Below, one piece after another: positions 1 to 64,000 of a DNA stretch of 64,000 nt (within the stretch, counting starts at the first letter, position 1; each line of letters opens with the position of its first letter). The DNA lies in contig NW_027361696.1 of NCBI RefSeq assembly GCF_039654945.1, forward strand, positions 17,980,001 to 18,044,000. Reading direction: 5' to 3'. The notes under the pieces were generated by a model, which saw only the letters and a list, made by a program, of their open reading frames with translations, was not told the origin of the DNA and ran no database searches. Origin of the DNA: Dendrobates tinctorius. Taxonomy: Eukaryota. Position numbers and translations under genes: made by a program.

Positions 1-3000
1 GCTGCATCGTTTTCATAGTCCTCCTCTTTGCAGCTTGTAGATCCAGTCCGCACCTGCTGGGTGCCCCCAACATGGAGGATCGCCATGCATGTAGCCACGC
101 TTACACCTTCACATAGGGGAAGAGAAGCGGTCATGGTCATGTAAGGGACATGATGAAAGAGGAAATAAGTGAACAGAAGTGACATTTACCAGCATACAAA
201 CAGCTCAGGGCCAGGAGGGTGACGTCTTTCAGTCGTGGAGGGGTCAATGGCTCCATGACGGGCAGAGAGAGTGTGTCCAGTGCCATGGTCACATCAATGA
301 CAAGCGAGTGAAACCTGTTAAATTTCAGGACAAAGGGTTAAAACCTTCCTGAATGCAGAACCTGGCATCTTAAGGAGTGAAGTGTGCAGTACACATTGAA
401 ATGGGTGGATCACCACCAATATATAGCGCAGCTGAGAAAAGGGGATCGTATGCAAAACTTAAGGGGATGTCTGGCACCGAATCCAGGTGAGCGGTGCTGA
501 TGACATCAGGTTTGTTAGGCTGCGTACACGATCGAGGCAGGTAGGCGCAATGTCATTAATGCCACTTACTGCCTGATGCAAAAGTGAGAGGCACCAGATG
601 ATCCCAATAACAGTAGCCTTCTTACCCATTGCGAACAGCTGTGGCATCGCCAACCGTCGCCGGCATAATGAAGAAGGAATTGGCAGAAACTGCGTCCTGG
701 AAACGGTTAATATATCTCAAAAAGTATGGCAGGTTCAAACAAACTCTGAGCAGCTTCTCTGACCCACCTGCAGCAAACAAAGGGCAAAGCTAAAATACAA
801 GGAGAGGTTACAAGAAGGTGGATGCTTGAGTTACACATCCAAAGATATTAGAGGTGGATACATTAAGGCGGTGACCCCCTGCATATGGAGAACGAAAGGA
901 GGAATCGCTGAGCAGGAGCCTTCCCCAGGGGCGCAGCCGACGCAGGCTTACCCAGCTCCTGGAGATTGGCCACGTTCTGCGCTATGAAGATGCTCTTTGT
1001 TTTCGCTGCTGATGCCGGATCTGATGTCGTGTCATCCACTTCTGTTTCCACCTAATAAAAACAAAATTTCCAAAAAAAAAAAAAAATGCTTTAGGAAAAG
1101 GAAATAGGGGAATGAAAACTGGACGGCGTTTTTAGACACTGGAGGAAATGGGCGACATGTTCAGCTGTACAGGAGCTATACTAGTCACCGATGAACCGGT
1201 CTTGTCACCCCATTCGCCAAAAAAACAAAACAAAAAAATCCTTATTTCTGATTTAGCAGTACACTTTTTTTTCCCGACATAGTTGCAGGGTCACAAGGAC
1301 ATAACAGAAAATAAGAAAGCCAATGTGGATGCTTCTAGAACATTACTGACCTGCATGTGTGATGACGAGGATGATGACGAGGATCCTCGGGGGTTAAACA
1401 CTGATGTCAGTTGGTTAAGAAAATTCATTTTGACCTCTTTCTGACGCAACTCCGGACTGAGGAGAATGGTGGTCTCCTTCTGATCCTCCACTGTGGGCAA
1501 AAGAAAAAAAAAATATGATGTGAGAAAACTCCACCTGCAGAATAGTGAGTGCAGCTCTGGAGTATAATACAGGATGTAACTCAGGATCAGTAATTTATGT
1601 ACACAGTGACTGCACCAGCAGAATAGTGAGTGCAGCACTGGATAATAATACAGGATGTAACTCAGGATCAGTAATGTATGTACACAGTGACTGCACCAGC
1701 AGAATAGTGAGTGCAGCTCTGGGGTATAATACAGGATGTAACTCAGTATCAGTAATGTATGTACACAGTGACTGCACCAACAGAATAGTGAGTGTGGCTC
1801 TGGAGTACAATACAGGATGTAACTCAGGATCAGTAATGTATGTACACAGTAACTGCACCAGTAGAATAGTCTTTATGCTGATGACACACAACTATACATG
1901 TCATCCCCCGACCTTATCCCCCGTTGTGCTACAGAACCCCAGTGACTGTCTGTCCGCAGTGTCCAATATCATGTTCACGCTCTATCTGAAACTCAACCTC
2001 TCAAAAACTGAACAACTTCTGCTCCCGCCATCTATGAACCTCCATAAATCTGACATTTCCCTCTCCGTGGATGGCACCATAACACCACCCCGGCAGCAGG
2101 CGCGCTGTCTGGGTGTTATGTTTGACACCAATCTCTCCTTCACATCCCATATGCAATCTCTTGCTGATTACACCTAAAGAACATCTCTAGAATCAGCCCT
2201 TTTCTCACCATGGAAACAAAAACCCTCACTGTCGCTCTGATCCATTCCCGCCTGGACTACTGCAATGCTCTATTAATTGGCCTCCCCGTTACTCGACTTT
2301 CCCCTCTTCAGTCCATACTTAATGCAGCAGCCAGGATCATCCATCTGGCTAATCGGTACTCGGATGTGTCCGCTCTTCGCCAATCATTACATTGGCAGTC
2401 CATTTATTATAGGATCCAAATCAAAGTACTTGTTCTCACCCACAAAGCTCTCCACAGTGCGGCACCCCCCTACATCTCCTCCCTCATTTCTGTCTATCAG
2501 CCTAACTGACCGCCGTGCTCTGCAAACGACTTTCGACCGACCTCGGCACTAATCCATACCTCCCACTCCTGACTCCAAGACTTGTCCTGCGCTGCGCCAA
2601 TCTTCTGGAAGGCTTTACCCCAAGAAATTAGGACTATCCACAACTTGCACAGTTTTAGGCGTTCCCTCAAAACGCATTTGTTCGAGCAGCCTATCATGTT
2701 CATTCTATGTGTAAGTGTGCATGTGTAGCCCATTCACTATCTCCATCTATCCCCCACTCCCTCAAGATGGCTGGACCATTATTGTAAATACATCACTGTA
2801 AACAACACCTGTACTTTGTACCTCCCCCACCTCATTGTAGATTGTAAGCTCTCACGAGCCGGGTCATCTTATTTTGCTCTAATTATTGTATTGTTAACGT
2901 TGTTACTTATAACTTGTGTATTGAAACTGTTAAACTGTAAAGCGCTGTGGAATATGTTGGCGCTATATAAAGATTATTATTATTAGTACTATTAATAGTG

Positions 3001-6000
3001 AGTGGGATATAATACAGGAGGTAATTCAGGATCAGTAGGTAAATTGCATGCTATTCATACATAGGAAGCATGGACAGTAAATCTTCTCGCTCACCATCAG
3101 AGAGAGTCTGTATAGTTTGTGGCAATTTAGAAGATTTCATCATTGCAGTAAAGGTGATTATCTCGGTGCGATCTAGGCGGCTGGTGCCAGTGCACAGACC
3201 CTTGATCAGCAGGATCAGATGCTTCTGCAGAATATAAAAAAAGAATCAGAATTACAACCCATACATATCGCACGGTCTGTGCTCCACTGTAGGGATCCTG
3301 CCCTGGATGGACTGCATGCACCCACCTGGGACACTGCACACGCCTCATCTGGACTCTCCAGCCGCAGCAGCGAGAACTCCAGCAGAACTTTACAAGCGGC
3401 AGCTACAGATTGTAACTGGTTCCTGGGAACTGGGGATAAAGACACCAAAAGTCCAGGTAAAGTTACATGACAAGGGCAGAACAACAAGCACCAGCATGCC
3501 TTCCTTTGTGCGGAGATACTTACTCTGGTTGCACACGGTGGTGATGTAATGCGTGGACAGCGCCACAAAGGACGAGTAGAAAGGTTCGTACTGCTTGTCA
3601 TGGTGAAGAATCTCTGATTCACTGCAAAGACAAAAAGACTCATCCTAACACCTAGTTCCGCTCCCACAGCTGACGAGACCCTAAGGGTAAAAGCCCCAGG
3701 CCACGAGGACAGATGGTCTGAGTTCAGAGACTCACAATCTGGCCGGGAATTCTAGAAGCGACATGAACCAGAAAATATGGAGGCTACCCGGTGGTGTGAA
3801 CGCACCCTAAGATGTGCTGTGCAATTGACAAAGTGGGATCCTGACATAACTCCAGGATTTAAGTGGGCATCCTGGCTTCAGAAAATCCATCGCTCAGCTG
3901 GTTTGTTTTATGAAGACAACCTGAGCTTTACTCCCCCTCCCCGATTCCAACGCAGTCTCCACCTCTGCCCCTGGTGCCTGCAGTGCTGACAACACAGAGA
4001 GCGCTGCAGGCAATCAGTGAACATAATCACTTTGTCCCTAACAGCTTTTACGACTTTTTAAATTAAAAAGTCGACCATCCACTAAAATGTTTCATGTTAA
4101 GTCTAATTGCGACAAAATGTAAGCCCCACCAGAAACCTCACGCCGGGAGGCCCGGACTGTAGGGAGACAACAAACAAGAGCGATATTGCTAAAAGTCGTA
4201 TGTGGTGAATATGTCAAGGGAAAGAAAAAAAAAAAAAAAAAGAAAACTTTATCTCGCGCTACCAGTTTTCGGCACAGTCTCTGATTTGTATGCCAGCTGT
4301 GACGTCACCATCTCACTGCTGAGGATTTGCTACCATTATAGGCAGTCTGGATAATCATCTGAGCCAAGCTACAAGTATCTAATAGATAGATACAATGTAT
4401 CTGTCTGCAGCGCTCACGGTGGCTCCTTTACAGTCCTCTCAATGGTGTCGCACAAGTCACACCGGAGCTGATATATCTGCATTGTTAACACTCGGTTCTG
4501 CGCCAGGAACCTGTTTACCCAACACAGTAGTAATGAGCATATAGTGCAGCGCCTGGACAGCCGAAATGTGAGGAATAAATATAGGCGGAAAGTGGCTGCT
4601 CAACTGCCAGGTGATATGAGGACATGGCCGTACGGCAAGACTGCACATACCGAGGACTGTTCTGTGCGAAAGGTGACAACAGTTTACAGTTAATGAGAGA
4701 AAGAAAAAAAGAAACGTCTACAGAGGTTACAAAGATCAATATTCACACCCCACATGAAAAAAACAGCAGAAATGGCGGCAGAGTGCGCAGAAACCGCGTC
4801 CAGCCGGCCCGTCTACTGCAGAGGACCTCACAGCGCTACAGGTACATAATTGGGTTGTCAGGGTGTAGAATGAAATGTATAAGGGCCGGTGTCAGTGCAG
4901 AGGTCAGGATTCAGAGGGTCTCCAGGGATCAGTAAGGGGAGCAGGAGTAAAGGGGGTTTTACACATAGCGATATCGCTAGCAATATCGCTAAAACGTCAC
5001 TGGTTTTGTGACGTTATAGCGATATCGCTATGTGTGATACTTACCTCCGACCGGCTCCCCCGCTGATCGCGCGAGAATGTCCGGCTCCATTTCTCGTCGG
5101 GCGCTTCCTGCTGAGACGACGAGCGACGCGTGGAGGCGGGCGGGAGAACGCCAGGATCGCTGTGTGTGAAAGGTGAGTATCGTCCACTGCGTCGCTGCTG
5201 CATCGCTGTGAGATCTTTCTGTATGAAAGCTCACTAGCGATCATTTAGCGATGCACCAGCGATCCTGACCGGGCCGGATCGCTGGTCGGATCGCTGGTGC
5301 ATCGCTAAATGTAAAAGGGCCTTAAGTCTATGTAGGGGGAGATGTTAACATTTGGGAAGTCTGAGGTGGTAGGGGGGGATCGCGGAAACAAAGTAAGTTG
5401 TCAGAGGTGATGCTACAGCCGGGGAGGGATTGTAGTAATAAGATTGTGCTGGATGGGGGTCGGGGAGGTGCCCCATGTGAACTGCATTGTATTTTATATG
5501 GTATGCATTGTTGAATTTCCACCACTTTCTCAGGCTCCTGAATGCCCCATGTGAACTGCATTGTATTTTATATGGTATGCATAGCTTACCGATCTTCTTG
5601 TATCCATAATTATACTCCATCTTGTTATCTCTGAAACACATCTAAGTGGTCTGTATAACCCCTTCCCCCTTATGACCTCTGCTTAAAGGGCCCGTTACAC
5701 ATTGCGATATCACTAGCAATATCGCTGTAACGTCACCGATTTTGTGACATAGCAGCGATATTGCTAGCGATATCGCTACATGTGATACTTACCTCTGACC
5801 GGCTCCCCCGCTGCTCATCACTGGTCGCGCAAGAACGTCCTGAACCATTTCTCGTCGGGCGCTTCCTGTGGCGATGCGTGGACGCGGGCGGGGGAACGTC
5901 AGGATCGCCGCATCTGACAGGTAAGTAGCGACCCCCGACCCCTGCGATGTCGCTGGAGAGATCTGCCTGTGTGGCAGCTCACTAGCGACCATTTAGCGAT

Positions 6001-9000
6001 GTACCAGCGATCCATATCGTTTTTGGGATTGCTGGTGCATCGCTAAGTGTAACGGTACCCTAACTCTGTGCATTTGGCCTGGGCAGTCACACCCCACTTT
6101 CACTCACACTTGATTGTCTTTAGCTGCACATATATTCACCACCATGGGTCGGCTCCATCAATGTCAAAGTACTAATTTCTAAGTACTTTGAATTAGACTT
6201 GAATTGGACTGGAATTGACTGTAAGGTAACGGACTAAAACACCACAACAATGTTTCGCCTTTTTACTATCACCCCAATACTACTCTTTCTCCCTAACTCC
6301 TGCAATCCCTCCACCCAGTAAGGAACTTGTCATTTCCCCCTCCATCCTTCCCAGCCATCTCACCTCTTCGTCACAACTGTTCCTCCACATACAGTCTTTT
6401 TTCTCCAGACACACACGGCCACATCATGTCCTATCCTGCTCCCACCTTCTAATGCTCTGTCTACTACTCCTTATTGCTGGCGACATATCCCCAAATCCTG
6501 GCCCTCCTCAACACCTCCCTACACTCACTTCTACCACGATCCTCTACACGTCTTCGCAACCATGATAACCTCATACCCATTCATCCAGCCCCCACTCCCT
6601 CAACCCCCTTACCTGGAGCCCTATGGAACGCACGCTCTGTCTGCAACAAGCTTTTATCCATGACCTCTTTATCACCAACAAACTCTCCTTCCTCGCCATC
6701 ACTGAAACCTGGATCACTCCCTCTGACACAGCCTCTCCAGCTGCGCTTTCCTATGGTGGATTCCATCTCTCTCTCACCCCTCGCCCCAGCAACAAACGTG
6801 GTGGAGGAGTTGGATTGCTCCTGCCTGATACCTGCTCCTTTACCCCAATTCCTTTGCCACCCTCCGCTACTCTTCCCTCATTCGAGGTGCACTCCGTCCG
6901 CATCTATTCCCCCTCCAACTGGCTGTCATCTACCACCCCCCAGAACTAGCCATCTCCACCTTTCTCGACCACTTCACCACCTGGCTACTCCATTTCCTTT
7001 CTGCTGACATCCCCACCATCATCATGGGTGACTTCAACATCCCCATTGACACTTCCACCCCGGCTGCCTCTAAACTTCTATCACTCACGGCTTCCCTCTG
7101 CCTCACTCAATGGTCCTCTGCAGCTACTCACAAAGATGGTCACACACTGGACCTTATCTTCACCCGTCTCTGTTCCCTCACTAATCTCATAACTCACCCC
7201 TTCCCCTGTCTGACCACAACCAACTGACATTCTCCTCCCTCTCCTCTCCTACTGTGCAACCCCCACTCCATAAACTTGCTCACCCTTGCAGGAATCTCAA
7301 ACACCTCAATTTACAATCACTCTCTGAATTCCTTCTACCTCTTACAGACATAGCTTCCCTTCATGACACAGATGCTGCTGCCACCTTTTATAACACCACA
7401 ATAACAGCAACGCTTGATTCGGCTGCCCCCTCACGCAGAGCAAAACTCGAACAATCAACAGGCAGCCCTGGCTGACCAGCCTGACCAAAGAACTGAGACG
7501 GGTTTCTAGGGCCGCTGAGCGGAGATGGAAGAGAACCCATTCTACTGAGCACTACAACGCACACAAGCAGTCCCTTGCCAGCTTTAAGTCCACGCTTTCT
7601 GCCGCAAAACAAACTTACTTCGCATCTCTCATATCCTCCTTGTCTCACAACCCTAAACAGCTCTACAAACACTTTCAATTCTCTACTCCGTCCCACAGCA
7701 CCTCCTCCCCCTCCTCATTTCTGCCAAAGACTTTGCCTCCTTCTTTAAGCAGAAGATCGGCACGATCAGACAAAACTTTGGCCCGCAGCCCCCAATGCCC
7801 TTCTTCCCTGTTCTGCAAAAGCCAGCTTCTCCACCATGACAGAAGATCAGCTTTCCACCCTTCTGTCAAGATCACACCTCACCACTTGTGCCCTCGACCC
7901 ACTCCTGTCTCACCTCATCCCTAACTTGGCCACAGTCCTCATCCTATCTCTAACACACCTTTTCAACCTTTCAATTACAAATGGTGTCTTTCCCTCATCC
8001 TTCAAACATGCCTCAATCACACCCATCCTCAAAAAGCCCTCCCTTGACCAATCATCTGTGTCTAACTATCGCCCAATATCTCTTCTCCCTTACGCCTCAA
8101 AACTACTGGAACAGCATGTATATCTTGAACTGTCCTCCCACCTCTCCTCCTGTTCCCTCTTTGACCGGTTACAATCTGGCTTCCGACCGCATCACTCAAC
8201 TGAAACTGCCCTAACTAAAGTCACCAACGACTTACTAACCGCCAAGAGCAAGCGACACTACTCTGTCCTCCTTCTCCTGGACCTGTCCTCTGCCTTCGAC
8301 ACCGTAGACCATTCCCTCCTGCTACAGACTCATCTCTTGGCATCACAGACCTGGCCCTATCCTGGATCTCATCATACCTAACATTTAGTGTCTCCCTCTC
8401 ACACACCACCTCCTCACCTCGCCCCCTGTCTATCGGTGTTCCCCAAGGCTCTGTCCTAGGACCCCTACTATTCTCCATCTATACCTTCGGCTTGGGACAG
8501 CTCATAGAATCCCACGGTTTGCCGTATCACCTCTATGCAGATGACACGCAGATCTACCTATCTGGACCCGATCTCGCCTCCTTACTGACTGAAATCCCAC
8601 AATGTCTGTCTGCTATCTCAGCCTTCTTCTCTGCTCGCTTTCTCAAACTGAACATGGACAAAACAGAATTCATCATCTTTCCCCCATCTCACTCAACCCC
8701 TCCACCAGACCTATCCATAAATGTCAACGGCTGCTCTCTTTCCCCAGTCCCATACGCTCGGTGCCTTGGGGTGATCCTCGACTCTCTTTCAAACCACATA
8801 TCCAAGCCCTCGCCTCCTCCTGCAGCCTCAAACTCAAAAATATTTTCCGGATCCGCTCATTCCTCAACCACAAAAACACTAGTGCATGCTCTTATCTCCC
8901 GCCTCGACTACTGCAACCTACTACTCTCTGGCCTCCCCTCTAGCACTCTGGCTCCGCTCCAGTCCATCCTACACTCTGCTGCCCGACTAATCCACCTGTC

Positions 9001-10075
9001 TCCCCCCTATGCCAGGCCCTTTACTGGCTTCCTATCGCCCAGAGGCTCCAATTCAAAACCCTAACCATGACATATAAAGCCATCCATAACCTGTCTCCTC
9101 CATACATCTGTGACATGGTCTCTAGGTACCTAACCGCACGCAACCTTCGATCGTCCCAAGATCTCCTTCTCTACTCCCCCCTTATCTCTTCTTCCCACAA
9201 CCGCATACAAGACTTCTTCCGTGCTTCCCCCATACTCTGGAACTCCCTGCCGCAACACATCAGACTCTCACCATCAACGGAAATCTTCAAGAAGAACCTG
9301 AAGACCCACCTGTTCCGACAAGCCTACACCCTGCAATGATCCTCGGTCTACTGAACCACAGCACGACCTGCTCTACCCTTTCCTACTGTATCCTCACCCA
9401 TCCCTGTAGACTGTGAGCCCTCGCAGGCAGGGTCCCCTCTCCTTATGTACTTGTGTGTCCCTTGTCTTACACATGTTTACTATACTTGTCTATATTTCCC
9501 CTTTTCACATGTAAAGCGCCATGGAATAAATGGCGCTATATACCGTAAATGCATAATAATGTGGGGTGTCGGGGATCCTGTGGTATGTGGTCCGTCACAT
9601 GGATGGGGGGGTCAGCCAGCGACCCAGCAGGACACACCACACTCGGGTTGTCAGATCTGGGGGAGGTATAATATTCCTGTCAGGGTGTAATACATTGGCC
9701 AGCCGTAGATCTGGTGGGGGCGCCGTGTACTCTGGGCGGCACTGGGGTGAGATTACAGTGTGAGTTGTCAGTTATAAAGAACCGGTTGTCAGCCTGGGTT
9801 TTTCCATGAGGAGGGTGTCAGGGATGACGTCACGATGTCGCAGTGCCCCTAGTGTCAGTGGTTGTCGGGGCCGCCCCCCCCAGCTGTCATGGCCGCAGTG
9901 ACACAGCTCTCTTGGTCCCGGCCCCGCCGCCCCTGTCCCGGCCGCCTCACCTCTCTATCACGGAGGCTAGCAGCTGTGGCAGCTCCTTCATGTCAAAAGC
10001 AGAGTAAGAAGCGGAGAGCAGCGGCCGCACCGCCACCTCCCAGCCGGGGCCCGAGCAGCCGCCGATAGACGCCAT
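1..10075 (-). CDS. UBR4: E3 ubiquitin ligase UBR4 (p600), 5' part, coding exons 1-9; gene continues beyond the left edge
   Basis: GT-AG exons at 9951-10075 ([42 protein letters not shown]), 3524-3621, 3326-3429 ([34 protein letters not shown]), 3095-3224, 1351-1490, 952-1051, 626-767, 190-314 and 1-106 (partial). Phases join in frame and the peptides match the vertebrate UBR4 N-terminus. Confidence 0.96.
1537..1870. repeat. 81-bp tandem repeat (about 4 copies), dispersed minisatellite family
   Basis: Unit GCAGAATAGTGAGTGCAGCTCTGGAGTATAATACAGGATGTAACTCAGGATCAGTAATGTATGTACACAGTGACTGCACCA, with starts at 1537, 1618 and 1699. The same unit occurs at 63235-63665 and as a remnant near 2993-3035. 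Confidence 0.93.
1880..2985 (+). mobile_element. 5'-truncated L2-clade LINE in UBR4 intron 4
   Basis: RT C-terminal peptides ([30 protein letters not shown]) and a 3' end GGCGCTATATAAAG(ATT)n. Confidence 0.88.
4950..5324. mobile_element. Harbinger/PIF-like MITE, copy 1
   Basis: Terminal inverted repeats (GGGGGTTTTACACATAGCGAT...ATCGCTAAATGTAAAAGGGCC) with TAA/TTA flanks; homologous to 5685-6063 and 13750-14107. Confidence 0.8.
5685..6063. mobile_element. Harbinger/PIF-like MITE, copy 2
   Basis: GGGCCCGTTACACATTGCGAT...ATCGCTAAGTGTAACGGTACCC with TAA flank; same internal GCGATATCGC-rich sequence as copy 1. Confidence 0.8.
6245..9559 (+). mobile_element. Near full-length, frameshifted L2-clade LINE (2A-like leader, APE endonuclease, RT) in UBR4 intron 1
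   Basis: Endonuclease motifs LWNARS, AITETW, MGDFNIP and GHTLDL; RT motifs [46 protein letters not shown] and YADDTQIY; short ATA-repeat tail near 9555. Confidence 0.92.
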
Positions 10076-10150
10076 CTTCCTCCCGGACAGTGACTGAGCA
10101 CCAACCGGAAGTGACGTACTTTAACTCACAAGGCGAAGTCATGTGACATC
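10071..10150 (-). promoter_or_regulatory. UBR4 proximal promoter motifs
   Basis: GC-rich region. GCCATCTT (YY1-like) overlaps the ATG; the composite ETS-CRE motif CCGGAAGTGACGT lies at 10105-10117; the E-box/M-box-like GTCATGTGAC lies at 10138-10147. Confidence 0.6.
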
Positions 10151-10237
10151 CGGTTCCGACCACCATCGTGTGTGGCAGCCACTTGTGCACCACATTGGTG
10201 TGGGCACTGGGCTTGGGAAATTGCACACCCAACAACA

Positions 10238-12200
10238 CCGCTGCACACCCAGATTGCTGCGGACTATCACTGCACACCCAGACCGCTGCGGACCATCACT
10301 GCACACCCAAACCGCTGCGGACCATCACTGCACACCCAGACCGCTGCGGACCATCACTGCACACCCAGACCGCTGCGGACCATCACTGCACACCCAGATT
10401 GCTGCGGACCATCACTGCACACCCAGATACCTGCGGACCATCACTGCACACCCAGATCGCTGCGTACCATCACTGCACACCCAGACCGCTGCGGACCATC
10501 ACTGCACACCCAGACCGCTGCGGACCATCACTGCACACCCAGATCGCTGCGGACCATCACTGCACACCCAGACCGCTGCGGACCATCACTGCACACCCAG
10601 ATACCTGCGGACCATCACTGCAGACACCCAGACCGCTGCGGACCATCACTGCACACCCAGATCGCTGCGTACCATCACTGCACACCCAGACCGCTGCGGA
10701 CCATCACTGCAGACACCCAGATACCTGCGGACCATCACTGCAGACACCCAGACCGCTGCGGACCATCACTGCACACCCAGACCGCTGCGGACCATCACTG
10801 CAGACACCCAGACCGCTGCGGACCATCACTGCAGACACCCAGACCGCTGCGGACCATCACTGCAGACACCCAGATACCTGCGGACCATCACTGCACACCC
10901 AGACCGCTGCGGACCATCACTGCACACCCAGATCGCTGCGGACCATCACTGCACACCCAGACCGCTGCGGACCATCACTGCACACCCAGACCGCTGCGGA
11001 CCATCACTGCACACCCAGATACCTGCGGACCATCACTGCAGACACCCAGACCGCTGCGGACCATCACTGCACACCCAGATCGCTGCGTACCATCACTGCA
11101 CACCCAGACCGCTGCGGACCATCACTGCACACTCAGACCGCTGCGGACCATCACTGCAGACACCCAGATACCTGCGGACCATCACTGCAGACACCCAGAC
11201 CGCTGCGGACCATCACTGCACACCCAGATCGCTGCGGACCATCACTGCACACCCAGACCGCTGCGGACCATCACTGCAGACACCCAGACCGCTGCGGACC
11301 ATCACTGCAGACACCCAGACCGCTGCGGACCATCACTGCAGACACCCAGACCTCTGCGGACCATCACCGCACACCCAGACCGCTGCGGACCATCACCGCA
11401 CACCCAGACCGCTGCGGACCATCACCACACACCCAGACCGCTGCGGACCATCACCACACACCCATTCTGCTGCGGACCATCACTGCACACCAAGACCGCT
11501 GCTGACCATCACTACACATCCAGACCGCTGCGGACCATGACAGTACACTGAGACCGCTGCAGACCATCACTGCACACCCAGGCCGCTGTGGACCATCACT
11601 GCACACCCAGGCCGCTGCGGACCATCACTGCACACCCAGATTGCTGCAGACCATCACTGCACACCCGGACTGCTGCGGACTATCACTGCACACCCAGACC
11701 GCTGCGGACTATCACTGCACACCCAGACCACTGCAGACCATCCCTGCACACCCAGACCTCTGCGAACCATCACTGCACACCCAGATGGCTACAGACTATT
11801 ACTGCACGCCCAGACGGCTGCTGACCCGGATTGCGGAAGACTATTACTGCACACCCAGACCACGGCAGACTATTACTGCTGTGGACCATCACTGCGCACT
11901 CAGATCGCTGTGGACCATCACTGCACACCCAGATCGCTGCAGACCATCACTGTACGCCCAGACCGCTGTGGACCATCACAACACTCCCAAACCACTGCAG
12001 AACATCACTGTACACCCGAATCTCAGACCATTACTGCACATCCAGACTGCTGCAGAGCATCATCACACAATCAGACCACTGCAGTCAGAAAATAATATTG
12101 CTGCAGTATCATCACACAGACGCCCAGACCACTGCAGGCCATCACTGAAAAACACCCAGATTGCTGCAGAGAGTCACCACACACAGACCAGACTTCTGCA
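10238..12200. repeat. 29/31-bp minisatellite immediately upstream of UBR4
   Basis: Unit CTGCACACCCAGACCGCTGCGGACCATCA (29 bp), with a 31-bp CTGCAGACAC variant. Homogeneous to about 11400, then progressively degenerate. Confidence 0.95.
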
Positions 12201-12228
12201 GATGTCAATGCACAATGATGACATACTA

Positions 12229-13135
12229 CACCGCTCAAAAAAATAAAGGGAGCACTAAAATCCCACATCCTAGATATCACTGAATTAAATATTCCAGTTG
12301 CAAATCTTTATTCATTACATAGTGGAATACGCTGAGAACAATAAAACATAAAAATGATCAATGTAAATCACAATATCCCATGGAGGTCTGGATGTGGAAT
12401 GATACTCAAAATCAAAGTGGAAAATCAAGTTACAGGCTGATCCAACTACAGTGGAAATGCCTCACAAGGAAATGATGCTCAGTAGCGTGTGTGGCCTCCA
12501 TGTACCTGTATGACCTCCACACAATGCCTGGGCATGCTCCTGAGGAGACGGCGGATGTTCTCCTGAGGGATCTCCTCCCAGACCTGGATAAAAGCATCAG
12601 ACAAGTGGATAGGTCTGGTACAACGTGGTGGACGGAACGAGACCTGATGCCCCAGATGTGCCCGATTGGACTCAGGTCTGGGGTACGGGCAGGCCAGTCC
12701 ATAGCATCAATGCCTTTATGCAGGAACTGCTGACACACTTCAGCCACAGGAGGCCTAGCATTGTCTTGCATCAGAAGGGACCCAGGGCTTAGTGCACTTC
12801 CATATGGTCTCACAATGGGTCTGAGGATCTCATCCTGGTACCTAATGGTGATGAGGGTACCTCTGGCTAGCACATGGAGGGCTGTACGGCCCTCCAAAGA
12901 AATGCCACCTCACACCATTACTGACCCACTGCCAAACCGGTCATGCTGGAGGATGTTGCAGGCAGCAGAGCGTTCTCCACGACATCTCCAGACTATGTCA
13001 CATGTGCTCAGTATGAGCCTGCTCTCATCCGTGAAGAGCACAGGTCGCCAATGTCTAATCTGCCAATCTTAGTGTTCTCTGGCAAATGTCAATTGTTCTG
13101 CACAGTGTTGGGCTCTAAGCCCAACACCCACTTGA
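12229..13135 (-). mobile_element. Degenerate Tc1-like transposon fragment
   Basis: TA + CACCGCTCAAAAAAATAAAGGGAGCAC terminus; transposase remnant 12430-12897 (QDNARP...WPARTPDLSPIGHIW). Confidence 0.85.
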
Positions 13136-13139
13136 AGAC

Positions 13140-13538
13140 CATCTTGAAAAGGCCACACTGCTAGTTTTCGGAGAGTCCAGTATTTCAGCTGGTGTTATTT
13201 CTTAGTTTTTCTTAGCATCCCGAACAATTTTCCTGGCATTTGTCACAGGTGAGGATGTTACCCTTTAGTAGCCATTCAAACCCATTTGTGTCAATTTCTG
13301 TGCATATTATCAGGCCAAAATCACCAGGGCATGTGAACTTTAGATCAGGGTCATTAGGATGTTTTGGATTGTCATTATGATTTAAAAATAGAAAACCCAG
13401 TAGCTTGACAATAAATGGCTTCACCCAACCCCTTACCATGAGTGGAGAAAAAGTTTTGGTGCAATCATTCATACTTTCTGAAAAAAGGCCAAGAAAGCAA
13501 AAATTCTGATGGGGTATGTAAATTTATGAGCACAACTG
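13140..13538. mobile_element. End of a second, different Tc1-like element
   Basis: Terminates in GGGTATGTAAATTTATGAGCACAACTG (reverse complement CAGTTGTGCTCATAAATTTACATACCC, a Tc1-style TIR), followed by a TA run. Confidence 0.6.
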
Positions 13539-13749
13539 TGTATATATATTGTGGTACAGTAAAGGGTGTTTTACTGGATGGGGGATACATTTCTCCCAGC
13601 AGGTTAATGTTTGCGATGATGTCATGGTCACGTGATCAGCCCATGTGATGTTTACCTCACTTGTAGGAGGGGTTATGGGCTATGTAATGGAGGTTGGTGT
13701 TTGGCACATGGTGAGTGTGTCTGGAAGTTACAGGAACTTGGCTAGACTA

Positions 13750-14107
13750 AAGCCCCCGTTACACACTGCGATATCGCTGTAAAGTCACCGATTTTGTGAC
13801 GTTGCAGCGATATCGCTACATGTGATACTTACCTCCGACCGGCTCCCCCGCTGGTTATCGCTGATCGCGCGAGAAGCTGCTGGACCATTCCTCGTCGTCC
13901 ACTTCCTGCTGTGACGACGAGCGACGCGTGGACGCAGGATCGCCTCGTCTGACAGGTAAGTAGCGATCCCCGTCCCCTGCGATGTCGCTGGTGAGATCTG
14001 CCAGAGTGGCACCTCACTAGCGACCACCTAGCGATTCACCAGCGATCCTGACCACGTCATATCGCTGGTCGGGATCGCTGGTGAGTCGCTAGGTGTAACG
14101 GTCCCCT
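13750..14107. mobile_element. Harbinger/PIF-like MITE, copy 3, inserted in the Gypsy 5' LTR
   Basis: Interrupts GGACTTAGCCTGAAC, which is intact in the 3' LTR; TAA/TTA flanks; same family as 4950-5324 and 5685-6063. Confidence 0.88.
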
Positions 14108-16945
14108 TAGCCTGAACTTATATACAGAATCCCCGTGCTGCAGGACTATAGCAGCAAGACTCTCAACAACCCTGGGAATGGCACCTGGCGGATGCTGCGG
14201 ACCTGGCAGCCGCTTAGTTAAGCCCGTCCCATGCAAGGGGTGAGTCTGGGACCAGTGGTTCTCCAAGCTGGAGTATATTTATGTTTTTCCTTACTTTCTG
14301 TTAAACCTGCTGTTTGCAGAGGCCATGCGACAGCAGCAGCAGGAGGCCATGCGTCAGCAGGCTATGCAGCAGCAGCAGGAAACCAATCAGCTGTTGATAC
14401 AGCATATCCCGACAGCGCAGACAAAAGGAACTAACCGGGGAATCCATGATGTCCGGAAAGCGGTTCGTACAGCGGTGCCCAAAATGGAAGTCGGACGATG
14501 TGGAGGCGTACCTGGAGATGTTCGAAGGAGTCGCTGAGAGAGAGAAGCTGCCCCGGCACCAGTGGGCAGAAATCATCACTCCGTTTCTGGCCCCAGGACC
14601 TTTGAAAGCGTATCAGGACCTACCCACGAAGCAAAGGGCGGACTACACAGTTGTCAAGGGTGAAATACTGGCACGTCTTGGGGTAAATGTGTTAGTTCGG
14701 GCCCAGCAGGTACACCAGTGGGAGTTTACCCCCTCGAAGCCGGCTCGGTCCCAGTATTACGACCTGATGCACCTGTTATGGAAAGTGGTTGAAGCCTGAG
14801 GTGTTGTCCCCCATGGCCATGCTGGACTGCATAGTGACTGATAAGTTTTGGAGGGCTTTGCCCCCCTCCCTCCAGACATGGGTCGGACAGGCATCCCCTA
14901 CTAATGCCATGCAAATGATAGACCTCATAGAAAGGAATGGGGCTACCAAAGAGCTACAGGGAGGGACTCCCCGGAAGGTAACAGGAAGGTTCCCAAAGTC
15001 TCCACCCCTGGTTCGGCGAGCGGAGCCCAGGTAGGCCGCTCTGGACTTATCGGAGAATGTAAGGAGCCCTATAATCTGCTGGCGGTGCCAGGAATTAGGT
15101 CATATGAGAGCTGATTGCCCCCCCGGCTGAGCCCATGGACACAAACTTTGGGTACCGCCAGTCTCACTATGCCAAACCGATGTGTGCAATGGGCACTCCG
15201 AAAGGTCCCAATATGGAACATTTGTGTCGGGTTGAAGTGGAAGGCACCCCGGCTGTAGCCCTATTGGACTCAGGGAGTCATGTAACCCTGGTACGAGCCA
15301 GCTGGATACAAACCAGCGAGTATACAGGTCGGAAAATAGGGGTGTTGTGTATACATGGGGACTTAAAAGACTATCCCACCGCACTAGTGGTGATAAACAT
15401 GCCAGTGGGAAGGCAGTGCCACGAGGTGGGGGTTGTGACTAATCTGCATTATGAAGTGATAATTGGAAGAGACTTTCCTTTATTTTCTGTGCTTTGGCCA
15501 TCTGTTGTCCCACCCATGGAGCAACTGCCGGCACCAGAGGCAACCAGGTTACATTCTCCAGAAGTAGGGCATGAACCTGGTGGCCCAGAGGAAGAAGTGC
15601 TGGCGGTAGGGGTAACCTTCCCTTCGGTGGAGAAGGGGAAGAATTCTCCCATAGAAGTATTGGCTGGAGAGGTGGAAGACTTGCCGCCGAGACCAGAGTT
15701 GTCAGACTTGAATGTAGCAGGTGACAATTTTGGTACGTCGCAACTCCGAGACCCTACTTTGGCCCGGGCCAGAGAAAATGTACTGTTTGTTAATGGGGAA
15801 CCCCCTTTATGTCAAAAATTTTGAAGGAACTCTGCCGTTTACTAAATGTTAAACAGTTGCGCACATCGATCTATCATCCCCAAACAGATGGTCTGGTAGA
15901 AAGATTCAATAAGACGCTGAAGAACATGTTAAAAAAGGCAGTTTCCAAAGATAGGAAGGACTTAGATCTCTTATTGCCATATTTGTTGTTTGCAGTGCAT
16001 GAGGTGCCTCAGGCATCTACGGGGTTCTCGCCCTTTGAACTATTGTATGGCATACATCCACGGGGCTTACTCGATATAGCCAAAGAGGCCTAGGAGAACC
16101 AACCTACCCCCCACATAAGTGTGATAGAACATGTGTCAAAAATGCAAGAAAGAATGGAGACAGTCCTACCCTTAGTCTGGGAACATATAGAGGCAACACA
16201 ACAGTCACAGAGTCGGGTCTATAACCGGGGGGCTCAGGTGTTGGTACTTGTGCCTACCGTAGATAGCAAATTTCTTGCAAGGTGGCAGGGACCCTACGAG
16301 ATCATGGAAAAGGTGGGGCCATTAGACTACAAGGTACACCAGCCAGAACGGAGAAAGCCAGAATAGGTTTACCATGTTAATTTGCTTAAACCATGGAAAG
16401 ATAGAGAAAACCTTGGTGGGGATAGTCCGCGGCCTGCGTTTCAGATGGAGAAGGCTCCATCACCTCGGGGCGAGGCAGGAGAAGCCCAACCCACAGTCAA
16501 ATTTGCAGACACTTAGTCTCCTAGACAGGTTCAGGAGGTCCGGGAGTTCGTTAGCCGAAATACAGAAGGATGTTTTTTCGGAGCTCCCCGGACGCACCTC
16601 CCTGATTCAACATGACATTGTCATGGAGCCACAGGCCAAAGTCAGACTAAAGCCATAATCGGGTGCCTGAGGCCTGGCGACAAGCCATCTCGGAAGAGGT
16701 AAAAACTATGCTACAGTTAGGGGTCATAGAAGAGTCTCAAAGTGAGTGGGCCAGCCAAATAGCCTGATGGGTCTCTAAGATTCTGTAATGATTTTAGAAA
16801 ACTTAATGACATTTCAAAGTTTGACGCCTACCCTATGCCTTGGGTTGACGAGTTGATAGAGCAATTTGGGCAGGCACGGTATTTTACAACTCTGGACCTC
16901 TCAAAAGGTTATTGGCAGGTACCCCTAGCAGAGGTGGCAAAGGAA

Positions 16946-19900
16946 AAATAAGGATTTTTGTGTACTCAACGTAAAATCCTTTTCTCCGAGCCATTCATTG
17001 GGGGACACAGATACCGTGGGTGTTATGCTGCCTGCCACTAGGCGGACACTAAGTAAACCAGAAAAAAAGTTAACTCCTCCCCTGCAGTATATACCCTCTC
17101 GCTGGATGAGATTTCTCCAGTTTTGTGAAAAAAGCAGTAGGAGCTTAAACAGTTCAACAAAAACCATAACTATGTCATAACATAAAGCTGCTACAATGAG
17201 CCAGTAGGCTAAACAGGGTGGGTGCTGTGTCCCCCAATGAAGGGCTTGGAGAAAAGGATTTTACAGTGAGTACACAAAAATCCCTATTTCTCCTATGTCT
17301 CATTGGGGGACACAGATACCGTGGGATGTCCTAAAGCAGTCCCTGGGTGGGGAGCATATATCTGCTAATACTCCATGTATCACTGAGTCAACTCTGAGGT
17401 ACTGCCGATTGCAGGATGCGTCTGCCGAGAGCTGCATCCGCAGAGGCCTGAGAATGAATTTGGTAATGCTTTGTAAAAGTATGCGGGCTGAACCAAGTCG
17501 CAGCCTTGCAGACCTGTACTGTCGAGGCTTGGTGCCGAATGGCCCAAGAGGCGCCCACTGAGCGGGTAGAGTGCGCTTTAATCCCTGCTGGGACAGGCAT
17601 GTTCCTGACACGGTAAGATTGTTGAATCGCTAAGCGTATCCATCTGGCTATCGTTGCCTTTGAAGCGGCTAGACCCTTCTTATGCCCTTCTGGAAGTATG
17701 AACAGGGCATCTGACTTGCGGAAGGGAGCTGTGTGCGAGATGTACCGTCTCAGGGCCCTAACCACATCCAGAGTGTGGAGGGCTTTCTCAATACGATGGA
17801 CTGGTGCCGGACAAAAGGAAGGCAAAACAATGTTCTCATTGAGATGGAAAGAGGATACGACCTTGGGTAGGAAGGACGGAGACATCCTGTAAACTGCCTT
17901 GTCCTGATGAAAATTCAGGAACGGGGGGCGGCAGGACAGAGCCGCCAATTCTGAAACTTGTCTCATTGACGTAATTGCCACTAGAAAGACCACCTTCCAA
18001 GAGAGAACAGTCAGTGGTACATCGTGGAGGGGTTCGAAGGGAGCCTCCTGTAGGGCCCCAAGAACCAGGTTAAGGTCCCATGGTTCCAATGGCCTTCTAT
18101 AAGGAGGCGCCACATGGGCAACTCCCTGAAAGAAAGTCTTGACTTGAGGTTTGGTGGCAAGTCTGCGTTGGAATAGCACTGACAAGGCTGAAATTTGGCC
18201 TTTGAGCGAGCTAAGCGCGAGGCCCGACTTTAGTCCGGATTGAAGGAATTCCAATATAGTAGGAATGGAAAACGCCCTAGGGGATCGGCCATGATCCTTG
18301 CACCACGAGAAAAAGGTTTTCCAGGTGCAGTGATAGATGCGCATGGACACGGGATTCCTAGCACTCATCATTGTGGAAATCACGTCGTGAGAGAACCCAG
18401 CCTTTGTTAAAATCCAAGATTCAACAGCCACGCCGTCAAAGACAGGGCCCTGGAGTTCTGGTGGTAAATCGGACCCTGAGAAAGAAGATCCGGGCGATCT
18501 TGAAGTCGCCAGGGAACGTCGGCGACTAGGTGAATCAGTTCTGCATACCAGGCGTGGCCAATCTGGAGCGACAAGAATCACAGATACTACTCCTGTTCTG
18601 ATTTTTTTGATGACCCTCAGGATCAAGGGAAGATGGGGAAAGATGTACGGGAGCTGAAAACGGTGCCACGGCAGAACTAAGGCGTCCGCACCGATGGCGC
18701 ATGGATCGCGTGATCGGGCGATGAATTGAGGAACTTTGTTGTTTAGTCTCGAAGCCATGAGATCCACATCCGGAGTCCCCCAACGATGGCAAATCTGCTG
18801 AAAAACCTCCGGATGAAGAGACCACTCTCCCGAGGCAAGGCCTTGGCGACTGAGAAAATGTGCCGCCCAATTCTTTACGCCCGGGATGTGGACTGCCGAG
18901 ATGGGCGAATGATTGGTCTCGACCCAACGGAGGATGTGACTCACTTTGTGCATGGCCATCCTGCTCAGAGTACCCCCCCTGGTGGTTGATATACGCCACA
19001 ACCGTGGCGTAGTCGGATTGGATCCTGATGGAGTGGCCTGCAAGGAGATGGTGAAAAGTCCGTAGGGCTAATCTGTTTGCTCGAATCTCTCGGATGTCGA
19101 TGGGGAGACGACTCTCGAGGAGACCACCGACCCTGTGCCGTGTGGTGACGAAAAACCGCACCCCAGCCCAGAAGACTTGCGTCGGTGGTTACTACCAACC
19201 ATTGTACTGGGAGAAAGGACTTCCCTTGATTCAGGGAGGATTTCAGAGTCCACCACTTGAGGGCTTGTCTGACTTGCAGAGACAGAAGGAACCGACGGTC
19301 CAGGGAGAACAGGTTCTTGTCCCAGGCTAACAGAAGCGCATGTTGCAAGGGGTGAAGATGGAACTGAGCGAACAGGACAGCTTTCCATCGCTGCTACCAT
19401 CTGACCGATAACTCTCATGCTGAAACGAATGGAGCGAGAAACTGGTCGAGAAAGAGACCGCACTGCTTGTTGTAAGGCTCGGGTCTTCTCGGAAGGGAGA
19501 ATGACCAACCCACGGGAAGTGTCCAAGATCATTCCGAAAAGGGAAATCTGTTGAGCCGGCTTTGGGAAGGACTTTTCAAAGTTTATTTTCCAGCCCAGGC
19601 GAGAAAGTGTATTTACTGATATTTCCACGGATTCCTCGCAGGCTGGAAGGGACGGACCCTTGATGAGCAGGTCGTCCAGATACAGTAACACTACCACTCC
19701 CCGAGAGTGAAAAATGGCCATGACAGCCGCCATGACCTTGGTAAATACCCTAGGGGCGGTGGCGAGTCCGAAGGGCAAGGCAGCGAACTGGAAGTGTTCC
19801 TCGTGAATTGCAAAATGTGGGAACTGCTGGTGGGACGGGGAGATCGGAATGTGAAGGTAAGCTTCCTTGATGTCAATGGACGCTAGGAACTCTCCTTTTT

Positions 19901-22328
19901 CCATGGAAGCGACAATTGATCAGAGAGATTCCATTCGGAACCGCCGTACCTTGACAAACTGATTTAACAGTTTGAGATCCAGTATGGGCCGCATCGTCCC
20001 GTCTTTCTTTGGAACCACAAAAAGGTTTGATTAAAAACCTCTGAACCGTTCGTCCTGAGGGACCGTAATGTTGGCTCCAATTTTTTGCAGCGTCTGATCA
20101 GCCCGAAGGAATGCTGTTGTCTTCTTCTTGGGGGTAAGGATGGGAAGAAACGTGTTGGCGGAGTTCCCTGACCCACTTGTCGTGGACAACCGCGAGCCAG
20201 GTGTTGCTGAAGGAAAGTAGATGACCGCCTACTTTGCCGTCGTCCGCCGGATACCGCAACAAGTCATTGCGTAGATTTGTGGGATAGGGATCCCCGAGAT
20301 CCGGATGCCCTGGGTCTGGGCTTCCAAGAGAGATTAGGTCTGTATGAGACCTTGGGGCCTCTGTCTCCGTGCGGGGGCCGACCGGAGTCGGAAGAGAAGG
20401 TAGAGGAGGACCAACCGGCGTTATTGCGAAAAGATCGAAAACGCGTCGGCTGTTGGTTCTGAAACGGCAGAACAGCCCTTTGTTGAGGAAGGAATTTACT
20501 TTTTTCCCCCGGTAGTATGAGATGAGCTGGTCCAGTTTCTCTCCAAAAAGGCGACCAGTTTGATAGGGTAGAGAAGTCAGCGATCTTTTAGACCTGGCGT
20601 CCGCTCGCCAGTCGCGGAGCCATAGGGCTCTTCTAATGGAGATTGCATTAGCGGCAATATGAGCAGCACCATTGGCGGCATCAAATCAGGCGTCAACTAC
20701 AAAATCCCCTGCGTGAACCATCTGCCTGGCGATGCTGGTAGCCTCCGGAGGGAGATTACTACCTTGAAAGGCAGGGATTAAGACTTCTGTCCAAGCGGCC
20801 ATAGCCTTTGTGACCCAGATCGTTGCAAACGATGGAAAAAGCACCGCTCCTGAAGCTTCAAAAACTGAGCGGGCGAGGTAATTAATACGACGATTGGAGG
20901 GATTTCTGACTGAGGAGCCTTCCGAAACAGATAGGAGCGTTTTAGAAGCCAGCGGCGATACCGGAGGGTCCACAGAAGGGGACTGCAACCACTCTTTCAT
21001 TTGGTCTGGGTCAAAAAGGTATTTAGCCTCAATAGACTTTTGCCCTGTGAACCTCTTATGTGGTCGATCCCTATGTTTCTGGACAATGTCCTTAAAATCC
21101 AGGTGGCTGGTAAATAATTTGCGTACACGTTTGGTCCTTTTAAACGAAAAAGCGTGTACTGGAGGGGGAGTATTTTCCTCCTTCAACTCCAGAATCCTGT
21201 TGATGGATTCTATAAGTGAATCAAGCGACTCTTGGTAAGGTGGAGGATTCTGGGGGGCTGACGCGTCAGATTCGAATTCAGAGTCGTACTGGCTGCGACC
21301 ATTAGGGGAAGGAGAGCGAGAAACAGAACTCGCCGGTGAAGCACGAGCATGACTGGGGATGCGTCATGGGTCCGCTTTCTAGCTTGACTGTCCCTTGAAC
21401 AAGTACGGCCCCTGCTGGTGGACGGTTCCCCGCCGTCGCCAGAGCCCTGCTTAAAGAGGCTTCCCGGAGAGTCTATAGCCTGGGTCAGTGACTCTACTGA
21501 CCGTGACAGGGACGCAGCCCACTCAGGGGGACTAAATGCAGAAAGATCCGCAGCAGCGGCGGCGAGAGGCGTCTGAGCGCAGGTCGCGTCGCAGTCCGTG
21601 CATAACGGATTAGTCTGGGCGATGGGCAAAGTAGATTTGCAAGGACGCTGAGCGCGGGGGGGGGGGGGCGCCGCTGACGCTAATTTCTCCCGGGGACAGG
21701 ACCCGACCCCGTACCTCTACTCCAGTGCTCAATTCAGCGCCGAGTCCATTTTTCTCATCCTGGGGTGATGTAGCAGAGCTGGAGTTCTTCTTGAAGGGGG
21801 ATGCTCGATCGGTCCTCCCTCTGGGCAGGGGGACAGAGAGCTTAAAGAGGTATGCTCAGTTGGTCCTCCCTATGGGAAGGGGGACGGAGAGCTATGGGAC
21901 TGATTCAGGGCTGAAGAAAGCGCTCCATAATGGGTCTCCTGCGCTTGCCCTCGAATCTGTGAAATCGGTAAGAAAATCAGCCCCGTTCGTCGCACGAAAG
22001 TGTACGTGAAGGGTTACTCCACGTGCTTGCCTGTTGTTGGTTCGGGGGAGAGCGGGCCGTAGAAAGGAACCGTCGCCCCCTTCACTCCGTTAATTAAAAA
22101 ATAAAAATTTACAGAAAAATTCAAAAATAAAATAAAAACTTTGGGGTCTGAAACTAGACCCAAGTGCCTCCTACAGACACTAAGCAAAGAACTGGAGAAA
22201 TCTCATCCAGCGAGAGGGTGTAAACTCCTCCCCTGCAGTAAACTTTTTCTGGTTTACTTAGTGTCCTCCTAGTGGCAGGCAGCTAAACACCCACGGTATC
22301 TGTGTCCCCCAATGAGGCGTAGGAGAAA
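16946..22328 (-). mobile_element. DIRS1-like tyrosine-recombinase retrotransposon (gag, RT/RH, adenine methyltransferase-like domain, YR) nested in the Gypsy RT
   Basis: Inverted terminal repeats (about 16990-17125 and 22185-22328); internal complementary region near 17225-17330; RT YLDDLLI (19068-19904); RH TTDASLLGWGA; [17 protein letters not shown]; YR HSTR...W...FTKHY (17388-19043). It splits the Gypsy RT motif AKEK|TAFVTP. Confidence 0.94.
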
Positions 22329-24985
22329 ACGGCTTTTGTAACACCCGAGGGGCTGTACCAGTATAAGGTGTTACCCGTTGGGTTGCATGGCGTACCAGCA
22401 ACATTCCAGCGATTAATGGATATTGTTCTCCGTCCCCATCGCCACTATGCCTCAGCCTATCTAAACGATATTATTGTGTACAGCACCGACTGGGAAAGTC
22501 ACTTAGCAAAAGTACAGGCAGTGATAGACTCTCTGCAACAAGCAGAGCTAAATGCCAACCCAGAGAAGTGTTCCATAGCTTTGGAGGAAGCTCGGTACTT
22601 GGGTTACGTCATTGGGAGAGGAGTTCTCAAGCCTCAAGTAAACAAAGTGGAAGCAAATCAGAACTGGCCCCGTCCCTTCACAACAAAACAGGTAAAAGCC
22701 TTTTTAGGTTTGGTGGGATATTACAGGCGGTTCATTCCAAACTTTGCAACCCTGTCTGCGCCTTTAACAGACTGCTTAAAAGGGAGGAAATCTGTGATGG
22801 TCCACTGGAATGATCAGTTAGAGGAGGCCTTTACAAAGTTAAAAGGGGTACTGTGTGGTACACCAGTCCTGATCACTCCAAATTTCAAGAGTTCGCTGTG
22901 CAGATGCCTCTGAGATAGGGCTCAGGGCCGTGCTGTCTCAGGAGGTTAACGGGGAAGAGCATCCCGTTAGTTTCCTAAGCCGGAAGCTTACCCCAGCTGA
23001 AACCAGGTACAGTATTGTGGAGAGTGCCTGGCCATCAAGTGGGCACTGGAGTCATTGCGCTACTATTTGCTGGGGAGAACATTTAGATTGGTGACAGATC
23101 ATTCCCCTTACGTGGATGAGTCAAGCTAAGGAGAGGAATGCCCGAGTCACCAGGTGGTTCCTGTGCCTGCAAAATGTTTAAATTTCAGTAGAACATCGGG
23201 CAGGCAGACTACAGGCAAATGCAGATGCCCTGTCCAGAGTTCACTGTATGTCATATGTCCACCACCTTAGGGTTGAACATAGGAGGGAGGTATGTGGTAC
23301 AGTAAAGGGTGTTTTACTGGATGGGAGATACATTTCTCCCAGCAGGTTGTTTGGCCGGGCTTTTCCCTAAAGACAGGACCTGCGATGATGTCATGGTCAC
23401 GTGATCAGCCCATGTGATGTTTACCTCAATTGTAGGAGGGGTTATGGGCTATGTAATGGAGGTTGGTGTTTGGCACATGGTGAGTGTGTCTGGAAGTTAC
23501 AGGAACTTGGCTGGACTTAGCCTGAACTTATATACAGGATCGCCGTGCTGCAGGACTCTAGCAGCAACTCTCAACAGCCCTGGGAATGGCACCTGGCGGA
23601 TGCCGCGGACCTGGCAGCCACTTAGGCCCGGTGAGTCTGAGACCAGTGGTTCTCCAAGCTGGAGTATATTTATGTTTTTCCTTACTTTCTGTTAAACCTG
23701 CCGTTTGCAACGTGACATTAAACCACTGAAATTGGACTTTAAGCCAGTGTGTGGCCTCGTTACTGCAGCCCTGCCATTACCTACCAGAGCGAATCCCTAC
23801 AATATATGTATATCCTTCTCCATCATTGGCCGTCTGCTCCATGAGTGCAGAGCGGTGATGTGTGCCTGCAGGGAGTCTGTGGTAGTCTGGCCCACACCTC
23901 CAGTCTCAAAATCGGTTCAGACTTCTTTCTCCAACCTCCTCTGATTGGGTGCTGTGTATAACAAGCCCAGCACAAGCTCCCCAGTAAATTGCATGGAGAA
24001 TGGGTCTCTCACAGCAAAGACAGAATGATTGTAATGAATGGATTACTGACCCTCCGGTGAGAACAGGATAACATCAAATAATTGCTGTAATTATTACTTG
24101 GGGGATGAGCCTTAATATGGGGGAGCATTGTGTGTCCGCCATTGCCATCACCGCTCTCCCTGTGAAGGGCCGGGCCCCTGCAGTCATATGATCATTTCAG
24201 AGACAAAAGCGGCTCCAGAGTTATCAGATTTTATTTTCTCCAACAACAAAAAAAATTGGAAATTTTGCATAAAACTTTCCTATGTTCAGATTCTGGGGAG
24301 AAACAAGAACGATATAAATTAAGGACATGGATAATCGAATTCCTGACACTTCACGTGCACACAGCGCAGGGGGCGAGCTGACCAGTACAGGTGGGAATCC
24401 TAATCTCAGCCTCACCCTGTGCTTCTGGTGTAGCATCCAGTGGTACAGAACTTCTGATAATCTGGCACCACCTGAAGTATAGATGTGTTATATAACACAA
24501 TAAAGGGGGCTTCCGGCTCAGGTGGGCGAGCAGCAGGTAACGTACATGAGCAGGATACCGGTCATTTCCAAACACAAGGCGGCAGATAGCAGATGACCTG
24601 ATACCGCTGGCGATGCAGAAGGGAGTGGCACTGCACAGCCCCTTTAATAGTGGTAATTAAAGTGACAGCCTGGTCAAGACCGTCCCTTTATAAATGCTGT
24701 ATACGAAGATTCTGCACAGGGTGCAAATTACTGACCGATACGACCCATCACGAGAATTAAATTTCATCTTATGCCCCCCGGGAATGGAGAGGCAGTCACA
24801 CACTCAGATTACCTATTCCCAGCCACCCATGGAGGTAGAGGGTCTCTAATTCAGCAGCACAGCCAACAAGTAATCAACCTTTTAGAGGGGTTTTCACTTT
24901 GATGGAACCAAACTTACATTGCTGTATTACAAAAAGTTTCTGAAATTTTTTTTCAGTTAGCCATTAAAAGGTATCAACCACTGAG

Positions 24986-25244
24986 TAGAGTTGAGCGACT
25001 TTGGTCGGATCGGGTTTCGTGAAACCCGAATGAAACAAAATAAGTTTCAGATGAAACTCGTCCGACTAGAGCAAAACAAAGTCGGAGTTTCGTCCGAAAC
25101 CCGACCCCAATGCAAGTCAATGGGAAATAAAAGTCGGACGAAACTCCGACTTTTTTTGCTCTAGTCGGACGAGTTTCATCTGAAACTTATTTTGTTTCAT
25201 TCGGGTTTCACGAAACCCGATCCGACCAAAGTCGCTCAACTCTA
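24986..25244. mobile_element. Palindromic hAT-type MITE with 8-bp TSD
   Basis: TAGAGTTGAGCGA...TCGCTCAACTCTA, with near-perfect arms of about 110 bp, flanked on both sides by CCACTGAG. Confidence 0.92.
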
Positions 25245-25671
25245 CCACTGAGGACTCTCAATCCTGAATATTTTTCTATGGAATTTTTTAAGCGTTTTCA
25301 AAATCTCTGCTTTCTGGAAAAACTATTTACAATTCACTGCTAGTTTGCTACAATGTATCAGTGCAGACTGTGACTCGTTGATGTCTATTGAGCGGAGCTA
25401 CTTTATTGTATGTGTTATGTGTGCACACTTTTTATTTTTGCAGGAAAGTAGCCACATTTTTCTGATCTAAAATAATCCCTTTAAGAGAGATTTTTTTATT
25501 GCGTCTTTTCAGGAGCATTTTTCTAATGATGGGCAGTTTGCGCCACCAGTCCGAACTGTGCACTTTCCAATGTTGAAAGCTGAGATCTAGCTGTAGAAAA
25601 AAGAGCTTGTAAGTGCTGCGCTCCTATCTCCAGACCAGCCACCTCTGATAGACTGCAGCGGTGATCGGTAA

Positions 25672-26041
25672 GGGTGGTTTCACATTAGCGTTTCAGGCCG
25701 CAGCGTCGGCCTGCACACGGCCGCCGATAAGCCCCGCCCCCTGCCGCGCCTCCTGCGGTAGCTCCGCCTACAGGCGCATGACACTGCATGTGTCCCCTAT
25801 CTTTAGCAGGTCTGCGTTTTGTGGCGCATGCGTCCTTTTGACGGTGCGCCGTCCAGGACACATGCGCCGCCAAACGCATACCTGTGCACGGCCTGCGCCC
25901 CCAGTGCTAAAGATAGGGGACGCATGCAGCGTCATGCGCCCGTAGGCGGAGCTACCGGAGGAGGCACAGCAGGGGGCGGGGCTTAGCGGCGGCCGTGCGC
26001 AGGCCGACGCTGCGGCCTGAGACACTAATGTGAAACCACCC
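25672..26041. mobile_element. Palindromic Harbinger-type MITE with TAA TSD
   Basis: TAA-GGGTGGTTTCACATTAG...CTAATGTGAAACCACCC-TAA; almost the whole element is an inverted repeat. Confidence 0.9.
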
Positions 26042-26327
26042 TAACTGTTAACAAGTGTTATCAGCAAGCAGAGATTGTGAAAATGGTTTGTGTGGCAGAA
26101 CTATGGTTAAACACCAGCCAGAATTAACCCGTGTAACATTCATGTCGCTCATTCATTCAACCATTCGCTCCAGTGCATGCCCGGCCGCCGGGCGGCAGTG
26201 ACATGATGGCAGGCCGGGGTGTCACAGATTCAAGTCATTTCCCAATATCCTCTCCTCAGTCATCAGAGATGGGAGAGGCAAGTCTCTGGCTCCAGTGGTC
26301 TTCTGATGGTGGTACCGTCCTCCCACC

Positions 26328-29300
26328 TTAGCGCCAGGCGCGGTTCAGGAGTTTTACTTGCGCCAATCTCTTGGTGATCATAGTGGCGAACACCAGGCCG
26401 ATGAGCACACTGCTGATCAGGATATAGTCGTAGTCGTCCTTCAACACGTCAAATTGCTTGGAGGGGTAGACGCGGGTCTGGTAGATGTCCAGTCCGCAAG
26501 CCACAACCTGCAGGAGCAAAGAAAGCAGCGTCAGACTCAGCACAGGAAAAAAACCTGACCCCTTCCCCCAACCTACAAGACAGGTGGACTCCAGACCAGA
26601 CGGTGCTGTGTAAATCCCCCTCATTCTGGACACAGTCTGGTTGTAGTTTATAAAGCGCTCGGCGTGGATCTGAATGTCCGGTGTGTAGGGAATCAGGTTT
26701 TCTTCTCTGCAAAGAAATCGGAAAGTTCATCAGTGGCAGAAAGTGTTAGCATGGGCTTCAGGGAAAAGTATTTGACCCCCATTGAGCAGTTCTAAAGATC
26801 TCCCATAGACTATACAGGCCACAACTCTGCCAAAAAGAGGCAACCAAGACCTCACCGACACTGAGTACAGGGGTGTACCCCCACATATTTGACAAAAAGA
26901 GGCCATAAAGGAGCCAAGATCCATCACTGGAGACATATGGCTCTGCCTCACCTCGTATATTCTGTGGGAATTTCTGGTCGTCGAGGGTCCAGTAAAGCCT
27001 TAGGAAGGGAAAGAATCGCGCCCGATGGGAGTCCGACTGCAGAAATCAAAGAGAAGAGCGATAAGTGCTACTCACGACACCACCCATCATCAAAACTTAG
27101 AGGCGCAGACCCAAAAATGGCCTCTGTTTCTCCTGACTGACCGCTAATCCGGACCCAGATGACTGCTCACTACTTGTAAAGTGGAATATACTATTCCGTA
27201 TACTTCTCAAGATCTTTGCTTTCTGCCCATAAATATAGGGTTTATTATGTGCACACGATTTGGGTGCTCTACTAGGGGAAATAATACTTTTGGAAGAACT
27301 TGGGGACAACTTTATGAAGGACACATAGTGACATTATGGGGAACAGAGCTTTAAGAGGGCTGTCCGGGGTTATCGGCTCCTGCTGCCGCTGGATATACAT
27401 GTGCGTTCTGGGCCAAAGTGAGAGGATTTAGAGGAAAAAGAGATTTTTGTGTACTCACCGTAAAATCTCTTTCTCTTAGCCTCTAATTGGGGGACACAGG
27501 ACCTTGGGTGTTATGCTTTCTGTCCACTAGGAGGCGACACTATGCTTAATCTGAAAAAGATTTGGCTCTGGCTCCTCCTCCACAGTATACACCCCTGGGC
27601 GGCATCCGCCTTACCTCAGTTTTTGTACCCAAGCAGTAGGAGGAGATAACAAATCCAACATAACCAAGCCTATAAACAAAGGCTACTATGTACAGCTCAA
27701 GGAACAATATGAGTACCCAACATAATAACAGCCCGCAAGGGCAACAGGGTGGGAGCTGTGTCCCCCAATTAGAGGCTAAGAGAAAGAGATTTTACGGTGA
27801 GTACACAAAAATCTCCTTTACTCTGTCGCCTCATTGGGGGACACAGGACCTTGGGACGTCCCAAAGCAGTCCCTGGGTGGGAAGCAATGGACGAATATTG
27901 TGCTGACAGGTCCCTAGACTTGGGACACTGCCGCCTGCAGTACCCGTCTACCCAGACTCGCTTCCACTGAGGACTGAGTATGCACACTGTATTGTTTTGT
28001 AAACGTGTGTAAGCTAGTCCAAGTGGCCGCTTTACACATGTGTTGTGCTGAAGCCTGGCGTCGAATGGCCCAGGAGGCTCCTACCGCCCGTGTGGAATGT
28101 GCCGTGATACCGGCCGGAATAGGAGAATTGTTTAGGCGGTAGGCGTCATGGATGGTGGACCTGATCCACCTGGCAAGGGTAGCTTTTGAAGCCGGTAAAC
28201 CCTTGCGAATGCCTTCTGGAATAAGGAAAAAAAGGAATCAGACTTCCGGAAGCGTGGAGTCCTAGACACACACATACGCAATGCCCTGGCAAGGTCAAGC
28301 GTATGCAGGGCCCTCTCCACTCTATGAACCGGAGCTGGGCAAAGGGTCGGTAATGAGATGCCCTCATTGAGGTGGAAATCAGACACAACCTTTGGAAGGA
28401 AGGATGGAACTGTACGGAGAACCACCTTGTCCTGGTGGAAGAATAGGAAAAGCTGTTCGCAGGAGAGCGCTGACAGCTCAGACACCCTGCGTAGCGAGGT
28501 CATTGCCACGAGGAAGACCACCTTTTGTGATAAAACTCGAAGTGGAACTTCCATAAGAGGTTGAAAAGGAGGTGCCTGTAGAGCAGTTAGGACCAAATTA
28601 AGGTCCCACGTATCCAGTGGACGTCTGTAAGGAGGGACCAATCTGGAGACTCCCTGAAGAAACGTCCTGACTTGTGGTTTGTTAGCAATACGCTTCTGAA
28701 AGAGCACTGAAAGCGCTGACACCTGACCCTTAAGCGATCCTAAGGATAGGCCGGCGTCCAGACCTGATTGAAGGAAACCAAGAACTTTCGGAAGAGAGTA
28801 AGGGAACTGAATTCGCCCGCGAGAGTCGCACCAAGTAAAATACGCTTTCCAGGTACGACAATAAACCTTGGCGGAAGCTGGTTTCCGTGCCCTGATCATG
28901 GTTCTAATGACGTCTGGAGCAAAACCTGCCTGGGTTAAAACCCAGGTTTCAAGGGCCACGCCGTCAAATTGAGAGTCCCTAAATTCTGGTGGTAGAATGG
29001 GCCGTGAGACGGGATCGGGACGGTCTGGAAGACGCCAAGGGGTGTCTGCTGTAAGCTGAAGGATGTCGGCGTACCATGTACGTCTGGGCCAGTCCGGCGC
29101 AATTAGGATGGTCGGAACTCCTTCCTGTTTGATCTTCCTCATAACTCTGGCCATCAGGGGAAGAGGTGGGAAAATGTACAGAAGCTGGAACTGAGTCCAG
29201 TCCTGAACCAGGGCATCCGCCCCGAGCAACCTCGGATCGCGTGTCCTTGCCATGAAATTGGAGGCCTTGGCATTGAGATGAGATGCGAATAGGTCCACGT

Positions 29301-32300
29301 CCGGAGTCCCCCAGCGATAACAGATCCGACGAAAGATTTTGGGATGGAGAGACCACTCCCCCGAGTCCAGACCGACATAGTGCACTGAGTGCCGGCAGGT
29401 TATTCTATGACCAAAAACCTTACAGGGGTGGCTATGCAGAGGAGCGCTATAGGGAACCTATAGGGAGTCTGTGTCCACAGCAGGATAATATCCTGCTGTG
29501 CCTTACCCCACCGGTGTGCTCCTAGATCCGGCGCCAGCAGAAAAACTTCGGTTCTGCGCCCCCTGGAGACTGTGCAGTGTTCTTGAGCAATATAGCAGCG
29601 CTGCTCTCTTCCCTGAGGTAAAAAGGTGGGAGGGAGGAGGGGCGGAGAGCAGAAAAGGGCGCGCAGACAGGCAAAACCGCGCCTTCCTGGCTCAATCCGC
29701 CCCCTGTATGACGCTGTGCAGCGTCATTATCATCCAGGGGGGCAGGCCGGGGGCGGTAACAAGGGCGGCGGCTTCGGCTTAGGCAGAAGCCGCGGTCTAA
29801 AGTACAAAATCCTGCCCGGGAAGGGCTCCAGAGCAGCGCGGTAGTCCGGAGGGGGGAGGAAAACGAACCAAAAACCCCCCCGGATGAGTGCCATATCGCC
29901 CAGACGCCCCTATATACGCAGCGCAGCCATGTGAAGGGTCTTTTTGACCCCTTTAGAGGGCTGACGCTGCCGCAGGGACAGGAATCCCTGCATACTGTGG
30001 CCCAAATATGACAGCCCCCGGCCCCATAGCAGACCACAGCAGTGCTGGGGCTACAATAAAGTTAGCGCTGCGAACGCAGCTCCTACCTGTGGCGTCTCAA
30101 CCTAACATCCCTAGAGGGGGTTAGGGAGGGCGCTTCACCGCCATCAGGAGGAATTCTTCCTCACCTCAGCCTCAACCCAAAAGGCCCAGGGCGGCTGGGG
30201 AAGGAGGGGGGTCCTCGACCTCGAACCATGCACCCGAAGGACTGGGGAGGGAGCGACATGGGGAAGAGCCATCTCTACCTCAACCGGGGTACCGCTAAAA
30301 AGAGGACCGAGGAGGGAGCCATGCCGGGAGTCTCAGAGAGACCCTCTTTTCTTCATTTGTGTCAAGAAGAATCTTCTTAGGTGTGCCTCCTTGCGACACT
30401 AAGCAAAAACTGAGGTAAGGCGGATGCCGCCCAGGGGTGTATACTGTGGAGGAGGAGCCAGAGCCAAATCTTTTTCAGATTAAGCATAGTGTCGCCTCCT
30501 AGTGGACAGAAAGCATAACACCCAAGGTCCTGTGTCCCCCAATGAGGCGACAGAGTAAAACAACTGCAGAGAAGAAGTTACCTGAGCGCGGGGTCCGTAC
30601 TTACTGACGACATGTCGGCTGGTGGGTCCGTACTTACTGAGGATGTGTTGGCTGGGGGGTCCGTACACACCGAGGACGTGTCGGCTGGGAGGGGTCTGTA
30701 CTTGCTGAGGACGTTCGGTTGGGGGGTCTAGGCGTCCGTACTCACTGAGGACGTGTCGGCTGGGGGGGGCGACCGCACTCACCGAAGACGTGTCAGTTGG
30801 GTGGTCTGTACTTACTGAAGACGTGTCAGCTAGGGGATCCGCAATCACTGAGGACGTGTTGGCTTGGGGGGTCCGAACTCACTGACGTGTCCGCTGGGGT
30901 GGGGTGTCTGTACTTACTGAGGACGTGTCCGCTGGGGGGCGGAGTCTGTACTTACTGAGGACGTGTCCGCTGGGGGGCGGAGTCTGTACTTACTGAGGAA
31001 GTGTCCGCTGGGGGGCGGAGTCTGTACTTACTGAGGACGTGTCGGCTGGTGATACCACGCTCGGTGATTGTGGCTTGCATGGCACGGATGGATGAGGGAA
31101 AGATGTAGGACTGCTGCAGGACATGTGGGAGGTGAGGTCGGTCCAGAGAGCTGAAGCTGGTGCTGTTATACTGCTCGGTCCCCTCGTACAGCTCCAGGAC
31201 GGTCAGCTCATTGCGGCGAGCTTTGCTGTTCCAATACTGGTACTGGACGGGGAGAAATGAAGATGTGCACTGTATGGGCAGACAGAGGGAATATACTGTC
31301 ATCAGAAGCTGGATCTTACCACCATCCAGTTCTCGGAGTGCACCAGGTGGACGGGACCTTTGGCTTTCCTCTGCACAGATGAGTGGATGATACGTCCTGT
31401 CACACCATCAATCAGGTAGATTCCTATGAAGCAGCGGTCGGGGTGCGTGTCTGTGCTCTCAGTAATCAATGCCAACAAGTTGGGGTTCAAGTACTGCAAA
31501 AATGCAGACACATATGAGCACCAAGTCCTATAGGGGGCACTATCATGGTTTGATGGGGATGCACGATCGGCTGCAGCAACAACCGCTCTCCTTACTTTGT
31601 AGAGGACACTGCGGTCGCCCATAACGCGCCCCTGGGAGTGAACATGCTCATTGGAACGCTTCCCCTTCACCACGGTAATCCTCTGCAGCTCTGGTGGGAG
31701 CAGGATTTCCCAAATCTCTTCTGTGGAAAGATCCTGGTAGAAGAAGTGAAAAAAAACCCAGAAGAATTAGGAGGACAGAGACGAACCCCCAAATGTGTCT
31801 CCACAGAGCAGGATACCTTGTGTAGACGAAGTCCAGTGAGTATTCCCCGCTCAGCGTCCACCAGGTAGAAGAAGACAGCCGATGACAATTCCTGCAACTG
31901 CTGCAAAACGTACTTGGTGGATGGGAAGGGGATGACCTGGAAGGATTGGGAAATACAGTGCATGGTTATTCTCATAGTCCGGCACTCCGAGCTTCAACAG
32001 CGGCCATTATGGTTGTCAATCATTTTACTTTGGGTTCTCATAAAACTGTGTCTCATAAAGCTAAAGAGCGAGGCAGATCTGCTGTTTCCCAGTGGAATAG
32101 TTATCTGCGGTCATTGGTTGTCACTCAACTTCCCAAACTATTACTGACATTATTGCGGCTCAACAGAGGGGGGGGGGCGACATGATTCTGCTCTCACCTT
32201 GTGTTGATCGTCCAGCAGGAGCAGCACTTTGGCATAGTCGTGGTCCATTATAGGGAGCAGTAGGGACTGAAGGATGGGTCGCTGCAGGAGAGGAGGGCTC

Positions 32301-35300
32301 ATCTGGCTCAGCTTTCCAAAGATGGGGTTAAAGACATAGATAGAAGTGATGGCTGCCTCCTGAAAAAAGAAACCAGGATATTGTCAAAATGGTAAGAGAA
32401 GACAAATGCGATCCTCACTGAAAGAATGCACAGATGTAGCAGTGCCGAGATCTGCATTAACCCTTTAATTTTAAGATAAATTAAAAGTAAAGCAGATAAC
32501 TGATAGATGCGGGTCTCGTCATTATTTCGAGCACAGGGTCCCAGCATGGACTCAGAAATGGAGAGGTGGTTGTGCACACAAGCTCCAGAAATTGCTGAAA
32601 TACTCCTTTAATGCAGCAGGCTTACTGACAATACAGATTGGGAATCGTCTCCACTTTACCTGATAATCTCAGCTCTGCTACCTATGATGTTCTGGACCAT
32701 GAAAGACAGATGTTCTCACCTTGTCCTTCACCAGCAGGGTACACTGCGGAGGGTGAGGGAAGTGAGCCGTCGTCCTCTGCACCACGAGCTTGAAGGAGGC
32801 TGCGGGCTTAACTCCTGGCAGGTAAAACTTCCACAGGATGCTGCCGGAGCTGCTCTCTATCCCAAAAAGCTGCAGGTATAGAGAAAAAGACCCAAAAACA
32901 AACAACCTCAGACACCCAGAAATAAACCGATCGGTGGCAGATAAATAACATTGCCATTTATACACCAGTTGTTAATAGTGGCAATGTGTAATGTATGGTG
33001 CGGAGCAGGACGGCTCACCTTCCCAGAGGACGTCACCGTCACCATCATCTTCTGCAGGTTGAAGTCGTCTCTGGCCAGCGTGTCGACGTTGATCTCGTTG
33101 CGGATCTGGCTGCGTGGTTTCCGTGCGTCGCAAAACATCTTCCATAAGTGAGCACTCCAGGACTGCAGCAAAATCAACTGGGAGGACAAGCGTTTAAATA
33201 CCATTCCCAGGAGACCGTCTGCAAGGGGCGAGAGGAACAGCAGATTAAATCCTTTGCTACTCCAGCACCTCTGCTTCAGAGGTCCGTGCCCGTCCTGCAG
33301 TGATGATGTCTTGTACATGATTCTGACTGGCAAATGCAGTGAATAATGCACCTGTTGATATCACTGCAAGATCACAAGGCACCATGTCGAAGGAGTCAAG
33401 AGTAATGATGATTTTTAACATTTTTTTTCCTACTCTTAGATTTGTGCACAATTGGATTTCCCAGGATTATAATATTAATCTGGATGACATCTGAAATTAC
33501 AGGAACTGTGACGTCACTGCACAGACAAACACTGACGCCGCTTACAGCAACCAATTACATAAATAAAGGGTTTATACAGGTCAGCGTTACCTTGAATAGC
33601 TGGTTCCAGGAAAGCATAAAAAAAATAAGAAAATGTCTTATAACAGAAACAGTAAGAAAGGTCAAAAAGCAAAATACCCCCAGAGAGGCTTCCGACACCC
33701 CACAATTCCATTGCTGTGTCCAACAACCCCTGTACCTGCTTTCTTTCCAAATTCTCCTTCCAGCTCAGCCTGGGCCCCGGTAAGAGGCAGATCGACCATT
33801 TCCATAGTGATGACATCGGCCAGTGCCTCCTCTCGTAGCCACAAGGTCTTCCCTGCCGATAATAAACAAGAATAGTTACTAATAGAAAACTGAGCACCAA
33901 TAATCTGCAATCTACAGCCTTAAAGTCCCACGGATTACACTACCACCTTTATGCTGATGACACTCAGATCTACCTCTCTGGCCCAGACATCACCTCTCTG
34001 CTATCCAGAATCCCAGAGTGTCTATCAGCCATATCCTCCTTCTCCACTCGCTTCCTCAAGCTCAATGTGGACAAATCTGAACTCATCATCTTTCCTCCAT
34101 CTCTCAGATCTTCCTTACCCGACCTAGCTATAACAATTAATAACATCACACTTTCCCCAGTACCGGAAGTCCGCTGCCTCGGAGTAACCTTTGACTCTGC
34201 CCTGTCCTTCAAACCGCACATCCAAGCTCTTTCTACCTCCTGTTCGCCTCCAGCTCAAAAATATTTCCAGAATCCGTCCTTTCCTCAACCCTCAATCTAC
34301 TAAAATGCTTGTGCATGCCCTCATCATCTCCCGCCTCGACTACTGCAACATCCTTATCTGTGGTCTCCCTGCTAACACCCTCGCACCTCTCCAGTCCATC
34401 CTTAACTCTGCCGCCCGACTAATTCATCTCTCTCCTCACTACTCCTCCGCTTCTCCCCTCTGCAAATCTCTTCACTGGCTCCCATTCCCTCAGCGTATCC
34501 AGTTCAAATTACTAATACTGACCTACAAGGCCATCTATAACCTGGCTCCCCCATGTCTCTGAACTAATCTACCGATACCTTTCCTCACGTAATCTCCGGT
34601 CCTCCCAAGACCACCTCCTCTCCTCCACACTTATTCGCTCCTCACCCAACCGCCTCCTAGACTTCTCCAGAACTGCCCCTCTTCTCTGGAATTCTTTGCC
34701 CCTACAAGTCCGACTATCAACCACATTTGGATCCTTCAGACGGAACCTGAAAACCCACCTCTTCAAGAAAGCCTACAGCCTACAAGACCCCGCTGCCTCC
34801 TTCTCGCTCACCACTACCGGTGATATCACCTCAAACAACACCGGAACTGCTGTAACCCACCAACCTACTGTCTCCTTCCCCACCATCCTGTAGCATGTAA
34901 GCCCGAAAGGGCAGGGTCCTCTCTCCCCTCTGCATCAGTCTGTCATTGTTAGTTTGTTTACTGTAAGTGATATCTGTAATTTGTATGTAACCCCTTCTCA
35001 TGCACAGCACCATGGAATCAATGGTACTATATAAATAAATAATAATAATAATGCTACACAAGCGTGCAATTCACAGGCCATAAGGGAAGCAGAGGTCACC
35101 TGGCTGGTGCAGGAACAAGAGCTGGTTGTCCTCGGTCTGCACCAACGCTCGATAACCCACAGAGTCATCCTTCTTCAGGAAAAGCTGAAGGTACAACTGA
35201 GAAAACACAGAGAAAGTCAGGAAAGGCGACAGTGCGACGATTATAAACAGTGAGAGGAGTAATGGAGACACTCACATCGTCGGGCTTCACGCAGCTCTGC

Positions 35301-38300
35301 TCCAGCGTGAATGTCATGGTGGTGTCCAGGAGCCTCCGGCCGCTGTCCGCCATGTACAGGCTGATAGTATAGGTCTGTCCGGGACATGACCAGGTCTCCT
35401 GCACAGAACAGACATGATGTTACAGGACGCGATCAATCACGGACGCTCAATCCTCCGGGAGTTACAACGACAGAGTTACCTGCGAGCAGCTCAGTCCGGT
35501 TGGGATCTCCACCTCTGGGATTTTCTGCTTTGGAAAATGAAAAATATATGAAAAACACCGGATCCACATGTAAATTATACATAAGCATCAGTTTCTATAA
35601 CTGTAGCAAACCTTCAGCTATAAGGGTATGTGCGCACGATCAGGAACTGCTGGGGGTTTGATGCTGCGTATTTATGCAGCTTGAGACCCGCAGCGGCTAG
35701 ATGTTAGAGCATAGTGGATGGGATTTCTAGAAATCCCATGTCCACTATGCGTACATGTGCGCCTGCGGATCACCCGCAGAGACTGACATGCAACGCGTTT
35801 CTCCAGACCGCAGCATGTCAATGTCTCTTGTGGAGACGTTAGTGTCCACAACAGAAATTACATCAACTGGATTTATTAGAGGTGGTAAATCCCCACGCTT
35901 TAGTAATCAGAGAGGAGTCACCTGCGTTCAATCAAAGACAACGCTTTAGACAAAGTGATCAAACACTGCATCCAAAGCACTGCTAGATCAGATTCGTGGG
36001 CACCCGGCCTAAGAAGTAATTGGTCTGTAAGGCCTGTTTCACACATCCGTCGCCATCCGCCAAAATGGCGGAAAACGGATCCGTCGGCAAAGGAACCCGT
36101 GCTCGTAAAAAAGGAGAGAGGGAGAGAGAATTTTTCAGCCGCCAGACCGGGATTTAAGGTTAAATTTCCGGCAAAGGCAATTCTTCCGGGCATGCGCAGT
36201 GTGCAGCGGAAGCCAAAATTATGGCGGATCCGTAAAAAAACGGATCCAACGGATGACCATCCGTCAAGATCCGCCGATAATGCAAATCAATGGGAAAAAA
36301 ACGGATAGAACAATAAAAATGGCGGATCCGTTTTTTTTGGCAAAACAGCGGATTTTGACTGATGGAGACAAACGGATGTGTGAAACAGGCCTAACAAATT
36401 GCTGGTCTGAGAGGCTTATAGCGACTGGGCGTTCACATTAACCCCTTCATGACCGGATCTTTTTCCGGTTTTGCGTTTTCATTTTTCGCTCCCCTTCTTT
36501 CCAGAGCCTTAACTTTTATTTTTCCGTCAATATGGCCATGTGAGGGCTTATTTTTTGCAGGACGAGTTGTACTTTTGAACGACACCATTGGTTTTAGCAT
36601 GTCTTGTACTCGAAAACGGGAAAAAAATTCCAAGTGCGGTGAAATTGCAAAAAATGTGCAATCCCACACTTGTTTTTTGTTTGGCTTTTTTTTGCTAGGT
36701 TCACTAAATGCTAAAACTGACCTGATTCTCCAGGTCATTACGAATTCATAGACACCAAACACGTCTAGGATCTTTTTTATCTAAATGGTGAAACAAAATT
36801 CCACAATTTGCTTAAAAAATTGTGCAATTTTCCGAGACCGGTAGCGTCTCCATTTTTCATGATCTTGGGTTGGTTGAAAGCTTATACTTTGCGCACCAAG
36901 CTGACGTTTTTAATGATACCACATCTGTGCAGATACGTTCTTTGATCGCCCGTTATGGCATTTTAATGCAAAGTTGCGGTGATCAGAAAATGGAATTCTG
37001 GGGTTTCAATTTTTTTTTTCTCGCTACGCCGTTTAGTGATCAGGTTTTTTTTTATTGATCGGGCAATTCTGAACACGGCGATACCTAATATGTGCAGCTC
37101 AGTACAATAATCATCAAGCACAATGTTACACTGTAGCCAAGAGTGGAAGAATATCACTCTCCCAGAGTAAACACCCAGAAAAATGGGCTAAGCGGACAAC
37201 TCCCAAAAATATTGCAGACAAATAGAAATTGAGTAAAAATGTCCCACAAAACATAATAAAAAATGAACAACTTGGGGGGGCGTGGCTATGTAGCGGCGGA
37301 GAGAGGACGCGTTCAGGGAGCGCTCCTCATATCCTGCAATTAATCCGGTCAGTGGACTCGGGCCGCCGTGACATACCTGCCAGTGTCGGACCCTGTGGAC
37401 TGTGGAGCACCTCTGGACCCCGTGGGAAGCCGAATCTCGGCGGGCTGATAGCTGCATAGGTAGGGGCAGCCGGCGGGGCCTGCATGAGGCGGCGGCCATT
37501 TTCAGAAGCGCGCGCTCTGGCTGTGAGAGACGTGGCGCTGGCTCCCTCCTTGCAGCGCTGACAGGACGGTGAGCATACATCCTGAGGACTTGAAGGGGAG
37601 AAGTGGTGAGTGCCCTGGAAGATTGGGCCCCGCACTCCCCTCTGCTAAGTCACCTAACTTGCCAGTGTTATTACTTTAGGGGCCTCTGGACCCCTCCCTG
37701 GCTGTTGTCTTTGTGGGCGCTGCAGATCTCTCCCCAGCCATAAGACCTCTCGTTTACTTGTCAGAGCGGGATATTATCCTTCTGTGTGGTCCTATTGCTC
37801 TGTGTTGCCCTTGGGACACTTGTCACCGTTATATTATAGCACCGCTGTGCTCATAACTTGGATATGAGAATCCCCTGGATATACCATTACTGTTACCCGG
37901 CTGTGCCATATTGCTATTGAAAATGAACCGCTCTAAGGGGACAGGAGCAGCCGAAAAATTGAAAGAGTTTGCTAGACCTGACCATTCTGATACCACACGG
38001 TCCCTCAGAAATAACCCCTCCCAGACTCAGCGTAAAAACCGGCCTGAGGGTGAAGAGGAGAGTGAGCAGGAGGAATTAACCCTCAAGCAAGCATCTGAAC
38101 AACTGATGCAGGTCATCTCCTTAAGTGGGACATCGCTGACGGGGAAAATAGAGGACGTGCATACCGAGGTGGGGCATCTTCGACAAGATATGCAGGCCAT
38201 GAGAGGGTGCATTACAGAGGTGGAGATGAGGGTGTCCAAGGTAGAGGACACCATCGTACCCATGGAGGCCATGCTTGCGAAAGCGGTGGGCTCTATGAAC

Positions 38301-41300
38301 GCATGGAGGCAAAAAGCAGACAACCTGGAGAATAGAATGCGTCGGAATAACATCCGAGTTATTGGTCTGCCGGATAGATAGGAAGGTCAACATCCGGAAC
38401 AATTTCTAGAAGACTGGCTCAAAACTTCTCTGGGAGATGAATTCTCCCCAACATTTGCTGTGGAACGGGCTCACAGGATTCCTACAAGACCTCTTCCTCC
38501 TGGAGCCCCACCTAGACCTTTTCTGGCGCGTCTCCTCAATTGCAGGGATAGGGATGCGATTCTACGTCTAGCTCGACAGTAAAGTCCCATCAAGTTCAAC
38601 ATTGCCACGATCTCAATTTTTCCAGATTTTTCTATGGAACTCCAGAAACAGCAGGCACAATTCATGGACATCAAGAAGCAGCTCCGGGAGAAGAATGTTG
38701 TGTACTCCATGATCTATCCGGCCAGGCTCCGGGTGGTCCATGAAGGTTCTTCTATATTTTTTACGGATCCGGTGGAAGCGGCTGCGGTCCCACAAAGGGT
38801 CTGCTGCGAAGGAATCCTAATGTTTCTACTGTTAATCAGAATTCTTTTTATTGATGGTTCGATTGGAGCTTTTTCCGCAGGCGTCCGGATTACCAACAAT
38901 ACCGGACACTGAGCCCAGTGATGGTATCCCCTTGTCTACTTCATGACGGGAGAGCAGGACTTTGCTCCCGTATTGTTTGTTTCTTTACTTTGATGTTTCT
39001 TTATAGTGGTTTTATTTGTTTTTTTAGGTAGAATTTGCAGCCAACAGCAGTTTCAATCTATGTGTGGTGTCTCTAAATTTTACTCGGGTACTGATGTAGG
39101 CCATATCCAGCGGAGTAAACATGGGGTCTGAGATTATATGTATGACATGGAACGTGAGAGGTATAAAAACCCCCCGGAAAAAGATCAAAGTTTTCTCGCA
39201 GATTAGACATTACCGCCCTCACATTGTGGCCTTGGTGGAGACGCATCTGACCAAGGTTACAGCTCGGTGCGTGCAGAAGCCTTGGGTACAATGGTCTGTC
39301 CATGCATTCCATACTCGAGAGAGGTTTCACTGTTGGTGCATAGAGATGTTAGATGGGAAGCCAGGGAGACCCGGAGGGATCCTGAGGGTCGTTTTGTCTT
39401 CGCATATGCATCGATAAATACCAGGGAATATGTAATTGTGTTTATAATCCACTCCCGGCTAATATGTCCATTCTTCAGAAGGCGATGAGCTTCGCCCTAA
39501 ATTATCCAGATGCGGATGTTATCTGTATGGGGGACTTCAATATGGTCATGAATAACCGTTTTGATAAATTGAGATTGGATGATGGAGTGTCTGGGGGGGG
39601 TTCCTTCGCCGACAGCAACCCAGCTGTCGCAATTTATGGAGGGTAGCGGGTGGCTAGATTTGTGGAGAGTGCGGCACCCTGAGTTGGGAGAGTATACAAC
39701 TCATCTACTAAGCGCTCCCTATCACGCATAGATTACATATTCGGATCCAGTGGTCTGGCGATGTGGGTAGATAATATAGAAAATGGCAGTAGAGGGATCT
39801 CAGACCATAGCCCGGTCATCCTTAGACTTAAGTACGGGCAATTAAATAACAGTGTGGTTTGGAAGTTGAACCCTTTCTGGCTGAAACTGATAGTACCCAC
39901 CGATAGAACAATCGATCATTGCATTGCTTCATTTTGTCCCACCAGGAACCTCAGGATATTAATTTATTTTGGGATGCCCTTGAGGCATATCTGAGGGGCT
40001 GCTTGTCCTCCACAATTTCTTATATTAAGCGGGTAACCTCAAGGGAGGATGATGTGATGGAACGGCGATTGAAGGATTCAGAGGCTGCATACATATCTAA
40101 CCAAACTAATGGCAATAGGATTAAGTGGTTGGCTGCCCAACGATTATACACCCAGCATATGGACACTAAGTCTAAGCGCAAATTATTCTTTGCTCGCCAG
40201 TCTTATTTTGAGCTGGGAAACCAAGCAAGTAAATTTTTGGCCTATCTGGTGCACCAATATAATACCTCTAACACAATACTACAGAACCGTAAGTCGGATG
40301 ATTCGTTGGTGTCTTCAACTGAGGAGATTCTCGGCTGCTTTTGTGATTATTATAAGTCATTATATGAATCTAAAAGTGGCTCTGATGATTTGGGGTGTTT
40401 GGATTATTTGTCAGATGTAACAATTCCCTACCTTAGATCCTGATCAGCGAGCCTTTATGGACGCTGAATTCACTGTGGAAGAGATAAGAGAATGCCATAA
40501 TGGACATGGCATCTGGGAAGGCTCCTGGGCCGGACGGGTTCCCTATTGAATTGTATAGAAAATACCGAGACATATTAACGCCACTTCTGATAAAGGTATC
40601 TCGGGGAATATGGGAGGGGGAATCTATGCCTGAATCCTTTTACGAGGCCAATATCATAGTGCTTAGGAAGGAGGGGAAGGACCCTTTAGAATGTGGATCC
40701 TATTGTCCCATATCGTTAGTAAATGTGGACTATAAAACCTTTACTAAGATTCTCGCCACCAGATTACATTCGATAATACTAAACCTTATTCATCCTGACC
40801 AGACGGGCTTTATGCCTGGTATGAGCACTTCAATTAACATCAGACGAGTCCAGTCAATAGTCCAATATAGTTCTCTAGTGTCAGACAACAAATGGGCACT
40901 GGCATCGTTAGATGCCGCCAAGGCTTTTGACTCTCTTGAGTGGCCTTTCCTCTCCGCATGCCTACAGAGATATGGCTTTGGTGATAAGTTTATAAAATGG
41001 GTCGAAACACTATATGAAACCTAAAGCCCGTATTATCGTGAACAATTCCATATCTGAGTCCTTTTCATTACACAGGGGGACCCGTCAGGGGTGCCCCCTT
41101 TCCCCGATCCTCTTCGCCCTTGCGATTGAGTCATTGGCAATACGTATAAGGTCTTCCCCTGGTATTAAGGGTATAGATATAGCGGGTCGGGTAGATACCA
41201 TAGGTTTATATGCAGATGATGGGGTGATATTTATGCCCTGTTACCCCTATCCCATTCCCCGATGCCTCGACTTGAGGCTCTCTCCTCGTTGTCTATTGTA

Positions 41301-44300
41301 TCTAGCTTTAAATATCTGGGTGTCCATGTATCCCATAACAGTACGCTCGACTTACAACTTAATGTCTACCCATTGCTAGAGCTGGTTAGAGTTAAATTTG
41401 CAACTTGGAGCAAATTACCGCTGTCTGTGGCCGGACGCATTAACCTGATTAAGATGATATTACTTCCCAAACTTAGCTATTACCTTCAGCACAGTGCTGT
41501 AATGGTACCCAAGTCCTTCTTTGTGAATCTTAATTCCCAGGTCACATCTTTTATGTGGGGGAAAACCAGACCCAAACTTAAATTGTCCACTCTACAGAGG
41601 CCTAAAAAGGGAGGTGGGGCGGCGCTGCCAGATTTCTTCCTATATTATTTGGCTGACCAGACTAAAGCCCTAAGTAAATGGATGCAGGGTAATTATCTTC
41701 CTAATTCTGAAAGTCACTTGCTTAACGCGACAAGAAGTGATTGCCCACTGGGTTTCCTGGAGTTGGAGAGGCCTAGTGTCCCTCATTTACTGCCCTTGCT
41801 CCGTCTGGCACGATTAGTATGGAGGCAAATTAAGAAAGTGATCGGATTTAAGGATATCATAGCTGAAATTCCCCTATGGAAAAATGTCTATTTTCCGGTA
41901 TTACTAAGTCACCCGTCCACTGATTTTTGGATTCAACATAATGTCTCCTTGATAGGAGACCTGTATGATCATGGAACCTTAAAGTCTTTCGAACAGATAC
42001 AGGCTAAACGTGATGTTCCGAGATCTCAATTTTTCCGCTATTTACAACTAAGATCTGCTCTTCAGTCACACATAAGGTGTATGGGTGAGGGCCGTGCCAT
42101 TTCGTCCCTACCTTTGAAAGGAATTCTTAATTCACAGGGTCCCCAAGGCCTTATCTCCTCTTTATATACGTACATGCTGTCGGTGGGAGCAGAATCTGCC
42201 ATAAGCTCTGTTAAAGGGAAGTGGGAAAGACTCATTCCTAATACGCAGGGAGAGGAGTGGGAAGAGATCCTGGAGTATCCGATCGGAGTATCATCATCTA
42301 TTAATAGAATGATACAGCTGTATATAATAAACCAATCATATCTGACTCCGATACGACTTTTTAGGATGGGTCGATTCCAATCATCAGAATGTCTGCGATG
42401 TCACTCACCAGATGCAGATTTTATTCACATGATATGGCAATGTCCCGCTATCCTACAGTACTGGAAAGAGGTGACGCTATTCTTGTCATCACTGGTGCAA
42501 ACTCCTGTCCCTCTTGAACCACTGGTCTGCTTGTTTGGGGTATGGGAGGAGGAGGTTTGGGGTCACCATGTTGGGATTTTTCTACGTGAGACACTGTTTA
42601 TGGCACGGAAAGTATTGGCACTACGGTGGATGGGTAATTCATGTCCCTCTCTTAGAACTTGGATTGACTTGGAATATACGATTGTTCCATACGAGCACAC
42701 ATTATATCAGAACAGGGGATGCTTGGGAAAATTTGAAAAGATCTTGGAGAGGTGGAATTCTTCTCGTCTTACTTTGTAGAATGGAGACTTTGCATATGAG
42801 ATAATATAGTGAAAGATAGTAGGCTGCGAATTAGTAAATAGTGGACGTAGTCGTAATTTAGTTTAGGAACTTAGAATTAATCTACATTATCTGAGCGACA
42901 TGATAAAGGCCTGTGAGATATGATTGATATACATGCTCATAATGTATAGCCTGTTGGTCTTTGTATATGCTTGGGGGATTATGCATATATTACCCGTATA
43001 TTATTAATGAGTGTTCAACTTTTGTTTAGTATTTATCACATACAAATGTAGTATCCAATAAACATTACATTACAGACACAGAGAGGAAATATGGAGGAGA
43101 CATGAAGGTAAGCTGGGGAAGGAAAGGGAGACAATATATATCCCAAGGGAGCAGAGTAAGAATAACATTTACTGTATGTAGTGCCCAGAAGCTGCCATAG
43201 CTCGATCGTCTCTACTACATAGAGGCGATGCTCAGATCGCCCATAAGTAGCAGAATTACTGCATTGCTATGAGCATCGACCACAGGGTGGCGCTCAAAGC
43301 AATCCGGCATCAACAACCATAGAGGTCTCAAGGAGACCTCTAGTTGTTATGCAGACGAACCGATGACCCCTGACCCCCCCGATCACGTGACGGGACCCCC
43401 GTCACGTGATCGGGGGGTCATCAATTCGGTGTGCGTATTTCTGGACCGATGGCCGGAAGCGCGCGTTAAATGCCGCTGTCAGAGTTTGACAGCGACATTT
43501 AACTAGTTAATATGCACTGGTGGATCGTGATTCCAACCATGCCTATTGCGGGCACATGTCACCTGTTCAAAACAGCTAACATGTCACGGCTTTGATGCGG
43601 GCTCACCGCCAGAGCCCACATCAAAGCGGGGGATACTGCCATCGGACGTACTATACTGTCCGATGGCAGTAAGGGTTTAATAAGAATGATAAGAGATGGG
43701 GCACTCACCGTGTCAGTCTTGCACTGCAGAACTGCTGCCACTGTCTTGTCACCCGTGGAAGCAAAAGTGACCGAGTACGTCTAAGATATAGGAAAAAAAA
43801 AAAAGTTACAAAACATGCTTGGAAATGATAACTATGGCTGAAGTCCTGGAATGCAAATATCGCACAGGTATCTGCCTAAGCAGTACTGCTGCTGTTACAA
43901 AGCGGCACTGCAGGTGCCAGGAATAATGAAATAATTATAAAATGTCAGATTACAGGGGTATTCTCAGTTTGTAAGTTATCAATGGATTAGAGGATAACAT
44001 CCTGATTACTGTGGGTTCATCACCACCAGTTGCGAGAACCGTGACTCTGAAAAGCCCCGTGTGAATGGTTTCATTCATTCTTAAATGGACCACTTCGGCA
44101 CTCGAATAGAATGAATGGCACGGCAGTGCACATGATCGACCACTGCTCCTTCTTGGGGAGCGATCAGGAAGTCATCCCCATTACATGGATAAGGGATAAC
44201 TTCCAAACGCATCAATACCCCTTTAAAGGTATCCTATTATCAGTAGTAATCTCGAGAAAAGGAAAATACTCACGTGAAAGAAGTCTCGCAGAGGGGTGAG

Positions 44301-47300
44301 GATCCCATCTCGATACTGCATCAGCAAGAAGCGTTGTGGAGATATCTGGAGAAAGAACTGTGGCAGTGCCGATCCCGTGGTTGTACGTGGTGCGGTCACA
44401 ACACCGAGCTCAGTGATGTCATCAATCGCTTCCACACCAAGGGCCTAAAATAAAAACATGGCAGTCACCACGTATCATACATACGATCCTATGTAAGCAC
44501 TCACCCATAATATTCTGCATTGTGCAGTTATCTGTGCGTTGTCACCCATTTCAGGCTAAGAAAAAGATTACTATAGCATTCTTCAATGAGGGTTCTACTG
44601 TGTGATGGTGTGGGGGGGTGAAGTGGAGGTAATTAACCTGCAGGTGATGCTGGGTGGTCTCCTCCCCGGAAACCAAGGACAAGGTATGGAGGGAGGCAGT
44701 TACGGTGTCCGCACAGACCAAGACACCCTCTGTGACGATCCCACACGTCCCTTGTAGAGTATGAAGCCAGTGAGTGGGTACCTGAAACTGTGTAAAGACA
44801 CAATGATCAGTGGTCAGAACACAATCAGACCACTGGCACGACTGGCGGCTGCAGACGGTCACCAACCTGCTGACTGATCGATCCATCATCCACGCTAAAT
44901 GTCAGGATCCGGATGTGATCGTTGGGGACGATTCCCACCACATGAACAACCCCTTTGTAGGAGGAATGCAGCAGCTGGTACTGGACAGCGCCACTGGGGA
45001 TAGAAGAAAACACTTTTTTTTTTTTTCCCAGAAACAGGTTTGTTCATAAACCAAACTGAGTTCAGAGGGATGAAACCTACAGATCGCACTGAAGACACAG
45101 TGTGGAGGACTGCACAGCAAAAACCTATGACTGTACCTGTCCGGCAGAGGTTCGGACCACTTCATGTGCCCATTGGACAGATAGTAAAGCGATAATGCAG
45201 AGTTCTTCAGCACGGCAATGTATCGTGCCGAATCCTGAGTTCCAGCAAAACCGGCCACCTGAAAACTGAAGAAATACAAAATGTCACTATATACAGAAAG
45301 CCAGCAGGGGGCAGAGTGGCCAGCGCACAGCAGAGGAGCTGGGAGGTGATCGGATCGTATGAGGTTGGTCATCACAATTTATACAGGATTAGTCCTGTTT
45401 AATAGTGTAGCAAAGCCTTCTGCTTGTGTCATAATTTCTTACCTGCCAGCGTCTAGAAGAGCTTCCCAATTGAGACCCCCAATGTTAACCTCCCAAGAGC
45501 GCAAAACACGACCACCTGAAATAGTGATGGCATCTGGGAAAAAAAAGCATTTGATACGTCTCAGATATATCGCCAGTGGGGGCGCTGTTGCATTGTTTAT
45601 AGGAAAATTTTGATGACTGAGGTGGTGAGAAGCGGAACTGCAGCAAAGGAATCGTCATAATCAGGGGAACTCGTCAGTATGCAGCACACAAGCCTATTCT
45701 AACCAGGGACAATTTAAGTAATAAAGGAACATTAAGTTATTGCAGTTGTGAACGTAATAAATTCATCACAATGAAAAACAGCAATTCTAAAGATGAGCTG
45801 CAGTGTAAAGCAAGGAGAATTAAGAGTACCAGTCCGGGCCTTTGATACAACAGGTGAATTCCTGACTGGCCCTGACAGTATACTTACCCTGCCCGTACAT
45901 CAGCAGCGCATCCACGGCGCCCTCCGCGGTGTCCTTGTCTATGTGACGCCACACTGCAGGAGAGAGAGGTGATCAGTGACACGAGACAGCAACTGATCAG
46001 TGAGATCAGACAATGAAGAGACACTCACAGATGTCGCCCGTGCGAGAATTCAAGGCCACAATCACGTTCTTTTCGGTGGCGGCAATCAGTTTCTTGGCTC
46101 CTTGTCCAGACTCGAGTGCAGCAAACTTCATGCGCCCGACATACTGCTGCCGCCTGCAACACGGGGGGAAGATGTGTGTCATCAGCTGCACACACCGCCC
46201 CATCACAGGGATATATATACATATATATGGAGAGAGCCCCCGCACCTCTGGGGGCTGACAGGAGGAGAGAGCAGCCAGAGGTGCGGGGTGACAGGTGGAG
46301 AGAGCAGCCAGAGGTGCGGGGTGACAGGTGGAGAGAGCCCCCAGAGGTGCGGGGTGACAGGTGGAGAGCGCCCCCAGAGGTGCGGGGTGACAGGAGGAGA
46401 GCGCCCCCAGAGGTGCGGGGTGACAGGAGGAGAGAGCCCCCAGAGGTGCGGGGTGACAGGAGGAGAGAGCCCCCAGAGGTGCGGGGTGACAGGAGGAGAG
46501 AGCCCCCAGAGGTGCGGGGTGACAGGAGGCGAGAGCCCCCAGAGGTGCGGGGTGACAGGAGGAGAGAGCCCCCAGAGGTGCGGGGTGACAGGAGGAGAGA
46601 GCCCCCAGAGGTGCGGGGTGACAGGAGGCGAGAGCAGCCAGAGGTGCGGGGTGACAGGTGGAGAGCGCCCCCAGAGGTGCGGGGTGACAGGAGGAGAGAG
46701 CCCCCAGAGGTGCGGGGCTCTCCTCCTGTCACCCCGCACCTCTGGGGGCGCTCTCCTCCTGTCACCCCGCACCTCTGGGGGCGCTCTCCTCCTGTCACCC
46801 CGCACCTCTGGGGGCGCTCTCCTCCTGTCACCCCGCACCTCTGGGGGCTCTCGCCTCCTGTCACCCCGCACCTCTGGGGGCTCTCTCCTCCTGTCACCCC
46901 GGACCTCTGGGTGCTCTCTCCTCCTGTCACCCCGCACCTCTGGGGGCTCTCTCCTCCTGTCACCCCGGACCTCTGGGGGCTCTCTCCTCCTGTCACCCCG
47001 CACCTCTGGGGGCGCTCTCCTCCTGTCACCCCGCACCTCTGGGGGCTCTCGCCTCCTGTCACCCCGCACCTCTGGGGGCTCTCTCCTCCTGTCACCCCGG
47101 ACCTCTGGGGGCGCTCTCCTCCTGTCACCCCGCACCTCTGGGGGCGCTCTCCTCCTGTCACCCCGCACCTCTGGGGGCTCTCGCCTCCTGTCACCCCGCA
47201 CCTCTGGGGGCTCTCTCCTCCTGTCACCCCGCACCTCTGGGGGCTCTCGCCTCCTGTCACCCCGCACCTCTGGGGGCTCTCTCCTCCTGTCACCCCGGAC

Positions 47301-47944
47301 CTCTGGGGGCTCTCTCCTCCTGTCACCCCGCACCTCTGGGGGCGCTCTCCTCCTGTCACCCCGCACCTCTGGGGGCTCTCGCCTCCTGTCACCCCGCACC
47401 TCTGGGGGCGCTCTCCTCCTGTCACCCCGCACCTCTGGGGGCTCTCGCCTCCTGTCACCCCGCACCTCTGGGGGCTCTCTCCTCCTGTCACCCCGGACCT
47501 CTGGGTGCTCTCTCCTCCTGTCACCCCGCACCTCTGGGGGCGCTCTCCTCCTGTCACCCCGCACCTCTGGGGGCTCTCTCCTCCTGTCACCCCGCACCTC
47601 TGGCTGCTCTCGCCTCCTGTCACCCCGCACCTCTGGCTGCTCTCTCCTCCTGTCACCCCGCACCTCTGGGGGCTCTCGCCTCCTGTCACCCCGCACCTCT
47701 GGGTGCTCTCTCCTCCTGTCACCCCGCACCTCTGGGGGCGCTCTCTCACATGTCGGAGGAAGGACATCTCTGCGGACCTCTCCTGAATATCCCAGCACTG
47801 TGGAGGTTTCCCCCGTGACTGTAGTCTCCCTTCCCCTCTTTCCTCCCGCACTCACCAGTCAAACTTGCCCACTTGATCCTCGTACACAGCGGCGCTGACA
47901 GTCGCAGAGAGCAGCAGCAGCCCGAGCCGCACCACGGCCGCCAT
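26328..47944 (-). CDS. EMC1: ER membrane protein complex subunit 1, complete, 23 coding exons, 984 aa
   Basis: Exons: 47856-47944 (signal peptide + [11 protein letters not shown]), 46029-46153, 45888-45953, 45443-45533, 45137-45265, 44867-44993, 44638-44787, 44274-44444, 43709-43780, 35480-35527, 35276-35398, 35100-35196, 33736-33852, 33019-33218, 32720-32869, 32198-32359, 31817-31936, 31596-31733, 31320-31493, 31032-31242, 26952-27036, 26577-26706, 26328-26507 (TM + KLLNRAWR stop). All GT-AG; total 2955 nt in frame. Confidence 0.97.
27437..30559 (-). mobile_element. Internally deleted DIRS1-like element (MT + tyrosine recombinase only) in EMC1 intron 20
   Basis: Near-identical ITRs (about 27487-27625 and 30405-30543); ICR near 27755-27860; ORF 28132-29385 with [19 protein letters not shown] and YR; no gag or RT between the MT and the 5' region. 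Confidence 0.92.
30590..31031. repeat. 33-38-bp minisatellite derived from the EMC1 exon 20 end and donor site
   Basis: About 12 copies of GTACTTACTGAGGACGTGTC(G/C)GCTGG; the three copies nearest the exon have a period of exactly 38 bp. Confidence 0.9.
33925..35052 (+). mobile_element. 5'-truncated L2-clade LINE in EMC1 intron 12
   Basis: [28 protein letters not shown] and [10 protein letters not shown] peptides; (AAT)n tail at about 35035-35052. Confidence 0.9.
35624..36009. mobile_element. Harbinger-type MITE
   Basis: TAA-GGGTATGTGCGCACGA...TCGTGGGCACCCGGCC-TAA. Confidence 0.7.
36031..36391. mobile_element. Harbinger-type MITE
   Basis: TAA-GGCCTGTTTCACACATCCGT...ACGGATGTGTGAAACAGGCC-TAA; perfect 20-bp TIRs. 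Confidence 0.88.
36442..43676. mobile_element. Non-autonomous TTAA-targeting (piggyBac-like) DNA element split by an L1 insertion
   Basis: TTAA-CCCCTTCATGACC at 36438 and GGCAGTAAGGGT-TTAA at 43680; non-coding flanks surround the L1. Confidence 0.62.
37274..43060 (+). mobile_element. Full-length but inactivated L1-clade LINE, antisense to EMC1 in intron 9
   Basis: GC-rich 5'UTR starting GGGGGGCGTGGC; ORF1 near 37923-38800 ([38 protein letters not shown]); ORF2 39121-42779 ([48 protein letters not shown]....C), with several stops and frameshifts. Confidence 0.93.
46240..47745. repeat. 33-bp G-rich minisatellite arranged as two inverted arrays in EMC1 intron 1
   Basis: Unit CCCCAGAGGTGCGGGGTGACAGGAGGAGAGAGC; about 14 copies forward (to about 46717), then about 31 copies reverse-complemented. 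Confidence 0.95.
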
Positions 47945-48255
47945 GACAGCGCAGAGCCCGGCAGTGAGCAGAGCGCCCGAGCAGCACCACAGAAACGGAC
48001 CGGAAGCTCCACTCACCGCGCGGATTGAGTCCTCCGTCCGCCGCCTGTCTGCCTACTACTGTTGGCTCCGTTACAAAACGGCTCTCTCCGGAAACCGTTT
48101 GTGATTGTTGTGTACGAGGCCGGGAAAGAACGAAGCGCGGAGCGGGCTGCAGTATCAGCAGGCACCGAGAGAGACAGACCTGTATCCCAGAATGCAGCGC
48201 GCCGCCGGGGGCCTCACACAGCCAGACTGAGCTACACGTGACTGAGAGCAGAAGG
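47945..48255. promoter_or_regulatory. Bidirectional EMC1/MRTO4 promoter
   Basis: Divergent ATGs (47944 minus, 48256 plus) are 311 bp apart; CpG-rich; ETS-like ACCGGAAG at about 47999; E-box CACGTG at 48235-48240. Confidence 0.8.
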
Positions 48256-49880
48256 ATGCCTAAGTCCAAGCGTGACAAGAAAGGTGAGGGGCCTCCGGGG
48301 GCCACAGCTGTATGACGGGTGTCTGGGGGCCGAGCTGTTACCTGACTGATCTCTGCTGTTTATTCCCAGTGTCCCTGACCAAGACCAGCAAGAAAGGGCT
48401 GGAGGTGAAGCAGAGCCTGATCCAGGAGGTGAGTGGAGGCCGAACAGCGGCGGGGGGCACCCGGGAGACTGGGGGACAAATTACCACTAGAATCCTAGAA
48501 TGGTAGAGTTGGAAGGGACCTCCAGGGTCCTCGTGTCCCACCCCCTGATCAATGCAGGAGTCACTAAACCATCTCAGACAGATGTCTGTCCAGCCTCTGA
48601 AGACTTCCATTGAAGGAGAACTCACCACCTCCCGTGGCAGCCTGTTCCACTCATTGATCACTCTGTCAAAAAAGTCTTTTATAATATCTAATCTGTATCT
48701 TCCTTTCAGTTTCATTCCATATCTTCTCGTGTTTTCCATGTGTAGATAATGATCCCTCTACACTGTGACAGCCCTTCAGATATTTGTAGACAGCTATTAA
48801 GTCTCCTTTTAGCCTCTTTTACATACTAAACATTCCCAGATCCTCGTAGGACATACCCTGCAGTCCACTCACCATCCTGGTCGCTCTTCTCTGAACTTGC
48901 TCCAGTTGTCAATGTCTTTTATATGATGTGGTGTCCAGAACTGGACCCAGTATTGCAGATGAGGCCTAACCAAGGAGGAGTAGAGGGGGATAATTATTTC
49001 ACGTGATCTAGACTCTATACTTCTCTTAATACATCCTAGAACTGTGTTTGCCTTTTTTGCTGCTGCATCACACTGCTGACTCATGCAGTCTGTGAGCTAT
49101 TAGTATACCCAAGTCTTTTTCACACGTGCTGTTGCTTAGTTCTATTCCTCCCATTCTGTAGATGTAATTTTCGTTTTCTTCCTCTGATGTAGAATCTTGC
49201 ATTTCTCCCTGTTAAATACCATTCTGTTAGTCACTGCCCATTGTTGAAGTTTATCTAGATCCTTCTGAATTCTTCCTCTGTCTTCTCTAGTGTTAGCTAT
49301 TCCTCCTAGCTTTGCATTGTCTGTAAATTTGATTAGTTTACCTTTTAGTTCCCTTATCTAGATCATTTATAAAAATGTTGAACAACACTGGGGCACAGCA
49401 CAGATTTTTTTTACCGCACCTGTTGTGTGAGCTGGATTATCGTACCTTTCTAACGTTTTTACGTCTGGCTGAGATGGAATCCAGTGCTCCACACATGGAC
49501 CACATGAAGTCCTTCACGAGGGTGAACTGAACTGTTTCTTCTACATGTTCTACTTAATAATTTTTTCACAGATGTTTCCTGGCATAGAAGTAAGGCTCAC
49601 TGGCCTGCAATTTCCTTGCTCCGTCTTCTTTCCGTTTTTGAAGATAGTGACAACATTTGCCCTTCTCCAGGATTTTTCAAAGATTCTGGCTAGTGGTTCT
49701 GTAATTTCCTCTAAGGCTGGGGTCACACTAACCAACGATAATTACGGTCCGTACTTTCCATGCGTAATACGGAGAAATGTCCGTAGGCCGAGATTTTCTC
49801 GCAGGCTTGCAAAATGGACATATAATGGAGCCCAATGACAGGTTAAAACCTAAACTAAAGAATAGATATATACACATAGA

Positions 49881-49921
<41 letters not shown>

Positions 49922-50463
49922 CAGTACAGACCAAAAGTTTGGACACACCTTCTCATTTAAAGAGTTTTCTTTATTTTCATGACTATGAAAATTGTAGATT
50001 CACTGTGAAGGCATCAAAACTATGAATTAACACATGTGGAATTATATAATTAACCAAAAAGTGTGAAACAACTAAAAATATGTCTTATATTCTAGGTTCT
50101 TCAAAGTAGCCACCTTTTGCTTTGATTTCTGCTTTCTCTCTAGCGTGACCCCGGCCTAACTCTTTCAGTCCCCTAGGATGTAATTCATCTGGACCAGGAG
50201 ATGGAAATTCATGTAAATTAGCTCAGTGTTCCCTCACATCTCTCTGTTTATGGATAGAGTGGATTCTTTTATTCCTTCCATTGCAATGTGAAGCTGAGTT
50301 GATGACTTGATGTTGCATTTGCTTTCTAAGAGAACACAGATGCAAAATAGGAATGTAAAAATTTGGTTACTCAACATCATATATGACCACTTCACACTTT
50401 GCATTCTGTAAAAATTCTATAGCATCTTTGATTTTTCTTTTGCTTGTGACATTCCCCCAAAAT

Positions 50464-50507
<44 letters not shown>

Positions 50508-53500
50508 TTTTAGTCTCCCTTACAAGCTTCACTTCATCACTGGCTTTAGCTCTTCTAACGCTTGCACTACAAACAGCAATTATATTCTTCTTTGGATATG
50601 CCTCCCTCTTTCCATTTACAGTATATACTCGAGTATAAGCCGACCCGAGTATAAGCCGGGGCACCTAATTTTGCCACGGAAAACTGGGTAAGCTTACTGA
50701 CTCGAGTATTAGCCGGGTATGCATTGTCACCTCATCCCTGTCCTGCTCTGTGTGGCTCTCCCCCCTCCCAGTATGCATGGCTCGGCTCCCCCGTTCCATC
50801 CTTCTATGTATGGCTCAGCTCCCAGTGCTCCCCCCGTCCTCCTCAGTGCTCCCCCAATCCTCTTCCGTCATACTTACCCTCCTCGTGCCATCGCAGAACG
50901 TCCCTGCATCCTCCATTGTCCCAGGGCTGGCAGCTTCTTCCTGTGTTGAGCGGTCATGTGGTACCGCTCATCAAGGTAATGAATATGTTTCCATGCCTAT
51001 GGGAATGGAGTCGTATCCATATTCATTACCTTAATAAGCGGTACCACGTGACCACTCAACACAGGAAGAAGCTGCCGGACCTGGGACAATGGAGGATGCA
51101 GGGATGTTCAGTGATGGCACGAGGAGGGTATGATGTCCCAGCCACCGGTTCCTGCCGCCGCTCCCCCTCCCCCGCTGGCTTTCTGCACAATGACTAATGA
51201 CATTTTCAGCACAAAAAAAGTGCTGAAAATCTCAGCTTATACACGAATATATATGGTAATATACATTTCTTTTTTTGCCTTTTTAACAAGTGATTGACTT
51301 CTGTGTTCATCCAGCCTGGTCTCTTTAAATTCTTCCAATTCTTTCATCTTTTCGGGATTGTTAATGATTGTCCGGTGAGAATTTCAATTAGTAAAATCTC
51401 TCATCTTCCCTGGGCATTTCTGTCCTTTAGAACATCCGGCCATTGGACCTTTCCTACCCTGTTTGAGTCCATTAAAATCTGCCTTTCTGAAGACCAACCT
51501 TAAAGTCTGAGTCCTCGCTGGTTTTCCTCCTCTTGTAATCCAAAATTCTAGGGTAACATGATCACTGCCTCCTAAATTCCCAGCCACCTTCACTTCCTCA
51601 ACTATTTCCTCCCTGTAGGTAACAATTAGGTCCAAGATTGCAGATCCTCTGGTTCTCTCTTCTATGTTTTGTAAGATAAAGTTGTCAACAAGAGAAGATA
51701 AGGATTTCCTGGACCCAGTACTTTTGCCTGAGGGAGATTCCCAACATCTGGATAGTTAAAATCTTCCATGATCACTATGTTGCACTTTTTTAAGAACAAA
51801 GATATCCATATCTTCAGTCTGTCCAGGAGGCCTATAGTAAACACCTTCAATCGCGTTATTTCTGTTCTTCTCTCCTTTTAACAGAGCAACCAGTCTCTGA
51901 AGCTTGGATCTCTGGGGAGATATGTTTTCCTAACATACAATGCAACACCTCCTCCGCTCTTGTTAACCCTGTTTCTAATAAATAAGTTGTAGCCTCCAAG
52001 GTTTGTATTCCAAGCATGTGTATCGTCCACCAGGTTTCAGTGATGCCTATGATGCCATATCTCTCTTCCTGTGTTAGCAGCTCCAATTATCCTTGTTTGT
52101 TTCCCATTCTCTGTGCATTTGTCTACACATTTTAGTTTCTAGTTGGTTTCTCCTGCTCCTCTATCCCCCTCGCTAATACAGTGTACCCTTGGATATCGGT
52201 ACTCCACCCCCCAACTGACCCATAGTACCGCTCTTCCCTAGACTGACGTCCCCTGGGGGGCCTCATTACAAATTAGGCTGAAATGTAGAATAATTGTTTT
52301 TTTTCTGCCTGATCTCAAGCTTCAACTCTTTATAGGCTTCATTTACTGTCTGAATTTGTTCCCATTCGCACTGATAGACTCGGGTTCTTTCTTCCAGGAA
52401 AAGACATAAAAGACAGTCTTATCTGTATGTGATGTCCAACAGCTGAGGGTTTGTTACACTTATATCTAGCCTAAACAATCCTGTGAGGAAAACACTAGCA
52501 GCGGCGCCAATCTCTCTCGCCTTGTCACAATGTATTGGTGAACTTTCCAGACTGTATATCTCACAATCCAGACTGGATACAATTGTAACAAACCCTCAAC
52601 TGTGAGAAGAATTAGGTCAGATTTTCTTCCTACTGATCATCCCAGCGTTACTTCACCAGATGAGGACTCCACTCTGGAACTTTATAAGACTGGTTGAGCC
52701 GTATTCACATTATGTTTAATTTTTGCATTTCTTTTTTTTTCAGCTCCGGAAATGTGTGGACACCTACAAGTATCTGTTTGTTCTGTCTGTGGAGAACATG
52801 AGGAACAACAAGCTGAAGGACGTGCGAAACGCCTGGAAGCACAGCCGGTACCCCACTCTCGTACTGTCCTGAGAACAATGGGTTAATCAGTGTAAAGGCC
52901 TATTCCCATCTTCATAGACGGATATTGTCAGACAGTGTTGTAAATAGAAGTTATTTCTCAGTTTCCTATTAAAATCTTTAGCCGTTCTGAAGTTATCACT
53001 TTTTTATAAATTGTCGCCTTGGAGACCGACCACTATTGATGCACAGGACATGTGCAGTGCTTGTAAATGTTTTTTGTGTAGGGCTTTCAAGCTCTGCTCT
53101 GAAGCTGCCAGGATCGCTGGAGCACATTGTTACCTCCTAATCCCAATCAGATTCAGCGCAGCTTACAAGCAAGACAGCAGCGGTGGTCGGTCTCCTAGGC
53201 AACAAGCTGTAGACAAACGTTTCTATCACGAGAATGGCTGCAAAGTTTGATAACCAATAAATTGCTTTTTTTTACCGTCTATTTGAAGATGGGAATAACC
53301 CTTTAAAGGGACCCAGACCACAGATGCAACCCTATGATTTATCATAAGAGACTATACAGACATGGAGAGAAGAGTATGAGCGGCCGCTCCATCCAAGAAT
53401 GGAGATAGTGACTAGAGTTGATCGAATTTGTTCGGATTCGGTTCCGAACACAATCTGCAGCGAATGTTGTTTTTGCAATATTCGTCGAACACAGCCGAAC

Positions 53501-56500
53501 ATCATTAGTCAGTGGGAGTCGAAATTACCGAATATGTTCGAAACCGATCATCAGACATACATTCAGCACAAATAGGGTACCAATATGGCAATTTCAGATT
53601 CTGCGACCGAATCCAAACAAATTCACTCAACTCTAACAGTGACCCCAGCCTCCCCCCAACATCAGGGTATGATCCCACAAATCTTCTGGATGATGGAGCA
53701 AAAATCCCCACGCCTCCAAAATCCTGAAGAAATCCTTCCCAGAAGATCACAGCCATTATATCTGCCGTGGAAGGACCCCATATTAATGTCTATGGAGGAC
53801 AGAGAAGCCCCCCGGAGGTGGACATGGCACACATTTCCTCAATATGATGCCTCTTCTCTTCCTCTCTACACAGTAGTCTTGCTTCTTCTCCTCTCTGCAC
53901 AGTAGTCATGCCTCTTCTCCTCTCTGCACAGTAGTCATGCCTCTTCTACTCTCTGCACAGTAGTCATGCCTCTTCTCCTCTCTGCACAGTAGTCATGCCT
54001 CTTCTCCTCCTCTCTGCACAGTAGTCATGCCTCTTCTCCTCCTTCTCCTCTCTGCACAGTAGTCATGCCTCTTCTCCTCCTCTCTGCACAGTAGTCATGC
54101 CTCTTTTCCTCCTCTCTGCACAGTAGTCATGCCTCTTCTCCTCCTTCTCCTCTCTGCACAGTAGTCTTGCCTCTTCTGCTCCTTCTCCTCTCTGCACAGT
54201 AGTCTTGCCTCTTCTGCTCCTTCTCCTCTCTGCACAGTAGGCTTGCCTCTTCTCCTCTTCCTCCTCTCTGCACAGTAGTCATGCCTTTTCTCCTCTTCCT
54301 CCTCTCTGCACAGTAGTCATGCTTTTTCTCCTCTTCCTCCTCTCTGCATAGTCATGCCTCTTCTCCTCCTTCTCCTCTCTGCACAGTAGTCATGCCTCTT
54401 CTCCTCCTCCTCCTCTCTGCACAGTAGTCATGCCTCTTCTCCTTCTCTCTGCACAGTAGTCATGCCTCTTCTCCTTCTCTCTGCACAGTAGTCATGCCTC
54501 TTCTCCTTCTCTCTGCACAGTAGTCTTGCCTCTTCTCCTCTTACTCCTCTCTGCACAGTAGTCATGCCTCTTCTCCTTCTCCTCTCTGCACAGTAGTCAT
54601 GCCTCTTCTCCTTCTCCTCTCTGCACAGTAGTCATGCCTCTTCTCCTCTCTGCACAGTAGTCATGCCTCTTCTCCTCCTTCTCCTCTCTGCACAGTAGTC
54701 ATGCCTCTTCTCCTCTCTGCACAGTAGTCATGCCTCTTCTCCTCCTTCTCCTCTCTGCACAGTAGTCATGCCTCTTCTCCTCTGCACAGTAGTCATGCCT
54801 CTTCTCCTCTCTGCACAGTAGTCATGCCTCTTCTCCTCTTTGCACAGTAGTCATGCCTCTTCTCCTCTCTGCACAGTAGTCATGCCTCTTCTCCTCTCTG
54901 TACAGTAGTCATGCCTCTTCTCCTCTCTGTACAGTAGTCATGCCTCTTCTCCTCTCTGTACAGTAGTCATGCCTCTTCTCCTCTCTGTACAGTAGTCATG
55001 CCTCTTCTCCTCTCTGTACAGTAGTCATGCCTCTTCTCCTCTCTGTACAGTAGTCATGCCTCTTCTCCTCTCTGTACAGTAGTCATGCCTCTTCTCCTCT
55101 CTGTACAGTAGTCATGCCTCTTCTCCTCTCTGTACAGTAGTCATGCCTCTTCTCCTCTCTGTACAGTAGTCACGCCTCTTCTCCTCTCTGCACAGTAGTC
55201 ACGCCTCTTCTCCTCCTTCTCCTCTCTGCATAGTAGTCATGCCTCTTCTCCTTCTCCTCTCTGCACAGTAGTCATTTTCTCCTCTTCCTCCTCTCTGCAC
55301 AGTAGTCATGCCTCTTCTCCTCCTTCTCCTCTCTGCACAGTAGTCATGCCTCTTCTCCTCTCTGCACAGTAGTCTTGCCTCTTCTCCTCCTCTTCCTCCT
55401 GTCTGCACAGTAGTCTTGCCTCTTCTCCTCCTCTTCCTCCTGTCTGCACAGTAGTCTTGCCTCTTCTCCTCCTCTTCCTCCTGTCTGCACAGTAGTCTTG
55501 CCTCTTCTCCTCCTCTTCCTCCTGTCTGCACAGTAGTCATGCCTCTTCTCCTCCTCTTCCTCCTGTCTGCACAGTAGTCATGCCTCTTCTCCTCCTTCTC
55601 CTCTCTGCACAGTAGTCATGCCTCTTCTTCTCCTTCTCCTCTCTGCACAGTAGTCATGCCTCTTCTTCTCCTTCTCCTCTCTGCACAGTAGTCATGCCTC
55701 TTCTCCTCCTTCTCCTCTCTGCACAGTAGTCATGCCTCTTCTCCTCCTTCTTCTCTCTGCACAGTAGTCATGCCTCTTCTCCTCCTTCTTCTCTCTGCAC
55801 AGTAGTCATGCCTCTTCTCCTCCTTCTCCTCTCTGCACAGTAGTCATGCCTCTTCTCCTCCTTCTCCTCTCTGTACAGTAGTCATGCCTCTTCTCTCTGC
55901 ACAGTAGTCTTGCCTCTTCTCCTCCTCTTCCTCCTCTCTGCACAGTAGTCATGCCTCTTCTCCTCTTCCTCCTCTCTGCACAGTAGTCATGCCTTTTCTC
56001 CTCTTCCTCCTCTCTGCACAGTAGTCATGCCTCCTCTTCTCCTCCTCTCTGCACAGTAGTCATGCCTCTTCTCCTCCTTCTCCTGTCTGCACAGTAGTCA
56101 TGCCTCTTCTCCTCCTTCTCCTCTCTGCACAGTAGTCACGCCTCTTCTCCTCCTTCTCCTCTCTGCACAGTAGTCACGCCTCTTCTCCTCCTTCTCCTCT
56201 CTGCACAGTAGTCACACCTCTTCTCCTCCTTCTCCTCTCTGCACAGTAGTCACGCCTCTTCTCCTCCTTCTCCTCTCTGCACAGTAGTCACGCCTCTTCT
56301 CCTCCTTCTCCTCTCTGCACAGTAGTCACGCCTCTTCTCCTCCTTCTCCTCTCTGCACAGTAGTCACGCCTCTTCTCCTCCTTCTCCTCTCTGCACAGTA
56401 GTCACGCCTCTTCTCCTCCTTCTCCTCTCTGCACAGTAGTCACGCCTCTTCTCCTCCTTCTCCTCTCTGCACAGTAGTCACGCCTCTTCTCCTCCTTCTC

Positions 56501-59500
56501 CTCTCTGCACAGTAGTCACGCCTCTTCTCCTCCTTCTCCTCTCTGCACAGTAGTCACGCCTCTTCTCCTCCTTCTCCTCTCTGCACAGTAGTCACGCCTC
56601 TTCTCCTCCTTCTCCTCTCTGCACAGTAGTCACGCCTCTTCTCCTCCTTCTCCTCTCTGCACAGTAGTCACGCCTCTTCTCCTCCTTCTCCTCTCTGCAC
56701 AGTAGTCACGCCTCTTCTCCTCCTTCTCCTCTCTGCACAGTAGTCACGCCTCTTCTCCTCCTCCTCTCTGCACAGTAGTCACGCCTCTTCTCCTCCTCCT
56801 CCTCCTCCTCTCTGCACAGTAGTCACGCCTCTTCTCCTCCTCCTCCTCCTCTCTGCACAGTAGTCACGCCTCTTCTCCTCCTTCTCCTCTCTGCACAGTA
56901 GTCACGCCTCTTCTCCTCCTTCTCCTCTCTGCACAGTAGTCACGCCTCTTCTCCTCCTTCTCCTCTCTGCACAGTAGTCATGCCTTTTCTCCTCCTCCGC
57001 ACAGTAGTGATGCCTCTTCTCCTCCTCCTCTTCTACCTTCCAGGTTATTCTTTGGTAAGAACAAGGTGATGACTGTGGCTCTGGGGAAGGATCCGTGTGA
57101 TGAGTACAAGGACAATTTGCACAAGGTAGGAGGATTTGGCACAAATCCGCTCCGTCCACAGCTCGACACCTGGAATGTTTTACTTATATTGTTCTTATCC
57201 TGCAGTTGGGAAAATCTCTTAAAGGAGAAGTCGGGATCCTGTTCACCAATCGCACGGAGCAAGAAGTCAGAGAGTAAGATATGTCTGGTGTCTTGTCTGT
57301 CACTGTGTTATTTCTGCCGACTCATCCGTCACTGTCCTTGTGATAATGGATGAAGTCTGTGCCGGCCAGGATGTAGATTTTATCCACTGAGTACAGTCAT
57401 GGCCAAATGTTTTGAGAATGACACAAATATTATATTTTCACGTGATCTGCTGGCCTCTGGTTTTTATGTGTGTTTGTCAGATGTTTTTATCACATACAGA
57501 AATATAATTGCAATCATATTATGAGTAGCAAAAGGTTATATTGACAGTTAGAATGAGTTAATGCAGCAAGTCAATATTTGCAGTGTTGACACTTCTTCTT
57601 CCGGACCTCAGCAATTCTCCCTGGCATGCTCTCAATCAACTTCTGGATCAAATCCTGACTGATAGCAGTCCATTCTTGCAAAATCAATGCTTTTATTTTG
57701 TCTGAATTTGAAGGTTTTTGTTTGTCCACCCGTCTCTTGATGATTGACCACAAGTTCTCAATGGGATTAAGATCTGGGGAGTTTCCAGGCCATGGTCCCA
57801 AAATCTCAATGTTTTGTTCCCTGAGCCATTTAGTTATCACCTTTGCTTTATGGCAAGGTGCTCCATCATGTTGAAAAAGGCATTGTTGATCGCCAAACTG
57901 CTCTTGGACGGTTGGGAGAAGTTGCTCTAGGTGGACATTCTGGTACAATTCTTTATTCATGGCTGTGTTTTTAGGCAAGACTGAGAGAGAGCCCATTCCC
58001 TTGGCTGAGAAGCAACCCCGCACATGAATGGTTTCAGGATGCTTGACAGTTGGCATGAGACAAGACTGGTGGTAGCGCTCACCTGGTCTTCTCCGAATAA
58101 GCCGTTTTCCAGATGTCCCAAACAATCGAAAAGGTGATTCATCAGAGAAAATGACTTTACCCCAGTCCTCAGCAGTCCACTCCCTGTACCTCTTGCAGAA
58201 TATCAGTCTGTCCATGATGTTTTTCCTGGAGAGAAGTGGCTTCTTTGCTGCCCTCCTTGAGACCAGGCCTTGCTCCAAGAGTCTCCGCCTCACAGTGCGT
58301 GCAGATGCACTCACACCTGCCTGCTGCCATTCCTGAGCAAGCTCTGCACTGCTGGTAGCCCGATCCCGCAGCTGAAACACTTTTAAGAGGCGGTCCTGGC
58401 GCTTGCTGGTCTTTCTTGATCGCCCTGGAGCCTTTTTGGCAACAAGGGAACCTCTCTCCTTGAAGTTCTTGATGATGCGATAGATTGCACCTCAGTCAAC
58501 AATCTTTCTAGCTGCGATACTCTTCCCTGTTAGGCCATTTTTGTGCAGTGCAATGATGACTGCACGTGTTTCTTTAGAGATAACCATGGTTAACAGAAGA
58601 GAAACAATGATGCCAAGCACCAGCCTCCTTTTAAAGTGTCCAGTGGTGTCATTCTTACTTAATCATGACAGATTGATCTCCAGCCCTGTCCTCATCAACA
58701 CCCACACCTGTGTTAATGGAGCAATCACTGAAACGATGTTAGCTGGTCCTTTTAAGGCAGGGCTGCAATGATGTTGAAATGTGTTTTGGGGGATTAAGTT
58801 AATTTTCTAGGCAAATATTGACTTTGCAAGTAATTGCTGTTAAGCTGATCACTCTTTATAACATTCTGGAGTATATGCAAATTGACATTAGAAAAAATGA
58901 AGCAGTAGACTTTGTAAAAATTAATATTTGTGTCATTCTCTAAACTTTTGGCCATGACTGTACACCATTTTGTATGGTGGTATGGCGCCATCTAGTGCTA
59001 AGCTCTGACCACTTTTTTGAAAAGCGCCATAAAGGGGAGGGTGAGAAAAAATAGAAGTTTATTGAGCAAACATGCGGTTAAAGCTTGTATTTTCTTTTGG
59101 GGTCGGAGGGATGATCATGTCCCCCCCCCCCCCGTAGGTTCCTGAGAGATGCAGTGTAGTTACTAGTTCCTGGAAATATGTGGTCTGTCATTTGGATGTT
59201 TATTAGGAGGCTCAGAGGTCACAGCTGTGTGAGAGATGAAAATAATCAGTACAGTACTGAGCGCAGCTCAGGAGCACAAACTGCAGCTGGTGTTTATTAA
59301 CCTGTGGATGCATTTTTACAGATGGTTTAATCAGTTTAGAGAAATGGATTTTGCCCGGGCCGGGAACAAGGCCACCTACGGAGTGGTCCTGGATGAGGGG
59401 CCCCTGGAACAGTTCACCCATTCGATGGAGCCACAGTTACGACAGCTAGGCCTGCCCACCACGCTGAAGAAAGGTCTGTGCTCGTCCCTCCATACTGCTG

Positions 59501-59981
59501 TATACGAACAGTTCATAGTGTCTGCCTGTTGGGTCACATGCAGGTATTGGGGGACCCCTTCTCAGTAATAAAGAGGGGGGTACTCCCTGTGCAGCGATCA
59601 CAGGTGTTCCTAGAAATCCCCGGCCCAAAAAGATCTGAACTGACTTGTAACTATGCTCCTCCATTTTCCTTTTAGGAGTGGTGACCCTTCTGTCTGAGTA
59701 CGAGGTGTGTAAGGAGGGCGACACCCTAACACCGGAGCAGGCGCGGATCCTGGTTAGTGTACAATGTATTGTACATTGTGATCAGTGCGGTCACCTTGGT
59801 TCTGTACTTGATTTCTTTTTCTTTTTTTAAGAAACTCTTTGGGTATCAAATGGCAGAATTTAAAGTGTCCATAAAATCCATGTGGGTGTCAGAAACCGGA
59901 GAATTCCAGCAATTTGCAGAGGGAGACGAGATGGAGGATGATGATGACGACGACGACGACGAGCAAGAAGAAGCAGAGTAA
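48256..59981 (+). CDS. MRTO4: mRNA turnover protein 4 homolog (ribosome assembly factor Mrt4), complete, 8 exons, 239 aa
   Basis: Exons 48256-48283 (MPKSKRDKK), 48370-48428, 52744-52847, 57044-57125, 57206-57273, 59322-59473, 59676-59752 and 59832-59981 (acidic tail, TAA). Total 720 nt; AATAAA at 60407. Confidence 0.97.
49712..50159. mobile_element. Harbinger-type MITE remnant containing (TA)n and a Tc1 end
   Basis: TAA-GGCTGGGGTCACAC...GCGTGACCCCGGCC-TAA; internal TA + CAGTACAGACCAAAAGTTTGGACACACC at about 49922. Confidence 0.7.
50619..51257. mobile_element. Non-autonomous Tc1/mariner-superfamily element
   Basis: TA-CAGTATATACTCGAGTATAAGCCGA...TCAGCTTATACACGAATATATATGG-TA. Confidence 0.75.
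53413..53635. mobile_element. hAT-type MITE
   Basis: TAGAGTTGA...TCAACTCTA termini; 8-bp TSD ATAGTGAC/ACAGTGAC; termini related to 24986-25244. Confidence 0.85.
53845..57030. repeat. About 3.2-kb pyrimidine-rich minisatellite (28-40-bp units) in MRTO4 intron 3
   Basis: Core CTCTGCACAGTAGTCA(T/C)GCCTCTT plus a variable (CTC/CTT)n spacer; roughly 90 units arranged in sub-variant blocks; ends at the exon 4 acceptor. Confidence 0.95.
57394..58960 (-). mobile_element. Full-length Tc1-superfamily transposon with a DD35E transposase in MRTO4 intron 5
   Basis: TA-CAGTCATGGCCAAA...TTTGGCCATGACTG-TA; reading frame 58587-57571 (338 codons plus stop) with one internal TGA; FSDES, QHDG and [10 protein letters not shown] motifs, with 35 residues between the second D and the E. 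Confidence 0.94.
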
Positions 59982-61099
59982 TGGTTGTCCTGTGTACGCG
60001 GCAGTGGCTTGCTGGAGAGTTACAGTATAGGAAGAGATGAATCTCCAATGCAAAGACTTAATGTTCCAGGGGAACAGAGGCGTTACTGTGTTTTAGCAGA
60101 CGCCATGCTGGATGCAGGACTGCTCCATGTGTAGTGATTACTGTACACGGAGGGTTCAGCCCCAAACTGCCAGGATGGAGGAGCCATCACCAGCGGACAT
60201 TGTACCTCCCATACACCATTGTCATTGGCCATGTGTGATCAGCAGTTAGGTGTCTATGAAGAGGGACACGGCCATATTCACTCTGTGTACATTTCCTGCC
60301 ATGATAAATATACAGAGTGAATATCACCTGATAGACGCTCTGTGTGGTGCAGCTCCTCTCTTCTGTATTGAGTGACAGCACAGACTTCATTGTGAACATG
60401 GAATGTAATAAACTGGGTGACATGGCTTTAACACTTAGTTTGCACGTTTAATTTAAGAGCTATTCCTAAGATTGTATGTTATAGTTGGGGAATAACCTAG
60501 TGATTGCTGGGGCCACAGGCGATCCTGAGCAGGCAGGAGTCTCCCACCCCGTCCTGAATGTATGGCCTCCACTCTGTGGTCTATGGCAATGTTCCCTAAT
60601 TCCAAGCCTCAAGATCCAGCACAAAATCATGGTTTCCTTAGTATTGCACAGAATTGATAATTCCATGTGAAATTTCTGTAAACATGATCTGTTGGTGGGT
60701 CCCGGAGGCCTGGCATTAGGGACCTCTGCTGTAAACATTGGAGCGGAGGCCAATACATGTACACCTCCGCTCCTTTCAGGATGGGGCTGTAGGGATCTGA
60801 TCCGCAGGGGATTCTTTAGAGCAGTTTTGCACATAAACCATTGTGTGCGCCAAATGATGGCGAGAGTTCCCACTTAGATGAATAAAATTTCTGTTCCAGG
60901 GAAATTCGGTGCTTTAGAGAAGCGCACAGCTATTTACCATCCATACAGAACAGGACCAGGCAAGGTTCTCCACTAGTGAATAATCAAAGATCAGATTTTA
61001 TTTAGGAAATCTTTTGCAAGTGTCTGTTGCCAGCTGGAGATGAGGCAAATAAGGCAATTAGGTAGAAATCATAATATAAAAGTCATCCTTTGCATTGGT

Positions 61100-63193
<2,094 letters not shown>

Positions 63194-63234
63194 TTACGTC
63201 TTGAGCTGTACTCACGATTCTGCATAGCTTAAAA

Positions 63235-63665
63235 TTAGTGCAGCTTTTGAGTATAATACAGGAGGTAACTCAGAATCAGTAATGTATGTATGTACCCAGT
63301 GACTGCACCAGCAGAATAGTGAGTGCAGCTCTGGAGTATAATACAGGAGGTAACTCAGGATCAGTAATGTATGTACACAGTGACTGCAGCAGAATAGTGA
63401 GTGCAGCTCTGGGGTATAATACAGGATGTAACTCAGAATCAGTAATGTATGTATGTACCCAGTGACTGCACCAGCAGAATAGTGAGTGCAGCTCTGGAGT
63501 ATAATACAGGATGTAACTCAGGATCAGTAATGTATGCACACAGTGACTGCACCAGCAGAATAGTGAGTGCAGCTCTGGAGGATAATACAGGCTGTAACTC
63601 AGGATCAGTACTGTAATGTATGTACACAGTGACTGCACCAGCAAAATAGTGAGTACAGCTCTGTT
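63235..63665. repeat. 81-bp tandem repeat (about 5 copies)
   Basis: Same unit as 1537-1870. Confidence 0.92.
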
Positions 63666-64000
63666 CAGCTGCTGCTCATTGTGGTGATTGTGGGTGCGGT
63701 CGACACTGATCCTGCTGTGTGCTCCTGAGCTCCAGAGAACCAACACCTCTCCACCCAGGGACCTGCTCTCTCTCCTACCCAGGGAGGTGTGGGTTTCCTG
63801 GGATGAGTGAAGGAGCCAAGTCCCAGGCTTCTGTTTCCCGGACCAGGCCGGCCTGCAAATCAGAGGACACGGGGGTGAAACGCTCCACCAGGAGTCGCAG
63901 CAATGTGGCTCCTACTCCCCCCAGGTCTGCAGAGACATGGAGAAGCCTGCTAGCAGCGTGCAAGATGGCGGTCCTTCCGGAGGAAAGCTGTGTGCTCACG

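What the first reader, a model, noticed from the sequence alone, without database searches (positions are those of the whole stretch)
58482..58505. A 12-nt hairpin-loop inversion is the only ORF-breaking lesion in the transposase
Arms AGATTG/CAATCT flank CACCTCAGTCAA. As assembled, the coding strand reads KIVD*GAIYRII. Flipping the loop gives [15 protein letters not shown], a typical Tc1 helix-turn-helix, and opens the full 338-aa ORF. Because the arms persist, the event is in principle reversible, a potential on/off switch for transposase.
Basis: partly seen in the sequence, partly recalled or inferred. Interest (0 to 1): 0.7.

Follow-up and report, generated by a model that had tools for sequence, protein, structure and literature searches.

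The report
Tiny inversion breaks a transposase gene
One copy of a very abundant fish-like jumping gene (Tc1/Traveler type) carries a 12-letter stretch turned end-for-end between two 6-letter inverted repeats, which creates its only stop codon. This is a clean example of a known replication error in a decaying copy, not a demonstrated on/off switch.

Summary
At 58482-58505 two 6-nt arms flank 12 nt that are the exact reverse complement of what four related DNA copies carry (0/12 direct matches, 12/12 after flipping). About 100 related transposases all read IAPxST there. The flip creates the single in-frame stop (TGA, 58494-58492, minus strand) in an otherwise open 338-codon ORF.

The element is a 1,567-bp Tc1/mariner transposon of the DD35E (Traveler) type. 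It has TA duplications and 46-48-nt terminal repeats and lies antisense in an MRTO4 intron. The genome is probably a poison frog's, where this family runs to tens of thousands of copies.

The best explanation is a spacer inversion by template switching between short inverted repeats, which is a documented mutation class.

The switch reading is not supported:
- The arms are only 6 bp and the hairpin is weak.
- No recombinase fits such a site.
- Family contigs at the loop read the unflipped orientation in two runs and are clipped there in two.
- This copy also carries at least seven private amino-acid replacements, six at positions conserved in 24-27 of up to 27 relatives.

Two points remain open. 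The flip was not confirmed in independent reads at this locus. A small residual contig depth through the loop in the window's orientation (about 0.5-1.5%, in two species) could mean further flipped copies. Earlier first-reader notes report other micro-inversions in transposons of this genome; none was checked here.

The parts
57394..58960 (-). Tc1/mariner DNA transposon, 1,567 bp, DD35E (Traveler-like) type, inserted antisense in an intron of the host gene MRTO4
   Evidence: Terminal inverted repeats and TA duplications. It is 95.6-96.4% identical over its full length to natural copies L001-L004. It is the only copy in the window.
57392..57393 (.). TA target-site duplication, left
   Evidence: Sequence read: TA followed by CAGTCATGG.
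58961..58962 (.). TA target-site duplication, right
   Evidence: Sequence read: CCATGACTG followed by TA.
57394..57438 (.). Terminal inverted repeat (3' end of the element relative to the transposase)
   Evidence: the repeat finder pair I1: 48-nt arms (including the TA), 92% complementary.
58916..58960 (.). Terminal inverted repeat (5' end of the element relative to the transposase)
   Evidence: the repeat finder pair I1.
57571..58587 (-). Transposase reading frame: 338 codons plus terminal stop, with one internal stop. The catalytic residues D149, D241 and E277 are present.
   Evidence: Translation. Pfam HTH_Tnp_Tc3_2 and DDE_3 on the downstream piece. Close relative P0003 matches the Sleeping Beauty catalytic domain 5CR4, E 3e-45. 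Triad positions.
58482..58487 (.). Inverted-repeat arm (AGATTG on the + strand)
   Evidence: The arm is identical in the window and in unflipped relatives.
58488..58499 (.). 12-nt spacer, inverted relative to the family
   Evidence: Exact reverse complement of the spacer in L001-L004. It is the only mutation cluster in the element with a template-switch signature.
58500..58505 (.). Inverted-repeat arm (CAATCT on the + strand)
58492..58494 (-). TGA stop codon created by the inversion (codon 32)
58479..58508 (.). Extended imperfect palindrome: 9-nt arms with one A/A mismatch next to the perfect 6-mers. The mismatch positions are not swapped, so both switch points lay within the perfect arms and the inverted segment is 12-24 nt.
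   Evidence: BLAST reverse-strand match of 30 nt at 93%, fold, and sequence comparison with L003.

Best explanation
This is an ordinary genomic copy of a high-copy Tc1/mariner (Traveler, DD35E) DNA transposon. It has suffered one multinucleotide mutation: an in-place inversion of the 12-nt spacer between two 6-nt inverted repeats that already existed in the family sequence.

The most likely mechanism is DNA-polymerase template switching, either at a replication fork or during repair synthesis. The nascent strand pairs through the first arm with the complementary strand, copies the spacer from that strand, and returns through the second arm. Length and arms are left unchanged.

By chance the inverted spacer contains an in-frame TGA. 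It replaces A-P-Q-S-T, which by my comparison from memory with Sleeping Beauty lies in the turn and helix start of the first helix-turn-helix, with V-D-stop-G-A. The copy is otherwise decaying neutrally. The flip is a mutation, reversible only at mutational rates, and not a regulatory device.

Shown: the inversion, its boundaries, the single stop, the family state and the extra missense changes. Inferred: the template-switch mechanism and the absence of switching.
For: - The spacer is the exact reverse complement of the state in 4 of 4 related DNA copies. Arms and length are unchanged, and the asymmetric positions next to the arms are unchanged.
- A script testing every cluster of private changes finds a reverse-complement explanation only for this one: a 24-nt span, against 4-5 nt for the others.
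- About 100 related transposases from fishes and frogs read IAPxST at the site, and none reads the flipped form.
- High-depth family contigs of the same species carry the unflipped spacer (X17 and X20 aligned through it; X22 and X3 clipped at 58487/58500 with loose letters TTGACTGAGGTG).
- The copy shows neutral-decay features. It has at least 13 private substitutions against its own species' family contigs. Seven of the nine in the ORF are nonsynonymous: P57S in GRPR, W190R in WGCF, W214L, L219H, Q220L, L329R and G333C.
- The hairpin is weak.
- Literature: spacer inversion between short inverted repeats by intermolecular template switching is described in yeast coding genes, including repeated back-and-forth flips over evolutionary time (PMC8604942). 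Short template switches explain many mutation clusters in human and ape genomes (PMC5453318, PMC9435742, PMC7954356). Small hairpin-loop inversions are widespread in chloroplast DNA (Kim and Lee 2005, as cited in PMC12928735).
Against: - The mechanism is inferred from the product, not observed.
[quoted passage not shown] Here the perfect arms are 6 bp (9 with one mismatch) and the spacer is 12 nt, so this is a weaker substrate than the documented ones.
- The flip at this locus was not verified in independent reads.
- Contigs lying through the loop in the window's orientation sum to depth 543-794 in X22 and about 2,000 in X3, against about 5 for unique sequence in X22. If real, the flip is not unique to this locus.
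Confidence: 0.85

Rival explanations
1. The flip is not unique. Either a flipped copy was amplified in trans by intact copies, giving a flipped subfamily, or the hairpin is a recurrent inversion hot spot among the tens of thousands of copies. Flipped and unflipped copies would then coexist in the genome. This would still be mutation, not regulation.
For: Residual summed contig depth across 58488-58499 in the window's orientation, with no other letters: 543-794 in X22 (same species; unique depth about 5) and about 1,850-2,170 in X3 (another species label). That is about 0.5% and 1.5% of the neighbouring family depth. The intact terminal repeats would allow mobilisation in trans. Recurrent spacer flips are documented in yeast (PMC8604942). 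First readers noted other micro-inversions in transposons of this genome (s1-377017, s1-389226, s1-382937; none checked).
Against: The depth figure may be an alignment by-product. The flipped 24-mer is the reverse complement of the unflipped 24-mer, so short family contigs can lie on the loop in reverse. No flipped copy was found by exact protein look-ups, by the short-ORF search or by pattern scans, but those collections hold almost none of this genome, so the blanks weigh little.
Confidence: 0.3
2. It is a programmed or selected reversible on/off switch for the transposase.
For: The arms persist, so a second event would restore the frame, and the flip is the only stop. Evolutionary back-and-forth flips of such spacers exist (PMC8604942).
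Against: No invertase-type system is known for 6-bp arms 12 nt apart, and a duplex of that length cannot be synapsed (established knowledge of Hin/Gin/Fim systems). The hairpin is no more stable than shuffles. Relatives are uniformly unflipped. The copy has private replacements in conserved motifs, so the 'on' state is doubtful. A single copy among tens of thousands (PMC6278860) cannot control family activity.
Confidence: 0.02
3. It is an assembly or sequencing artefact: the real locus carries the family orientation.
For: No listed contig spans the site at this locus in any public run laid. Inverted repeats are known sources of chimeric library artefacts (my own knowledge).
Against: Mis-polishing in repeats pulls copies toward the family consensus, not away from it. 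Contigs of X22 reproduce the unique flanks, both junctions and one private substitution of this copy (57408) with no differences, so the copy as assembled is otherwise faithful. An exact in-place 12-nt inversion is not a known consensus-level error (my own knowledge).
Confidence: 0.06
4. The inversion arose by breakage and rejoining, not by template switching: two nearby breaks or cruciform cleavage, with the small fragment re-ligated in reverse.
For: The product is the same as for template switching, and the palindrome could extrude as a cruciform.
Against: A 12-24-bp fragment is unlikely to be retained and re-ligated without loss or gain of letters, and none is seen. Six-bp arms give a very unstable cruciform.
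Confidence: 0.05

Closest known systems
Inverted-repeat spacer inversion by intermolecular template switching (Abraham and Hazkani-Covo 2021, PMC8604942; the short template-switch model of Loytynoja and Goldman 2017, PMC5453318)
   Same: The spacer is replaced by its exact reverse complement, the perfect arms are present before and after, and length does not change. The result is a multinucleotide change inside a coding sequence that alters several adjacent codons and is reversible by a second event.
   Different: The arms are shorter (6 bp perfect) and the spacer longer (12 nt) than in the yeast cases (arms over 9 bp, spacers 2-5 bp). The target is a neutrally evolving transposon copy, and the outcome is a stop codon, not amino-acid replacements.
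Small hairpin-loop inversions in chloroplast DNA (Kim and Lee 2005, as cited in PMC12928735)
   Same: Inversions of 5-50 bp bounded by short inverted repeats that form a stem-loop, with both orientations found among lineages.
   Different: Those have 11-24-bp arms, lie in a multicopy organelle genome with active recombination and are mostly non-coding. This one is a nuclear locus with 6-bp arms.
Traveler (TR, DD35E) family of Tc1/mariner transposons (Zong et al. 2020, PMC7093834)
   Same: About 1.5 kb, a single ORF of 338 aa, TA duplication, short terminal repeats (13-68 bp), 35 residues between the second D and the E, and occurrence in ray-finned fishes and frogs with signs of horizontal transfer. 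Salmonid relatives are about 81-82% identical.
   Different: Placement inside the TR clade was not tested by phylogeny. This copy is inactivated by a stop and by missense changes.
Programmed DNA inversion switches (Hin, Gin, Cin, FimB/E, shufflons)
   Same: Only the logic is shared: an invertible segment between inverted repeats that turns a gene on or off.
   Different: Those need a dedicated site-specific recombinase, recombination sites of tens of bp and segments of hundreds of bp, and they show both orientations in a population. None of these was found here.

Membership tests
Tc1/mariner, Traveler (DD35E) family | TA target-site duplication | tested here: met
   TA at 57392-57393 and 58961-58962.
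Tc1/mariner, Traveler (DD35E) family | [quoted passage not shown] | tested here: met
   Arms of 46-48 nt, 92% complementary. The element is 1,567 bp.
Tc1/mariner, Traveler (DD35E) family | Catalytic triad D, D, E with 35 residues between the second D and the E | tested here: met
   D149, D241 and E277, spacing 35. There is one extra residue relative to Sleeping Beauty (DD34E) in the alignment.
Tc1/mariner, Traveler (DD35E) family | Single ORF of about 340 aa with a paired-type HTH DNA-binding region, a GRPR motif and a DDE_3 domain | tested here: inconclusive
   Pfam HTH_Tnp_Tc3_2 and DDE_3 are present and the frame has 338 codons. In this copy, however, the first HTH is interrupted by the stop and GRPR reads GRSR. 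Relatives have both intact.
Tc1/mariner, Traveler (DD35E) family | Phylogenetic placement within the TR clade | not tested
   No tree with reference TR, Tc1, TRT or IT transposases was built. The only evidence is 81-82% identity to salmonid 337-338-aa transposases.
Inverted-repeat spacer inversion (template-switch multinucleotide mutation) | The derived spacer is the exact reverse complement of the ancestral spacer, with no length change | tested here: met
   12 of 12 letters against four natural copies.
Inverted-repeat spacer inversion (template-switch multinucleotide mutation) | Inverted-repeat arms already present in the ancestral state and retained afterwards | tested here: met
   AGATTG and CAATCT are present in L001-L004 and in the window.
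Inverted-repeat spacer inversion (template-switch multinucleotide mutation) | The event arises during DNA synthesis by strand switching | not testable with these tools
   Inferred from the product only.
Programmed DNA inversion switch | A dedicated site-specific recombinase and recombination sites of adequate length | tested here: not met
   The arms are 6 bp and the spacer 12 nt. The element's only ORF is the DDE transposase.
Programmed DNA inversion switch | Both orientations coexist at the locus in a population of cells or individuals | tested here: inconclusive
   No listed public contig spans the loop at this locus. Only family-level contigs were seen there.

The most novel reading that the evidence does not exclude
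The hairpin in the first helix-turn-helix of this very high-copy transposon family is a recurrent flip site. A measurable fraction of copies (about 0.5-1.5% of family depth, in two species) would then sit in the stop-bearing orientation and could revert. That would give a natural, countable readout of template-switch inversion rates in a vertebrate germline.
Probability: 0.12. Interest if true: 0.45.

Novelty: new member of a known kind. Interest (0 to 1): 0.22.

Why it matters
It is a very clean vertebrate example of an inverted-repeat spacer inversion. The ancestral state is known from many sister copies, the boundaries are exact, and the coding consequence (a stop) is unambiguous. Such events are often misread as clusters of point mutations and inflate divergence estimates for repeat copies. 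A family with tens of thousands of near-identical copies could in principle be used to measure how often short hairpins flip. As a regulatory device it has no support, and for the biology of this transposon or its host it is one more way for a copy to die.

Tried and rejected
- **Other copies in the window:** none.
- **Exact look-ups of the ORF pieces:** the two ORF pieces and an alternative-frame ORF are not in the protein and contig collections.
- **Word search with the 42-aa upstream ORF:** four hits, all unflipped salmonid-type fragments. Such short ORFs are probably rarely called, so the blank says little.
- **Pattern scans:** the flipped 36-mer gave 0 hits in metagenome contigs. The same context with any spacer gave 1 hit there (L004, unflipped) and 0 in prokaryotic genome and viral contigs. 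The denominator is too small to be informative.
- **Frog copies P0137 and P0139:** Only their proteins could be compared.
- **Template-switch signature in the four other clusters of private substitutions:** none.
- **Earlier-findings search by sequence:** blank.
- **Locus-level orientation from public runs:** not obtainable. All runs were contigs, and none of the listed pieces spans the repeat.
- **Handling of the broken frame:** I did not build, search or fold a mended ORF. The pieces were searched apart, and the stop was written X in the one script alignment.

Full report
**What is there**

The + strand at 58482-58505 reads AGATTG CACCTCAGTCAA CAATCT. It lies inside a Tc1/mariner transposon at 57394-58960 (1,567 bp). 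The element has TA duplications at 57392-57393 and 58961-58962 and terminal inverted repeats of 46-48 nt that are 92% complementary.

The transposase is on the minus strand, from the ATG at 58587 to the terminal stop at 57573-57571. It has 338 codons with exactly one internal stop, TGA at 58494-58492, and reads ...[19 protein letters not shown].... The piece downstream of the stop carries Pfam HTH_Tnp_Tc3_2 and DDE_3. A close intact relative matches the Sleeping Beauty catalytic domain 5CR4 at E 3e-45.

The catalytic residues D149, D241 and E277 are present, with 35 residues between the second D and the E. This spacing, the 338-aa ORF, the length of about 1.5 kb, the short terminal repeats and the TA duplication fit the Traveler (DD35E) family described in fishes and frogs (PMC7093834). 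I did not build a tree to confirm clade membership. This is the only copy in the window.

**Is the 12-nt stretch really an inversion?**

Yes. I searched the ORF pieces apart, as required. The 306-aa downstream piece finds 1,824 relatives. Every listed relative that covers the site reads IAPQST, IAPKST or IAPEST followed by IYRIIKNF. So do all 38 further cluster members whose site was read.

At the DNA level there are four natural copies:
- two Logan contigs (L001, L002);
- a Serrasalmus rhombeus genomic copy (L003);
- a metagenome contig (L004).

They are 95.6-96.4% identical to the window copy over the whole element. All read AGATTG CACCTCAGTCAA CAATCT on the coding strand, where the window reads AGATTG TTGACTGAGGTG CAATCT. 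All 12 letters differ directly and all 12 match after reverse complementing. The arms and the length are unchanged.

Next to each perfect 6-mer there is an A/A mismatch followed by two more complementary letters. These mismatch letters are not exchanged in the window copy, so both break or switch points lie within the perfect arms, and the inverted segment is 12-24 nt. A script that tested every cluster of private changes for a nearby reverse-complement template found one only for this cluster: a 24-nt span, against 4-5 nt for the other four clusters.

The hairpin itself is weak. As DNA it folds at -2.9 to -4.2 kcal/mol, with z -1.1 to -2.0 against shuffles. The arms alone would not be noteworthy. 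The comparison with the family is what makes the event certain.

**Context**

Two earlier follow-up notes of this scan call this genome a poison frog's (s1-366785, s1-364531). Consistent with that, the 90%-identity protein cluster of the closest relative contains entries from Phyllobates terribilis and Ranitomeya imitator, next to the characiform fishes Serrasalmus rhombeus and Prochilodus magdalenae. I did not verify the species of the window directly.

The element lies antisense in an MRTO4 intron. This rests on first-reader note s1-382959, plus MRTO4-like exon peptides in the ORF list that I recognised from my own knowledge.

Public runs of 'organism A' reproduce both unique flanks and both element junctions without a single difference (X22 pieces 57250-57420 and 58942-59250; X17 piece 58938-59089). 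One of these pieces includes a private substitution of this copy at 57408.

Summed contig depth over the element is 1-3 x 10^5, against about 5 on the flanks. That puts the family at tens of thousands of copies. This agrees with the published picture of fish-like Tc1 elements at tens of thousands of copies in a poison frog (PMC6278860).

**Orientation in reads**

All runs available were Logan contigs, so no listed piece bridges from a flank to the loop.
- In X17 and X20 the high-depth family contigs run through the loop in the unflipped orientation. It shows up as the expected block of mismatches plus two compensating gaps.
- In X22 and X3 family contigs are clipped at 58487 and 58500, with loose letters TTGACTGAGGTG, which is again the unflipped state.
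- A residual depth lies through the loop in the window's orientation with no other letters: 543-794 in X22 and about 1,850-2,170 in X3, a different species label. That is roughly 0.5% and 1.5% of the neighbouring depth.

This residue may mean additional flipped copies. It may also be short family contigs laid in reverse, because the flipped 24-mer is the reverse complement of the unflipped one and only the two flanking mismatch letters tell them apart. Searches for other flipped copies elsewhere were blank, but the collections searched hold almost none of this genome.

**State of the copy**

Against the family contigs of its own species, the copy has at least 13 private substitutions besides the loop. 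Nine lie in the ORF and seven of those change the protein:
- P57S, which turns the conserved GRPR motif into GRSR;
- W190R, in WGCF; the W is also present in Sleeping Beauty;
- W214L, L219H, Q220L, L329R and G333C.

Six of these seven hit positions where 24-27 of up to 27 full-length relatives agree; the seventh, position 220, is less conserved (16 of 27). This is what neutral decay looks like. It makes it doubtful that re-flipping would give a competent enzyme, although it would reopen the frame.

**Mechanism**

The product is the signature of inverted-repeat spacer inversion by intermolecular template switching: reverse-complemented spacer, retained arms and no indel. In that process the nascent strand switches to the complementary strand within the first arm, copies the spacer, and returns within the second arm.

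The process is described for coding genes in yeast. There it changes up to five adjacent residues and has flipped back and forth on evolutionary time scales (PMC8604942). It belongs to the broader class of short template switches that explain mutation clusters in human and ape genomes (PMC5453318, PMC9435742, PMC7954356). Small stem-loop inversions are also widespread in chloroplast DNA (Kim and Lee 2005, cited in PMC12928735).

The event may have happened in place, or during repair synthesis when the copy was made. The abstract of bioRxiv 10.1101/2023.08.09.552703 states that break-repair synthesis is far more mutation-prone than replication and gives rise to quasipalindrome mutations. I did not read that paper beyond the abstract. 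Compared with the yeast cases, the arms here are shorter and the spacer longer, so the substrate is weak and the event presumably rare.

**The switch idea**

Reversibility in principle is correct, because the arms persist. Nothing else supports a switch:
- There is no recombinase other than the DDE transposase.
- The arms are 6 bp and only 12 nt apart.
- The hairpin is no better than shuffled sequence.
- The relatives are uniformly unflipped.
- This is a decaying copy among tens of thousands, whose state cannot govern family activity.

I put this reading at about 2%, an assembly artefact at about 6%, and a non-unique flip (subfamily or hot spot) at about 30%. The last is compatible with the main mechanism.

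**Verdict**

This is a new instance of a known kind of mutation in a known kind of transposon. Interest is low to moderate. The one lead worth a cheap follow-up is the residual depth through the loop in two species, which a simple 30-mer count would settle. Earlier first-reader notes report other micro-inversions in transposons of this genome (s1-377017, s1-389226, s1-382937). They were not checked here. If real, they point to a general mutational process, not to a device specific to this site.

Noticed in passing
window 57394-58960; L003 1127-2520; proteins P0137-P0143: The same transposon family occurs in Neotropical poison frogs and in Neotropical characiform fishes. The 90%-identity protein cluster holds entries from the frogs Phyllobates terribilis and Ranitomeya imitator and from the fishes Serrasalmus rhombeus and Prochilodus magdalenae. 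The piranha DNA copy is 95.6% identical to the window copy and 98.4-99.0% identical to the other family copies. This is a strong candidate for recent fish-frog horizontal transfer, in line with PMC6278860 and PMC7093834.
   Followed up: partly
proteins P0137 and P0139: Probable annotation errors in public frog genomes. An apparently intact 338-aa transposase of this family in Phyllobates terribilis is named 'mitochondrial glutamate carrier 1 isoform X1' (XP_073514773.1). A Ranitomeya imitator gene model of 804 aa fuses the transposase to a choline-transporter-like (SLC44A1) protein.
   Followed up: no
window 57408-58941 (private substitutions of the copy): The private point substitutions of this copy are transversion-rich. 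The count is 3 transitions to 10 transversions against the species' own family contigs, and about 13 to 28 against four outside copies. Vertebrate neutral decay usually favours transitions. This is unexplained; subfamily structure or clustered polymerase errors are possibilities.
   Followed up: partly
window 58488-58499, runs X22 and X3: Contig depth of about 540-790 (X22) and about 1,850-2,170 (X3) lies through the loop in the window's flipped orientation, far above single-locus depth. It may reflect other flipped copies in two species, or reverse-strand placement of family contigs on the palindrome.
   Followed up: partly
window 58567-58606: An imperfect 23-nt-arm palindrome (78% complementary) is centred on the transposase start codon (CCATGG). 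First readers reported micro-inversions that flip the start codon in other transposons of this genome (s1-377017, s1-389226), so palindromes at start codons may be another flip-prone site.
   Followed up: no
window 59126-59140: A run of about 13 C lies just outside the element in the MRTO4 intron, shortly before the next exon. It has no obvious role.
   Followed up: no
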